Source of the DNA: Squalus acanthias
Taxonomy: Eukaryota
Assembly (NCBI GenBank): GCA_030390025.1
Contig: CM059432.1
Coordinates: 48,052,001 to 48,116,000 of the forward strand
Length of the DNA: 64,000 bases
Direction of reading: 5' to 3'
Part shown: positions 1 through 64,000 of the stretch, piece after piece
Numbering within the stretch: the stretch's first letter is position 1
Layout of the letters: every line of letters begins with the position of its first letter
Program-made: the position numbers and the translations under genes
Notes under the pieces: model-generated
Databases searched by the model: none
Told to the model about the DNA's origin: nothing
Seen by the model: only the letters and a program-made list of their open reading frames with translations

Positions 1-60
1 TAATTGCTTTCTTAGTGATTGTTCTGAATCTGCAATAGTGCAATGGTAAATTAACAGAGT

Positions 61-888
61 TTTTTTTATTTGTTTATGGGATGTGGGCATCTCTGGCAAG
101 GCCAACATTTATTACCCATCTCTAATTGCTCTTGAGAAGATGGTAGCCACCTTCTTGAACCACTGCAGTCCGTGTGGTGAAGGTACTCCCACAGTGCTGT
201 TAGGGAGGGAGTTCCAGGATTTTGACCCAGCGATGATGAAGGAACAGCGATATATTTCCAAGTCAGGATGGTGTGTGACTTGGAGGTGATGGTGTTCCCA
301 TGCACCTGCTGCCCTTGTCCTTCTAGTTGGAAGAGGTCGCAGGTTTGGGAGGTGCTGCCGAAGAAGCCTTGGCGAGTTGCTGCAGTGCATCTTGTAGATG
401 GTGTACACTGCAGCCACGGTACGCTGGTGGTGGAGGGAGTGAATGTTTAAGGTGGTGGATGGGGTGCCAATCAATCGGGCTGCTTTGTCCTGGATGGTGT
501 CGAACTTCTTAAGTGTTGTTGGAACTGCACTCATCCAGGCAAGTGGAGAGTATTCCATTACACTCCTTACTAGTGCCTTGTAGATGGTGGAAAGGCTTTG
601 GGGAGTCAGGAGGTGAGACACTCGCCGCAGAATACCCAGCCTCTGACCTGCTCTTGTTGCCGCAGTATTTATGTGGCTGGTCCAGTTAAGTTTCTGGTCA
701 ATGGTGACCCCCAGGATATAGATAGTGGGGTATTCGGTGATGGTAATGCCATTGAATCTCAAGGGGCGGTGGTTAGACTCTCGCTTGTTGGAGATAGTCA
801 TTGCCTGGCACTTCTGTGGCATGAATGTTACCTGCCACTTATCAGTCCAAGCCTGAACGTCATCCAGGTCTTGTTGCAAGCGGGCATT
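61..888 (-). mobile_element. 5'-truncated CR1-group LINE, family A (C-terminal RT region + 3' end, poly-A)
   Basis: ORF 112-879 has WQVTF..KC, LGVTID.KLNW, SVMEYSPLAW; 3' end GGGTAATAAATGTTGGCCTTGCCAG...CACATCCCA + A-tail recurs in 6 other copies. Confidence 0.9.
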
Positions 889-890
889 TG

Positions 891-1856
891 TTTTAATTCA
901 TTTTTTTATGGGATGTGGGCGTTGCTGGCAAGGCCAGCATTTATTGCCAATCGTTAGTTGCCCTTGAGAAGGTGGCGGTGAGCCGCCTTCTTGAACCGCT
1001 GCAGTCCGTGTGGTGAAGGTACTCCCACAGTGCTGTTAGGGAGGGAGTTCCAGGATTTTGACCCAGCGACGATGAAGGATCGGTGATATATTTTTAAGTC
1101 AGGATGATGTGTGACTTGGAGGGGAACTTGGAGGTGGTGGTGTTCCCATGCGTCTGCTGCCCTTGTCCTTCTAGGTGGAAGAGGTCGCAGGTTTGGAAGG
1201 TGCTGCCGAAGAAGCCTTGGCGAATTGCTGCAGTGCATCTTGTAGATGATACACACTGCAACCACGGTATGCCGGTGGTGGAAGGAGTGGATGTTTAAGG
1301 TGGTAGAGGGCGTGCCAATCAAGCGGGCTGCTTTCTCCTGGATGGTGTCGAGCTTCTTGAGTGTTGTTGGAGTTGCACTCATCCAGGCAAGTGGAGAGTA
1401 TTCCATCACACTCCTTATTGTGCATGGACTGCTTCATTATCTGAGGAGTTGTGAATGGCACTGAACACTGTGCAGTCATCAGTGAACATCCCCATTTTGA
1501 CCTTATGTTGGAGGGAAGGTCATTGATGGAGCAGCTGAAGATGGTTGGGCCTAGGACACTGCCCTGAGGAACTCCTGCAGCAATATCCTGGGGCTGTGAT
1601 GATTGACCTTCAACCACCACAACCATCTTCCTTTGTGCTAGGTATGACCCCAGCCAGTGGAGAGTTTTCTCCCCGATTCCCATTGACTTCAGGTCTACTA
1701 GGGCTCCTTGATGCCACACTCTGTCAAATGCTGACTTGATGTTTAGGGCAGTCACTCTCACCTCACCTCTGGAATTCAGCTCCTTAATCCATGTTTGGAC
1801 CAAGGCTGTAATGAGGTCGGGAACAGAGTGGTCTTGGCGAAACCCAAACTGGGCTT
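891..1856 (-). mobile_element. CR1-group LINE family A copy with internal deletion near 1418
   Basis: AFDRVWH and [10 protein letters not shown] motifs (ORF 1171-1803) plus the same C-terminus and tail; lies head-to-tail with 61-888. Confidence 0.9.
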
Positions 1857-2424
1857 CCCGATGGCTGCGAACCTCGCCAGGGTCAGCGAGGCGAGCAGTG
1901 GGTCTGCGGGGGTGAGAGAGATCGAAAAGTCTGCTGTGGAGGTGAGTGATGGGTGCAAGTGCGGAGAGGTAAGTATGAAAGGTGAGTGTAAAGTGTTAAA
2001 AAAAGTTTACTTACCGTTGCTTCTTCCTGCAGGCTTCAACCCTTGGGGATCTGGAGGTGCCTCATCTCAACGGCAGAGATGAGAGAACGGCTGCTGTATT
2101 CTCAGATGCAGCAGCCATCTGATTTCTGCTAAGGAAAGAGGTTTGGTGAGCCTTCAGTATAAGGGCTCACCTTAGAACAGAGATTGTCAGTGTTTGACAG
2201 CTTCTCAAAGCTGTCAAACGCTGACAATTCATCTGTCAAAAATTTTTGACAGATGAAACATCATATGCTGATGTCCTCTGTCACCAGCTTTCCCTTAATT
2301 GGCGGGCTTAACAAGGTCAATCAAGGGAAAATAGCGTGGGTTGGCCGGACGTCACTGGGGGCATTCTGAAACCCAACAACCAGCAGTCCCGCCCCCAACA
2401 CGCCCCCATTGAGAAATCCAGCTC
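1857..2424. mobile_element. Part of a non-autonomous Harbinger-type element (right TIR ...AAATCCAGCTC)
   Basis: Terminus resembles the GGGCTGGATTTT TIR family at 57732/58410; internal palindromes at 2183-2257. Confidence 0.5.
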
Positions 2425-3225
2425 ATTGTCTTCGGTCCCCGTCACAAACTCCGTTCCCTAGCCATCGACTCTATCCCTCTCCCTGGCAACTGTCTGAGGC
2501 TGAACCAGACTTTTCACAACCTTGGTGTCATATCTGACACCGAAATGAGCATCCAACTACATATCGGCGCCATCATTAAGACCGTCTATTTCCACCTCCG
2601 GAACATCGCCCGATTCAGCCCATCTGCTGCTGACACCCTCATCCTTGCCTTTGTTACCTCTAGACTTGACTATTCCAACGCACTCCTCGCCAACCTCCCA
2701 CATTCTACCCTCCGTAAACTTGAGGTCATCCAAAACTCTGCTGCCCGTGCCCTAACTCGCACCAAGTTCCTTTCACCCATCAACCCTGTGCTCGCTGACC
2801 TACATTGGCTCCAAGTTAAGCAACGCCTCGATTTTAAAATTCTCATCATATTTTTCAAATCCCTCCATAGCCTTGCCCCTCCCTATCCCTGTAATCTCCT
2901 CCAGCCCCACAACCCTCTGATATATCTGGCCTTTTGAGCATCTCCGATTTTAATCGCTCCACCATTGGCGGCCGTGCCTTCAGCTGCCAAGGCTGTAATC
3001 TCTGGAATTCCCTCCCTAAACTTCTCTGCCTCTCTACCTCTCTCTCCTCCTTTAAGATGCTCCTTAAAACCTACCTCTTTGATCAAGCTTTTGGTCATCT
3101 GCCCATATATCTCCTTATGTTGCATGGTGCCAAATTTTATAATGCTCCTATGAAGCGCCTTGGGGATTTTTAGATGTTAAAGGTTATATAAATACACATT
3201 GTTGTTGTTCTTGTTGTTATTGTTG
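2425..3225 (+). mobile_element. L2-clade LINE 3' fragment
   Basis: SRLDYSNALL, IQNSAAR, LHWL motifs (ORF 2545-2937); GRAFS..WNSLP; (GTT)n-like tail at about 3200-3225. Confidence 0.9.
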
Positions 3226-3679
3226 TGGAGACATAGAAAAGAGGTTTTCACATTCCAAGCACATTGGGACAAGTTCTGAAGTGGGGGAGAAGCTGATCAG
3301 ATAGAACAGGCTTCATCTAAACTAAATTGGCACCAGTGTCCTTGCAGTAAAGATAAACAAACAGAGCAGTGAGGGAGGATTTAAACTGATAAGGCAGCAG
3401 GGGAAGTGAAAACAAAACAAACCAAAAAGAAAAAAATAATGGCATCAGTCGCAAAAAGATCAGATAAGAAAAGGAATGTTCTGAAAGATAGACTTAAACT
3501 ATTAAAATAACATTCATAAGGAGGCGAATGATAGAAGTAAGATTTAAAGAACAGAAGAGAGAAGAAGATGGAAGTATGTTTGTTGTGGGATGTTTATAAA
3601 GAAAAAAAGATTTAATAGATGAGATTGTCGTGGCAATTAGAAACTATGTAATAAGAGTCTCAGAAACAAGCTTAACCCC

Positions 3680-4060
3680 CTAATGACATACAAGAGTTAG
3701 CAGAATGGACAAACAGGCGACAGGCAATATAATATGAAGAAGTGCAAGGCAATGCATTTTGGAAGTAAAAACAAGGAATGGGAGTATGAACTCAATGGAA
3801 AGACACAGTAGGGAACAGAGAGACCTATGGGTGCAAATACATTGTTCCTTGAAAGTGTGAGTGAAGGTAGGTAAAGCCATAGAATGTCAACATCATTTTG
3901 AGTTTTTGTCATAATAAATTTGTGCAAAGAAATGGTTAGGCCAATTAGAGTACAATGTGTAGTTGTGGGCTCTACAGGACCATAAAAAGTGTTCAATGGA
4001 GACTCACCAGGATGTTGCCAGGGATGGGAAACTATTATTTTGAGGAGAGACTTGAGATAG
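3680..4060 (+). mobile_element. Old degenerate CR1 RT fragment
   Basis: Remnants of KC.V.HFG, QRDL.V and R.TRM.PG motifs with many stops. Confidence 0.7.
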
Positions 4061-4099
4061 CGAGGGACCAAATCAGAAAAGTAAGAAACGGTTCCTGCT

Positions 4100-4285
4100 C
4101 ACACAGTTCGCGCACGTGCAGTACCCTGGGAGTCGTGTCTTAAACAGTCCGCATTGTCTGAGCCCCGCTGGTCTCCCCGCTATTCAGAACTCGCTGCTTC
4201 ATTTCCGGTTGTGGGGCTGACGGCAATGGGGGTAACGAAAATCGCCTGGAAACTCTGTCAGTCCTGAGAGAGCAACTAGGTGAGG
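4100..4285 (+). promoter_or_regulatory. Candidate CpG-rich promoter and first exon with 5' splice donor
   Basis: Non-repeat CpG-rich patch with CGCGCACGTGCA (E-box/NRF1-like, about 4109-4120), ATTTCCGGT (ETS-like, 4201-4209) and AG|GTGAGG donor at 4280. Confidence 0.45.
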
Positions 4286-4495
4286 GAGAGAACAACATAA
4301 ACAGAGAGGGAGGGAGACACAAACTGGGGGAGGGAAAGAGAGAGAGAACAACATAAACTGGGAGAGGGAGGGAGACAGAAACACAAACTGAGGTAGGTAG
4401 AAAGAGAAACAAACACGGGAGGGAGAGAAAGAGAGAGAGAAACATAAACTGGGGGAGGGAGAGAGCAACACACACACTGGGAGAGTGAGGGAGAG
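4285..4495. repeat. Degenerate GA-rich minisatellite
   Basis: Recurring ACATAAACTGGG / ACACAAACTG + GGAGGGAGAGA units. Confidence 0.75.
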
Positions 4496-4530
4496 TTCAT
4501 GTCGGCCTGTGATGTGCACGGTTGTATTAT

Positions 4531-6688
4531 GGCCCTGAATTCGCGGTTGGCGGTATAGCTAAGGAATGTAGGGGGTGGTGTTTTTGTGTCAGCTTTGCCT
4601 CTGACTTCTGAGCGGTTTGAATCGCTTCCACTCCCTTGGTTCTAGACCTTGGACTTATTTGGGGGTTGTGATACAGAAGGTGCAGCAGACAACGGAGTTT
4701 GATGAAAGAACTTCGATCTTTATTCAAGAAAGTAAAACACAACACAAACACTCTTAACACTCTAAAGGTGGGGAACACTTCGGTACAAGCGAGGGAAATA
4801 ACATTAGAAGAATACTTCACCCCTCCCAATCCCACTTCACTAGCTAGGTTGGACTCTGGAGAACCAGGGATAATGCTCACCAAATGAATCCTTGACAGTT
4901 GAGAGTTAGAGTTTAGAGTCTTTTGAGTAAAAAGTTTCGTAAGGCCCTTGTTGCCACGAGGTGTCCGATGGTCACTGAGGCGGTCGCTCTGGTCTCTTCT
5001 TGCGTGTCGGCCTACTTCTGGAGCTGTTGGCCTTCTTTGTTGAACTTCTTTCTGTTGAACTCTGCCTCTGTTTAAACTGTCTTCTTCCAAGCTGTGGAAC
5101 TGCCTTCTGCAGAACTGTGGAAACTGCCTTCTGCCTGCTTGTTGAACTCCTTGCTGGAGAACTTGAACTGTTGTTACTGCTTTCTGTTGAACTGCTTGAT
5201 GGGCCTTCAATTATACTAAATTGAAGTGGCCTTATCAAAACCAAATCAAATCCTGGTCATTGTAAGACCTCGTTAACAGTAACGACTTTGCGAGCGTGTT
5301 AACTGGTTTTTGTAAATGTGTGAAGTGGTTTCAGGATAGCTCCATCCTGTCGATCTGTTGTTTTATCAGAGTTTGAATTGCCCTCATGTTTTGGGTTTCT
5401 TGACTGGGCCTAGGACTTCTATAGAATATTTGCTTTTTGCATGTCTTTAATGGGTTCTGTAAACGGTTTGATGGGGCCTGTTATTTTGGGTGGGACTGTC
5501 TTCTCCCAGGGTCTATTGTCAAAATGTTAATGTGTGCTGGGGCTTTGAGTGAGGTCATCCCGATTCCCCAGACATTGCAATTAACTGCAATAACCAAAAC
5601 TGCTTTTACAGAGGTCGAACCCAACTTCCTTCACAGCCTTTTCTCCCTTTACAGGCCCAGACATGTTTTTAAAATGCCAAAACTTGGTTTTTGGTCTTAA
5701 ATTCCTTATGTTAGGCCCAAATGCATTTTATCACTCTGAGGTAGTTCCAAAGTCCTTTTTCCTTAGGTTTTGGGGATCTGCAAATTTTGGAAACCTTACA
5801 GGAGTACGCCACCGACATCCAAACTAAATCCGCACTTACCTCGTGCGAACCCCCTTTTGAAAAGTTGCTTTCAAACGCTGCAGAGTTGTGCGCAGCGTAG
5901 TGGCCCACGGCTCTCAGGGGTGACCATTGTGCGTATGCGAACCTGGGATCACGTGGGCCGGTGCTCCTTTCACTTCCTGGCTCTTAGCCAATCAGGACAC
6001 AGAGGAAATTGCTGATTTGCCCACAACTCATTTTAAGTAACTAAGCAGCCAGAAATGCTATTTTATTAATAAATTACAATTATTGCAATAGTATTTAATG
6101 CACAAACCAAGATTATAATACACAGACCTATAATTACAGTCTTATAGTCCTTCCAAATTAGTTTCTCCTCTAATAGACTAACTAACTTTCGATCAATTTA
6201 AATAATCTAAAATCAAGAGTTTAATGTCTGATAACATCAGGAAATCATGAAAGTGAATTAAATCTATCTAAATAGAAGTTGGGAAATAATTAAACCAAAA
6301 CTACAAAAGGCTTTTGGGCAGCAAAGACGGTGACACACAAAGGCCCTGTATTCAAACTCAAACAAATGAAAGTTTCTTCAAAGTTTGTATCCGCTCAGAC
6401 AAGAACCAGTGCCTCATTGTAGCATAAACGAATACAATTCTCTCATGCCCCCTCCCCTTATGGTGCGCAACAGGCCCCTGAACCTGTTTGAACCAGACGT
6501 AAACATTTTCAGGGTAATTAATGCGCAGTAGGTGGGCAATTAGCCGAACCTTTCACCAGCACGTTGATTTGAATGGGTAGGTGAAATGTGCAGCGACAGA
6601 TCGCAAGTTCGGGATTTAACGCATGCGCAAGCGGAAATCCCAGACTTGCGGTCAGTTTCAAAGGCGATATGACCGCGAATTCAGGGCT
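4531..6688. mobile_element. Non-autonomous PIF/Harbinger-type element carrying a nested solo LTR
   Basis: TIRs GGCCCTGAATTCGCGGT ... ACCGCGAATTCAGGGCT; flanks TAT/AAT; internal motifs shared with 35941-36707. Confidence 0.75.
4567..5800 (-). mobile_element. Solo LTR, about 1.23 kb (ERV or LTR retrotransposon)
   Basis: TGTAGG...CCTTACA termini; 4-bp flanks GGAA/GGAG; minus-strand TATAA (about 5211) and AATAAA (about 4720); host element resumes at 5801. Confidence 0.75.
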
Positions 6689-7000
6689 AATGTATTTTGT
6701 TCCGGGAGTCAGGTAGCTTTGGTGCTGCTCCTTGAGGACTGAGCCTCTCCTCCCTGAAGCTTGGTTTCCGTGGTGGGTGTGGGACGTCAGTGAATTGAAT
6801 TAGGTTTGGTTTTATTTATTATTTTTATAACTTGCTGTGTATTGTGAAAAGTCACAAAATTGTATGAAAACTTTAGTTAGAAACTGCTTACATCGATGAT
6901 ATTTTTGTTGAATCAGTGGTATTTTCTTGGTGTTTCTCATTGCAGTCGATACTGTAGAAACATCACGAGTAGTTTTTATTTAAACATTACTTATCCTTAA

Positions 7001-8330
7001 GGGGATGAAATTCGATAAGGCCCAAAAACGGGCATGGGCACCGCGAGATATGCCCGCACCCGTTCAGAAAGCACAGGTAACATGTCAATTTGGTGTTACC
7101 TGCTAAGGTAAATGATTGTAGCATGCAGCCTAGTGACTAACGCAGGTTGTGCGCTCAGCAGGCAGCCCAAGTTTGCTTTGCTGGAGCGAGGCTGCCTTTC
7201 CTTAAAGCTAGCCTGTTCCTTTTCAAGGCAGTCTCTAGCCTTTAAAGCTGAACTCCCTTCTGAACAAAAAATTTAAAATCCTTCACAATGAGGCAGTCTG
7301 CAGCTCTGAAAGCTGAATTGCCATCTGCAAAATAAATTAAAATTCCTTCAGAACTAGGCAGTCTGTAGCTCTTAAAGCGGAACGGCCTTCTGCATATAGA
7401 AAATGCTAAAAGTGCTTCAGCACTAACACAAATGGCTTAACAGGCCAGGGAAAGGGCGCCAAAGGTCTCAGATGCAGCACTCCAGCTTTGTGTAGGTGGT
7501 CAACACTGGAAAAGAGGTCCTCTACCACAGGTGGCAGGAGGCCTTCCAGAAGTTTAATGACCTCAGACAAGTGGTCAAAGTCAGAGAATGTATCTTCAAA
7601 AGCCACCTCGTATCAACTGCACCACTAGCCTCACATACTGCTCAATGCATAACTCCACCCCCACCCCCCCCCCCCCCACCCTGGCATCACTCACCTGCCT
7701 ACAATCTCTATCAAACACGAGGCACACCTCCCATTCCTAGCTTCACCTCACCCCCTTGGAGATGACAGTGCTGGCCATTCTTGGCAGGGGCATGGCTGAG
7801 CCCTTGGCCAGCATGGGACTGAAAGAATACAAGATGCCGGTATCCTCATACATTATCCTCCTTCTCACATACCACTTCCCCCTCATCCCACAATCTCTTC
7901 TGATTTACAAACAGCACATGGTCTCAGCATGCACCTCTTGCTTTACCACCCTCCCCTCACCACAACCTTACACTTGTGCATTCCCCATTTCAGATAGCCA
8001 AGAAATCCAGCCTATCCATCCAGTGGGTGACCAAGAAGAGGGAGAGGAAAGTGAAGAAGAAGAAGAACCACCGTCACTCAATTTCACACTCCCAGCCACC
8101 GGCTTCTCGAAGTCGGCCTGCAAGGCCATGTGCAGTGTCCCTCACTGAAAGTCAGCAGCCTTCCACCAGCCATGCTGCAGCCACTGATGCGTAGCATCAC
8201 TAGGATAAGCAAAGACACATGCAAGACAGTCACTAAGGGAATGCACAAGGGTGATTTGTTTGTTTTTGTTGATGTAATATCGATGCATATATGGATAAAG
8301 GTTGGATTGGAAAGTTTGCTTTGTGGTGGC
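7001..8330 (+). mobile_element. Harbinger relic with Myb/SANT-like ORF remnants
   Basis: GGGGATGAAATT TIR-like start; KEVLY and QKFNDL motifs at about 7430-7580; acidic EEEE exon-like segment at about 8000-8090; right end not defined. Confidence 0.6.
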
Positions 8331-8589
8331 TTTTATTTCAGCATTGTGGCCAAGCTGTGATGGTCATTAACAGAGGGAAGGTAATGTGTGGGACAAATTT
8401 TGAAAGGGGAACTGGGGTTGTGTTCACTGGTACCACAGGGGGTGATTCCATCCCAGCCAGAAAGGTTCTATCTGGGTTGCCCCCTTCCTTCTGCTTCCCC
8501 ATCTTCTGCTTCCTCCTCCCTCTGCGAGCAGCTTGTCCCCTTTGCTGCCTCGGCTTCATCTCCATGTGATGTTGCAGTCCAAGAGTGAC

Positions 8590-8765
8590 GGTATCAAGAG
8601 CGGCAACGTCCAAAATCACAGTCGTGCGTTGCACGCCGATTGCAATAACAGTTGCAAACAGTGGGCAAATGTCATGTGATTAAGCATCACATGAGCAGTG
8701 TCATGTGATCAAATGTCACATGATCAAATCTCCAGGAATACATCAAACCAGAGTAGGCAACCCTA
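8590..8765. mobile_element. Terminal part of a hAT-like (TAGGGTTGCC-type) MITE
   Basis: Ends GGCAACCCTA; repeated TCATGTGA/TCACATGA subterminal motifs; matching left end and TSD not found. Confidence 0.45.
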
Positions 8766-10084
8766 CTCCTAAGGGAAGAAGTGTCCAATGATTCTCTGGG
8801 ATTGATTACCTTTGCCAACAGTACATTTGGGGGCCTTTACTCGGCCCTGAATGGTCTTCACACCATTGCACCTTTCCATTCTCCAGCATTTTAGTGCTAG
8901 ACTCTTCATCTTGAAAGGAAGCAAATGCAAGGGTAGCTTTTATTTTTTATTGAATTGAGAAGGTTAATTTCAACCAAAGCTGTAGTACATAGGTACATAG
9001 TTGTAAAAGGCAAGTTCAGGACAAATGTCAGTAAGTACTTATTTTTAGACATAGTGATTCATACCTGGAAAATATTCCCTGGTAGAGTAGTAAAGGAAAA
9101 AACTCTGCAATTACTCATGAGGCACTTTGATGCTGGGCTGGGCTGGGCTGGGTGGGGTGGGGTGGGGAGGACCATAGGCTTCTATTGAAGGATGAACTAG
9201 ATGGGCTGAATGGCCTCCCTCATCTGTACTTATCTTTGTGAGCCACACTACTTTGATAAACCATTTAATTAGTGCCAGACACTTCCCACAGAGAAAGAGA
9301 AAGCAGAAAGATTCATCTTGCATCTTTCCAGCAGCCAGCTAAAGAATGGCCAAGGAGACAGGAAAGGAGAAAGTAAATAAATGAATATTCTGATATATCT
9401 GCCGTAATGGTGTGTTTCTAATGGTTGTTACACGAGGTTGGCAGGAAAAACTACACTAATGTGTGGAATAATCAACTATTAAACTATTATTTAAAAAAAC
9501 GTTGATCATGGAATACAGCATTCGAAATCTGTACAAAAAACACCTGCAGAAAGCATCAAGTGGGATTTTCCTTTCCTATTATTCGTAACAAAAGCAGAGG
9601 AATTTATAATTCTGAGCAATATGTGGTAGAATGGGAGACATTTATGGAATCTCAGTGCAAATTTATTGCATGGCAACTGGAAATCATTGAAGAATACACA
9701 GAGAAGATATTAAGAATCATTTCAAGTGTAAGGATGTTGAGCTATGAGATTTTAAAAACTCAATCTCTAGGCTAGCGAGAATACGTTGAAGGAGAGATCT
9801 CACTGAAGTATATAAAATATTAAATGGCTTAGATAAGGTAAATCCAGAATAATACTTTAAACTAAGATAGGCTATCAGGACCAGAGATCATAAGCATTAA
9901 CTAGTCAAAACCAGACATTTTTCACAGACAGGGTGCTAAGGGAGTATTCTGCCAGGCAGGCTGGTAGAGACAAATCAGAGCATTTAAAACATAGATGGAT
10001 GCTAGGCTAGGAGAGCGAAGGTATGAGAGGAATGAGCTTTGGTGAGTCAAATAGCCATTCTTATCTTTGACTTCTCTTATTAAA

Positions 10085-10335
10085 AACAAAAACAACTTGC
10101 ATTTATATAGCGCCTTTAACGTAATAAAACGTCCAAAGGCGCTTCACAGGAGCGTTATCAAACAAAATTTGACACCGAGCCACATAAGGAGATATTAGGA
10201 CTTGGTCAGAGAGGTAGATTTTAGGGAGTGTCTTAAAAGGAGGAGAGGTAGAATGGCAAGAGAGGTTTAGGGAGGGAATTCCTTCCTAATGGTGGAGCGA
10301 TTAAAAATCGAGGATTCGCAAGAGGCCAGAATTCT
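10085..10335 (-). mobile_element. L2 3' end
   Basis: ACAACTTGCATTTATATAGCGCCTTTAACGTA is the reverse complement of the L2 tail at about 3150-3210. Confidence 0.8.
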
Positions 10336-11103
10336 ATTCATAAATAACAATGCATTACACTCCTATTTGAGGATGCTATGCCATGTTATCAAGGAAGTGT
10401 TTTAAAATGGTTTTCGAATAGAGTGAGCCATAAAAATGAGTTATTGGATGAGCTATATCAAAGAACTAAATAGAACTATTGTATTACTAGGTTGCAAATA
10501 CATCAAATGTTTTATTAATATTCTACAGAATTGCTGCTGCATCCACTAATAGGCTAATAATAAAATCAAATTACTGTTATATCAGAAATAAAAATAGAAA
10601 ATGTTGGACATTTGTTGGTCAGAATCTGAAAGAATAAAAATAGGCTAATGATTTGAATAGGACCTTACTTCAAAACTGCACCTATTACATTGCAGATTTT
10701 CTAAATAATAGGGAGAATTTTGCTCTTGAGTCATGATGGTTTTCCGGCATAACTTAGGCAAGCAGGGGCAGAATATTGGGCAAGGTCCTCCTGACCCATG
10801 CGGTTTCTGCCCATTTCTGCCTGTAGTGATCTTCTACCTAAAATTGAGCAGGTGTAACCACATAAGGCAGTAATAGCAGCAGTATGTCAAACATTACATT
10901 TTCCATTATTGTGCAATGAGAAAGGGTTAATTAATAACCTTGTAGTAAAGGGGCCTTTAGGGAAGAGTGACCATAATATGATAGAATTTTATATTGAGTT
11001 TGAAAGTGATTTAGTTAAATCTGAAACTAGGGTCTTAAATCTAAACAAAGCAAATGACGTAGGTATGAGGGGTGAGTTGGCTAAGGTAGATTGGGAAACT
11101 ACA

Positions 11104-12039
11104 GCTCGGACCTGTGTCATGCTCCTCCTGTAACATGTGGGAAATCAGGGACGCTTCCTGTGTCCCTGACAACCATGTGTGCGGGAAGTGTGTCCAGCTG
11201 CAGCTCATGTGGGACCGCATGACGGCCCTTGAGCTGCGGATGGACTCACTTTGGAGCATCCACGATTCTGAGAGGGTTGTGGATAGCACATTTAGTGAGT
11301 TGGTCACACCGCAGGTTAAGGCCAGCGTAGATAGTACATGGGTGACCAAAAGGCAGAGCAAGGGCAGGAAGGTAGTGCAGAAATCCCCTGGGGTTGTCTC
11401 CCTTAGCAACAGGTTCACCGCCTTAGGTGCTGTTGTCGGGGGGGATGACTCATCGGGGGAAGGCACCAGCAGCCAGGCTCATGGCACCATGACTGGCTCT
11501 GTTGCAAAGAAGGGAGGGAAAAAGAGTGGCAGGGCTATAGTAATAGGGGATTTGATTGTAAGGGGAATAGATAGGGGTTTCTGTGGTCGCGACCGAGACT
11601 CCAGGATGGTATGTTGCCTCCCTGGTGCAAAGGTCAAGGATGTCTCGGCGCGGGTGCAGAACATTCTGGAGGGGGAGGGGGAACAGCCAGTTGTCGTGAT
11701 ACATGTTGGTACCAACGACGTAGCTAAAAAAGGGAAGAGGTCCTACAAGTAGAATTTAGGGAGTTAGGAGCCAAGCTAAAAAGTAGGACCTCGAAGGTAG
11801 TAATCTCTGGATTACTACCAGTGCCACGTGCTAGTAAGAGTACAGAGAACAGGATAGTTAGGCTAAATACGTGGCTTGAGCAGTGGTGTAAGAGGGAGGG
11901 TTTTAAATTTTTGAGGCATTGGAACCAGTTTTGTGGTAGGTGTGACCTATACAAAAGGGACGGTCTACACCTGTGCAAAGATGGAACTGATGTTCTCGGG
12001 GTAATTTTTGATAAAGCAGTTCGGGAGCATTTAAACTAG
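11104..12039 (+). pseudogene. CR1 ORF1p: CxxC..CxxC zinc finger, coiled coil, SGNH esterase-like domain; frameshift near 11730
   Basis: CSSC...CGKC, IGDLIVRG, VIHVGTND, DGLHL (ORFs 11114-11752 and 11821-12039). Confidence 0.9.
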
Positions 12040-14969
12040 TATGGCAGGGGGCTAGAAACCTATGTAGTGAAATAGAGGAAAGTGAAAGGCAGACAGAAAT
12101 AAATGGTAAAAGGGTGAGGAACAAAAAACAAAGGGCCAAACTAATTCATAAAAAATGTGAGCATAAAAAAAGCCTGAGGGTTTTATACCTTAATGCGAGA
12201 AGCATCAGGAACAAGGTAGATGAATTAGCTGTGGAAATAGAGGTTAATAATTATGATCTAATTGGGATTACGGAAACATGGTTGCAGGGTGAGCAGGGCT
12301 GGGAGCTTAACATACAGGGGTATTCAGTATTTAGGAAGGATCGACAAAAAAGAAAGGGAGGAGGGGTAGCATTGCTGGTAAAAGAGGGGATAAATGCAAT
12401 TGAAAGGAAGGATATTAACTCAGTTAATACAGAATCTATATGGGTGGAGCTAAGAAATAGCGAGGGGCGAAAAACATTAATAGGAGTGGTATATAGGCCT
12501 CCAAATAGTAAAATAGAGGTTGGGGAGGGCATCACAAGGGAAATTAGAGAAGCGTGCAATAAGAGCACAGCTGTCATCATAGGTGACTTTAACTTACATA
12601 TAGATTGGGCTAGCCTAATCAGTAAAAATAATGAGGAGGAGGAATTCCTTGAGTGTTTAAGGGATGGTTATCTGGATCAATATGTCGAGGAACCAACTCG
12701 GGAACAGGCTATATTGGACTGGGTACTGTGCAATGAGAAGGGACTAATTAGTAATCTTGTTGTACGGGGACCCTTGGGTCAGAGCGATCATAACATGATC
12801 GATTTCTCACTCGAAATGGAGAGCGAAGAAATTGACTCAGACTAAGGTCCTGAATTTAAACAAGGGGAATTATGATGCCATTAGACGGGAACTGAGTAGG
12901 TCTGATTGGACAACGTTCCTGGGAGGACTGGAGGTAGATAAACAATGGCAAGCATTTAAAGATAGAATGACAAAATTGCAAAAATTGTTTATACCAATCT
13001 GGCATAAAAGGAAATCTAAAAAGGTGACTCAACCGTGGATAACAGGGGAAATTAGAGACAGCATAAAATCCAAAGATAGGGCGTATAAAATAGCCAAAAA
13101 AAGCGCCAGAGCGGAAGATTGGGAACAGTTTAAGATAGAGCAAAGGAGGACAAAGGGCTTAATCAAGAGGGGCAAAATAGCTTACGAAAGCAAGCTGGCG
13201 GAAAATATAAAAACTAACTCCAAAAGTATATCAAGAGGAAAAGACTGGTGAAAACCAAAGTTGGTCCATTGCAGTCAGATACGGGGGAATATATAACGGG
13301 AAATAAGGAAATGGCAGACCAACTAAATGCATACTTTGGGTCAGTCTTTACGAAGGAAGACACAAAAAACCTCCCTGGGATATCGGGAAAAATAGGGACA
13401 TTGGCAAAAGAGGAACTGACGCAAATCAATATCTCTAAGGATATGGTGTTAAGGAAGCTAAAGGGATTGAAGGCGGACAAATCCCCAGGGCCTGATAACA
13501 TGCATCCTAGGGTACTGAAGGAGGTGGCCCTAGAGATAGCGGATGCACTAAGTATGATTTTTCAGAATTCATTAGACTCGGGAACAGTGCCCATGGATTG
13601 GAGGGTAGCTAACGTTACCCCACTATTCAAAAAGGGGGGTAGGGAAAAAGCAGGTAATTACAGACCTGTAAGCCTTACATCAGTTGTGGGCAAAATGCTG
13701 GAGTCCATCATTAAGGATGAAATAGCGGAGCACTTAGCAAATGGGGACAGGATAGGACAGAGTCAACATGGATTTACAAAGGGTAAATCGTGCTTGACTA
13801 ATCTATTGGAATTTTTTGAGGGAGTAACTGGTAAAATAGATGGGGGAGAGCCAGTAGATGTGGTGTACCTGGACTTCCAAAAGGCCTTCGATAAGGTCCC
13901 ACATAAAAGATTAGCGTGGAAAATTGAAGCTCATGGGATAAAGGGGAAAGTATTGACGTGGATAGAGAACTGGCTGTCAGATAGAAAACAGAGAGTTGGA
14001 ATAAACGGCTCATTTTCTGAATGGCAGGCAGTAACAAGTGGGGTACCACAGGGATCTGTCCTGGGTCCCCAGCTGTTCACAATTTACATTAATGACCTGG
14101 ATCAGGGAGTCGGATGCAGCATTTCCAAATTTGCAGACGACACTAAACTAGGAGTGGGGGTGGGCTCAGAGGAAGAGACCAGGAAGCTCCAGAGCGATTT
14201 GGACAGACTGGGTGATTGGGCGGATAAATGGCAGATGCACTATAATGTGGACAAGTGCGAAGTTATCCACCTTGGGTGCAGGAACGGGAGGGCAAATTAT
14301 TATTTAAATGGCAATAAATTGGGAGAGGGGGAAGTACAGAGAGACCTGGGTGTTCCTGTACACCAGTCACTGAAGGCGAGCATGCAGGTGCAACAGGCGG
14401 TCAAGAAGGCAAACGGTATGCTGGCCTTCATAGCAAAAGGGTTGGAATACAGGAACAGGGATACCTTGCTGCAGCTGTACAGGGCACTGGTGAGACCACA
14501 CCTCGAGTACTGTGTACAGTTTTGGTCGCCTCATCTGAGGAAAGATGTTCTTGCCATGGAGGGGGTGCAGCGGCGATTCACCAGGCTGATACCAGGAATG
14601 GCGGGATTGACCTATGAGGAGAGACTATGTAGTTTAGGGATGTACACACTGGAGTTTAGAAGATTGAGAGGGGACCTCATAGAAGTGTATAAAATTCTGA
14701 CAGGTCTAGACAGACTAGATGCAGAAGGAATGTTTCCCTTGGCGGGTGAGAACAGAACTAGAGGACATAATTTAAGGATAAGGGCTAAACCATTTAGGAC
14801 AGAAATGAGGGGGAATTTCTTCACTCAGAGGGTGGTGAACCTGTGGAACTCATTGCCACAGAGGGCAGTGTACGCCAGCTCATTAAATATATTTAAGAGG
14901 GAATTAGATATATTTCTACAGGCAAAAGGGGTTAAGGGTTACGGAGAGAAGGCGGGGACGGGATACTGA
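12030..14969 (+). pseudogene. CR1 ORF2p: APE endonuclease + reverse transcriptase; frameshifts near 12840 and 13225
   Basis: [51 protein letters not shown] (ORFs 12114-12845, 12832-13251, 13248-14969). Confidence 0.95.
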
Positions 14970-17454
14970 ATTGGAGGATCAGCCATGATCTCATTAAATG
15001 GCGGAGCAGGCTCGAAGGGCCGGATGGCCTACTCCTGCTCCTATCTTCTATGTATCTATGTATCTATTAAAAGGTATGATGGTAGACAAGCAATGGCTAG
15101 CATTTAAAGAATTAATACATAATTTACAACAAATATACATTCCTTTAAGGCACAAAACCCCACAGTGGATGTGGTGAATTTGGATTTTCAGAAGGCATTC
15201 AATAAGGTGCCACACATGAGGTTATTAAACAAAATTAGGGCTCATGGGATTTGGGGTAATATACTAGCATGGATTGAGGATTGCTTAACGGACAGAAAAC
15301 AGAGAGTAGGAATAAACGGGTGATTTTCGGGTTGGCAGGCTGTAATTAGTGGAGTACCACAACGATCAGTGCTTGGGCCTCAGCTATTCACAATCTACAT
15401 CAATGATTTGGGTGAGGGGACCTAATGTAATATATCCAAGTTTGCTGATGATACAAAGCTGGGTGGGAATGTAAGTTGAGGAGGATGCAAGGAGGCTTCA
15501 AGGGGATTTAGACAGGCTAAGTGAGTGGGCAAGAACATGGCAAATGGAATATAATGTGGAGAAATGTGAAGTTATCCACTTTGGTAGGAAAAATAAAAAA
15601 GCAGAGTATTTTTTAAAATGGTGAGAGATTGGGAAATGTTGGTGTTCAGAGGGACCTGGGTGCCCTTGTACACGAATCACTGAAAGTTAACATTGCAGTT
15701 ACAGCAAGCAATAAGGAAAGCAAATGGTATGTTGGCCTTTATTACAAGAGGATGAGAGTATAAGAATAAAGACGTCTTACTGCAATTATATAGGGCCCTG
15801 GTGAAACCACACCTGGAGTATTGTGTATAGTTTTGGTCTCCTTACCTAAGGAAGGATATACTTGCCATAGAGGAAGTGCAACAAAGGTTCACCAGGCTGG
15901 TTCCTGGGATGGGGGGATTGTCCTATGAGGACAGATTGAGTAGACTAGGCCTATATTCTCTAGAATTTAGAAGAATGAGAGGTGATCTCATTGAAACATA
16001 CAAAATTCTTACAGGGCTTGACAGGGTAGATGCAGGGAGTCTAGAACCAGGGGTCACAGTCTCAGAATTAGGGGTCGGCCATTTAGGACTGAGATGAGTA
16101 GAAATTTCTTCACTCAGAGGGTGGTGAATCTTTGGAAATCTTTACCCCAGAGGGCTGTGGAGGCTCAGTTGTTGAGTCTATTCAAGACAGAGATCGATAG
16201 ATTTTTGAATATTAAGGGAATCAAGGGTTTTGGGGCTAATGCAGGAAAGTGGAGATGATGTAGAAGATCAGCCATGATCTTATTGAATGGCGGAGCAGGC
16301 TCGAAGGGCCAAATGGCCTACTCCAGCTCCTATTTCTTATGTTTCTTATGTTCTTATGTAAAAGTGCCATAGCAACGCTGGACGTAATAAATGTCTATAT
16401 ATAGCAGTTATCCAGCAATTCTAGGGCGAGCAGAAAAACAATCACCCCAGGAAGTACAATCAATTTCAGAGAGATCAATTTGCACTTCACTACCTGTACT
16501 TCATGTGGAATTTTGCAGATGCTCAGTGTTTCTCCCAGCCTGGAGGCAGATGGCCCCTTTAAGCTGCTGCAAATGCCAAAGTACTGCAGCAACAGGAATT
16601 TTCCATCACAACCCTTGGGCGGTGAGCTCCCGAGCACAGGCAGAATACCTACTGGGCCCCACCCAAAATAAGTTAAGTTAAGCAGTGTTTCTGAATAGCA
16701 GGGAGGGTGGACCATCAGGGCTCAGACAATGCGGATTGGTTGCAAGCCACAATCGCCAGGGTACGGCGCATAGGGAAATTCAGTCGGGTCAGAGTCTATG
16801 TGTCGAGTGGGTGTAAGTCACGCTCCACCATACTGGTGGCAGATTAATTCGTAAAGGGAAAAATCTCAGCCAATATGTTTAATTAACTGAAGGCCATTAT
16901 TTGATTTGAAGTCTGAAAATTAACACTATTATTTCAGCGACTGAGTTATAACATTGAATGGCCACAGTAATTGATGATTGTTACCTTTGGAATTCACACC
17001 TTAGTCAGTTAAGAATTCTTTACCTGGCAGACAGCAAGTAATTTCCTTTCATAATTAGAACATATTAAATATAAGCTTGTCTCCTCTTGTTTGAGGTGAA
17101 TGAGGCAAAGCTAATTTTTTTATTTGGCAAAGACACAGGTTTGTTTCTTGTAATGTTTTCTTGTATTAAAGTCAATGTAAAGGAAAATTGGGCAGGATTG
17201 TCAATTTGATACTGCCAGTTTTACACCTCTGCCAAAATTGAAAATTATCCCCAGTATGTCACTCAAAAAGGACAAAACTACATTTGGATCTTAATTTCAT
17301 GCTATAATTAAATATATCTGGATCCCTTGGAGTTGTAACATTTTTTTTTTTAATGTTCACAGGGGAAGACATGAACAACATCCTCTCCTCAAAAATGAGT
17401 GCCAAGGCAAAATTCAGGAATTTGATATAAATGAGATGGACAAGCTTGAACGGT

Positions 17455-18442
17455 CTTTTTTATATTCATTTATGGGATCAGGGCGTCGCTGGCAATGCCA
17501 GCATTTATTGTCCATCCCTAGTTCCCCTTGAGAAGGTGGCGGTGAGCCACCTTCTTGAACCGCTGCAGTCCGTGTGGTGAAGGTACTCCCACAGTGCTGT
17601 TAGGGAGGGAGTTCCAGGATTTTGACTCAGCGACGATGAAGGATCGGCGATATACTTCTAAGTCAGGATGGTGTGTGACTTGGAGGGGAACTTGGAGGTG
17701 GTGGTGTTCCCATGCGCTTGCTGCCCTTGTCCTTCTAGGTGGAAGAGGTCGTGGGTTTGGGAGGTGCTGCCGAAGAAGCCTTGACGAGTTGCTGCAGTGC
17801 ATCTTGTAGATGGTACACACTGCAGCCACGGTATGCCAGTGGTGGAGGGAGTGAATGTTTAAGGTGGTGGATGAGGTGCCAATCAAGCAGGCTGCTTTGT
17901 CCTGGATGGTGTCAAGCTTCTTGAGTGTTGTTGGAGCTGCACTCATCCAGGCAAGTGGAGAGTATTCCATCACACTCCTTACTTGTGCCTTGTAGATGGT
18001 GGAAAGGCTTTGGGGAGTCAGGAGGTGTGACACTCGCTGCAGAATACCTAGCCTCTGACCTGCTCTTGTTGCCACAGTATTTATGTGGCTGGTCCAGTTA
18101 AGTTTCTGGTTAATGGTGACCCCCAGGATGTTGATAGTGGGGGATTCGGCAATGGTAATGCCATTGAATGTCAAGGGGAGGTGGTTAGACACTCGCTTGT
18201 TGGAGATAGTCATTGCCTGGCACTTCTGTGGCACGAATGTTACCTGCCACTTTATCAGCCCAAGCCTGAACGTTGTCCAGGTCTTGTTGCATGCGGGCAT
18301 GGACTGCTTCATTATCTGTGGAGTTGTGAATGGCGCTGAACACTGTGCAGTCATCAACGAACAACCCCATTTCTGACCTTATGTTGGAGGGAAGTTCATT
18401 GATGAAGCAGCTGAAGATGGTTGGGCCTAGGACACTGCCCTG
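17455..18442 (-). mobile_element. CR1-group LINE family A, 5'-truncated
   Basis: ORF 17518-18357 with SVMEYSPLAW; shared 3' tail. Confidence 0.9.
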
Positions 18443-18940
18443 TACAAATAAATCCCCTGTGATAGATGTTATTTATTCCAGGGTGTTAAGAGAGACTAGT
18501 GAGGAGATTTGCAAGGAACTATGTGGAGATACCAGTAGATTGGAAACTTTAACCTTGCAGCTTGAACTTGCAGTTAGGGATAAAATGCAGCCACTATTAG
18601 AGCCAGGGGAACTTAAACAGCAGAAGAGAGGAGACTGGGGGGAAAAAGAGCAAAGGATGGCAACAGATGGCCAAGGATGGCAAAGGAGCTCCCTAGGGAG
18701 CTGCCAGCACAGGAGCCATCCTGAGCCCACTGCCCATCCCCCGACCATGCCTGTTCTTTGTTCTCAGTGAGCACTGGCTCTTCACTTAAACTTAGCTCCC
18801 AAATTCCCAGACCTCTCTGCCGTCAAGACTACGCTTCCCCACTAGACTCGTGATCTAGTGACTCGTGGATCGCGAATGGAGTTCGGAGCCAGGCATCATG
18901 AGAATACCAGTGCTAATTTGATCCTGTGAGAGATAACATC

Positions 18941-19463
18941 ATTCATGTCCGAGGCCGGGACCCAGGAGCGAGGACGAGCCCAGCAGCGAGGTCAAGGCCC
19001 AGGAGTGGCGCAGCGTGGACCAGCAGCAGGGTCGGGGCCCAGGGAAGATGCAGCACGGGCCAACAGTGATGTCGGGAGGACCACAATGCATCCTACGAAA
19101 CCCAGGCAGAGAGGACCTGCGGTAAGGAGGGAGGAGGACAGTAGGAGTATGTTTCTGTGTGTGTGCTAGGCCGTTGTAGCAGAGCCTGGTCTCCAATCGT
19201 CTTGGATCCCCTTGCCATTGGACCAAGACCTTGCTCTGTCAAGCCCATGTGGTAGCTGGTGTGCAACGGCCACCCCATGTTAAAAGAATTCACGCACAGG
19301 CCTCCTCCACCCTTTAAAGTGAAGTTCGGGACCTGGAACGTCAGGACCCTCATGGACAACCCCAACAGTGACAGAGACTGTAGGTCCCGCATTGGACTTA
19401 TCAGTCACCTGCGAACTCATTTTTAATGTGGAAGCAAGTCATCCTCGGTTCCGAGGGACAACC

Positions 19464-19494
<31 letters not shown>

Positions 19495-19507
19495 AAGAAG
19501 AAGAAGA
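18941..19507 (+). mobile_element. Internally deleted (bipartite) RTE-clade element with (AAG)n tail; left boundary uncertain
   Basis: 19319-19426 reads KFGTWNVRTLMDNPNSDRDCRSRIGLISHLRTHF*, i.e. the RTE endonuclease start fused to the C-terminal C2H2-like end; about 14 AAG repeats follow. Confidence 0.8.
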
Positions 19508-19514
19508 TTGGAAA

Positions 19515-20392
19515 CAACAACACTTTCATTTATATAGCGCCTTTAATGTAGCAAAACTTCAAGGCATTTCACAAGAGTGTTATCAATAAAAATTTTACAC
19601 TGAGGCACAGAAAAAGATATATCAGTACAGATGACCAAAAGCTTCGCCAAAGAGGTAGCTTTTAAGCAGCATCCTAAAGAATGAGAGAGAGGTAGAAAGG
19701 CGGAGAAGTTTAGGAAGGGAATTGCAGGGCTTAGAGCCAAGGCAGCTGCAATCACAGCCGCCAATGGTGGAGCAGTTAAAATCGGGGATGTGCAAAATGC
19801 TAGAATTGGAGGAGGGCAGAGATCTCAAAGAATGTAGGACTGGAGGAGGTTACAGAGATAGGGAGGGGCGAGGCTCTGGAGGATGAGAATTTTAAAATTG
19901 AGGCATTGCCTGACCGGGAGCCAGTGTAGGTCAGCAAGCACAGGAGTGATGGATGAATGGGACTTGGTGTGAGTTAAGATACGGACAGCAGAGTTTGGAT
20001 GAGCACAAGATTATGTAGGGTGAAAGATGGGAGGCCAGCCAGGAGAGCGTTGGAATAGTCAAGTCTAGAGGTAACAAAGGCATGGATGAGGGTTTCAGCG
20101 GCACATGAGCTGAGGCTGGGTCGGAGTCGGGCAATGTTACGGAGGTGGAAATAGGTAATCCTGGTGATGGAGCTGATATGTGACCGCAAGCTCATTTCAG
20201 GGTCAAATACAACACTGTCTGCGCTTCAGACAGTTGCCAGGGAGAGGGATGGAAACGGTGGCCAGGGAATGGAGTTTGTGGTGGGGACCGAAGACAATGG
20301 GCTTCAGGCTTCCCAATACTTAGTTGGAGGAAATTTCTGCTCATCCAATACTGGATGTCAGACAAGCAATGTGACAAATCAGAGACAGTGTG
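19515..20392 (-). mobile_element. L2 LINE 3' fragment
   Basis: YFHLRNIARLRP, SRLDYSNALLAGLP (ORF 19974-20195); L2 tail. Confidence 0.9.
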
Positions 20393-20569
20393 ATAAATCA
20401 GGCAAATGTGTTCCCCATAGCCAAAAAGGGTGACAAAGCAGACACAAGCAACTGCAGACCCATTAGTCTTACTATAATTCCATGTAAAATAATGGAATTG
20501 ATTATCAGAAGTAAACTTGATTATCTTGAGTATCTGCCCAACAAAATCCCAGTAAATAGCAGTCAAAGA

Positions 20570-20890
20570 AAAGAAAGAACTTGGATTTATATAATAGCAA
20601 AATACTGCGGATGCTGGAAATCTGAAATAACAACAGAAAACGCTGGAAAAACTCAGCAGGCCAGGCAGCATCCGTGGAGAGAGAAAGAGAGTTAACGTTT
20701 CAGGTCGATGACCTGAAACGTTAACTCTCTTTCTCTCTCCACGGATGCTGCCTGGCCTGCTGAGTTTTTCCAGCGTTTTCTGTTGTTATTTTGGATTTAT
20801 ATAGTGCCTTTCATGACGTTAGGACATCCCAAAGCGCTTTACAGCCAATTAAGTACTTTTGAAGTGTAGTCACTGTTGTAATATAGGAAT
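20570..20890 (-). mobile_element. 3' part of a Deu-domain-type SINE, split by a Penelope-derived fold-back insert
   Basis: Reverse complement reads ACAACAGTGACTACACTTCAAAAGTAC..GGCTGTAAAGCGCTTTGGGA...TATATAAAT + (CTTT)n; resembles AmnSINE1/SacSINE1 tails from recall. Confidence 0.65.
20594..20790. mobile_element. Penelope pLTR-derived fold-back insertion
   Basis: 13-bp TSD TTGGATTTATATA (20581-20593 / 20791-20803); perfect 82-bp inverted repeat; homologous to the PLE end at 21461-21580. Confidence 0.85.
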
Positions 20891-21460
20891 GTTGTAAAGT
20901 CAACATGACTTTAGATGGGGACCTACTCTCTGACTAACTACCTTGATTTCTTTGACTGTGGTAAATCTTACAATGTTGTGTACTTAGACTTCCAAAAGAT
21001 ATTTGATAAAGTTCCACATGAAAGGCCATTAATTAAGCTCAAAGGGTAAAACTTGGGTATGAATTAGAAACAATGGGCATTGGTTAGAGGGGGAGTATGG
21101 AATGGGGGATCCCCAGCCCTCAGTATTAGGACCTCTGCTGTTTCTAATTACAGTAATGGCTTAGATTCAGAGCTCAATGCAAACTGGTAAAATTTGCAGA
21201 CTAGTGTGGAGGGGGGCAATGGAATCAAAGAAGGCAACTCAGAAATTACAGAATGAGTTCAACAAAACATGTGAAAAATGGCAGATGAAATGAATGCTGA
21301 CAACTGTTGCACATAGGAGAGAAAAATGGGCAACATCCATACTCCATGAGTGGTGTTGAAATTACTGAGGATGTAGTTGAAAGAGATCTAGGAGTCTTAG
21401 TGGACTCAATGCTCAACATATCCATCCAAAGCAAAGCGGCAAACAGCAAAGTCAATAGAA

Positions 21461-22304
21461 AAGCAAAATACTGCGGATGCTGGGAATCTGAAATGAAAAC
21501 AAAAAGTGCTGAAATACTCAGCAGGTCAGGCAGCATCTGTGGAGAGAGAAACAGAGTTAACATTTCAGGTCGATGACCTTTCGTCAGAACTGGAAAAAGT
21601 TAGAGATATAACAGATTTTAAGCAAGTGCAGAGGGAGGTAAAGGGGGAAGGGGAGGAAAGAACAAGAGGGAAGGTCTGTGATAGGGTGGAAGGCAGGAGC
21701 GATTAAATGACAAAAGGTATGATGGTGCAAGGCAAAAGGAGATGGTGATGGGACAAGTAAAGATACAAAAGATAAGCCTAGAAGAGGTATAAATGGGAAC
21801 AGCAGAATTATCAACAGCTGCCATGTGAAAAAATAGGGGCAGAAGTTACGGTCTGAAATTGTTGAACTCGATATTAAGTCCAGAAGGTTATAAAGTGCCT
21901 AATGGAAAGATGAGGTGCTGTTCCCTGAGCATATGTTGAGCTTCATTGGAACAGTGTAAGAGGCAGAGGTCAGAGTGGGAGTAGTCTGGAGAATTAAAAT
22001 GACAGGAGACAAGAAGTTCGGGGTCATACTTGCGGACTGAACGGAGGTGTTCTGCAAAGCAGTCACCCAATCTGCGTCTGGTTTCCCCAATGTAGAGGAG
22101 ACCACATCTTGAGCAGTGAATCCAGTATACTAAATTGCAAGTACAAGTAAATCGCTGTTTCACCTGGAAGGAGTGTTTTTGGGGCCCTGGATAGTGGGAA
22201 GGGAGGAGGTAAAAGGGCAGGTTTTGCATCTCCTGCACTTGCATAGGAAGGGGAAGCGGTGTTGGGGGTGATTGAGGAGTGGACCAGGGTGTCGCGGAGG
22301 GAGC
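21461..22304 (-). mobile_element. 5'-truncated Penelope-like element (GIY-YIG endonuclease + pLTR)
   Basis: LVYWIHCSRCGLLYIGETRRRLGDCFAEH..CHFN (ORF 21888-22310); 11-bp TSD AGTCAATAGAA at 21450-21460 / 22305-22315. Confidence 0.9.
21555..21592 (-). ncRNA. Candidate minimal type I hammerhead ribozyme in the Penelope pLTR
   Basis: Minus strand AGTT-CTGACGA-(A)AGGTC atc GACCT-GAAA-TGTT-AACT: CUGANGA box, helix II, GAAA box and a potential helix I. Confidence 0.65.
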
Positions 22305-23073
22305 AGTCAATAGAATTTTTCACAATTGAATACAAGAAAGTTGTGATCAAACTGTACTGTGCTTTGGTCAGACCCCACCTTGAATACAGCGTCCAGTACA
22401 GGTTACCGAGGAACAAGAGAAACACTAAAGAATATAAGGCAGTGCAGAAAATGCCATGAAGCTGATGCCAAGTATCAGGGGTCTAAATTATGAGGAATGA
22501 TTGGAGAGACTGGGCTTTTCAGCTTGGAAAGGATGAATCTGAGGTGTGATCTTAGAGGTATAAAATATAGTACATGGTATCGAAAGGGTTAATCCAAAAG
22601 ACTACGGTAAAATAAACTGGGAATAGAACAAGGGGACATGAGTCAAACTAGTAAAAGTTAACTTTAGGACTGATATCAGGAAGTTCTTAACACAGAGAGT
22701 GATCAACATTTGGAATTGATGGGCAGAGTGGTGTAGGCAAAACACTGGAACCATTTCAGCATCAATTAGATGTAGCAATTGGGGGAAGAATAGGGTTGTT
22801 CTAGATGGATAAATTAATATGCATGGCCTTCCTCATCCGGAAGCATCTTGTTATCTTGTGAATGGTCAATAGGTGAAAGTTTTTCCAGGGTGAATTCAGT
22901 TAAATATAGTTTATAAGTTTAGTATTCACAAAGCCATTGAACCTCTCCCACCTGGAACATGGAAAAATTCCTTCCTTCTCCTTGACACACATATATACAC
23001 ACTTAATATGGAAACTGGCACAGTCAACATTACAGCACTGGTGAGTCACCTTCGCCAGGGAAGTAGATTCACG

Positions 23074-24852
23074 GGCCGGGATTTTACGAACCTCGGCGGG
23101 ATCATGGCGGGCGACGTCGGTGGCGGGTCCCGACCCCGCTGCTGGCTCCATCCCGTTGTCCAAGAAGATTTTCCCTTGATAGGGCTTGTTAAGCCTGCCC
23201 AGCACATTTGCCGGTCCAATTAGAGGAAGTGGGCCTGCTGATGTCATTTCATGATGCGTCATCAGCCAGTTTCCTTAAAGGGACCATGGCCAACTTTATT
23301 TTGACAATTGTGCAGTCAGTGTTCTACAGCATTGAGGTGCAGCAAACACTGACAATCACTGCAGAGAGGTGCAGAGCTGCACCCAGGTTCTCCCATGACT
23401 CCCTCTATATGCTTATGGAGGGAGTCAGAGCAAGCAGGGAGGTCCTCTTCCCTTCCGATGGGCAGACGACACCTCCCCAGGAGATCAACACAGCCTGGTT
23501 GCACATTGCAGAGGAGGGCACAAGCAGGAATGTCATCAGGAGGACCTGGGTGCAGTGGCGCAAACCTTTCAATGATCTCATTAGATCACAGAAACGTGAG
23601 TACAAAGCCATACTCACCTTCATCCTGCTGTGCCTCTCATCACATCCCCATCACTCTGCCTTCTCTACCCTACTCCTGTGCATCCTTACTCACACCAACT
23701 TACCTTGCACCTCCACCCAACCCTCTCTCTCTACCTACATTATCACATCCCCATCTCACTAGCCACCCCTCTCACTCACCCTCATCCTAGTGCAATCATA
23801 CCAACTAACAACACACAAGGGTAGGCACTTGGGTGTTTTATCCAATGTTCATGTAAAGTTTCTGTTAATGTGCTTTCAAACATTGAAACCTTTATTTTCA
23901 ACACTTTGCGTTCTTGGACAGATTTGTGTGCACCTTTGGAAGTGGCTTAGTGAGTTGCAGTGAATGGTGAGACATAACTGTACACCCCGCAATGGTAGTG
24001 AGTGTGAAAGGAATGGCTTGGACATTGTAGGGATGCTTTATGGTATTGGTGTGAGGTGGTGCCAATCTGACGCATCATGTGGCAGCCAGGGTGTACAGCG
24101 TCAAGTGAAGTAAATCTGACCATGGTGAGGCCATCCCTGGTCTCCCGGGCAGCAATGTGGTCGGGTGCTGATGCCCTTTGTCCTGTGCAGCATCAGGTGA
24201 TTGCAGAGAAGGTTGGTGTTGTTGTTGGTGCTGCTGGTGTGCCTGGTGCTGCTGGTGTTGGGGCTGATTGTGGTCGGATTCTGAGGACCAATGTGAGACA
24301 GTATAAAGGGCACCCATGTTGATGGAGTAGATGACAGGTGAAGTAGAGATGACAGAAGCATTCTGTCAATGGTGAGAGAGTTCGTCCAATGAGGTGAGAG
24401 TGGATGGAGAGTGGAAAGTGGAAAGCCTGCAGAATCTGTGCTGGAAATGGACTTTTAAACAGCCTGTAGCTGAGGAAAGTGATGATGTCAGGTGGGAGCT
24501 TTTACTGTACATTTGAAGCTGTCAAGGAATCAGCTGGAGCAATGGCCACTGAACTCCCGCCTCAGGTTGACAGACGTGGTCCCCGAACAGCGTGGTTCCC
24601 GTGGCCATGAAGTTAAAGTGTAAAGGTAAGTTAAAAAGCCTGTTGATGATCTGTCAACGAGATGTTAATGAGATTAACTTGGTCCCTCGCCGCTGCCTGT
24701 TGGGTCTGCTCAGCGCTGACAGACCCGACATTAGGAAAGGCGCGTTGCGGCAGGGTTGACAGAGGGGTCCCGACCCGCTGTCAAAAAAAAAACACTTTCC
24801 CACCTGACCCGCCACCGATCCCGTCTGCTGACCCCCCGGAAAATTTCTAGCT
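23074..24852. mobile_element. Internally deleted PIF/Harbinger element with Myb/SANT exon (+) and probable transposase 5' remnant (-)
   Basis: RAAPRFS..L..L.E.V...REVLFP...AW..IA...RTW.Q.RK.FNDL at about 23368-23595, then a GTGAGT donor; convergent minus ORF 24075-24317; degenerate TIRs; ACG/ACT flanks. Confidence 0.8.
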
Positions 24853-27800
24853 ACTGTTACTAAAACATCAGAAATTGGGTCACTCCCCAGCACTGAGCAA
24901 CCAGGTTAAATAATGAAATAACTACCAATGTTGTTTTGGTGGCAGTCTTAAAGTGCAGAGCTGGTGTCAGATACAAACAATGAATATATGCATGGAACAA
25001 CATTTTGGTCCTGAATTTCCTGACTGTCTTCAGTACTTACACTGTTATTATGCTATTATTGCGCTAAAAAGATCAAGGAAACTCGTGTTTAGCACGTTAC
25101 ACTGCTTATGCACTGCTTATGGGGAGAGAGTGGGAATATGGTATTGAGATAGAGGATCAGCCATGATGATATTGAATGGCGGAGCAGGCTCGAAGGGCCG
25201 AATGGCCTACTCCCGTTTCTATTTTTCTATGTTTCCTCGATCTTTTTGGCACCACGAGGCACGTTTGCATTAGGAGCACTACTCACTGGGTGGCACTGTG
25301 CAAGGATATTTCCTGATATTACACAACTGCATTCTGGGAAAGTTAAATGCAAATAAAATGGGGGTGGGAGGGTTGGGGGGGGGGGGTGGGTGGGGGGTGA
25401 AATAGAAATGTGTTAGTGATAAGGGACTCTATAATTAGGGGGATAGATAGCGTCCTCTGCAGCCAAGAAAGAGAATCCCGAAAGGAGTGTTACCTATCCG
25501 GAGCCAGGGTAAGGGTTATCTCACGGCAGCTGGAGAGGGATGGGGTAAATCCAGTTGTTGTGGTCCATGTTGGAACAAACGACATAGGTAGGAGCAGGGA
25601 GGAGGTCCTGCTGAAAGTGAATCAGGAGTTAGGCTCTAAATTAAAAAGCAGGACCTTGAGGGTAATAATCTCTGGATTATCGCCCGAGCCACGTGCAAAT
25701 TGGCATAGAGTCAGACAGATCAGGAGAATTAACACGTGGCTAAAGGGCTGGTGTGGGAAAGAAGGGTTCCTTTTCATGGGACACTGGCACCAGTTGGGAT
25801 GGAATCCACCTGAACGGGACCCGTGTCCTAGCGGAAATGGTAAATAGGGAGGTGGCAAAGGCTTTAAACTAGTAAGATGGGGGGAGGGATCTACAAGAAA
25901 CAAAACCAGCCTAAATATAAACAAAACAGGAAAAGAGAGCATCGGAAAGAATAAAATAAGGGAGGACATTGATGGCAAGGGAGTAAATAGAGTTATAGAA
26001 CAGGAGTCTAAAAAGATGGTTAAACATAAAGTGAGAGGAAATCCTATTAAAAATGAGTTAAACTGTCTGTACAGCAATGCACAGAGTGTCCGTAATAAAA
26101 CAGGGGAGCTGAAGGCAATCATGCATTGTGAGGAACCAGACATATAGGGATTACTGAGACATGGCTACAGAAAAATCAGGACTGGAATTAAACATTGCAG
26201 GGTATAACATGTTTAGAAAAGATAGAGAGGGAAAAAGGGGAGGTGGAATAGCTGTACTTATTAGGGATAACATAAGTAGAAAAAAGTGATGCAGCTATCA
26301 GCAAGTCAAAAATAGAATCCATATGGATAGAGATAAAAGATAATAAAGGATCAATCACACTAATAGGTGTAGTCTACAGACCACCTAATAGTGGAAGGGA
26401 TGTGGGGGAAGAAATATGCAGACAAATTAGGGAAATTAATAAAAAAAATAGAATAATCATCATGGGGGATTTCAACTACCCCAATATTAATTGGACGGAA
26501 GAGGTAGGTAAAGGGGATAAGGGAATAGAGTCCCTACAATGTGTACAGGATTCCTTTCTATCCCAATATGTAAAAAGCCCAACAAGGGAGGATTCGCTAT
26601 TAGATCTAGTTAGGGGGAATGAACCAGAGCAGATAAGAGAAGTAAAAGTAGTGAAACATCTAGGCAATAGTGACCATAATATAATACGCTTTAAGTTGAT
26701 AATTGAGAAGACTTAAGTATGACAAAACCAAGGTAATAGATTGGAGAAAAGCTGATTTTGAGGGGCTGAGAATAGAACTTGGGAAAAAAATGGCAACAAT
26801 ATTGGCAAACAACGATGTAGAATAGCAATGGGAAACATTTAAAACGGTGTTCAACAGAGTGCAGCAAAATATTCTGCTAAAAGGAAAGAACAAACTAAAA
26901 AATAATGAGACTCCATGGATGAATAAAGCCATAAGGGAACAATTGAGGGTAAGGAAAGAGGCATACATTAAGGACATAGACAGCAAGGGAGTGCATGATA
27001 AGGGAGAATACAAAGAGATTAGGAGAGAAGACAAAAAAAATCAGAAGACAAAGAGGAACTATGAAATTAAATTATCAAGGAGCGTAAAACAAAATAGTAA
27101 AATATTTCACAGGCACATTAATAAAAAAAGGAAGGTTAGGATGGGAATAGGGCCATTAAGGGATAGACAGGATAATAACACAGGTAACAATAGAGAGATG
27201 GCAGAAATATTAAGTAATTATTTTGCTTCAGTATTTACCAGGGAGAAAGAACAGGTGGACATGACATTGGATGATGAGATTAGTATTGAGATAAGTGCAT
27301 TTAAAATGAGAGGATATATTAAATAAACTAATCAAACTCAGAGGATAAAACCCCTCATCCAGATGGATTGTATCCACGCATTTTAAAAGAATCTAGGGAA
27401 AAGATAGTAGAGGCATTACTACACATTTAATTATTTGTTAGAAAAAGGTGTAGTGCCAGAAGACTGGCGGATAGCTAACGTAATACCTATATTTAAGAAG
27501 GGGGATAGAACATGTTCAGGGAATTATAGACCAGTCAGCTTAACATCAGTGGTAGGAAAAATAATGGAAACTCTACTAAAGGAGAAAATAGAAGAACATC
27601 TAGAAACCAAAAATATAGTAATGAATAGTCAACATGGATTTCAAAAGGGAAAGTCTTGCTTGACCAACCTCATTGAATTTTTTGAAGAGGTAACAGAAAG
27701 TAGACAATGGTAATGCAGTAGATGTAATTTATCTAGATTTTCAAAAGGCCTTCGATAAGGTACCCTATAATAGACTAATGAACAAGGTCAAAGAATGCGG

Positions 27801-28395
27801 AGTCAGGTGATAAGTAGCAGAATGGATAGCTAGCTGGCTTCAAGACAGAAAGCAGAGAGTAGGAGTAAAGGGTAGCTATTCACAGTGGCAGAAGGTGGGT
27901 AGTGGTGTTCCACAAGGATCAGTGCTGGGACCACTGCTGTTCACAATTTATATTAACAATTTAGACTTTGGAATCAAAAACACAATTTCTAAATTTGCGG
28001 ATGACACAAAATTGCGGGGGGGGGGTGGAATATAGTCAATACTGAGGAGGACTGCAACAAATTACAGGAGGACATTAATAAACTTGCAGAATGGGCATAT
28101 AATTGGCAAATGAAGTTCAACACAGATAAATGTGAGGTATTACATTTTGGTAGGAAGAATAGGGAGGTCACTTATTACTTGGAGGGTGCGAGTCTAGGTG
28201 GGGTAGAGGAACAAAGGGATCTCGGAGTACAAATACACAAATCATAAAAAGTTGCGACACAGGTTAGCAAGGCCATAAAAAAAGTAAACCAAGCACTAGG
28301 GTTTATTTCTAGAGGTATAGAATTGAAAAGTAGGGAAGTTATGCTAAACCTGTATCGAACCTTGGTTAGACCACACTTAAAGTATTGCGTACAGT

Positions 28396-31125
28396 TGAAG
28401 GGATAATTACTAGTCCTAGCCCCTTTAGGGCTACCCCGGATCAGGCGTATTCCTCAGACGTTCACTTTCAACTAAAGTTTGATGTAGCCTGTAGAATTCG
28501 CAAAATTATCGCGATTTTATAATAATAAGGAGACATAAAGTTTCATATAAACAGCTTTATTTCAGCAAAATGCTGTCATGTTTCAAAAAGGACACAAGCA
28601 GCCTGTAAAATGGCCACCACGCCTCGTGGCAGAAGGTTCTAGACTTTCAGTAGGCAGACAAGATGGCGTTTCAATAAACATTTCAGCAAGATCGGACAGG
28701 ACTCAGCACATTTGAGATAATGACAAGACGCGATGGGTTTGCATTTTAAACATAAATACTGGAATCGGGTTTTCCATGCACAAACGAGGGCTATTGTACT
28801 GGGCGATCAAGGACCCATCCAAAGACATTGATATGTAAAATCCCCACGGCTCTACGATGAGAGAGCCGTTCGCGGGTACTCACAGCAAGCATTTGGGAGC
28901 CCCCAAAAACCCCTCCAGGGAGACTACTAGCCGGTTCCACAATGGGAGAAATATTAACGGGTACTCAGACAGTTACAAGTGTCACCGAAACCCATTAACG
29001 ACAAGTACCACCCCATACAAGAAGTTTGAGCGCCAAAACATGACAAAAGATGAACATTTAGATTGGGCGGGAGATAAGGAATTACAGTACTATAACTGTA
29101 GTGTCCAAACGTCCATCTTTCTCTTTTTCTTTACCACCGACTGGAGCTCTGGACTCTCATTCTCTGATCCGCTGATTTTCCGGGAGTCAACCTCGTGGCT
29201 TGCCGTGGAGATCTGTGGAGAGCTGGACTGCAAAGGCCGATAAGCGGGCGCACCATCCCGAGAAGTCGGTAAACGGTGTCGGATCCGAAGGCCCGGGAGG
29301 AGATGAGATGAGATGAGATGAGAAGAGAAGAAGAAGACTACACGTGTCGCCGTGGTCAGTAAGCCCCGACCGCGCCTCAAAATATAAGGACCATTTTCGA
29401 ATTCTACAGGAACTGGCCCGAGAAGACTATTCTTCGAGTTCTACCGACAACTGGTGTCGGGCACAGTAAGACTCTTCTTCGAACTGTATCTGGAGTCAAC
29501 ACAGATCTTCATGACAGCAGACGATCCAGCCTGCTAGCCGGAGCAGAAGCGAGTAAACAAGTGGGGTACAGAGACCCCTGATCAACACGTGAATAGTCAG
29601 GTGCTGTGGCGAAAACATCCGAGCAGCGTTTTAGAATTCTCCGAATTGTCCCGATTGGTGAGCATGAGTCTTGATCCTACAGATCTATTTTAGGACAGGC
29701 ATTGATAGGGGAGGTTTTGGTTTTAAGGATAATTATAATGTGTGTCCCCTTTTACGATGTGTCGTGCGCTCCTCGTTTCCCTAAAATTAGTTTCATAACT
29801 GTGTGCAAGATTGTACTGTCATTAATCTGTGCTTATGACATGTATTTCGTAATCTTGAATAATATGCAATAAAGATTTTCCATTTCGCACTATTCAACCG
29901 GGTCTACCTGAGTTTTCTCTGCATTATTGCTCTCGCACCTAAGTCCAGTGTCAGAACCGTAAGGGCGAGTGGGTCGAACCACTCACAGGTGTCTAGTGTT
30001 ACCAGGCTGGCTGGAGACCAGAACAGGCAACAAGGCCTAACCCCGCACTAGCACCCAGGCTAAGCACAGAGCCACGCGAAACCCCCTTACAAGCCGAATC
30101 CTAAAGATGCTTAATTGGGTCTAAAGGTCCAGACTATCTCTCCCTAAAGGAAAGGAACAACCTGAAAATGTTACCATCCTCCAGATAGCACTTTTAATAA
30201 GTTTAGCTAGACTGTAACGTTCCAGATATTATGAGGGTCTGGAAAACTCCCCCAGAATTCTGCAACTCCTCACCAAAGAGTGTACAGAAATTGAGTTCGC
30301 GAGTTTGATACAGAAGTCTTGAGACAATTCTAAAAATATATAGATTTATTAAAGAACCAACATGTAGTTTACAGTTGGTGAGTCAATCACAACATTAACA
30401 GTTCCAAAAAGAGAAAGCTTACAATTCTATTATCAGAGATCCTTACTCTCAAATCTAAACTTCGTTACAGTTTTACAGTTCTTAGTTTTCTACTCAGGAT
30501 ATCCACCAAAATCAAATACCTTTGATCGCCGAGGTACAAAGAGTTGGAGACTTACAGAGCTGCCTCTGAAGCCGAGAATCACGTTGCCCCTTTAAAGCGA
30601 GGCTACTATCCCATTTGAGAGTTCAATATTTATACCCTTTTCCAGTGGTATTTCCTTTAAGGTTTTCTGCTGATGTAAGCTAATTATCTCTAGTAATTTT
30701 TCTGCTGACCCCTGCAATTCTTAGTCACCTCAGCTGGTAGCATTACAGAATTATGTCTCTTCTCTAAGTGTTCTAAGTTTACCATAAAAAACGGTGTAAC
30801 GGCAGGTGCGTTTTACTTGATGTCATTTTTACGAAGGCAAATGTTTGTGCTTCTTTACGAAGTGTAAATTAGAACACCTTGTACAGGGTGAACCATTGTT
30901 TGATTCTGAAAGATTCAGACTACCGGAGCCTTTAACCTTCTGTTTCAATAAGGTTATTGATTCAGTGTCAACAACTATCTTATCTCTATAGCCAGAATAC
31001 TTTCACAGCTTTTTCATAGTTAGGTTTCTAGATTTCCAGACCCAGTTTGTCATGTTTTAATAAGGCCAGAATTCTTTCATAGAATGGTGTATTTTTCTGA
31101 ATAGGTTATATGGCTTATTCCTTCA
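28396..31125 (-). mobile_element. Outer solo-LTR-like insertion (28396-28489 + 30096-31125)
   Basis: TGAAGG...CCTTCA termini interrupt the CR1 coding sequence; degenerate flanks TACAGT/CACATT; minus-strand AATAAA (about 30345) and TATAAA (about 30630). Confidence 0.65.
28490..30091 (+). mobile_element. Solo LTR, about 1.6 kb, nested in the outer LTR
   Basis: TGTAGA...TTACA; perfect 4-bp TSD AGCC (28486-28489 / 30092-30095); AATAAA at 29868; CpG-rich. Confidence 0.8.
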
Positions 31126-31670
31126 CACATTTCTGGTCGCCATATTATAAAAAGTATATAGAGGCACTGGAGAGGGTGCAGAGAAGATTTACAAGGATGA
31201 TACCAGAAATGCGAGGGTATACATATCAGGAAAGGATGAACAGGCTGGGTCTCTTGTCTCTTGAAAAAAGGCTGAGGGGTGACCTAATAGAGGTCATTAA
31301 AATTATGAAAGGTTTTCATAGTGTGGATACAGAGAGAATGTTTCCACTTGTGGGGAAGAGCATAACTAGAGGCCATCAATATAAGATAGTCACCAAGAAA
31401 TCCAATAGGGAATTCAGAAGAAACTTCTTTACCCAAAGAGTGGTGAGAATGTGGAACTCGCTACCACAGAGAGTGGTTGAAGTGAATAGTATAGATGTCA
31501 TTTAAGGGGAGGCTAGACAAGCATATGAAGGAGAAGGGAATAGAGGGTTATGCTGAAAGACTTAGATGAGGAAAGCCAGGAGGAGGCTCGAGTGGAGCAT
31601 AAACACCGGCATGGACTGGTTGGGCCGAATGGCTTGTTTCTGTGCTGTATATCCTATGTAATCCTATGTA

Positions 31671-33338
31671 AAGTGCCGAGTGGATGATCCATCTCCGCCT
31701 CCTCCTGAGGTCCCCACCACCAGGAAGGCAGTCTCAGCCAATTCGATTCACTCCACGTGATATCAAGAAACAGCTGCATGCATTGGATACAGCAAAGGCT
31801 GTGGGCCCCAACAACATCCTGGTTGTCGTGCTGAAGACTTGTGCTCCAGAATTAGCTGCACCACTAGCCAAGCTGTTCCAGTACAGCTACAACACTGGCA
31901 TCTACCCGACAATGTGGAAAACAGCCCAGGTAAGTCGTGGCCACAAAAAAGCAGGATGAATCCAATCCGGCCAATTACCGCCCAACAGTCTACTCTCAAT
32001 CATCAGCAAAGTGATGGAAGGTGTCGTCGACTGTGCTATCAAGCATCACTTACTCATCAAAACCTGCTCACCGATCTCAGTTTGGTTTCTGCCAGTACCA
32101 CTCAGCTCCAGACCTCATTACAGCCTTGGTCCAAACATGGATAAAAGAGCTAAATTCCAGAGGTGAGGTGAGAGTGACTGCCCTTGACATCAAGGCAGCA
32201 TTTGACAGAGTGTGGTATCAAGGAGCCCTAGTAAAATTGAAGTCAATGGGAATCAAGGGGAAAACTCTCCACTGGCTGAAGTCATACCTAGCACAAAGGA
32301 AGATGGTTGTGGTTGTTGGAGGCCAATCATCTCAGCCTGAGGATATCGCTGCAGGAGTTCCTCAGGGCAGTGTCCTAGGCCCAACCATCTTCAGCAGCTT
32401 CATCAATGACCTTCCCTCCACCATAAGGTCAGAAGTGGGGATGTTCGCTGATGATTGCATAGTGGTCAGTTTCATTCGAAACTCCTCAGATAATGAAGCA
32501 GTCCATGCCCGCATGCAGCAAAACCTGGACAACATTGAGGCTTGGACTGGTAAGTGGCAAGTAACATTCATGCCACACAAATGCCAGACAATGACCATCT
32601 CCAACAAGAGAGAGTCTAACCATAGCCCTTTGACATTCAACGGCATTACCATCGTGAATTCCCCCACCATCAATATCCTGGGGGTCACCATTGACCAGAA
32701 ACTTAACTGGACCAGCCACATAAATACTGTGGCAACAAGAGCAGGTCAGAAGCTGGACGAGTGTCTCACCTTCTGACTCCCCAAAGTCTATCCACCATCT
32801 ACAAGGCACAAGTCAGGAGTGTGATGGAATACTCTCCATTTGCCTGGATGTGTGCAGCTCCAACAACGCTCAAGAAGCTCGACACCATCCAGGACAAAGC
32901 AGCCCACTTGATTGACGCCCCATCCACCACCTCAAACATTCACTCCCTCCACCACCGGTGTTCCATGGCTGCTGTGTGTAACATCTACAAGATGCACTGC
33001 AATAACTCGCCAAAGGCTTCTTCGGCAGCACCTCCCAAACCTGCTACCTCTACCACCTAGAAGGACAAGGGCAGCAGGCGCATGGGAACACCACCACCTC
33101 CAAGTTTCCTTCATAGTTACACACCAACCTGACTTGGAAATATATCGCCGATCCTTCATCATCGCTGGGTCAAAATCCTGGAATCCCCTTCCTAACAGCA
33201 CTATGCGAGTACCTTCACCACAAGGACTGCAGCGGTTCAAGATGACAGCTCACCAACACCTTCTCAAGGGAAATAAGGGATGGGCAATAAATGCTGGCCT
33301 TGCCAGCAACATCCACATGCCAGGAACTAATAAAAAAA
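31671..33338 (+). mobile_element. CR1-group LINE family A, longest copy
   Basis: [22 protein letters not shown] (ORF 32021-32776); shared 3' tail + A-run. Confidence 0.9.
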
Positions 33339-33496
33339 GTACACCACTTCATATGCAAATTAATTTAATATAACCAGGAAACTGTGTGCAACTCCCTTTG
33401 TTGGTGAATGGTGCAACAACAATTCAGGGCTCTAATTCAGGGATACCATTTGCTGCCTGCCACTGAGACAAGTCAGAAGTGCAGGCAAGCAGCCTA

Positions 33497-33652
33497 GGGC
33501 CTGAATTTCCTCAGACTTTCTGCCGCTGTGCCACCATAACTTCATCGGAGGTGCAGTGGAAACCTAGTTCATGCACGTAACCGGGGTTTCCGCCGCACTT
33601 CCAATGAAGTTACGGCAGCGCAGCAGCAGAAGGTCCAAGGAAATTCAGGGTC
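33497..33652. mobile_element. Harbinger-type MITE
   Basis: GGGCCTGAATTTCC ... GGAAATTCAGGGTC; flanks CTA/ATA. Confidence 0.7.
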
Positions 33653-35940
33653 ATATGAAAACTGAAGCTTTTTTGCACAATTTGCGCTCCTCTGTGTGTA
33701 CTTCGTGGCTCCACTATTTACGGGTAGGCGGGGAGGGAGCAGAGAAGTGCGGTTGCCGGGGGAAACCCGGAAATGCGGGGGACGTGGAAGTCCTTCCGAA
33801 TTTAACGGCAGGACCTCATTATTATTCTTTTACCCCATTTCCTGCCCGGCGGCCAGCCAGACTGACAGGCTGGCAGGTGGCCGGGCGGGAAAGCCAGCAG
33901 TAGAAGGCCGGAGCCTGGAACCGTTGGGGATAGTCCTTGGCAATCGGGAAACATGGCAGGTTGATGATGGTGGGGGGGTTGGACTGGCAATAGGGAGGGA
34001 GGGGGGGACCGGAAACGTCACAGGTTTGGAGGGGTGGGGGCAGAAGATTTGCTTGAGGGGCTGGGGGAAGCACTCCTGCTCCTCATGGCCCACAAGCAGT
34101 GATATCAAAAGCACTTAACGGCTGTATCCGGCTGCTCCCGCCTCCCTTTAGCTGCCGGGTTTCCCGAGCCCTGGGAAACCTGGTCAGACAGTGTTAAATT
34201 TAAATGGCTGCCAAAATATCAGGAACATAGCCTCATTTATGTATTATAATTACGGACTCATCTCTCCACATTGGGTTACTCGGATGCTCCCAAATCTGCT
34301 GTAGTTAAACGGGAAGCAGGCACATTTGCGATGGATTGGGGTCGGGTTTTGCATATTTACCGATTTTAACCCCCCTTCCTGACCCTCTCCCGCTTGATGT
34401 TGGAGGGTTAAAACCGCAACCCCCCCCCCCTGCAATATATCACTAGACAAGTCAGTGCTTGTCTCTTCTGGTTTCCCTGCTGTAAAAATTGTACTTGTGG
34501 AATAGTATGCCATTAGATTTATTTGTATTGCTGTCCTTCAACCCAAGTTGAATGGTGCAATAGACAATTGGTTCTGCACACTGCACTTAATAAAGAATCC
34601 GACTCAACCTTCAAAATTCATGTTTACTGTCTGTCCTACGAATTACATACACATGAAACTAATTAGGTGAAATACAGATTTTGGGGTTGCTGAAAATGAA
34701 AAGGCTCAGCCTGAATACTGTTAATCATACATTAAAAAATATATAAGCTCCTTTCCCAGACCCAACTGAAAATATCCCTCAGAATGTAGCTATCATTCCA
34801 ATACCGTCCAGTTGATTCGCACAAAGGTTAATTGTCAATGTCAAGGAACCTAAACTTAACTGACAAATCTACCTTAAAGTTGGGTTCCCTCCTATGTAAG
34901 CCACCTCTACTGTCTACATACTTTAAGGGAACAAGTTCCTTTGCCAGTCCAATAATAGGGCTTTAGCTAGCCTTAGGCCTGCATCAAATTCACTTCCCTC
35001 TTGCTTATCTGACATGCCATTTCAGCTGATTTTCATGCTTTTTATGAGAATATCAGATAAAGAGAAGCAACCTCGTCCAATTCATTTAATAAGTAACAAA
35101 GAGTCTTGTTTTATGAGTATCAGTAACTTTTATGGCAACTTACATCAAATATTAAAGCTTAATTTAGCAGTTTTATGCTATGTTGTATTTTCTGATAAAG
35201 GTTTACTAGAGTAGTAAACACTTACTGGACTAAAAGTATCAACTGAGCCGACAATTATGAACAAATCCCATTAGCTTAAGTAAATACCATTTTCTGATAT
35301 TAGTGAGTGTTTATTCCACCTTCACTACAAATCACACTAAGATAAGACTTTATCAGCAGTTTGGAGTGAATGTGCTTAAGTCCAGTGTTACTGTGGAAGT
35401 AAAAGGTGGAATAAACCCTGCAAAGATTAATGACCTGAAAAGAGACCTCATCTGGAGTTTTCTCCCACAAACTAGTGACAGCATTATCAACCAATTTATT
35501 TTTCTGAATCTTGCATTGCAATAAAATAATTTAAAAATCAGTGGATGAGGTATGCTGCATTGACAGAACTATATAGACCCAATTGACAGAACAAAGTTCC
35601 CCTGTTGTACAATATACGCAGGGTCATTTTGACTTCAATGGAAATAAATATCAGGAGAGATGTAAAATGTGCTGCCAATTCACTATCACCCATTTTACAC
35701 TATCACACAAAGTCAAAAATACCTCCACTGTGTTTAAAATAAAAGTAAAATGCCAATGGGAAAGTCAAGAATCAAATACTATTTAAACCAACAATTTAAC
35801 ATTGTAGTGAATGCATCATTCCAATGTCTGCACTTGTACTAGACTTTAGCATGTTAAAACACGTGAAACACATAACTTAGTAATAAATACAACTTGCTTT
35901 AATGGGTTAGCTAAGACATTAAGCTAATGATTTACACTCT

Positions 35941-36707
35941 GGGCCAGAAATTCGGGTTGGAGGCTTCCCGCGGGTGCATGCCCCCGACCTGCACTTGCCT
36001 AGCACGCCTGCCATTGTGCTGTGGGCCCGCGTGGGATTCGGGTCCTGGGCCTCCTCCAGCTGCCGGCGTGAAGTGCTTGTGTATCCCAGGGGCGCAGTTA
36101 GTTCGAAGCGTCCCCTGGGATCACGTGGGCCATGGAGAGCCAATCGTAGCAGGGAATCTCCATTCATAGATTTGACAGGAAGACCTGTCAAATCTATGAA
36201 TAGAGATCGGCCCCAAAACCTAACTAAAACTTCAAATACATTTTTTTTTAAAACATCACATTTTTTAAATAACTATAAATTACATAAAATAACTATTTTA
36301 AACAATAATTTAAATTTTTGAAAAAAATTACAGTTTTTAACAGGGCTAAAAATAAACTTACTTTTCTTTAAAGTATTTAAAAATAATAAACCTGTGGAAA
36401 AAATGTTTTAATTTTACTTCATTCACCACTTACCTTGTTAAAAGCAGGCCTTGTGCCTGCTTTTTCCCCCGCGCAGCTGCTAGGGACTTACCCACACAGA
36501 GAAACCTGTAAAAAAAAAAGCCGAAGTTCCAGGCATACGCGCTGCCTCTCCGGCGCACGCGTTTGACCTGTGAACCCCTTCCTTCAAGGGAACGGAAGTT
36601 CCGCTTTCCCGCGCATGCGCAGTGCACGCGTGAAACCGGCACTTTCGTTGGGCCTACAGGTGAGTACACAGCGCGTACTCACCCGTGGAGACCCGAATTT
36701 CTGGCCC
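35941..36707. mobile_element. Harbinger-type non-autonomous element
   Basis: Perfect 16-bp TIR GGGCCAGAAATTCGGG / CCCGAATTTCTGGCCC; CpG-rich arms, AT-rich centre. Confidence 0.8.
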
Positions 36708-37394
36708 ATTAAATATTAATAATAGCAGGCAAGAACATTAATATTTGCTACAAGCAAAAATCTGAACAGCTAGGCACACATTGAACTAAACATCAGTCAG
36801 GTCAAATACATGCTACATTTGTGGTGAACACTGAGACTCTAATAAATGGGCTTGGACGTATGCGCACTGATGTTTTAGGAAAGCTGCTTTTCTACAGTTG
36901 ACTTTGGGGTGAGAAAGCCTAGCCTGTGATAACGAAACACCATCTAGTAATCTGTGGAGTGTCTTTAGCACCATGTGCAATATTTCAGAAGCAGCGAAGG
37001 AAGGAGTTGAGAGGGAGTAAGAAGTATGAGATGTGCAAGACCTCACTATGTTGTGGCTCTATGCCAACTTCTGAATTATCTTCTAACATATGTGCATGAG
37101 TTTAGAATAGTGAAAGTGAAATGTGGTAATAACTTGCCAGATCTATTTGACCTACAGATTGAACTTCTCTAAATACTACCCACTTGATCTTGCAGCCAAA
37201 CACTCCAGCAAGCCATAACTGTTCATTTTGTAACTAATGCTTTGTTAGGGGTGGTGAATAAGAGATTCTGAGACAATCAGGTCTTGCTGAGAGTTGGCTT
37301 CAGTCCAGCTTGTTTATTAACTTCTGGCACCAGTTTAGAAGAGGAATTGAAACATCAGTAATGAAAAGATAAAAAGGAAAAGAAAACTGATCTA

Positions 37395-37500
37395 AAATAA
37401 AAACAAAAATGCTGAATATGTACAGCAGGTGTGTCAGCATCTGAAAAGACCAAAATTGGGTTAATGTTTTGGGTCGAAACCCTTTGACAGAACTGAAAAA
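37395..37500 (-). mobile_element. Degenerate Penelope pLTR fragment (similar fragments at about 10585-10680 and 48078-48150)
   Basis: Similar to 21490-21595, including a decayed hammerhead-like segment. Confidence 0.6.
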
Positions 37501-38360
37501 TCAGTGATTGGCTGCGACGAAAAAGAACTTTCCTTATTTTGTGTGAAGCACTGGGGAAATTAGTGCATTTATGGTTTCCGTCAATCTATTCCAAAGCTCT
37601 GAACCTAACCATACTCCTGTACTGAATCTGTTTTCCTATTTTAATTTACGGCCCTTTCCCCTTCCGTGAAGGCTGTAACTCGCGCTCGGATTCCAAGGGC
37701 GCATGGAGTCCCCCCAAGTGACCATTCTTCATGTTTTCATCCAGACTGTGTGTCTGCAGTTTATTTGACTGTGGGCTGGGGAGAAGCATCACAGCTGAGG
37801 CCAGTGCTGTTTTCACTCAATGTCTGCTTACACGAGCTTTCCAGTAGAGGGTCACTGAACACAGTTGGAAACAGAAATCTTGGTGCATTTTTATCTCTCT
37901 ATCCTTGCACTGAGGCCAATTGTACAAAGTACATTCATTTTTTTAAAAACTCATTTCCTTCCCCTTCAAAAAATAGAAACTGCTAATATGAATGCTGCAA
38001 CTACTCTGCTATCATTCACTGCACATGTGCTGTAGAAATATATGCAAGTGCTCACATATACACTGTAGTTTGATGGAAGGGATTCATGTTACTCATTCAT
38101 TACAAGACAACAGTAGAAATTTTGAATTTGAGGGCACAACACAATAGGGATAGTCACACAAAACCGATAATGCTCATTTTTATGTTGATTAAACTTAATT
38201 TGTAAATGAATTTCTTAATCTTAACATAAATATGCATAAGCCAGAGGCTGCCGTCACATCACCTGTTGCAGAGAATCATTGCATAGAATTACATAGCGTA
38301 TACAGCACAGAAACAGGCCATTTGGACCAACTAGCCTATGCTGCTGTTTATACTCCACAC

Positions 38361-38522
38361 CAATGTTCCCGCTAAGCTGCGCGGCCGCACAGCAGTCTGC
38401 AGGTCCCGCGCAGGCCGCTCACCGGCTTTTCAATGGCAATAACCGCGCATGTGCGAAAAATTGAATGGGCCGTGCAGCCTGCTAAATGGCCAGCGCACAA
38501 AAAAAAATTACAGGGATCGTTG
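38361..38522. mobile_element. hAT-type MITE inserted into a CR1 3' tail (about 38283-38550, minus)
   Basis: 8-bp TSD CTCCACAC (38353-38360 / 38523-38530); TIR CAATGTTCCC / GGGATCGTTG. Confidence 0.85.
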
Positions 38523-39008
38523 CTCCACACGTGTCTCCTCCCATTCTATCTATCAGTTGTTACAATACAAAAACAGCACAACACAGAATTTGTTGCGGTG
38601 TAACAATTGCACGTAAATAGATACAATGTGATGATTGTTTATTTGCTGAATGGAACCAAACTTATGATCCATTACAGAGATCTAACCCAACCACCCTAAA
38701 GCAGGACAACAATATAATGTTGAAAAACGTGTGTTTGGTACGCATGATATGTAGCAGCCATTGTCGGGGAAATGAAGTGGAATGGGTGGGAACGTCACTG
38801 AGCCATATCATCAAACACCCCGACATTAGCGCAGCGCGCAAAGTGAGAACAAGATTCCGTTCTGTGCATTGCCAACATATCTTCTCCCAATTAATGAACA
38901 CCAGACAACAAATGCTAAAATGGTGTCAAATTATTAGTGTGTAGCACCTGTCTAAAAGATGAAAATAAGGCTCACCGAGTGAGAGATAATATATGATTTT
39001 GGGACATT

Positions 39009-39115
39009 GGCTGGGGATTTCCGCTGTGCGTTCGCTGGCCTGTGATTTTCTTGACTATTAAAATAAATGGGGCAAAACTGCAGGCTAGTGAACGCACAAG
39101 CAGTAATCTGCAGCT
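39009..39115. mobile_element. Short palindromic Harbinger-type MITE
   Basis: ATT/ATT flanks; arms imperfectly complementary (TGTGCGTTCGCTGGCCTG / CAGGCTAGTGAACGCACA). Confidence 0.65.
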
Positions 39116-39203
39116 ATTATGTATTCTTCTACAGAATTGAAATACATATTTATTTCAGTTGTGTTATTTAACTTGACCTTACAGTCTGCAAGAAGTAATT
39201 AAT

Positions 39204-39738
39204 TTTTTTTTTATTCGTTTATGGGATCTGGGCATCGCTGGCAAGGCCAGCATTTATTGCCCATCCCTAACTGCCCTTGAGAAGGTGGTGGTGAGCCACC
39301 TTCTTGAACCGCTGCAGTCCATGTGGTGAAGGTACTCCCACAGTGCTGTTAGGGAGGGAGTTCCAGGATTTTGATCCAGCAACGATGAAGGAGCGGCGAT
39401 ATGCTTCTAAGTCAGGATGGTGTGTGACTTGGAGGGAAACTTGCAGGTGGTGGTGTTCCCATGCGCCTGCTGACCTTGTCCTTCTAGGTGGAAGAGGTCG
39501 CGGGTTTGGGAGGTGCTGCCGAAGAAGTCTTGGCGAGTTGCTGCAGTGCATCTTGTAGATGGTACACACTGCAGCCACGGTACGCCGGTGGCGGAGGGAG
39601 TGAATGTTTAAGGTGGTGGATGGGGTGCCAATCAAGTGAGCTGCTTTGTCATGGATGGTGTCGAGCTTCTTGAGTGTTGTTGGAGCTGCACTCATCCAGG
39701 CAAGTGGAGTGTATTCCATCACACTCCTTACTTGTGCC
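39204..39738 (-). mobile_element. CR1-group LINE family A 3' fragment
   Basis: ORF 39267-39722; shared tail. Confidence 0.9.
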
Positions 39739-39746
39739 TAATAGAT

Positions 39747-40630
39747 GGCACAACTCCATTTGCAACTCCTTAGATAATGAAGCAGTACATGTCTGAATGC
39801 AGCAAGACCTGGACAACATTCAGGCTTAGGCTGATAAGTGGCAAGTAACATTCGCGCCACACATTGCCAGACAATGACGATCTCCAACAAGCAAGAGTCT
39901 AACCACCGCCCCTTGACATTCAATGGCATTACCATTGTTGAAACTCCCTCCATCAACATCTTGGGGATCACCATTGACCAGAACCTTAACTGAACCAGCC
40001 ACATAAATACTGTGGCTACAAGGGCAAGTCAGAACATGGGTATTCTGTGGAGAATGACTTACCTCCGAAGTCCCCAAAGCCATTCCTCCATCTACAAGGC
40101 ACAAGTTTGGAGTGTGATGGAATACTCTCCACTTGCCTGGATGAGTGCAGCTTCAACAACACTCAAGAAGCTCGATACCATCCAGGACAAAGCAGCCCAC
40201 TTGATTGGCACCCCATCCACCACCTTAAACATTCACTCCTTCCACCACCGGCGCACCATGGCTGCAGTGTGTACCATGTACAAGATGCACTGCAGCAACT
40301 CACCAAGCTTCTTCAGCAGCACCTCCCAAACCTGTGACCTCTACCACCTAGAAGGACAAATGCAACAGGCACATAGGAACACCACCACCTCCAAGTTCCC
40401 CTCCAAGTCACACACCATCCTGAAATATATTGCCGTTCCTTCATCGTCGCTGGGTCAAAATCCTGGAACTCCCTACCTAACAGCACTGTGGGAGTACCTT
40501 CACCACACAGACTGCAGCAGTTCAAGGAGGCGGCTCACCACCACCTTCTCAAGGGAAATTAGCGATGGGCAATAAATACTGGCCTTGCCAGTGACACCCA
40601 CATCCCATGAATTAATTTTAATTTTTTTTT
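39747..40630 (+). mobile_element. CR1-group LINE family A 3' fragment, 5'-to-5' with the previous copy
   Basis: ORF 40012-40575 with SVMEYSPLAW; shared tail. Confidence 0.9.
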
Positions 40631-41267
40631 AATTAATTGGCCTCTGTGACAAAAACAAAGCATTTTTGTTGCTTTAATAGATTATTTACATGCATACCTA
40701 ACACTCAACCTTGCTAGAGAGTAAATTGTGGGAAATATGCCAGATGTTGTCATTGGCATGCCATTATTTGTACCATTATTTCAGTGGGGAATGGGCATAA
40801 CTCCAGGGGAAAATTTAGGCTCACGTTTTGTGTCGGTGAAGCAACAGTTTTGTGCTGTACTCATGTGCAATTTGCAGTGCAATGCTGATGACTTTTCTGA
40901 AGTCAAATATTTAATGGCAGTAGAAAGACCACCTAAAAGCGGTGGTCTTACAACACTAGCGCTGTGCATCCAAAGTCAGTGCACATTATGCTTTACAAGC
41001 TTTACTTTTTCCTTAACTTTTCCATGGTACTTTTTACAAAAAATTCTCATTAATTTTTCCCCTCCCTTCCTCACCTGAAGGCAATCATTATTTCCTTTGA
41101 TATGACTCCATGAGCACCAGTCACAATCTGTTACCTCACCCAATGGTCAATATTGATATGTGAACGTGAATAGTGAGTACTGATGGGGTTTTCAACCACC
41201 AAGGTGGCGGAGGAGTCACCTTTGTGCCAGATCCTGCTTTTATCTAATGTACATACAGGTCTTAGGA

Positions 41268-42585
41268 CCATATAATGATACAGCACAGAAGGAGGCCATT
41301 CGGCCCATCATGCCTGTACCAGCTCTTTGGCAAAGCTATCCAATTCGTCCCACTCCCCTGCTCTTTTCCCCATAGCTCTGTAATTTGTTTCCCTTCACAT
41401 ATTTATACAATTCTCTTTTGAATGTTACTACTGAATCTGCTTCCACCACCCTTTCAGGCAGTGCATTCCAGATCAGAAGAACTCACTGTGAAAAAGAATG
41501 TCCCCTCTGGTTCTTTTGCCAATCACCTTAAATCTGTGTCCTCTGGTTACCGACCCTTCTGCCACTAGAAATAGTTTCTCCTTATATACTCTATCAAAAC
41601 CATTTATGATTTTGAACACCTCTATCAAATCTCCTCTTAACCTCCTCTGCTCTAAGGAGACCTCCGAGCTTCTCCAGTCTTTCCACATAACTGAAGTTGC
41701 TTATCGCTGGAACCATTCTAATAAATCTCTTCTACACCCTCTCTAAGGCCTTGACATCCTTCCTAAAGTGTGGTGACCAGAATTGAACACAATACTCCAA
41801 CTGAGGCCTAACTAGTGTTTTATAAAGGTTTAGCATAACATCCTTGATTTGATACTTTATTCCTCTGTTAATAAAGCCAGGATCCCATATACATTTTTAA
41901 CAGCCTTCTCGACTTATCCTGCCACCTTCAAAGATTTGTGTACATACACCCCCAGGTCTCTCTCTTCCTCCACCCCTTTTAAAATTGTACCATTTAGTTC
42001 ATATTGCCTCTCCTCATTCTTCCTACCAAAATGTATCACTTCACACTGCTCAGCATTAAATTTATCTGCCATGTGTCTGCCCATTTCACCAGACTGTCTA
42101 TGTCCTCCTGAAGGCTGTTGCTATCCTCCACATTGTTTACTATACAGGTTGAGCGTCCCGAATCCGGCAACCTCAGGAATGAGGCCGAGCCGGTTTTCAT
42201 GTTTTTCCGGACTTCGGAACGTGTTTCTGATGTCCGAAGTCCGGAAACGCCCGAGCCCAGGTTGCGATATTTCCGGACTTCGGACATCAGAAACACGTTC
42301 CGAGTCCGGAAATGCCTGGGCCCAGGTTGCGATATTTCCGGTTTTTGGTAAGCCTCCCTCAGGGTGTCCGGATTCTGGAACATTTTACGGATTCCGGACG
42401 ACCCTGCCACCAATCGTCCTGTAGTCCGGATTCCGGAACTCCGGATTTTGGACGCTCAACCTGTATTACCAAGTTTCGTGCCATCTGCAAACATTGAAAT
42501 TATGTTCTGTATTCCTAAGTCCAGGTCATTAATATGTATCAAAAAGAGAAGTGGTCCTAATACCGAACCCTGGGGAGCACCACTT
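41268..42585 (-). mobile_element. CR1 RT and 3' fragment
   Basis: [30 protein letters not shown] remnant at about 42550-42580. Confidence 0.85.
42145..42463. mobile_element. Tc1/mariner (pogo/Tigger-like) MITE
   Basis: TA TSD; 23-bp TIR CAGGTTGAGCGTCC..AATCCGG with 2 mismatches. Confidence 0.85.
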
Positions 42586-44378
42586 TATCCTGGCTGAGAC
42601 CAGCTAACTCCACACAGACCTAGGATTAAACATGAAGCATTTGGGTTTGCATGGCTTAGCTACTCATTGGATAGACTCGCTGATTCTCTGAGGGAGCTCA
42701 CTGCTGTACCTCTGTTCAATTTGTGATGACTGGAAGTTCATATTTAGTAAGCTGTTTAGTCACTAGAGGCCAGTAATCAGCACTACCTGCATGTGTTTGA
42801 CTACTTACACAGAGAGTTCTGTCTTCTGCCACTGACAGTGAACTGAATGGTCCAGTTGTTCGTTACTGATATCACAGTTAAAAAAACAACTTCTGTTGGC
42901 ACCACATACCCGGGGCATACATTTACCTTAACAGAAGGTCTATGGATAAGGAGCACTGTGCAGAATGTCATGATGGCTTTACTGAGGCAGGATGAATCCC
43001 AAAGGTTGCATTGAAACTTTCTCAGTGAGGGGTATCAATGTACAGGAATATCTATTGCACTTAAGATAACAAGGTACTTTAGAGAGGTGCAGTGCCGCTG
43101 GAGATTTTCCGGTATGCATTGACCATGTGGGACCAAACAAAATTTACACTCTTATACCTAGGAATGGCTTTACAAGGCGGTAATGCAGCAGACGGGGTGG
43201 TCAAATAATGCATGAAATTGAAAAGTGGAGCAGCTTATCACATTATCTGAAGATGTTACAGAGTGGAAACATAATCCCATAAGAAGTAGCTCTTGTTTTA
43301 TCGCAGTGCTATTGTGCCAAATAATATGGATAGTCTAATTACTGTCCCACTTTCGAATGATCACACAGTTCATTTCCTGACATGTATCCACAGAAGCAGT
43401 AACGGATTGTCAATCCGGTGGCCATTTTATTTCGTCATCACCCATCACCATTTTGTCAAAGTAGAAACAGGAGCAAATTAAGGGCAGCTCCTGCATGGGT
43501 TAGTAATGTTGCTGCAGTTACATTTCTATTTTTAGTGAACAGCTGGAATCATGTCCCCAGTGACACATAATACTCACTGTATAGAATCATTTTGAAATGC
43601 TTCTTATTTGTGTACAAAGCTGGGATGGCATTTCTCCATTAACATTATGCCGGCAGTATTTTTTGGCAGGCATTAATTTTCTGAATAGCTCTGGTGGCAA
43701 ATTAAAATACTTCAATTACGGTTTAATCCCTCCCCCCCCCCCCCAACCCCCACCCCGACTGGAAATCAGCTTGGGTGGAGATCCAGACTTCGTTCTGTGG
43801 CTGATAAGACTTTATGCCAACCATCTGAAAATACCCCCAGCCCCTTAGATTTTTAATACTAAAATTATAGGGAAATAGCATACCTTGTACCGATATTATA
43901 ATTTAACAGGTACTAGTTTAATGCATAAATATAGTATTTAATGGCATATTGTCTTCATGAAAAAATGTTTGACAAGCACTTATGCATTTGTTTTTGCTAA
44001 AGATGTAAATTGTGTTGAAACACATCATCATGTCACCCTTGCATTGTGATGGAAATGATGCACAGCTTTTGCACTCCCCATCAAAAAAGACTACCAAACC
44101 CTCAGTCATAAATATACTGCCCCTTTAAGTGAAATATTTAATTTATTTGCTTCTGTGAAGTTAACAATCAAGGTTAGAAACATAATCTGATTAAATGGGA
44201 ACAAACAACAGTACTAGCTGCTATCAAAACCTTTAGTAGGTGTTGTTCCCGGGGAAGGTTGCATTAAAATTGATTGTACGGGAGAAGCAAATTTTTGAGA
44301 AGCAAATGATCTTTCTCTGCTGCAGCAGACATTGACACTTGGGTCTCGGTAATTTTCCAGGATTGCAGCTTGCTGTGA

Positions 44379-44520
44379 CACTGCACAGTGTTCTAGCCGG
44401 ATGTTCACACAAATAACCTTCACACAGATTTCAATTCTCCCGGCTATAGCACTGCACAGTGTTCTAGGCGGATGTTCACACAAATAACCTTCACACAGAT
44501 TTCAATTCTCCCGGCTATAG
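44379..44520. repeat. 71-bp tandem duplication with 1 mismatch
   Basis: Copies start at 44379 and 44450. Confidence 0.95.
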
Positions 44521-44847
44521 CTCCCTGTAGTTCAAAAATAGGCATCAATATATATCATCACAAGATACACATGTGCAATCACTCTGATTTTTGGAAGGTT
44601 CTCCTTTTAGTAAGATCATACAAAAGACAAAATCATTGCTGAATAAGGGATAGAAATGTGGCTCTTACTATTAGAAACAGCAAAAATCGACATTACACAG
44701 ATTTCGTCACCTTCAGTGGAGAACGTTTAACATGAACAAATATAGAATGATGTTTTTTGGACCCCATTTTAGACTGCATCAAGCAATGCATATTAGGTAC
44801 ATTTAAGTAATGATCTGAGCAGTGTGTCACTTTTATACTCACCACTC

Positions 44848-45095
44848 ACAACAACAATTTGCATTTATATAGTGCATTTAACGTAGTAAAACATTCCAAA
44901 ACGCTTCACATGAGTTTAATCAGACAAAAAATTAACACTGAGCCAAAGAAGGAGACATTAGGACAGCTGACCAAAAGCTTGGTCAAAGAGATAGGTTTTA
45001 AGGAATGTCTTAAAGGAGGAGAGTGAGGTGGAGAGGTTTAGGGAAGAAATTCCAGAGAGACAGCTGAAGGCTCGGCCATTAATGATGGGGCGCGT
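44848..45095 (-). mobile_element. L2 3' end
   Basis: Same tail as 10085 and 19515. Confidence 0.8.
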
Positions 45096-46139
45096 TCCAC
45101 AGTGTAATTAAAAATACAAGTATGGATCATTGCTCACAGGTTAACTATTGCCAGTAGGATGTCTTTAGTGACTGAAAAGAACTTATAGGATAGGCTCTTT
45201 TTAATCATCATGCATCATTGCTGCCACAGCACCTCAATCAGGTGGCTCAATATTAGCATAACTTTCTGCATCGATGCAGAAAGTTATGTTGCATTCAGCA
45301 CTTTTGCTGCTGGTTTTGCATCCAGAAGGACACATCACCAATTTCAAAACTACAGTAAAGCAGCACAGTCTCTGCTCAAAAGCAGCCTTACACTTTTCCT
45401 GGAGCTTCATGATAAGGTCACAATGAAAGCATGCCCATTCCTAAAAATGTTATTACTGACGTGGCTGCTGTTTAAACACCCACATAGTTCAAAATCCTGC
45501 GACCAGTTGTATCCATAGTATAACGCCTTTCAAAGATGTCTTACCTTGAAGTATGGCCTCGGAGTGTCACATATCAGGCCGGGCGCAAAATCATGATTGC
45601 TGAAGTAGCCACTTACCTGTTATCAGTTAAGCAGGCATACGGAATGCTTGCCTTTATTAGCAACGGCATAGAATACAAGAGCAGGCATTTAGGCTGAGGC
45701 CTAACTAGTGTTTTATATAGTTGAAAACGTTAAATCTGTTTCTCTCTCCACAAATGCTGACATTAAATAAAAATTTTGAGCTAACTGTTGTAAGAGGTGA
45801 GGGGGACAGATGTTTGCCTTGGCGCCAGAGAGGCATGTTAACAAGGCTCTTTGATGCTGATCTTGGACATTGCAGCTCGAGTCAGTCAATAAGCCTGTCC
45901 CAGACCATGACAAATGACCGACTATTCAGGTGTTGGTGGACTGAAGCTTTCTGGGCAGTGCAACGTCAACAGCCGCTTCTGCAGGAAATCCACCATGGGA
46001 AGGATGAGAAAAAATGAACTAGATCTTCCAATCTGGCAAGAGTGCTGACAGAAGTGTTGCAGTGTAGGCATTGCTCCCACTTGAAGTATTCAATGCTGAG
46101 CCAAGTGGATTTTCTGGGGTTGAATCACTTTGCATATAT

Positions 46140-47277
46140 CATAGAATCATAGAAAGTTACAGCACGGAAGGAGGCCATTTCAGTCCATCGTGTCCGCGCC
46201 GGCCAACAAAGAGCTATCCAGCCTAATCCCACTTCCCAGCTCTTGGTCCGTAACCCTGCAGGTTAGAGCATCCCAAGTGCATATCCAAGTACTTTTTAAA
46301 TGTGGTTAGGGTTCCTGCCTCTACCACCCCTTTCAGGCAGTGAGTTCCAGACCCCCACAACCCGTCTGGGTGAAGAAATTTCCCCTCAAATCCCCTCTAA
46401 ACCTTCCACCAATTACTTTAAATCTGTGCCCCCTGGTTTTTGACCCCTCTGCTAAGGGAAATAAGTCCTTTCTATCCACTTTATCTATGCCCCTCATAAT
46501 TTTATACACCTCAGTAAGGTCTCCCCTCAGCCTCCTCTGTTCCAAGGAAAACAGACCCAGCCTATCCAGTCTTCCCTCATAGCTAAGATTCTCTATTCCC
46601 GGCAACATCCTTGCAAATCTCCTCTGTACCCTCTCCAGTGCAATCACATCTTTCCTGTAATGTGGTGACCAGAACTGCACGCAGTACTCGGCTGAGGCCT
46701 AACTAGTGTTTTATACAGTTGAAGCATGTACAGTTGAAACCCTGCTCTTGTATTCTATGCCATGGCTAATAAAGGCAAGCATTCTGTATGCCTTCTTAAC
46801 CACCTTATCTACTTGGCCTGCTACCTTCAGGGATCTGTGGACATGCACTCCAAGGTCCCTTTGTTCCTCTACACTACTCAGTGTCCTACCATTTAATGTG
46901 TATTCCCTTTCCTTGTTAGCCCTCCCCAAATGCATTACCTCACACTTCTCCGGATTGAATTCCATTTGCCATTGTTCTGCCCACCTGACCAATTTATTGA
47001 TATCTTCCTGCAGTCTACAGCTTCCTTCTTCAGTATCAACCACACAGCCGATTTTAGTATCATCTGCAAACTTCTTAATCATACCCCCTATATTCAAGTC
47101 AAGATCATTGATATATACCACAAAAAGCAAGGGACCTAGTACTGAGCCCTGCGAAACCCCACTGGAAACAGCCTTCCAGTTACAAAAACACCCATCAACC
47201 ATTACCCTCTGCTTCCTGTCTCCGAGCCAGTTTTGAATCCAACTTGACACTTTGCCCTGGATCCCATGGGCTTTTAA
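46140..47277 (-). mobile_element. CR1 RT and 3' fragment
   Basis: [26 protein letters not shown]; (ATTCTATG) tail. Confidence 0.9.
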
Positions 47278-47745
47278 CCTCGCGGGATTTGCTGCCCATT
47301 GGGCGAGGTGGGGTGGGCAGGCTGGGGCTACTGGTTGAGAAGAGACATATCCACCTGACAACCACGGGGATGGGGGAGGGGTTCCAAGCCTGGGAGGTGG
47401 TCTGGACCTCTGAAGATCTCAGACAATTTTTATTTCCAGCCCTTTGTCCTCTTCTGGGCCAGTGTTGCTGGCACAGCAGTGAGCAGCTGATCAATGTTAC
47501 TTCTCCTGCCCTCTTCACCTTGCAGGTGCCCAAAAGGTGCACCCATAGTGAAGTGGGCACCTGCCATTGAAATGCTAATGAGAGAACCTCCACCTGACCC
47601 TGGAAGTCTGGCGAGTCAATGACGGAGGTTTCCAGTGGGCACATCCCAGCACTTAAACCGGGCTGCCACACCTGTAGATTTCTGCCCACAACAAAGAACT
47701 AAGTAAATAAATGAGAATAGGAGGATTTGGGGCGGAAAGAACAAA

Positions 47746-47960
47746 ATGAGGGCAACAAACAGCAGCCTTCCAGGGTGCAACTTGGAAATCTTGCTGCTGG
47801 AGGCGCTGAAGAGAAGGATGATCTTTTCTGGATGAGGAGCATCCTCCTCTCAAGAGAAACACAAGAGCAGGCTGGATGGAACCAGTAGGAAGAGTTAATG
47901 ATCTCTCAACCGGGATCAAATTCTGGGAGCAGGTGAGGAAGAAACGTTATGGTCTGTGAA
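47746..47960 (+). mobile_element. Decayed Harbinger Myb/SANT remnant
   Basis: Frameshifted LEILLLEALKRR...WMEPVGRVN....KFWEQVRKK resembles the 23368-23595 exon. Confidence 0.5.
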
Positions 47961-48239
47961 AGGTTGCCATGGTATCTTTGCTTCATTTTACAATGCTGCT
48001 TACAAAACATTTTAAAAACACCACTGTGAGCTTGGTGGAGATTGACAGAGGAAGAATGTACAATGCTCTTACAACAAAAGCAAAATAATGTGGATGCTGG
48101 AAATCTGAAATAAAAACAGAAAATGCTGGAAATACTCAGCTGGTCAGGTAGTTGAGACATCCATTCATTCACCTACTTTTTAAATGCACAAGCACGTTAA
48201 TGATTTGGCAATGGACCCTGCATTAATGGCTAGGAACAA

Positions 48240-48805
48240 ACAATCACAACAACAGTTTGCATTTATATAGCGCCTTTAACGTAGTAAAACGTCCCGAGAC
48301 ACTGAACAAGAGTGTTATCAATAAATATTTTTGACACCGAGCCACAGAAGGAGATATCAGGACAGATGACCAAAAGCTTGGACAAAGAGATAGGTTTTAA
48401 GCAGCATCTTGAAGGAGGAGAGAGAGGTAGAAAGGTGGAGAGGTATAAGGAGGGAATTCAAGATCTTAGGGCCAGGCAGCTGAAAGCACAGCTGCCAATG
48501 GTGGAGCGATTAAAATAGGGAATGCACAAGATGCCAGAACTGGAGGAGCACAGAGATCTTGAAGGGCTGGAGGAGGTTACAGAGATAGGGAGGGGCGAGG
48601 CCATGGAGGGATTTGAAAACAAGGATGAGGATTTTATAATTGAGGCGTTGTCGAACTGAGAGCCAGTGAGGGTCAGCAAGCACAAGGGTAATGGGTGAAC
48701 AGCGCTTGGTGCGAGTTAAGATACGGGCAGCAGAGTTGTGGATGAGCACACTGTATGTAGGGTGGAAAATGGGAGGCCGGCCAGGAGAGCATTAGGAATA
48801 GTCAA
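48240..48805 (-). mobile_element. L2 3' fragment
   Basis: HNSAARILTRT..SPIT.VLAD.HWL; L2 tail. Confidence 0.85.
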
Positions 48806-49508
48806 ACACCAAGCACACAACTTACACAAGGTACCTGTATGCTGCATATTTCTAGACACATGTTGGGTGGTTAATGGCCAGAGTCCTCTTCTGCCACTGG
48901 TTGAGGTAGGGTCTTTTCCTCTCCATCCATTCCATGACAATGGCCCTTTACAGGATGAGGCTGTATAAGGTGCACCAGGCTGCAAACATCTTGGATAACT
49001 AGGCCGACCTATACCGGATGTCTCCTCTCATCCTCCCCTTCCTTGATAATCTTGTTCCTGATTTTATCATTTCTGGAAATCCATATTTATTGCTATAATG
49101 CTGTGGTGATGGGGAATTTTTACATTATTCTGCACATCCACAGCAGGTTTAGTTTGTCTGAAATTGAAAAGTACAAGGTACTATGTGTAACATTGGCTGA
49201 TTATTGCTGCTATTTTAAGTAATAGTTAGTCGATTCCTGTTCACAATTACTTGCAGTCCTGCCCATTCTCTTTGGGTTCCGAACAATTAAACTCACAAAT
49301 ACAGAATTGCTTTCAGCTGACTCCCCTTCTTTCTTTGCAAGATAATTGGCATCAAGTTGGACCAGATGTTGTAGTTAGGTGTTTGTGAAAGTTGAAGTAA
49401 TTTTTTTAATGGCTGCATGCCAGAAAATCATGGTGAGTGAAGTGTCATTTTGACATGACATTTTACAAAGTTCCCATAATGATAATACTAGTGAACATAT
49501 CTCATTTA

Positions 49509-49634
49509 TGAGAAGTCGCACAACACCAGGTTATAGTCCAACAGATTTATTTAAATAAATCTGTTGGACTATAACCTGGTGTTGTGCGACTTCTCATTTT
49601 TGTCCACCCCAGTCCAACGCCGGCATCTCCGCAT
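49509..49634. mobile_element. Fold-back insertion, probably derived from a second Penelope pLTR family
   Basis: 13-bp TSD CATATCTCATTTA (49496-49508 / 49635-49647); perfect 90-bp palindrome 49508-49597 plus an unpaired tail. Confidence 0.7.
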
Positions 49635-51099
49635 CATATCTCATTTAGCCATGGCATCTGCATCGATGTATGTCTGCTGTGTTATACTCAGAGTATTACC
49701 TTCTGATGGTGCAAGTGTCAATTGTGACTCGAACCAACTATTTTTATTTTAATACTTAAATATTGTATGTACAAAAAACTAATACAGAATTAATTATTTT
49801 AGCTTCAAATGCTGTATCACATTACATTTTAAAATGCACTACAAAAAGTCAAAAATCCAAATTTCCTGGGGGCCATACCTTCTAGGAAATAGATTTTGCA
49901 CAAAGTTTACTTTCTCACAGCACGTCTATGTCCTCACCTGACCATTTTAGTCTACGCTCTATTGATACCCGCAAAGAGGAAAACACTTCTCTGATATTAC
50001 TGTAAATGAAGGATGTAGCCTCCAGAGTCACGCCTGTCAGCTGCCACACATCCTTCGATACTGACCTCCGAGCCTCCACATAGGTTTGAATATCTTTTTG
50101 TTCAGTCATCCTATGTCCCCAGGGACACTAAACGTTCCTTTCCTTCTCCTATTCTAGTGGTTCTCCTAGGTGCATCCTGAGGGCCAGTATCACTAGTGGC
50201 AGTTGGCTACTCTTGTGATGCAAAAGTCTCATGAGATCTGCTGGGTTCTACAAATCTGAGGACAGCTTTCTCCACAACCTTTACTGGGAAACTGTCACAT
50301 CCGCACCCTCTCCCACCTCCTCTGGTTCCCTTGTGCTCTGTGAATTACATAGATGCCACATCCTCACTTACAATATCTAATTGCCCCAGGGTGACAGTAC
50401 CTTAGCTGATGCCTGGGAGGGAGTAAACAAATGATATAGAGGGTGACTTCAAGAGGATTAGGACACAGGACTGTGTGGCCTCATCATCATTCTCCCTCTG
50501 CTTGTTCCTTCATTTGAAGATATTCTTTAAGAGTAACTCAAAATCTCACATGAGCTATTACAGCCACCTGACAGTCAACTCAGTCAAGCAAAAAGTTTGC
50601 TACTTATCTGCTGTTTCCCAGCCTCCTGCTCAATATTTTAGTCATACTGCTTTTTAAAAGGCTCCACCTTTCCTCTCTTCACGAAGTATTCCTTTGTTAC
50701 ACAGGAGTTGCACTCAGCCAACATCGATGGGTATGTAAATAAATGTAATTTATGGCAGGGTCAATGCTGGAGTGAATTGGTGGGTGGAAGTCCTAGCTTA
50801 ACAGCACAACATCAGGTGAAATGGCCATGTGGAATTTTGGGGCCAATCTTCTTGCCAAAACTTGCCAGCTGCTTTTACCAGCTGGTATTAATGGCAGATT
50901 TATCAGTTGCATTGGAAAGGGAAGGCACAATGGAAGTCATTTTCTGTGTAAACACGGGGACAAGAGAGATTCCCTGCCATCATGTATACTCAAATATGTG
51001 CAGAGAACACGAAGAAGATGTTGTCAGGGCTGTTAATGCAATGGGCACATTTTCAAGTTAAGAGAAGGTCTCCTGTATGAGGATAAAGAAATTTATCTT

Positions 51100-51880
51100 G
51101 CAGTCAACAAAGATTTGTCTTCTGTTGCTAATTCATGCAGCTCCAGTTCTGCTGGTGTCCTGGGATACCACAGAGATGTCATAAGCTATGGCTGCAGAGG
51201 GTATCCTTGATCCGCTGAAACTTGCTTTTCAGATCATGATCAAATATTAATTCGAATGTGGATGGCCTTAAAATGAAGGCAACGTGACAGCTGCAAGGAA
51301 GAAAGTAATCACTTGCATAATAGTGTTTTCAAAACAGCTAAAAAAACAGAACGTGGAATCCTTTCCAATTGCTGTAGACAGTGACATTATGTGAGGGAGC
51401 ACCCAGGGACACTTGGGTGCAATCTATAACCTCCTATGCCTTTTAGGAAGCGCTCCCACAATGCTTCAGGTATCCATAGAGAAGGAGATAAACTGCATGG
51501 CTTGAGAAAATAATGCATCTCTGACTATGTTTATGCATGACTGATTGATTCATATGTGCGATGTCCCCAGAGACAACATGAAATGACCTTGATGCATAAA
51601 AGGTCTGTGCAATTAACTTTTACAGCAGCAAGAGGTGCTATGCCTGGGGTGGAATTTGGCTGCTTGCAACACGTACCTCACTCCTTCATGGCTTCCCTGA
51701 TTAATCAAACTGCAGGCACTGCTCTTTGGACTTGTGGAGGTAGGTGTGTCTCTGCCTGCATTCTCTGGAGTGGGTGCACAGCTCATGAGGTTCAGCCTTA
51801 CCTGCCTGGCATCTCTCTGTTGTTCCACCTTTTCCTCTTCCAAACAGCAGTGAGGAATTCCCAGTGGAAACCCCATTGTT
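51100..51880 (-). mobile_element. Decayed Harbinger (HARBI1-like) transposase
   Basis: DQGYPLQP*LMT..RTPAE at about 51150-51215 and CINIVRDALFSQA at about 51500-51540. Confidence 0.6.
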
Positions 51881-52449
51881 GCATTATGGCAAACCGTACA
51901 GAAAAAGGCAGCACCACAAAAAATGTCAAAAGGGCTCTTTAAAGATTTCAGTGACAACAGGAAAGAAAAGAGAAAAGCTTCAGCAGAGGCCAGACAATGT
52001 AGCAATCTTACTATCGGTATCATTAAACTGATTTCTGAATGGAGCGCAGTACCCAGCAACCCTTAATGCCCAGTTTATATGAGAGACTAAAGGAAACAGT
52101 TTTAAATGGGTGGAAATGGCAAGAACTCAGAAGAAGTATGTTGTGATATCACTAAGCATTCATTCATGCATCCACCCACAAACTGGCAGATCTTTTCTGG
52201 AGCCAGCATAAGTCCAATCAGAACATCGGATCGGGTGAAATGGGTGGAGATCCAATCAATCTCTGCTTGATTTTCTGATCTGACGAACTCAATTGGAAAA
52301 GTTACCCTATTGAGTTCCCAACCTCAGCTGGGAGGCAGAAGGTGATCAAGAGGGAGGGAAAAATCAGATGGTAAATTAACAATGGCCTGGATTTTGCGGT
52401 AAAAATAATGGTGAAGCTAACAGCATTAAAGTTATTAAAGAGTAAATTG

Positions 52450-53475
52450 GAATCATAGAATGGTTACAGCACAGAAGGAGGCCATTTGGCCCGTCGAGCC
52501 CGTGCGGGCTCTCTGCAAGAGCACTTCAGCTAGTCCCACTCCCCCGCCCCTTCCCCGTAGCCCTGCAAATCTTTTTCCTTCAGGTACTTATCCAATTCCC
52601 TTTTGAAAGCCACACTTGAATCTGCCTCCTCCACCCTTTCAGGCAGTGCATTCCAGATCACAACCACTCGCTGCATAAAAATTTTTTTCCTCATGTCGCC
52701 TCTCTGTTACCTCATCAAAAACTTGATCAAGTTAGTTAATCACGATTTGCCTTTAACAAATCCATGCTGGCTTTCCTTAATTAATCCACACTTGTCCAAG
52801 TGACTGTTAACTTTGTCCCTGATTATTGTTTCCAAAAGCTTCCCCAGTACCGAGGTAAAACTAACTGGCCTGTAGTTGCTGGGTGTATCCTTACACCCTT
52901 TTTTGAACAAGGGTGTAACATTTGCAATTTTATCTACTCTGTCCAGACACCTCATGATTTTGAATACCTCTATCAAATCTCCTCTCAACCTTCTCTGCTC
53001 TAAGGAGAACAACCCCAGCCTCTCCAGTCTATCCACGTAACTGAAGTCCCTCATCTCTGGAATCATCCTCGTAAATCGTTTCTGCACCCTCTTTAAGGCC
53101 TTCACATCCTTCCTAAAGTGCAGTGCCCAGAATTGGACACAATACTCCAGTTGAGGCCGAACCAGTGTTTTATACAGGTTCATCATAACTTCCTTGATTT
53201 TGCACTCGATGTCTCTATTTATGAAGCCCACTATCCCGTACACTTTTTTAACCACTGTCTCAACCTGCCCTGCCACCTTCAACGATTTGTGCACATGCTG
53301 GCTTTCCTTAATTAATCCACACTTGTCCAAGTGACTGTTGACTTTGTCCCTGATTATTGTTTCCAAAAGCTTCCCCACTATCGAGATTAAACTGACTGGC
53401 CTGTAGTTGCTGGGTGTATCCTTACATCCTTTTTTAAACAAGGGTGTAACATTTGCAATTCTCCAGTCCTCTGGC
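52450..53475 (-). mobile_element. Rearranged CR1 fragment with an internal duplication
   Basis: ORF 52740-53498 contains IANVTPLFKKGCKDTPSNYRPVS twice; CR1 tail at 52450. Confidence 0.9.
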
Positions 53476-53780
53476 AGCAACTTCCGGCGACTGCACATGC
53501 GCAGTTAAGCGCAGAAATCAGGAAGTTGCTGTCCAAGTTGCCCTGCTCCTCCGAAGCTTCACTATATCTGACCGAGAGACTCAGCATTGAAACATATGGA
53601 ATGCGTGAAGTTGCTGTACTTACGTGATAGATAACCACTAAACATGCCAGAAAAAGTTACAGTTCTTCCATTTTAGTGTAAGTAAATTTTTAACAGCGTG
53701 ATAAGTTTTAATTACTGCCAAACAATCTCTCTGGCACTGGAAATTAACTTTTACAAGTGTGGAGTCTCATTCCTTCAGAT

Positions 53781-55233
53781 TTTCCAGTACAGCTACAACA
53801 CTGGCATCTATCCGACAATGTGGAAAATTGCCCAGGTATGTCCTTCCACAAAAATCAGGACACATCCAATCCAGCCAATTACCACCCCATCAGTCCACTC
53901 TCAATCATCAGCAAAGTGATGGAAGGTGGCATCGACAGTGCTATCAAGCAGCACTTACTCACCAATAACCTGCTCACGGATGCCCAGTTTGGGTTCCACC
54001 AAGACCACTCGGCTCCCGATCTCATTACAGCCTTGGTCCAAACATAGACAAAGGAGCTGAATTCCAGAGATATGGTAAGAGTGACTGCCTTTGACATCAA
54101 GGCAGCATTTGACCAAGTGTGGCATCAAGGAGCCCTGGTAAAATTGAAGTCAATGGGGATCAGGGGGAAAATGCTTCACTGGCTAGAGTCATACCTAACA
54201 CAAAGGAAGATGGTTGTGGTTATTGGAGGCCAATCATCTCAGTCCCAGAACATTACTGCAGGAGTTCCTCAGGGCAGTGTTCTAGACTCAACCATGTTCA
54301 GCTGCTTCATAAGGTCAGAAGTGGAGATGTTCGCTGATGATTGCACAATGTTCAGTTCCATTCACAACTCCTCAGATAATGAAACAGTCCATGCCCACAT
54401 GCAACAAAACCTGGACAACATCCAGGCTTGGGCTGATAAGTGGCAAGTAATATTAGCACCATGCAAGTGCGAGGCAATGACCATCTTCAACAAGAGAGAG
54501 TCTAACCACTTCCCCTTGACATGCAATCGCAATACCTTCGTTGAATCCCCCACCATCAACTTCCTGGTGGGGGGGTCACCATTGACCAGAAACTTAACTG
54601 GACTAGTCACATAAATACTATGGCTACAAGAGCAGGTCAGAGGCTGGGTATTCTGGGGCAAGTAACTCACCTCCTGATTCCCTGAAGCCTTTCCACCATC
54701 TATAAGGCACAAGTCAGGAGTGTGATGAAATACTCTCCACTTGCCTGGATGGTTGCAGCTCCAACAACACTCAAGAAGCTTGACACCATCCAGGACAAAG
54801 CAGCCCGCTTGATTGGCACCTCATCTATCACCTTAAAATATTCACTCCTCCCACCACTGGCGCACTGTGGCTCCAGTGTGTACCATCTACAAGATGCACT
54901 GCAGCAACTTGCCAAGGCTTCTTCGGCAGCACCTCCCAATCCCATGACCTCAACCACCTAGAAGGACAAGGGCAGCAGGTGCACGGGAACATCACCACGA
55001 ACAAGTTCCCTTCTAAGTCACACATCATCTTGACTTGGAAATATATCGCTGTTCCTTCATCATCGCTGGGTCAAAAACCTGGAACTCCCTCCCTAACAGT
55101 ACCATCACCACATAGACTGCAGCGGTTCAAGAAGGTGGTTCACCACCATCTTCTAAAGGGCAAATAGGGATGGGCATTAAATGCTGGCATTACCAGCGGC
55201 ACCCACATCCCGTGAATGAATAATTTTAAAAAA
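53781..55233 (+). mobile_element. CR1-group LINE family A
   Basis: DIKAAFD, PQGSVL, FADD; shared tail. Confidence 0.9.
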
Positions 55234-56769
55234 TGTTAATTATTGTTGGTGATTTTTTATAAATTAACTACTGTTCCCTTCTGTCTCTTTTATCTCCCTC
55301 TCTTAATCCCATATTCCTTTTCCTCTCTTTATTTCACTTTCTGTGCATGATTTGGTATTGAATTAAATGTTCTAACTGTCACTTCCTGGTTTTGGCCTTG
55401 CTGCCCATTAAGAATTCTTCAATCTGATTGGTTAAGGAGATACACAGTTGCTTGCCCTGTTCACACAGGTCCCAGATCCCCTGTAGAGGGCGCCGCGCTG
55501 AAATGGATTTCTAATTCCTGCAAGTTCCAGTGCAAAAGCCCATAGAAACTCTGTGGGCAAGTGTAAGTGTAATGAATGGCTGGTGCCGTTCGTTCGCGGC
55601 TGACCACAAAATCCGGGCCATTAACTCTTCTTAGTTGCTTTTTATTTGGCAGAGTGTCACAAAAAGCTGGTGGAGGCCTGTGAGTAAAATGGCTGCTGGA
55701 ATTCTGTGTGACACAACTGAGAGAAAATAATTTTCAAATGAAGTAATAGTTAAATAAATATGGCTTTTTTTTTATTTATCCTTCCTTATATTTAATCCAG
55801 CTTGTGGAACTTGTTTGTTGTTGTGTCTTGTTGTTTGTCATTATTGGGCTCCACAAACGCTCCAGTGCATACTTCTCATTAGCTGGTATAAAAATAACTT
55901 GGAACTGCTCTTGTGGTTTTTTTTCAATACTATGGAGAAATGTCACAGAGTTGCACTGAGTTTATTTAATCTTTAGTCTGCACCTGTATATGTGGCTGCC
56001 AGCTGGATTTCCACTGTGCTCTACAGGTCCAAAGCAAATTACATTCTACTGTACCTTTTAGCAAGTTACATTTTGAAACCTACATATACCTTCAGGGAGC
56101 TTCCCAATTATGACACGATAAACAGTTCTTTCTCTTCCTATTGTAATACTCAGCACGTCTATGACCTTTTCTAAAAGGACTGATCCAGAAAAGCAACAAA
56201 AAAGGACAAGTTTTTTGGGTCACATGGCCTTTTACTGTTCCTAAAATGTCTTAAAACTTAACATATAAAGCAATCCTTCCATGCAATACATTAAATAAAG
56301 TTTTGTTATAGTAGTTATTGTTTAAAAATATATTTTTCTAATAGCTCACGAAAAGCGAATAAGCGCTTATATTTATGCATGAAAATCTTGTGTACATGCC
56401 AGCACAGGTGTGCTACAGCTGTACTTAGCTGCCCCATTACTGCTTCATCTTGTTGCTTCTATCATCAGCTTATTATCATATCTGCAAATGTACCTAGCTC
56501 AGGGTCAGCCCTGGGCGCCATAGAACTGGAAAATACACCCATCTCATTCAAGTTTATTTTATTACTGATATTATTATTACACGGAATTACATAGAAAAAC
56601 TTGTACACTGAACTGCTAATTATGACGAGAATATCAAAAACTTTTAAGTCATCATATCCGAAGGTGCAAATTAAAATGGAAAATTGGTAGGCTTCATATA
56701 GCTGCAAACAAAGTTAAATCCAATGCAGCCTACGAAACTAAAAAAGAACTTCAGTTCTATTTCTTGCTG

Positions 56770-59200
56770 CTATTTAGCCAGTTGCTTAGACAGACCAGTT
56801 TGTTTACATTCTTCGAAGATAACGCTTCTTGCTTCTTATTTACAATTTGACCCGAAAGTGAGAAAAGTCGTTCACATGGCACCGTTGTCGCCGGCTTACT
56901 AAGTATTTACGTGCCAGCTTTGCTAGGCTTTCACAGACCACTAACATGCTATGACCACCATCCAGAGGACAATCCTTCATGCTGATAACTGGTTCTGCTT
57001 TAGAACGATCCACAGCAGTGTTGGTCCTCTGAATCAGATGCCACTAAGATAAGGTTAATTTTCTTTTTTTGTGGTTCAGCTTCTGTAGTTAGCATGCCAG
57101 GCTCCTTGCCTTGTGACACTTCTGACACCAGTAAGGTAAAATTAACTTCCACATTCCTCGGATTTTGGAAGGCACTTCAAATTATTAAACCTTGGATCAA
57201 ACACTGTCGCCATCTTTAGCCGTGTGAGATTGGTGCTTTCTTTGCATTTGGTTAAGTCCGCAGTGAAAGAGTTCTTAAACCGAACAACATATGCCAGGTC
57301 ATCATCTGAGGCAGGCATAACATAAAATAAATGGCACAATGCGGGTAAAACCACGGAGCAGGACACATACATTGTTTCCCCAAGGTGCTCAGTCACATAC
57401 CTACAGGGTTGTAGTAGGGCTTCCAACTCTTGAAGTTTGTCATGTTCAGCAGACATGGGCACTACTAGATTGTGCTACTGAATAGCTAACGTAGCAGTGA
57501 TACAGAATCATTGGCCTATCTGCAATGTGGAGTTCCATCTAGTTGAAACATCTTGTATAAGAGATTCTTGTTTTTGTCCATTTGCGGCCCGTTGTATTTC
57601 AAGTTCTGCACTATTAGCTGGACTATGTTTGAAATGGCCCACAAATTTTCTACATCTTGACAGCATGTTTTCAAATCGGGCATCATGAACCGTTACTGTG
57701 ATCGATCACTGTAGAGTGTGAACAATACATAGGGCTGGATTTTCATTGACCCGTGGAGGTGGGTTTGGAGGCGTGTGGGGGGTTAAAATTGCGAAAACTG
57801 GCGGGCGGGCACAAGCCCGCCTCCATCCTGCCTCCACGCAATTTTCATTAAATCGTGTCTGCTGGTCCTGACTCTGTCCCGCCTCTAAGAGGCGGGATAG
57901 GCTAGTAAGGCCCTTAACAAGCACTAAATTGCCTCTATAATGCCATTTTGAAAGGCCTTTGTGATTTTTACCCTTTTTCTACGTGAAGCACGCCTGTTCT
58001 GAACCACGAATGTGAAACCTGGCGGGAGCACATTTGGATAGCTGACTATCGCTGGCTGCTGGCTGATCTGGGAGTGGTGGTGAATGGGAGACATATCTGG
58101 GAGTGGTGGTGGATGGGAGACATATCTGGGAGCAGACTTAGGGCTGCTGCTGCTCATTTTGCATCCAGGTCCTCTCACAGCAAAGGCCAGGCAGTCTTTG
58201 CAGACCTTCAATGCAGCAGCAATGATGACATCATCAGAGGCAACTTTCAGACTGAAAACACTAATTGGGTCATGGGTTCCCACATGCTGGAACTCAATTA
58301 CCCAATTAGGTGAAAATCGCATCAATCTCCCACATCCAATTGCAGTCGGGTGGATAACACGAAAAGTGGATAACACGACCCCAACCCGCCCCAGTATCAA
58401 AATCCAGCCCATAGTGTGTGTTCAAATGGCAAAAGATTGACTGCTGCTACCATTTTGCGTGTCAATACCAATTGTTGTTACCCTGCCTTGTACATCCCAT
58501 TCTTTCACAACATCCAAGAAACGCTTGCACATGTTTCAACATAGTGTCTCTCTTCGGTATGCTTTATTGTTAGTGCAAAAGACTGTAGTGTCCAAGCAGC
58601 ATAAATCAGATGTGCGGTGATTCCAAGATAGCTGTGATTGCTCACTGATGTCCTGTAATCACTGGTCAAACCAACATCTGCTGCGTTCTTCAGTAGCATC
58701 AATGTTGTAGTCTTTCCATTATTATATGGATTGTCAACTTGTGATATGATGGTTCCTCTGGAAAGCAAGGTGTACGACTAATTGGAAGATGTTATTTGAA
58801 TAACATCTCTTAATCCTGTATCGCTTACAATGCTTATGGGTTTGCAGTTGATAGCTAACCACTTTGCAGTAGAATTGGTTAAATTATTGTACGTACTTTG
58901 ACTCATGGGCTTGCAGCGATCCTGAATTTCTAAAAGAGTACTCTGTTGAAACTGACAGCTTTCATTTGTTGTTGTATTGTTGTCACCTGCAGCAGAAGAA
59001 CTGCTAGAATGATTATGTTGAGAAGTGAAGGGATGTTGAGCACGCAGGTGGTACAGTGGACTTCTGTGATACTGGAATTTAGTTTGACAGTAGATACATG
59101 TAATTGTCTTTCTATCCAATAAACTGTCAGAAAGTTTTTAAATTTATGATTGCACCCTGACTGACAGTTTTGTTTATTTAAATTTCCCATTCACAGGTCC
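56770..59200 (-). pseudogene. hAT transposase relic (ZBED1/Tramp-like), interrupted by a MITE
   Basis: BED finger CIYC..YH..YHLRAQH; LTSD.RTS..NHSYLGITAH; TRWNST; DPRF; VPCERLFSLSGQIVNKK..LSS.NVNKLVCLSNWL. Confidence 0.9.
57732..58410. mobile_element. Harbinger-type MITE inside the hAT relic
   Basis: TIR GGGCTGGATTTT / AAAATCCAGCCC; 3-bp TSD ATA/ATA. Confidence 0.85.
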
Positions 59201-60224
59201 TTCACTTTTAGTGCTTTGCTCCATAATGCTTTAGTTTACCTTCATCATTTTTTTCATTCGATTGTTTACTGGTCAACGTTAACCACTATTCGTTTTTTTA
59301 TTTGCTTGACAGCCCTATTTTCTGCTTTTATTTTTAGCTCTGTTCCATTTTTTTAAAGATGGTTCCCTGTCCCATCCAACCCAACCTGGTGTCTTTCTGT
59401 TTGACCATCTTATCAGAATGATACCCGCCTGGCCACCCGTCATCAAGTGGCAAGCATTATTGCACCCTGACTGACTGCCTCCTTTTATTTCTTTCTTATC
59501 CCCTGTTCCTACACTTCCTGTCACTGGGGGTTAGATGGCTGGGAAGCAGTAGTAACAAGAGCAGCCACTAGAGGATTCATATGAAAATGACAGGCAGGGA
59601 ACGACCAGTTGGTCAATCAAGCCTCACATTCATGATGTCATGATGCATCATGACTAGACTCCCCCATGCCACCCCACTCCCCAGCATACCGCCCCCCCTC
59701 CCCCACCCCGCAGCCATATAATTTCCTGGGAGAGAGGCAAAGAAAAATAAAGTTAGGGCCCAAAAAGGGGGGGGGAAATTCTGGAATACTCCTCTCCAGC
59801 CTCCTCAGCCAATCAAAACCAGTGCAGGAGACCACATTGACTATGTTTATGTTAACTGTTAAGTCACTTACCTTTTATAAGTTGCAATCTCTGCCCCAGC
59901 TAAGAACTGGTCCAGCTGATCCTGATGCCTGCCTCTTTAAGCTGCTGTAGACCTTTCCTGTCTCCAATGGGAGAGCTGCCAGAGACATCTTTGATGCACT
60001 GGAGCTCACTCAAAATGTTAAAGAGGTTGACCCTCAAAAGCCTCCTCAAAACCTGCCTCTTTGACCACACCTTTGGTCACTCTCTTAACCATCTTGGTGT
60101 CCATTAAGCATTACTCATCTGAAGCACCTGGTAAAATGTTACTGCGTTAGAGGTGCAATGTAAGTATAGCCTAATGTTGCACTAAATGTAAAAAGGTTAT
60201 TGTTTCTCACTCATGGGTTATGAT

Positions 60225-60570
60225 ACTTCTTTTCCACCCATTTCCATTGTCAGATTCACTCCCCTCCTCTCCTGTCTCTTTGCTGGAGTATAGTTCCATT
60301 ATTCATATGTGAGGCTTGACAATGAGTGTGGGCAAGCTATACCTTGGAGGCATCACAACAAAGTCCAGTCCTGTCTGCATCTAACAACCACTTATGCACA
60401 CTTCTGCTGGACAACAATTAAGAACGGTTGATTTTCTCCTTCTAACTTGGGAGCACTTGAGGCCAACTGCTGCACCCCTACCACCACCCTTAGCTAAAGT
60501 CAGCTAAATCTGCACAGGCTAGGTAGAGCAGACCTGGGACCTTCCTGGTCTGTAACTAAGTTACCTGCAG
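60225..60570 (-). mobile_element. Ancient SINE-like repeat (related pieces at about 37655-37935 and 41060-41260)
   Basis: Shared degenerate body (ATATGTGAG..GACA.TGAGTG, GCATCACA, GAGGCCAA) and a tRNA-head-like end. Confidence 0.45.
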
Positions 60571-61139
60571 CCTTGATGCCAAAACAAGATATCACACTTC
60601 TTGAGTCTGGATCTAAATATACTAAGCAGCAATGTAATTATATTTAGGTAGGTGTAAACATCTTGGCGCCAGTCTGCCAAATTACACATGCAACGACCTT
60701 ATGCTGATTCATTTCATCAAACTAAATCTGGCTTGTATATGAAACTGGCTGAGGAGCAAATGTTATTTGTCGGGAATTGGAGTTTCTCACCTCTTGCAAC
60801 CAATAATTGATCTATACTTGTTCTGAAAATTTGCACTTGTTAAATTTCCTGCTGCTTCCAGTTCTAAATAAAACTTCCCATCTGTCAGGCAGGTAATTGA
60901 ACACCTCTCACTACTTTAACTAACTTGGGGCACACCTCTGCATGCACCTTGGAGATTGTGGATTTATTTCTGGTCATTCTGATCCAAATACTAAGCATAA
61001 TATGAGTCTAGAATGTGGATGGTGTTGCTCCCGTTTTATAGGTGTATATGCAAATTGGGGGCCTAACATCTGTTTCAGGCCCCTTTGTGAAATTGGACTG
61101 CGAATGACCGCAGCCTGCGTCTTGCGTCTTGCAATCTGT

Positions 61140-61520
61140 TTTTCCTCATAACTCAGACCTCTGATGTTGAGGATCAGCCATGTGGCTCTTCGCTGCACTG
61201 CCTCCAGCACTTGAATGTCTCTCTTGTTTCTTGGCGGTTATAACTGGACACTGTACTCAAGGTGCGGTTTGACCAGATCACTCTACAGTTTGATCATTAT
61301 CGCCTCTGACATCTATTCTACCACCTTGCCTATGTAGTTCAACATCCTATTAGCTTTGTTGATTGCTGCTTTGCATTGGTTAAACATACTCAGTGTTGAG
61401 TCTACTAAAACCCCTAGGTCTCTTTCAGTTTCATCTTTAGCTATTTCAACACTAAGTATGCGTGTCATCAATTTTTTCTTCCTATGTGTAGTACTTTACA
61501 CTTGTCTGCATTAAATTTTA
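61140..61520 (-). mobile_element. Old CR1 RT fragment
   Basis: LEAVQRRAT.LI..IRGLSYEE; ERDLGVLVD remnants. Confidence 0.8.
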
Positions 61521-62488
61521 CCTTTTACTTTAATATTTTCACTCTTTTTTAGTTCTCGCAGCTGACTGAGATTGGGTGAACGCGTTGAGTTGGTGATGCC
61601 TGCACTAGGGAATGCCAGCTGTGGCATTCAGAATAGCTGGTTGACGTGACTAAAGATTAAAATGTGGGGCACTGAAATGTTGGCCGATCATCGATTCAAA
61701 GAACACAATAGAACTGAGCCATCCAACTGACTGTATGTGCCCTTCTCCAGCTCGGTGATCCCCCCAGTCTCGCAGTATTTCAGTCAGCTGTGACACTCAG
61801 CTGTTCTATGGTGAACAGATCTCAGTCTTGGTAAGTGTTTGTGCTATTTCAAGTTTGTTTGGGCAATGGTAGATAGCCGAGTCTCACAGCCGATTGAAAT
61901 GTCACCAAGTTAGGCCGGGGACATCACTAAGTCAGAGGACATGCAGTCAGTTGGGATTGTTGCTGCATTTCTAGGTCAATGAAAAATGATAATTGAAGCT
62001 GAAAACTGACCGAGCTGGAAAACAAGAAAACTCTTCGAAGAAGTGGCTGATTTGGAAGAGGCAGAATTTACTTCATTAGAAAGAAAGCAAATTCAGAGAG
62101 TAAGACTTTAAGGAATCTATTTAATCCCGTCCCCAATAAAAGATTTATTTTGCCTCAGGTCATATGAGGTAATACATTTCTGTTGCTCTCTGAGAACTTC
62201 TCATTGACAGTCAAAGTAGTTGCTGTTATTTATTATCTCGCATCAGTTTTTCACATAAATATCATATAGTATCTCTTCAAGATCAAGCTCAAAATGAGCT
62301 TAACTCAGATATGGAATTACTATTTAGTTGTTAGGTGGTGCATCATCAAACACTACATTAGCGAGTTGACTCTGTGACCTAGAAAGAACCAAGGTTTGGT
62401 TGTAGGTTAGTGAATAGGTTGAACACTTAAAATTCAGCCCTGTCTAGAGAGTTTCTGAAAACAGGAACTCAATTCACTGTTACTAATA

Positions 62489-62884
62489 TGGTAGCACAGT
62501 GGTTATGTTACTGGACTAGTAAAATAGGCACCTGTACTAATAATCCAGAGATATAAGTTCATAATCCCACCATGGCAGTGGGGGAATTTACTATTCAATT
62601 AATTAAATAAAAAGCTAGTATCAGTAATGGTGACCATGAAACTACCAATTGTTGTTAAAAACCCACCTGGTTCACTAATGTCCTTTAGGGAAGGAAATCT
62701 GCCATCTTTACCTGGTTTGGCCTATATATGACTCCAGACCCATATCAATATGGTTGGCTCTGAAATGGCCTAGCAAGTCACTCCATTGTATTTAAGAAGG
62801 CAGCTTCTCAAGGGCTATTAGAGATAAGCAATAAATGCTGACCTTACCAGCAATGCCCACATCCTGTGAAACAATTTAAAAAAA
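62489..62884 (+). mobile_element. tRNA-derived SINE sharing its 3' tail with LINE family A
   Basis: A box TAGCACAGTGG (62492), B box GTTCA(T)AATCCC (62557); tail TTCTCAAGGGC..AATAAATGCTG.CCTT.CCAGC..CCCACATCC matches family A. Confidence 0.85.
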
Positions 62885-63104
62885 TCTAATTTACCTATTT
62901 ATTGCAGTCTTTAATTGAGACATTGCATGCTTTGAGTGAAAATAAATGTCTATGGTTTTAATTATACTACAGAATAAATAACTTAAGCCAAGTTTAAATA
63001 ACTATTTGGAATTACGTAGCACAATGACAGCTTTACGTTTTGCTCTGTTACATCACTGTAGTTCACTGATTTCTAAGTTAACATACACAAGCTGTAGAGA
63101 TAGT

Positions 63105-64000
63105 GGGGGTTATTTTGGCCAAAGGGTGAAAACAGGCGCTAAATGGGTGCTGTGCTAATAAGAAACGCCTGTTTGAAAGTCCGGATTTAGCACGCAATTT
63201 TCGGGCTAATTGATGATTATCATGATTTGAACGTGCCTGCAGACACTAACCAGAAAGGTTTAGCACTTAAGTGCTGATTAGATGCAATTTTCGTGGAGCA
63301 GTAGATGTGGGGCCCTCGCACCCACTTCCACTGAAGGTGTGGAGTGCTTTGGCTGGCACACAGCAGCTGGTTTTAGGTTGGCTCAGGGACCGAAGGAGAG
63401 GGCGCACAGGTTCTTGGACGCAGCACTGGATGTCCTTGTGAAGGAGGTCCACAGTAAGAGGGATGTCCTGTACCCGCAGGGGGGAAGGACCTCACCTCGC
63501 CCTCCTGTCCCTCTCGCCTGCAGTAGCTGGTGCTGCTCTGCCTGAACTCATGTCCTCCACCCATTGCTCGTCCAGACCAGGGGGGACACCTAGCAAGATG
63601 CCCATGACAAACCACTCCCTTTCTCCTGGTGACTCCCACAAGGTGGATTAGCACTGCACTTACTCTTTTTAAGTCCTCAGAGAATTTCCGGAATAAATGT
63701 TGCTCGAGTGTTGGTGAAGTCATGACAAAGTGTCCTAGAAAGTCTCCCGATGTGTTTCAGAGGTCATCTTCACAGCTCCAGCAGCAATGATCATGAAATG
63801 GTGAGTATCTCTTTAAGTGGTGAGTATCCCTTTAAGTAGCGCTTGAAATTGACAGCAACACCGTGTTTACTCCCAAACAGTTGGTCACTGTTAAGAGAAA
63901 GCATTAGTTGAAGCGTTAGCCACCAAAATGCCGTGCAACCTCTTTACTGAGCGCTAGCAGGCATTTTAACTGGCAATCAGCTGTTTAATAAGCCTCTGGG
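63105..64000 (+). mobile_element. Harbinger relic with Myb/SANT N-terminal remnant, running off the window
   Basis: ERAHRFLDAALDVLVKEVHSKRDVLYPQGG (63390-63490); GGGGGTTATTTT TIR-like start. Confidence 0.7.

Follow-up and report, generated by a model that had tools for sequence, protein, structure and literature searches.

In esterase-type CR1 LINEs, ORF1 ends on the slippery heptamer T_TTA_AAC, which lies in phase with the ORF1 codons and is followed at once by the stop codon. The -1 frame is closed just upstream of the heptamer and open beyond it, and this arrangement is conserved across jawed vertebrates, to an extent that is far beyond chance as judged from the sequences compared. We interpret the conserved heptamer and stop as a programmed -1 ribosomal frameshift signal, with a probability of roughly 80%, by which an esterase-endonuclease-reverse transcriptase fusion would be made. 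A gag-pol-like fusion of this kind had been proposed in a first-pass annotation of the window, the 64,000-nucleotide stretch of Squalus acanthias contig CM059432.1 (GCA_030390025.1, positions 48,052,001 to 48,116,000) analyzed here. Both refutation tests that were run left the predicted fusion standing.

CR1 copies in the window

The copy that carries the junction described in the first-pass annotation (copy 1; Table 1) has an SGNH/GDSL esterase in ORF1, an APE endonuclease and a reverse transcriptase in ORF2, and a short tandem tail, with neither poly(A) nor LTR. By these sequence features it is an esterase-type CR1 LINE, the CR1 assignment following from similarity to library rows labelled CR1. 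The esterase gave a GDSL match below the cut-off (E 3e-4) and a profile match to PDB 4c1b (E 4e-37). The endonuclease has its best named homologues in skate, sawshark and stingray. One further homologue, P0014, is a CR1 endonuclease fragment from a 741-nt contig that is recorded as the bacterium Aeromonas cavernicola; the contig is probably fish DNA that ended up in a bacterial assembly.

Copy 1 is a relic, 5'-truncated and broken near 11730, 12840 and 13230, so that the question of ORF2 translation concerns its family rather than copy 1 itself. The base missing at the ORF1 break is present in other copies. The truncation, these three breaks and the two further junctions in the window had escaped the first-pass annotation, which described the junction of copy 1 only. 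An older CR1 (10888-11101 and 15062-16351) was cut in two by copy 1, since a single homologue aligns on either side, with residues 243-306 at 10906-11097 and residues 308-358 at 15064-15207. Elsewhere in the window, a strong inverted repeat of ~120 nt (20646-20770) matches a number of microRNA models on either strand, with no match reaching the gathering score; it is probably a small palindromic element.

Table 1. CR1 features in the window (positions are those of the window)
Feature	Position	Strand	Evidence
CR1 LINE copy 1, 5'-truncated about three codons into ORF1, within an older CR1	11102..15061 (ends approximate)	+	
ORF1: Cys-rich N-terminus, coiled-coil-like segment, SGNH esterase; one-base break near 11725-11740	11102..12039	+	
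APE endonuclease of ORF2, -1 frame; frame break near 12835-12845	12186..12842	+	
Rest of ORF2: inter-domain region (break near 13218-13250) and reverse transcriptase	12799..14969	+	RVT_1, E 1e-31
3' UTR and short tandem-repeat tail	14970..15061	+	Direct reading
Slippery heptamer T_TTA_AAC, last ORF1 codons	12030..12036	+	Direct reading
ORF1 stop TAG, directly 3' of the heptamer; candidate stimulator	12037..12039	+	
Out-of-frame ATG, 4-codon frame; first AUG for any reinitiating ribosome	12041..12055	+	
G-run, starting 11 nt 3' of the heptamer; candidate stimulator	12047..12051	+	
Linker, A-rich and basic, 49 codons, no ATG, open in the -1 frame only	12039..12185	+	
Heptamer and TAG in a second, diverged CR1 (copy 2, about 25410-28400); 66-codon linker, open in the -1 frame only	25863..25872	+	
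Heptamer and TGA at the end of a third, decayed ORF1 relic (copy 3)	3380..3389	+	

The junction between ORF1 and ORF2

Read directly, ORF1 of copy 1 ends CAT TTA AAC TAG. The earlier claim of a correctly phased T TTA AAC right before the stop was borne out when both elements were re-read, and the X_XXY_YYZ pattern of a -1 frameshift signal is thus present in the 0-frame phase. In the -1 frame, a stop at 12012 lies five codons 5' of the heptamer, with no ATG in between; the frame is then open for 271 codons, up to 12843. Its first ATG (12795) stands at the end of the endonuclease, which agrees with the earlier statement that ORF2 has no in-frame ATG before that point. The same annotation had the -1 frame running 28 codons into an ORF2 at 12114. 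The open frame was confirmed, but 12114 is no boundary, just the first in-frame GTG; together with one CTG (12174) it makes up the in-frame near-cognate codons 5' of the endonuclease. All nine ATGs between the ORF1 stop and 12400 fall in the other two frames, which stay open for 1-19 codons from them. The 49-codon linker is free of stops in the -1 frame, against 5 and 8 stops in the remaining frames, and the -1 frame stays open in 77 of 5000 dinucleotide shuffles. The absence of ATG over 49 such codons is not improbable in itself; its relevance is that the copy 1 family has none usable. In the copy 1 family, the -1 frame thus leads from the heptamer into ORF2 without a stop and without a start of its own; other families have linker AUGs.

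The 10-mer formed by the heptamer and TAG occurs twice in the window against 0.26 expected (1 of 100 shuffles reaches two), and both occurrences are CR1 ORF1 ends. The second belongs to copy 2, whose esterase is about 70% identical to that of copy 1 (blastn) and which by eye is close to the spiny dogfish consensus SquAca_CR1-22 of the PMC13343379 library. Copies 1 and 2 share the same 12 nt at the junction, the second-longest exact block over 1350 nt, whereas the flanks differ (3/10 identical just upstream and 7/20 at +20 to +39). Copy 2 likewise has a -1 frame stop five codons before the heptamer, and its linker, open in that frame, stays so in 14 of 5000 shuffles; an in-frame ATG at 26016 lies 18 codons 5' of the endonuclease. 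For copy 3, the 149 nt upstream of the heptamer score 69.5 against copy 1, above all 2492 control windows, and 42.5 against copy 2, a score reached by 4 of the 2492 controls. All seven letters of the heptamer are identical in the three copies. A heptamer followed by TAA at 9856 was rejected as a junction, as it sits in a decayed reverse transcriptase C-terminus. There (9856-9865) the heptamer reads Phe-Lys-Leu in frame, and the same 9-mer occurs in bird CR1 ORF2 3' ends. In the Suh 2014 supplement apart from its file 1, the 9-mer matched only at ORF2 3' ends.

Four sequencing runs, one of which may be the window's own source, were aligned to 11680-12330 at 80% likeness and a 4% share. One 2076-nt contig equals 11813-12330 with no differences and no gaps, and in a second run two contigs equal 11827-12051 and 12022-12330 with no differences. 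In a third run, whose depth across the junction sums to ~250,000, the rows listed contain no indel in 11982-12122; as a positive control, the missing base of ORF1 at 11725 registered in 29,040 of a depth of 105,849. Among the 40 of 97 rows listed, substitutions reach 26% at 12006 and 31% at 12011, with none in 12012-12050. One-base deletions in linker A-runs (8% at 12123, 9% at 12150 and 5.5% at 12165) would together be frame-neutral if linked. The contigs that match 11813-12330 without difference come from runs labelled as different organisms, which suggests that the family is young and common to close species. No relative turned up in metagenome and viral scans, and the single match of the genome scan, bacterial and 18 residues long, was set aside.

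Conservation in CR1 consensus sequences and ORF1 proteins

Conservation was assessed in the vertebrate CR1 library of PMC13343379 (Supplementary Table 2, ~1000 consensus sequences). The first 400 letters of each were searched, so only 5'-short rows show the junction, which was judged by eye from esterase codons upstream or endonuclease downstream. The heptamer with TA gave 23 matches, 17 of them at the junction, and the heptamer with TG gave 7, two at the junction. Hence 19 of the 30 matches are CR1 ORF1 ends, from 12 species: two sharks, two rays, a chimaera, two ray-finned fish, a coelacanth, a frog, a lizard and two crocodilians, with no bird or turtle rows. The letter after the heptamer and TA, which lies outside the search term, completes a stop in 17/17. 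Overall, 18 of the 19 junctions have a stop (TAG in 11, TAA in 6, TGA in 1, none in 1), so that the identity of the stop varies among junctions and the heptamer is constant. In TAATG junctions, an AUG overlaps the stop in the -1 frame; this arrangement occurs in 3 of the 19 and in none of the three window copies. Read by eye, 15 of the 19 have a run of at least four G that begins at +4 to +14 relative to the heptamer (8-11 nt in 11), and all three window copies have one as well. One of the library rows, AldAff_Crack-2, is labelled Crack, carries an esterase ORF1 end and the CR1 junction motif, and may be mislabelled.

As a control, two other heptamers followed by TA or TG gave 20 library matches, none at a junction. 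Six synonymous variants of the heptamer, a set that keeps its first T, gave 73 matches; none of the 24 places inspected was a junction. Four of the 46 library parts were also taken in full, which yielded nine unselected junction rows: eight have the full heptamer, one starts inside it, and none differs. The heptamer therefore does not vary freely at synonymous sites, one of three findings that, according to the first-pass annotation, would speak against frameshifting. Nor is there another of these, a conserved AUG before the endonuclease: it is absent in the copy 1 family, overlaps the stop in the TAATG junctions, and is scattered elsewhere. Given the codon use of copy 1, an unconstrained x-Leu-Asn end would be spelled T_TTA_AAC with p ~0.016, although library rows are related and such p values cannot simply be multiplied.

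The ends of ORF1 proteins extend the comparison. Of 17 close homologues, 16 have x-Leu-Asn as their last residues. The exception, P0046, is annotated as an in-frame fusion, which has no stop and runs from Phe-Lys-Leu through a ~100-residue open linker into the endonuclease. From the best 150 representatives at 50% identity, 98 were kept, namely those that extend to the last helix and stop no more than 20 residues past it, and 52 were left out. Asn is the last residue in 63 of the 98 (48 Leu-Asn, 9 Gln-Gly-Asn, 2 Ser-Lys-Asn, 4 other), and 35 end in another residue. In 58/98 the end is compatible with one of the four heptamers listed as most shift-prone in PMC5009743, against 280 of 29,410 windows elsewhere (0.95%), in a sample whose ORF1 profile was built from Leu-Asn enders and hence favours them. 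A conserved motif 20 residues inside scores 16/98 in the same test. Leu-Asn keeps its terminal position, while its gap to the last helix differs by up to 14 residues. Residues without a T-ending codon precede Leu-Asn directly in 1/48, compared to 13/48 and 17/48 one and two places further up and 4/48 at the next two.

Among crustacean-type ORF1 esterases (P0098-P0220), the ends Gln-Gly-Asn, Ser-Lys-Asn and Lys/Gln-Gly-Phe-x occur, which are compatible with slippery heptamers other than T_TTA_AAC; in three proteins the end is Cys-Arg-Gly, compatible with none. A Gln-Gly-Asn protein used as query gave 22 matches: 7 with Gln-Gly-Asn (two named snow crab), 5 with Lys/Gln-Gly-Phe-Phe/Leu-x, 1 with Leu-Asn and 9 others. 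The Lys/Gln-Gly-Phe-Phe/Leu-x ends fit G_GGU_UUU or U_UUU_UUA. These protein ends are compatible with a heptamer swap in crustacean elements. In addition, the close homologue P0001 has a SART1-like TAATG overlap at the junction, and many related families have a linker Met, at scattered places, in a protein set where gene callers favour such proteins.

Mechanism, rival explanations and known systems

Under the frameshift reading, a minority of ribosomes would slip by -1 on U_UUA_AAC, with tRNA-Leu and tRNA-Asn re-pairing from UUA AAC to UUU AAA, and would continue at CUA into the linker, endonuclease and reverse transcriptase, while the rest stop. The product would be an ORF1-endonuclease-reverse transcriptase fusion beside abundant ORF1 protein, in which the variable basic linker may act as a tether between esterase and endonuclease. 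Such a fusion would set a low ORF2p:ORF1p ratio and load the enzyme onto its own particle, resembling Gag-Pol, though no protease domain was seen. The pause might come from the adjacent stop, from the G-run at the mRNA entry channel, or from both, rather than from a local pseudoknot.

A 3' stimulatory stem or pseudoknot, usual though not universal at such sites, was not found, and the linker holds only 10% C. In a pseudoknot-free model, the local fold 3' of the copy 1 site has z values of -0.5 to +0.3 (six windows overall, -0.5 to +1.2). No quadruplex is predicted at the junction, Rfam gave no match near the junction of copy 1 or copy 2, and long-range partners for the G-run were no better than in shuffles (9 and 3 of 20). 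A C-rich ORF1 stretch in some library rows is complementary to the G-run by eye and was discarded as a partner, as it does not fit copy 1. The first-pass annotation had seen no convincing pseudoknot and only a G-rich run; within the limits of a pseudoknot-free model this agrees with our folds, to which the comparison adds that the G-run is conserved in position. Its position is where stimulators usually start. Gly codons in the run are often GGG, a hint of a function at the RNA level. Our guess is that the adjacent stop or the G-run is the stimulator. According to PMC5009743, a stop near the -1 site, of any kind, can be required in pea enation mosaic umbravirus, where it lies one codon further on than in CR1 and behind another heptamer; the same review describes stimulation by G-quadruplexes in synthetic constructs and knows of no natural example.

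A serious rival, although we consider it unlikely, is termination-reinitiation as in SART1 or L1, by which ribosomes would restart beside the ORF1 stop, at an overlapping AUG or a non-AUG codon, and the conserved letters would be a restart signal. Reinitiation has been reported for SART1 (UAAUG, PMC5972666) and proposed for L1 (PMC2881922). A restart at the stop would likewise keep the linker open, and the TAATG junctions of the library and of P0001 place an AUG in the -1 frame, so in these families reinitiation may run in parallel. L1 tolerates the loss of its AUG. However, the copy 1 family has no in-frame AUG before the end of the endonuclease, and its nearest ATG opens only the short out-of-frame reading in Table 1. 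The AUG comes and goes between families that are 63% identical in protein, whereas the heptamer stays. Reinitiation also leaves unexplained why a canonical X_XXY_YYZ stands in exact phase and why crustacean protein ends fit other slippery heptamers, and neither the overlapping UAAUG nor the downstream structure needed by SART1 was found at the window junctions.

Much less probable still is that the letters are kept for the Leu-Asn end of the ORF1 protein or for an RNA or DNA signal (a splice acceptor or protein site), with ORF2 made from linker AUGs or another transcript. Leu-Asn is indeed strongly conserved in the protein, and Met is common in linkers. A protein need, however, fixes neither TTA nor AAC nor the preceding T (the p value above applies per independent lineage), and it does not account for the near absence of residues without a T-ending codon before Leu-Asn; the copy 1 family, moreover, has no linker AUG. 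As to a splice acceptor, TAA and TGA junctions lack AG, and no joint was seen in the RNA-type run, a weak argument. That the -1 relation and missing AUG arose by mutation after insertion is scarcely credible: copy 1 does have three other frame breaks, but its junction is identical in other assemblies, shows no indel at a 4% share among the rows listed, and has the same phase in copy 2 and in the annotated fusion P0046. Initiation upstream in the -1 frame was rejected because copies 1 and 2 both have a stop in that frame five codons 5' of the heptamer, and transcriptional slippage because the heptamer has runs of only three letters, which are too short for it.

The frameshift reading has close parallels. 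Viral -1 frameshifting at U_UUA_AAC, the coronavirus IBV site (heptamer list in PMC5009743), has the same heptamer in the same phase, with a structural protein upstream and the polymerase in the -1 frame; the CR1 site differs in the lack of a detected pseudoknot or stem, the stop directly behind, the conserved G-run and the absence of a visible protease domain. Frameshifting by -1 in a LINE has a precedent in the APE-type non-LTR elements TRE5-A and TRE3-A of Dictyostelium, for which a figure legend in the review PMC5911963 states that a -1 frameshift is required for ORF2; the likeness is drawn from that legend, and these elements belong to another clade and have another ORF1 type. SART1 and L1 resemble CR1 in having a bicistronic RNA whose ORF2 depends on ORF1 translation, but they restart at an AUG (UAAUG stop-start in SART1, a 63-nt spacer in L1; PMC5972666, PMC2881922) and give free ORF2p, whereas most CR1 families have no AUG at the stop. 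Further precedents are Paramecium LINEs, for which a +1 shift or reinitiation has been suggested, and HeT-A, with a frameshift within gag. The vertebrate esterase-type CR1 elements of PMC13343379 have the same esterase ORF1, APE and reverse transcriptase ORF2 and short tandem tail as copy 1; the main text of that paper does not contain the terms frameshift, overlap, translation, reinitiation, start codon or slippery, and ORF2 production is not addressed in it. No description of a CR1 frameshift site was found in the openly accessible literature; the original accounts of CR1 in chicken and turtle, older papers behind subscription and Repbase reports may already mention one. On this evidence, the CR1 junction is best read as a programmed -1 frameshift, a mechanism that is itself known from other systems. 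More tentatively, and with less than even confidence, it could represent a class of -1 frameshift present in host genomes in very many copies and driven by a new kind of stimulator.

The abstract of PMC13343379 describes CR1 as the retrotransposon that dominates in most vertebrate species, and PMC3894237 calls LINE ORF2 translation an open question, for which reinitiation is the working model and is assumed for most LINEs. If the frameshift reading is true, the CR1 reverse transcriptase would carry the esterase ORF1 protein at its N-terminus, which would change both the annotation of CR1 ORF2 and its cloning for transposition assays. The CR1 junctions would then also offer hundreds of natural sequences for finding a non-pseudoknot frameshift stimulator.

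Follow-up and report, generated by a model that had tools for sequence, protein, structure and literature searches.

The locus under study is a decayed CR1 LINE, here called copy B (about 25401-28397), that is truncated at both ends and lies in a 64-kb window, the whole stretch of DNA that was analyzed (Table 1). It has two CR1 traits, an ORF1 for an SGNH esterase and an ORF2 for an APE endonuclease and reverse transcriptase (RT). The broken ORF1 matches PF13472 with an E-value of 3e-7 (31.6 bits, below the curated cut-off of 32.9) and is 66% identical to P0001, and the homologs of ORF1 carry the name SGNH esterase. ORF2 contains many stops and frameshifts and its 3' end is absent; it matches ORF2 of a second CR1 element in the window, copy A, by tblastn, and among the named matches to ORF2 the best come from skates, rays, and sharks. 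The 3' tail of another CR1 copy lies just 5' of copy B (25150-25235) and is 87% to 90% identical to tails at 14974-15056 and 16261-16345.

Table 1 Coordinates of the CR1 elements, their junctions and other repeats in the window
Feature	Position	Strand	Remarks
Copy A, heptamer and TAG	12030-12039	+	Same heptamer as in copy B; ORF1 ends ...REHLN-stop
Copy A, ORF2 in the -1 frame	12030-12845	+	Linker and entire endonuclease domain
Copy A, G-run	12047-12051	+	11 nt past the heptamer
Copy B, ORF1 (3' part)	25401-25872	+	SGNH/GDSL esterase, 5'-truncated; ends ...AKALN-stop
Copy B, putative slippery heptamer T TTA AAC (U_UUA_AAC)	25863-25869	+	TTA AAC are the final two codons of ORF1
Copy B, ORF2 linker in the -1 frame	25863-26057	+	Stop-free, 65 codons, Lys/Asn-rich
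Copy B, ORF1 stop TAG and second in-frame stop TAA	25870-25875	+	
Copy B, G-rich motif	25879-25888	+	Candidate 3' stimulator; starts 10 nt past the heptamer
Copy B, in-frame ATG	26016-26018	+	A at -3 and G at +4; two other ATGs lie between it and the ORF1 stop
Copy B, decayed ORF2	26058-28397	+	APE endonuclease from LNCLYSNAQS, then RT
RT-bearing repeat copies	60-1995, 17456-18442, 31876-33338, 39179-40621, 53728-55242		

The ORF1-ORF2 junction

The end of ORF1 in copy B reads GCT TTA AAC TAG (25861-25872), followed by TAA. This is the junction that the initial annotation had described, together with a -1 frame that stays open for about 65 codons into the endonuclease and an ORF1 disrupted upstream, and all three features are present. 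Read from the heptamer, the -1 frame begins FKLV and reaches LNCLYSN 65 codons later, at 26058. Over the 69 codons to the Y-x-N motif of the endonuclease it has no stops, compared with nine and nine in the other frames, and a stretch of this kind is open in 0.2% of 5000 shuffles.

Relative to copy B, the contigs of run X13 (loose ends of 25 and 34 contigs) carry about 26 nt extra near 25795 and 6 nt extra near 25815, which indicates that copy B has lost these bases and that the ORF1 break is specific to it. By frame arithmetic, the 26-base difference brings the upstream ORF1 frame into phase with the heptamer. The published consensus SquAca_CR1-22, matched to family B by eye over the 400 letters available, has sequence at both deletion places. 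None of the 12 common linker variants listed from run X13 creates a stop in the -1 frame, and none of the 40 listed out of 81 variants alters the heptamer or the ATG. Runs X21, X9, and X3, with no more than 2, 7, and 14 records, were left aside as too small. Copy B itself is dead, and the frameshift claim discussed below concerns its parent family.

The decamer TTTAAACTAG occurs at two places in the window, 12030 and 25863, compared with a mean of 0.26 in shuffled sequences, of which 1 in 100 reached two copies. At both sites an SGNH-esterase ORF1 ends and ORF2 opens one base back. As a plain 7-mer, TTTAAAC is frequent, with 18 occurrences in the window when both strands are counted, so it is position and phase that count, not the word alone.

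The first of these sites belongs to copy A, whose ORF1 matches PF13472 with an E-value of 3e-4 (below the curated cut-off) and whose ORF2 contains the domains PF03372, PF14529, and PF00078. The first in-frame Met of this ORF2 is at 12795, past the SDH motif, and the 3' end of the element carries a short repeat near 15040-15067. Copy A (about 11096-15067) was apparently inserted in an older CR1 copy (10888-11100 and 15064-16364), the ORF2 of which resumes beyond the copy A tail. Another RT-bearing repeat is present in the window in copies that are 82% to 94% identical, some of them as inverted pairs (Table 1).

The two copies represent divergent families, with ORF1 sequences that are 51% identical and four-fold sites identical at 11 of 27 positions. 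As had been claimed, their linkers differ in length and sequence: they measure 207 nt in family B and 156 nt in family A and have no local alignment beyond chance words of 8 to 11 nt. A G-run follows the junction in both, again in agreement with the initial annotation, which had taken the second junction as independent support for a selected signal. The case for a signal that is under selection at the nucleotide level and keeps a fixed phase to both ORFs holds up, and independence does not; since families A and B share an ancestor, the second junction is a case of retention across saturated synonymous sites and not of independent origin.

Conservation of the junction codons

To collect further junctions, metagenomes were scanned with a DNA pattern obtained by back-translation of the esterase core, which lies about 155 codons 5' of the junction, so that the junction itself was not used. 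At least 22 loci were found, one of them false (L019); 13 of the 21 true loci, including L022 of the SKN type described below, end before the junction, and 8 span it. The heptamer is intact and in ORF1 phase in six of these eight, as T TTA AAC in L001, L013, L015, and L020 and as G TTA AAC in L002 and L011. The other two are decayed copies with damaged heptamers, T TTA CGA in L003 and T TTA ATC in L012. Between the heptamer and the endonuclease, the -1 frame has no stop in five of the eight loci and in both window copies. The stop after the heptamer varies (TAG, TAA, or TGA), and in L002 there is none, so that ORF1 extends for 11 more residues after Leu-Asn, with ORF2 again in the -1 frame. 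Related-locus searches found no relative in viral contigs or metagenomes. DNA pattern searches gave nothing in viral contigs and one false match in GTDB (L023), and a mis-spaced DNA pattern had no match in the loci.

The initial annotation had raised the possibility that a protein-level constraint on Leu-Asn-stop, with variable codons, explains the conservation. We compared codon use in seven lineages with 21% to 55% pairwise identity, namely, the two window copies, L001, L015, L011, L020, and L002, leaving out the damaged L003 and L012 and also L013, a near relative of L020. Leu-Asn is encoded by TTA AAC in all seven, preceded by T or G, whereas a single codon is kept at none of the nine other ORF1 columns in which the amino acid is invariant in the same lineages. 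Background use is 13 of 94 Leu codons for TTA and 22 of 38 Asn codons for AAC. The original claim thus stands; a Leu-Asn-stop constraint is insufficient because the codons are invariant only here, the stop varies, and L002 lacks it. These comparisons support a selected signal, apparently acting at the nucleotide level and in fixed phase with both ORFs.

C-terminal ends of ORF1 homologs

A protein search over 1.84 billion representatives returned 379 ORF1 homologs, 150 of which were listed. Among 156 homologs, counted over the matches listed, the C-terminal dipeptide is LN in 42, GN in 8 (all QGN), and KN in 4. In the 68 homologs with a DGxH-like motif 22 to 30 residues from the end, the counts are LN 39, GN 8, and KN 2; a heptamer-compatible dipeptide, of which 16 are possible, ends 49 of these 68 compared with a background of 6.5%, the 68 being relatives and not independent observations, and 19 have other ends. 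In the zero frame, U_UUA_AAC, G_GGA_AAC, and A_AAA_AAC read LN, GN, and KN, respectively, and the GN and KN ends fit other slippery heptamers at the protein level. Since the proteins are related and their DNA was not seen, these counts lend supporting evidence only.

Homologs ending in LN are named from sawshark, electric ray, eel, turtle, tortoise, snake, lizards, and swallow, and one more clusters with a crocodile protein. FKL is found upstream of the endonuclease in crane gene models and in one ENA protein. In a phylogenetic tree of the homologs, an FF-x pair is sister to a QGN pair with support of 100/98. Only this sister pair is used from the tree, because its automatic labels include errors (P0001 and P0072 have no true LN ends, and the FF class includes FL). 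Five of the metagenome loci (L002, L011, L013, L020, and L022) and the QGN and SKN proteins branch apart from the named vertebrate esterase ORF1 elements, and one relative (P0082) is from a sea cucumber. The available text of PMC4120745 reports this ORF1 type only from vertebrate subgroups.

Among the long proteins listed, a search for natural in-frame ORF1-ORF2 fusions gave two matches, neither with an endonuclease or RT. One protein (P0258) does join an esterase to an endonuclease, but it lacks the junction, looks like a deletion copy, and was rejected as a natural fusion.

The junction in published CR1 consensuses

In line with the survey of other vertebrates that had been proposed, the motif was sought in published consensuses; it is present at an ORF1-like end in CR1 consensuses of 12 species in the supplement of PMC13343379, of which the first 400 letters per consensus were viewed. 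The species extend from elephant shark and coelacanth to bullfrog, crocodilians, and bearded dragon; since the entries were found by the motif itself, this result gives a range and not a frequency. The junction and linker of family B are near-identical to those of SquAca_CR1-22, its match by eye in these partial consensuses. Three shark consensuses in the same view (ScyCan_CR1-1a, SquAca_CR1-17a, and SquAca_CR1-6c) have a TAATG whose ATG is in frame with ORF2.

Sequence downstream of the heptamer

Folding was by minimum energy and duplex prediction only. No conserved stable fold was found 3' of the heptamer by these methods; the window copies have z-scores of -0.45 to +0.63, and z falls below -2 within 100 nt in only 2 of 10 sequences. 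Nor did duplex folding give a shared long-range partner of the G-run. The stem-loop or pseudoknot of a canonical frameshift element was not found by this folding. What the junctions do share is a G-rich motif: in 8 of 10 sequences (about six lineages) GGGG starts between +8 and +11, compared with a background of 3.8%; it is absent in L002 and L012. This motif is a candidate stimulator and may act in the RNA, or it may merely encode Gly. For synthetic constructs, stimulation by G-quadruplexes is on record, and in pea enation mosaic virus the presence of a nearby stop is of importance (both in the portion of PMC5009743 available).

Proposed frameshifting and alternative explanations

Two features of canonical -1 sites are present, a heptamer of the form X_XXY_YYZ in zero-frame phase and a downstream ORF open in the -1 frame. 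From this anatomy and its conservation, we infer that the conserved signal is a ribosomal frameshift, and we regard it as likely that -1 programmed ribosomal frameshifting yields an ORF1p-ORF2p fusion. Most ribosomes would finish ORF1p at the stop, and in a minority the reading frame would move back by one base, as tRNA-Leu and tRNA-Asn pair anew with UUU AAA, and reading would continue as Leu-Val. The predicted product is an ORF1p-linker-endonuclease-RT fusion made in a low fixed ratio, as for retroviral Gag-Pol. Candidate stimulators are the G-rich motif 8 to 11 nt downstream, which might serve as a protein-binding site or form a G-quadruplex, and the adjacent stop. In family B, the AUG at 26016 may offer a second route, to free ORF2p, and both routes could coexist. 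Readthrough of the stop was considered and ruled out, as ORF2 does not share the frame of ORF1 and the stops of copy B come in tandem.

The main alternative is that ORF2 is translated by termination-reinitiation, as in SART1 and L1, with the motif and G-run holding or positioning the post-termination 40S subunit and translation resuming from an AUG close by (that at 26016 in family B, TAATG elsewhere) or, in family A, from a non-AUG codon. Reinitiation is the route of both SART1 and LINE-1, and in SART1 it involves a downstream element (PMC5972666, consulted in part); the TAATG stop-start of the three shark consensuses, at least in the portions seen, is as in SART1. The ATG at 26016 has a strong context and is also present in the partial consensus SquAca_CR1-22; the caveat that the initial annotation attached to it is thus real, since the ATG belongs to the family and is not specific to the copy. 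An in-frame Met precedes the endonuclease in five of seven elements with intact linkers (copy B, L002, L011, L013, and L020), but there is none before the endonuclease motif in copy A and L001. No SART1-type AUG lies at the ORF1 stop in copies A and B, where the stop-adjacent ATGs are out of frame, and across elements the ATGs near the stop occupy all three frames. In copy B, two out-of-frame ATGs precede the one at 26016, and the 51 codons 5' of it are stop-free, which occurs in 1.7% of shuffles. Reinitiation also leaves unexplained the X_XXY_YYZ form of the heptamer and its retention 12 codons before the stop in L002, and we consider it unlikely.

Less probable still, and in our judgment very unlikely, is that the motif acts as a DNA or RNA element with no part in decoding, such as a factor-binding site, an internal promoter, or a splice or processing signal, that lies at the end of ORF1 by chance. 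The G-run is conserved at the nucleotide level, and the 9-mer TTTAAACTA followed by a G-rich tail is also found 5' of ORF1 in two dogfish consensuses as far as these were seen (SquAca_CR1-3 and SquAca_CR1-18), where it adjoins apparent splice-site motifs. At the junction, however, the phase to both ORFs is fixed in all intact loci, linkers of different lengths keep the -1 frame, and the exchanges to GN and KN suit tRNA re-pairing rather than a fixed binding word. A splice acceptor in particular is ruled out because the TAA and TGA variants remove the AG that it needs.

That the esterase merely requires a C-terminal Leu-Asn, with the DNA match as a by-product, is scarcely credible: the LN share among the listed homologs and the fixed distance of the vertebrate end from the DGxH motif (26 residues) fit such a constraint, but it appears largely refuted by the invariance of codons at Leu-Asn only, the extension of L002 beyond it, the GN, KN, or FF-x ends of other clades, and a residue before LN whose codon can end in T in 40 of 42 homologs (background 0.84; p=0.023, uncorrected for kinship).

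If -1 frameshifting is indeed conserved, the functional enzyme would be a Gag-Pol-like fusion carrying the esterase, so that a membrane-binding esterase would be tethered to the RT. Frameshifting would also account for CR1 ORF2 sequences without a consistent start codon and change how CR1 ORF2 is annotated, in what the available part of PMC13343379 describes as the dominant retrotransposon of most vertebrates. It is conceivable, though we hold this general form of the idea only tentatively, that esterase-type CR1 LINEs of jawed vertebrates and, apparently, of invertebrate relatives make a fusion RT by pseudoknot-free -1 frameshifting stimulated by the G-rich motif. The junction would then be an apparently structure-free frameshift cassette with a natural class of stimulator, one that for G-quadruplexes was anticipated but not known according to the part of PMC5009743 (2016) at hand.

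Comparison with known systems

The elements most similar to those described here are the vertebrate esterase-type CR1 elements (subgroup 7 with ORF1 type IVB in PMC4120745; canonical CR1 in PMC13343379), which, in the text available, have the same esterase ORF1 and an ORF2 with APE and RT. The CR1 literature that was accessible describes two separate ORFs, and the main texts of PMC13343379, PMC3905857, PMC8665684, and PMC4120745 do not use the word "frameshift". No frameshift proposal for CR1 was found in the literature accessible to us; subscription papers and Repbase notes could hold a prior mention. The routes to ORF2p of LINEs that are named in the review literature, in the parts seen, are reinitiation (SART1 and LINE-1) and StopGo. 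Among APE-type non-LTR elements, a -1 frameshift is stated to be required for ORF2 of Dictyostelium TRE5-A and TRE3-A (PMC5911963). These belong to another clade and have another ORF1, and the figure legend that carries the statement names neither a heptamer nor a test. The bicistronic RNA of SART1 and LINE-1, as described in the sources available, is like that of CR1, some shark consensuses of which share the TAATG; unlike those elements, CR1 lineages have no AUG at a conserved place or frame, and copy A has none in the ORF2 frame before the endonuclease ends.

The junction is a real and conserved feature and probably a recoding signal. It has mechanistic parallels in viruses, as far as can be told from the portions of PMC3542737 and PMC5009743 available. 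The -1 sites of coronaviruses, arteriviruses, and retroviruses use the same heptamers (U_UUA_AAC and G_UUA_AAC) in the same phase as CR1, GUU is tolerated as XXX in equine arteritis virus (PMC3542737), and PMC5009743 counts U_UUA_AAC, G_GGA_AAC, and A_AAA_AAC with the most shifty heptamers. As in those viruses, CR1 would fuse a structural-type ORF to a polymerase ORF. Canonical -1 frameshifting, however, needs a structure 5 to 9 nt downstream (PMC3542737), whereas no pseudoknot or stem-loop was found at this distance in CR1, where the stop usually abuts the heptamer. The junction is therefore not classed as a canonical -1 site, although it would work like viral frameshifting. Another system for comparison is the nsp1beta/PCBP system of PRRSV, in which, according to the available text of PMC5009743, the place of the RNA structure is taken by a short unstructured motif that lies 11 nt 3' of the shift site. 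The PRRSV motif is C-rich and protein-bound, whereas that of CR1 is G-rich and has no known binding protein, but at +8 to +11 the CR1 G-run resembles it in position.
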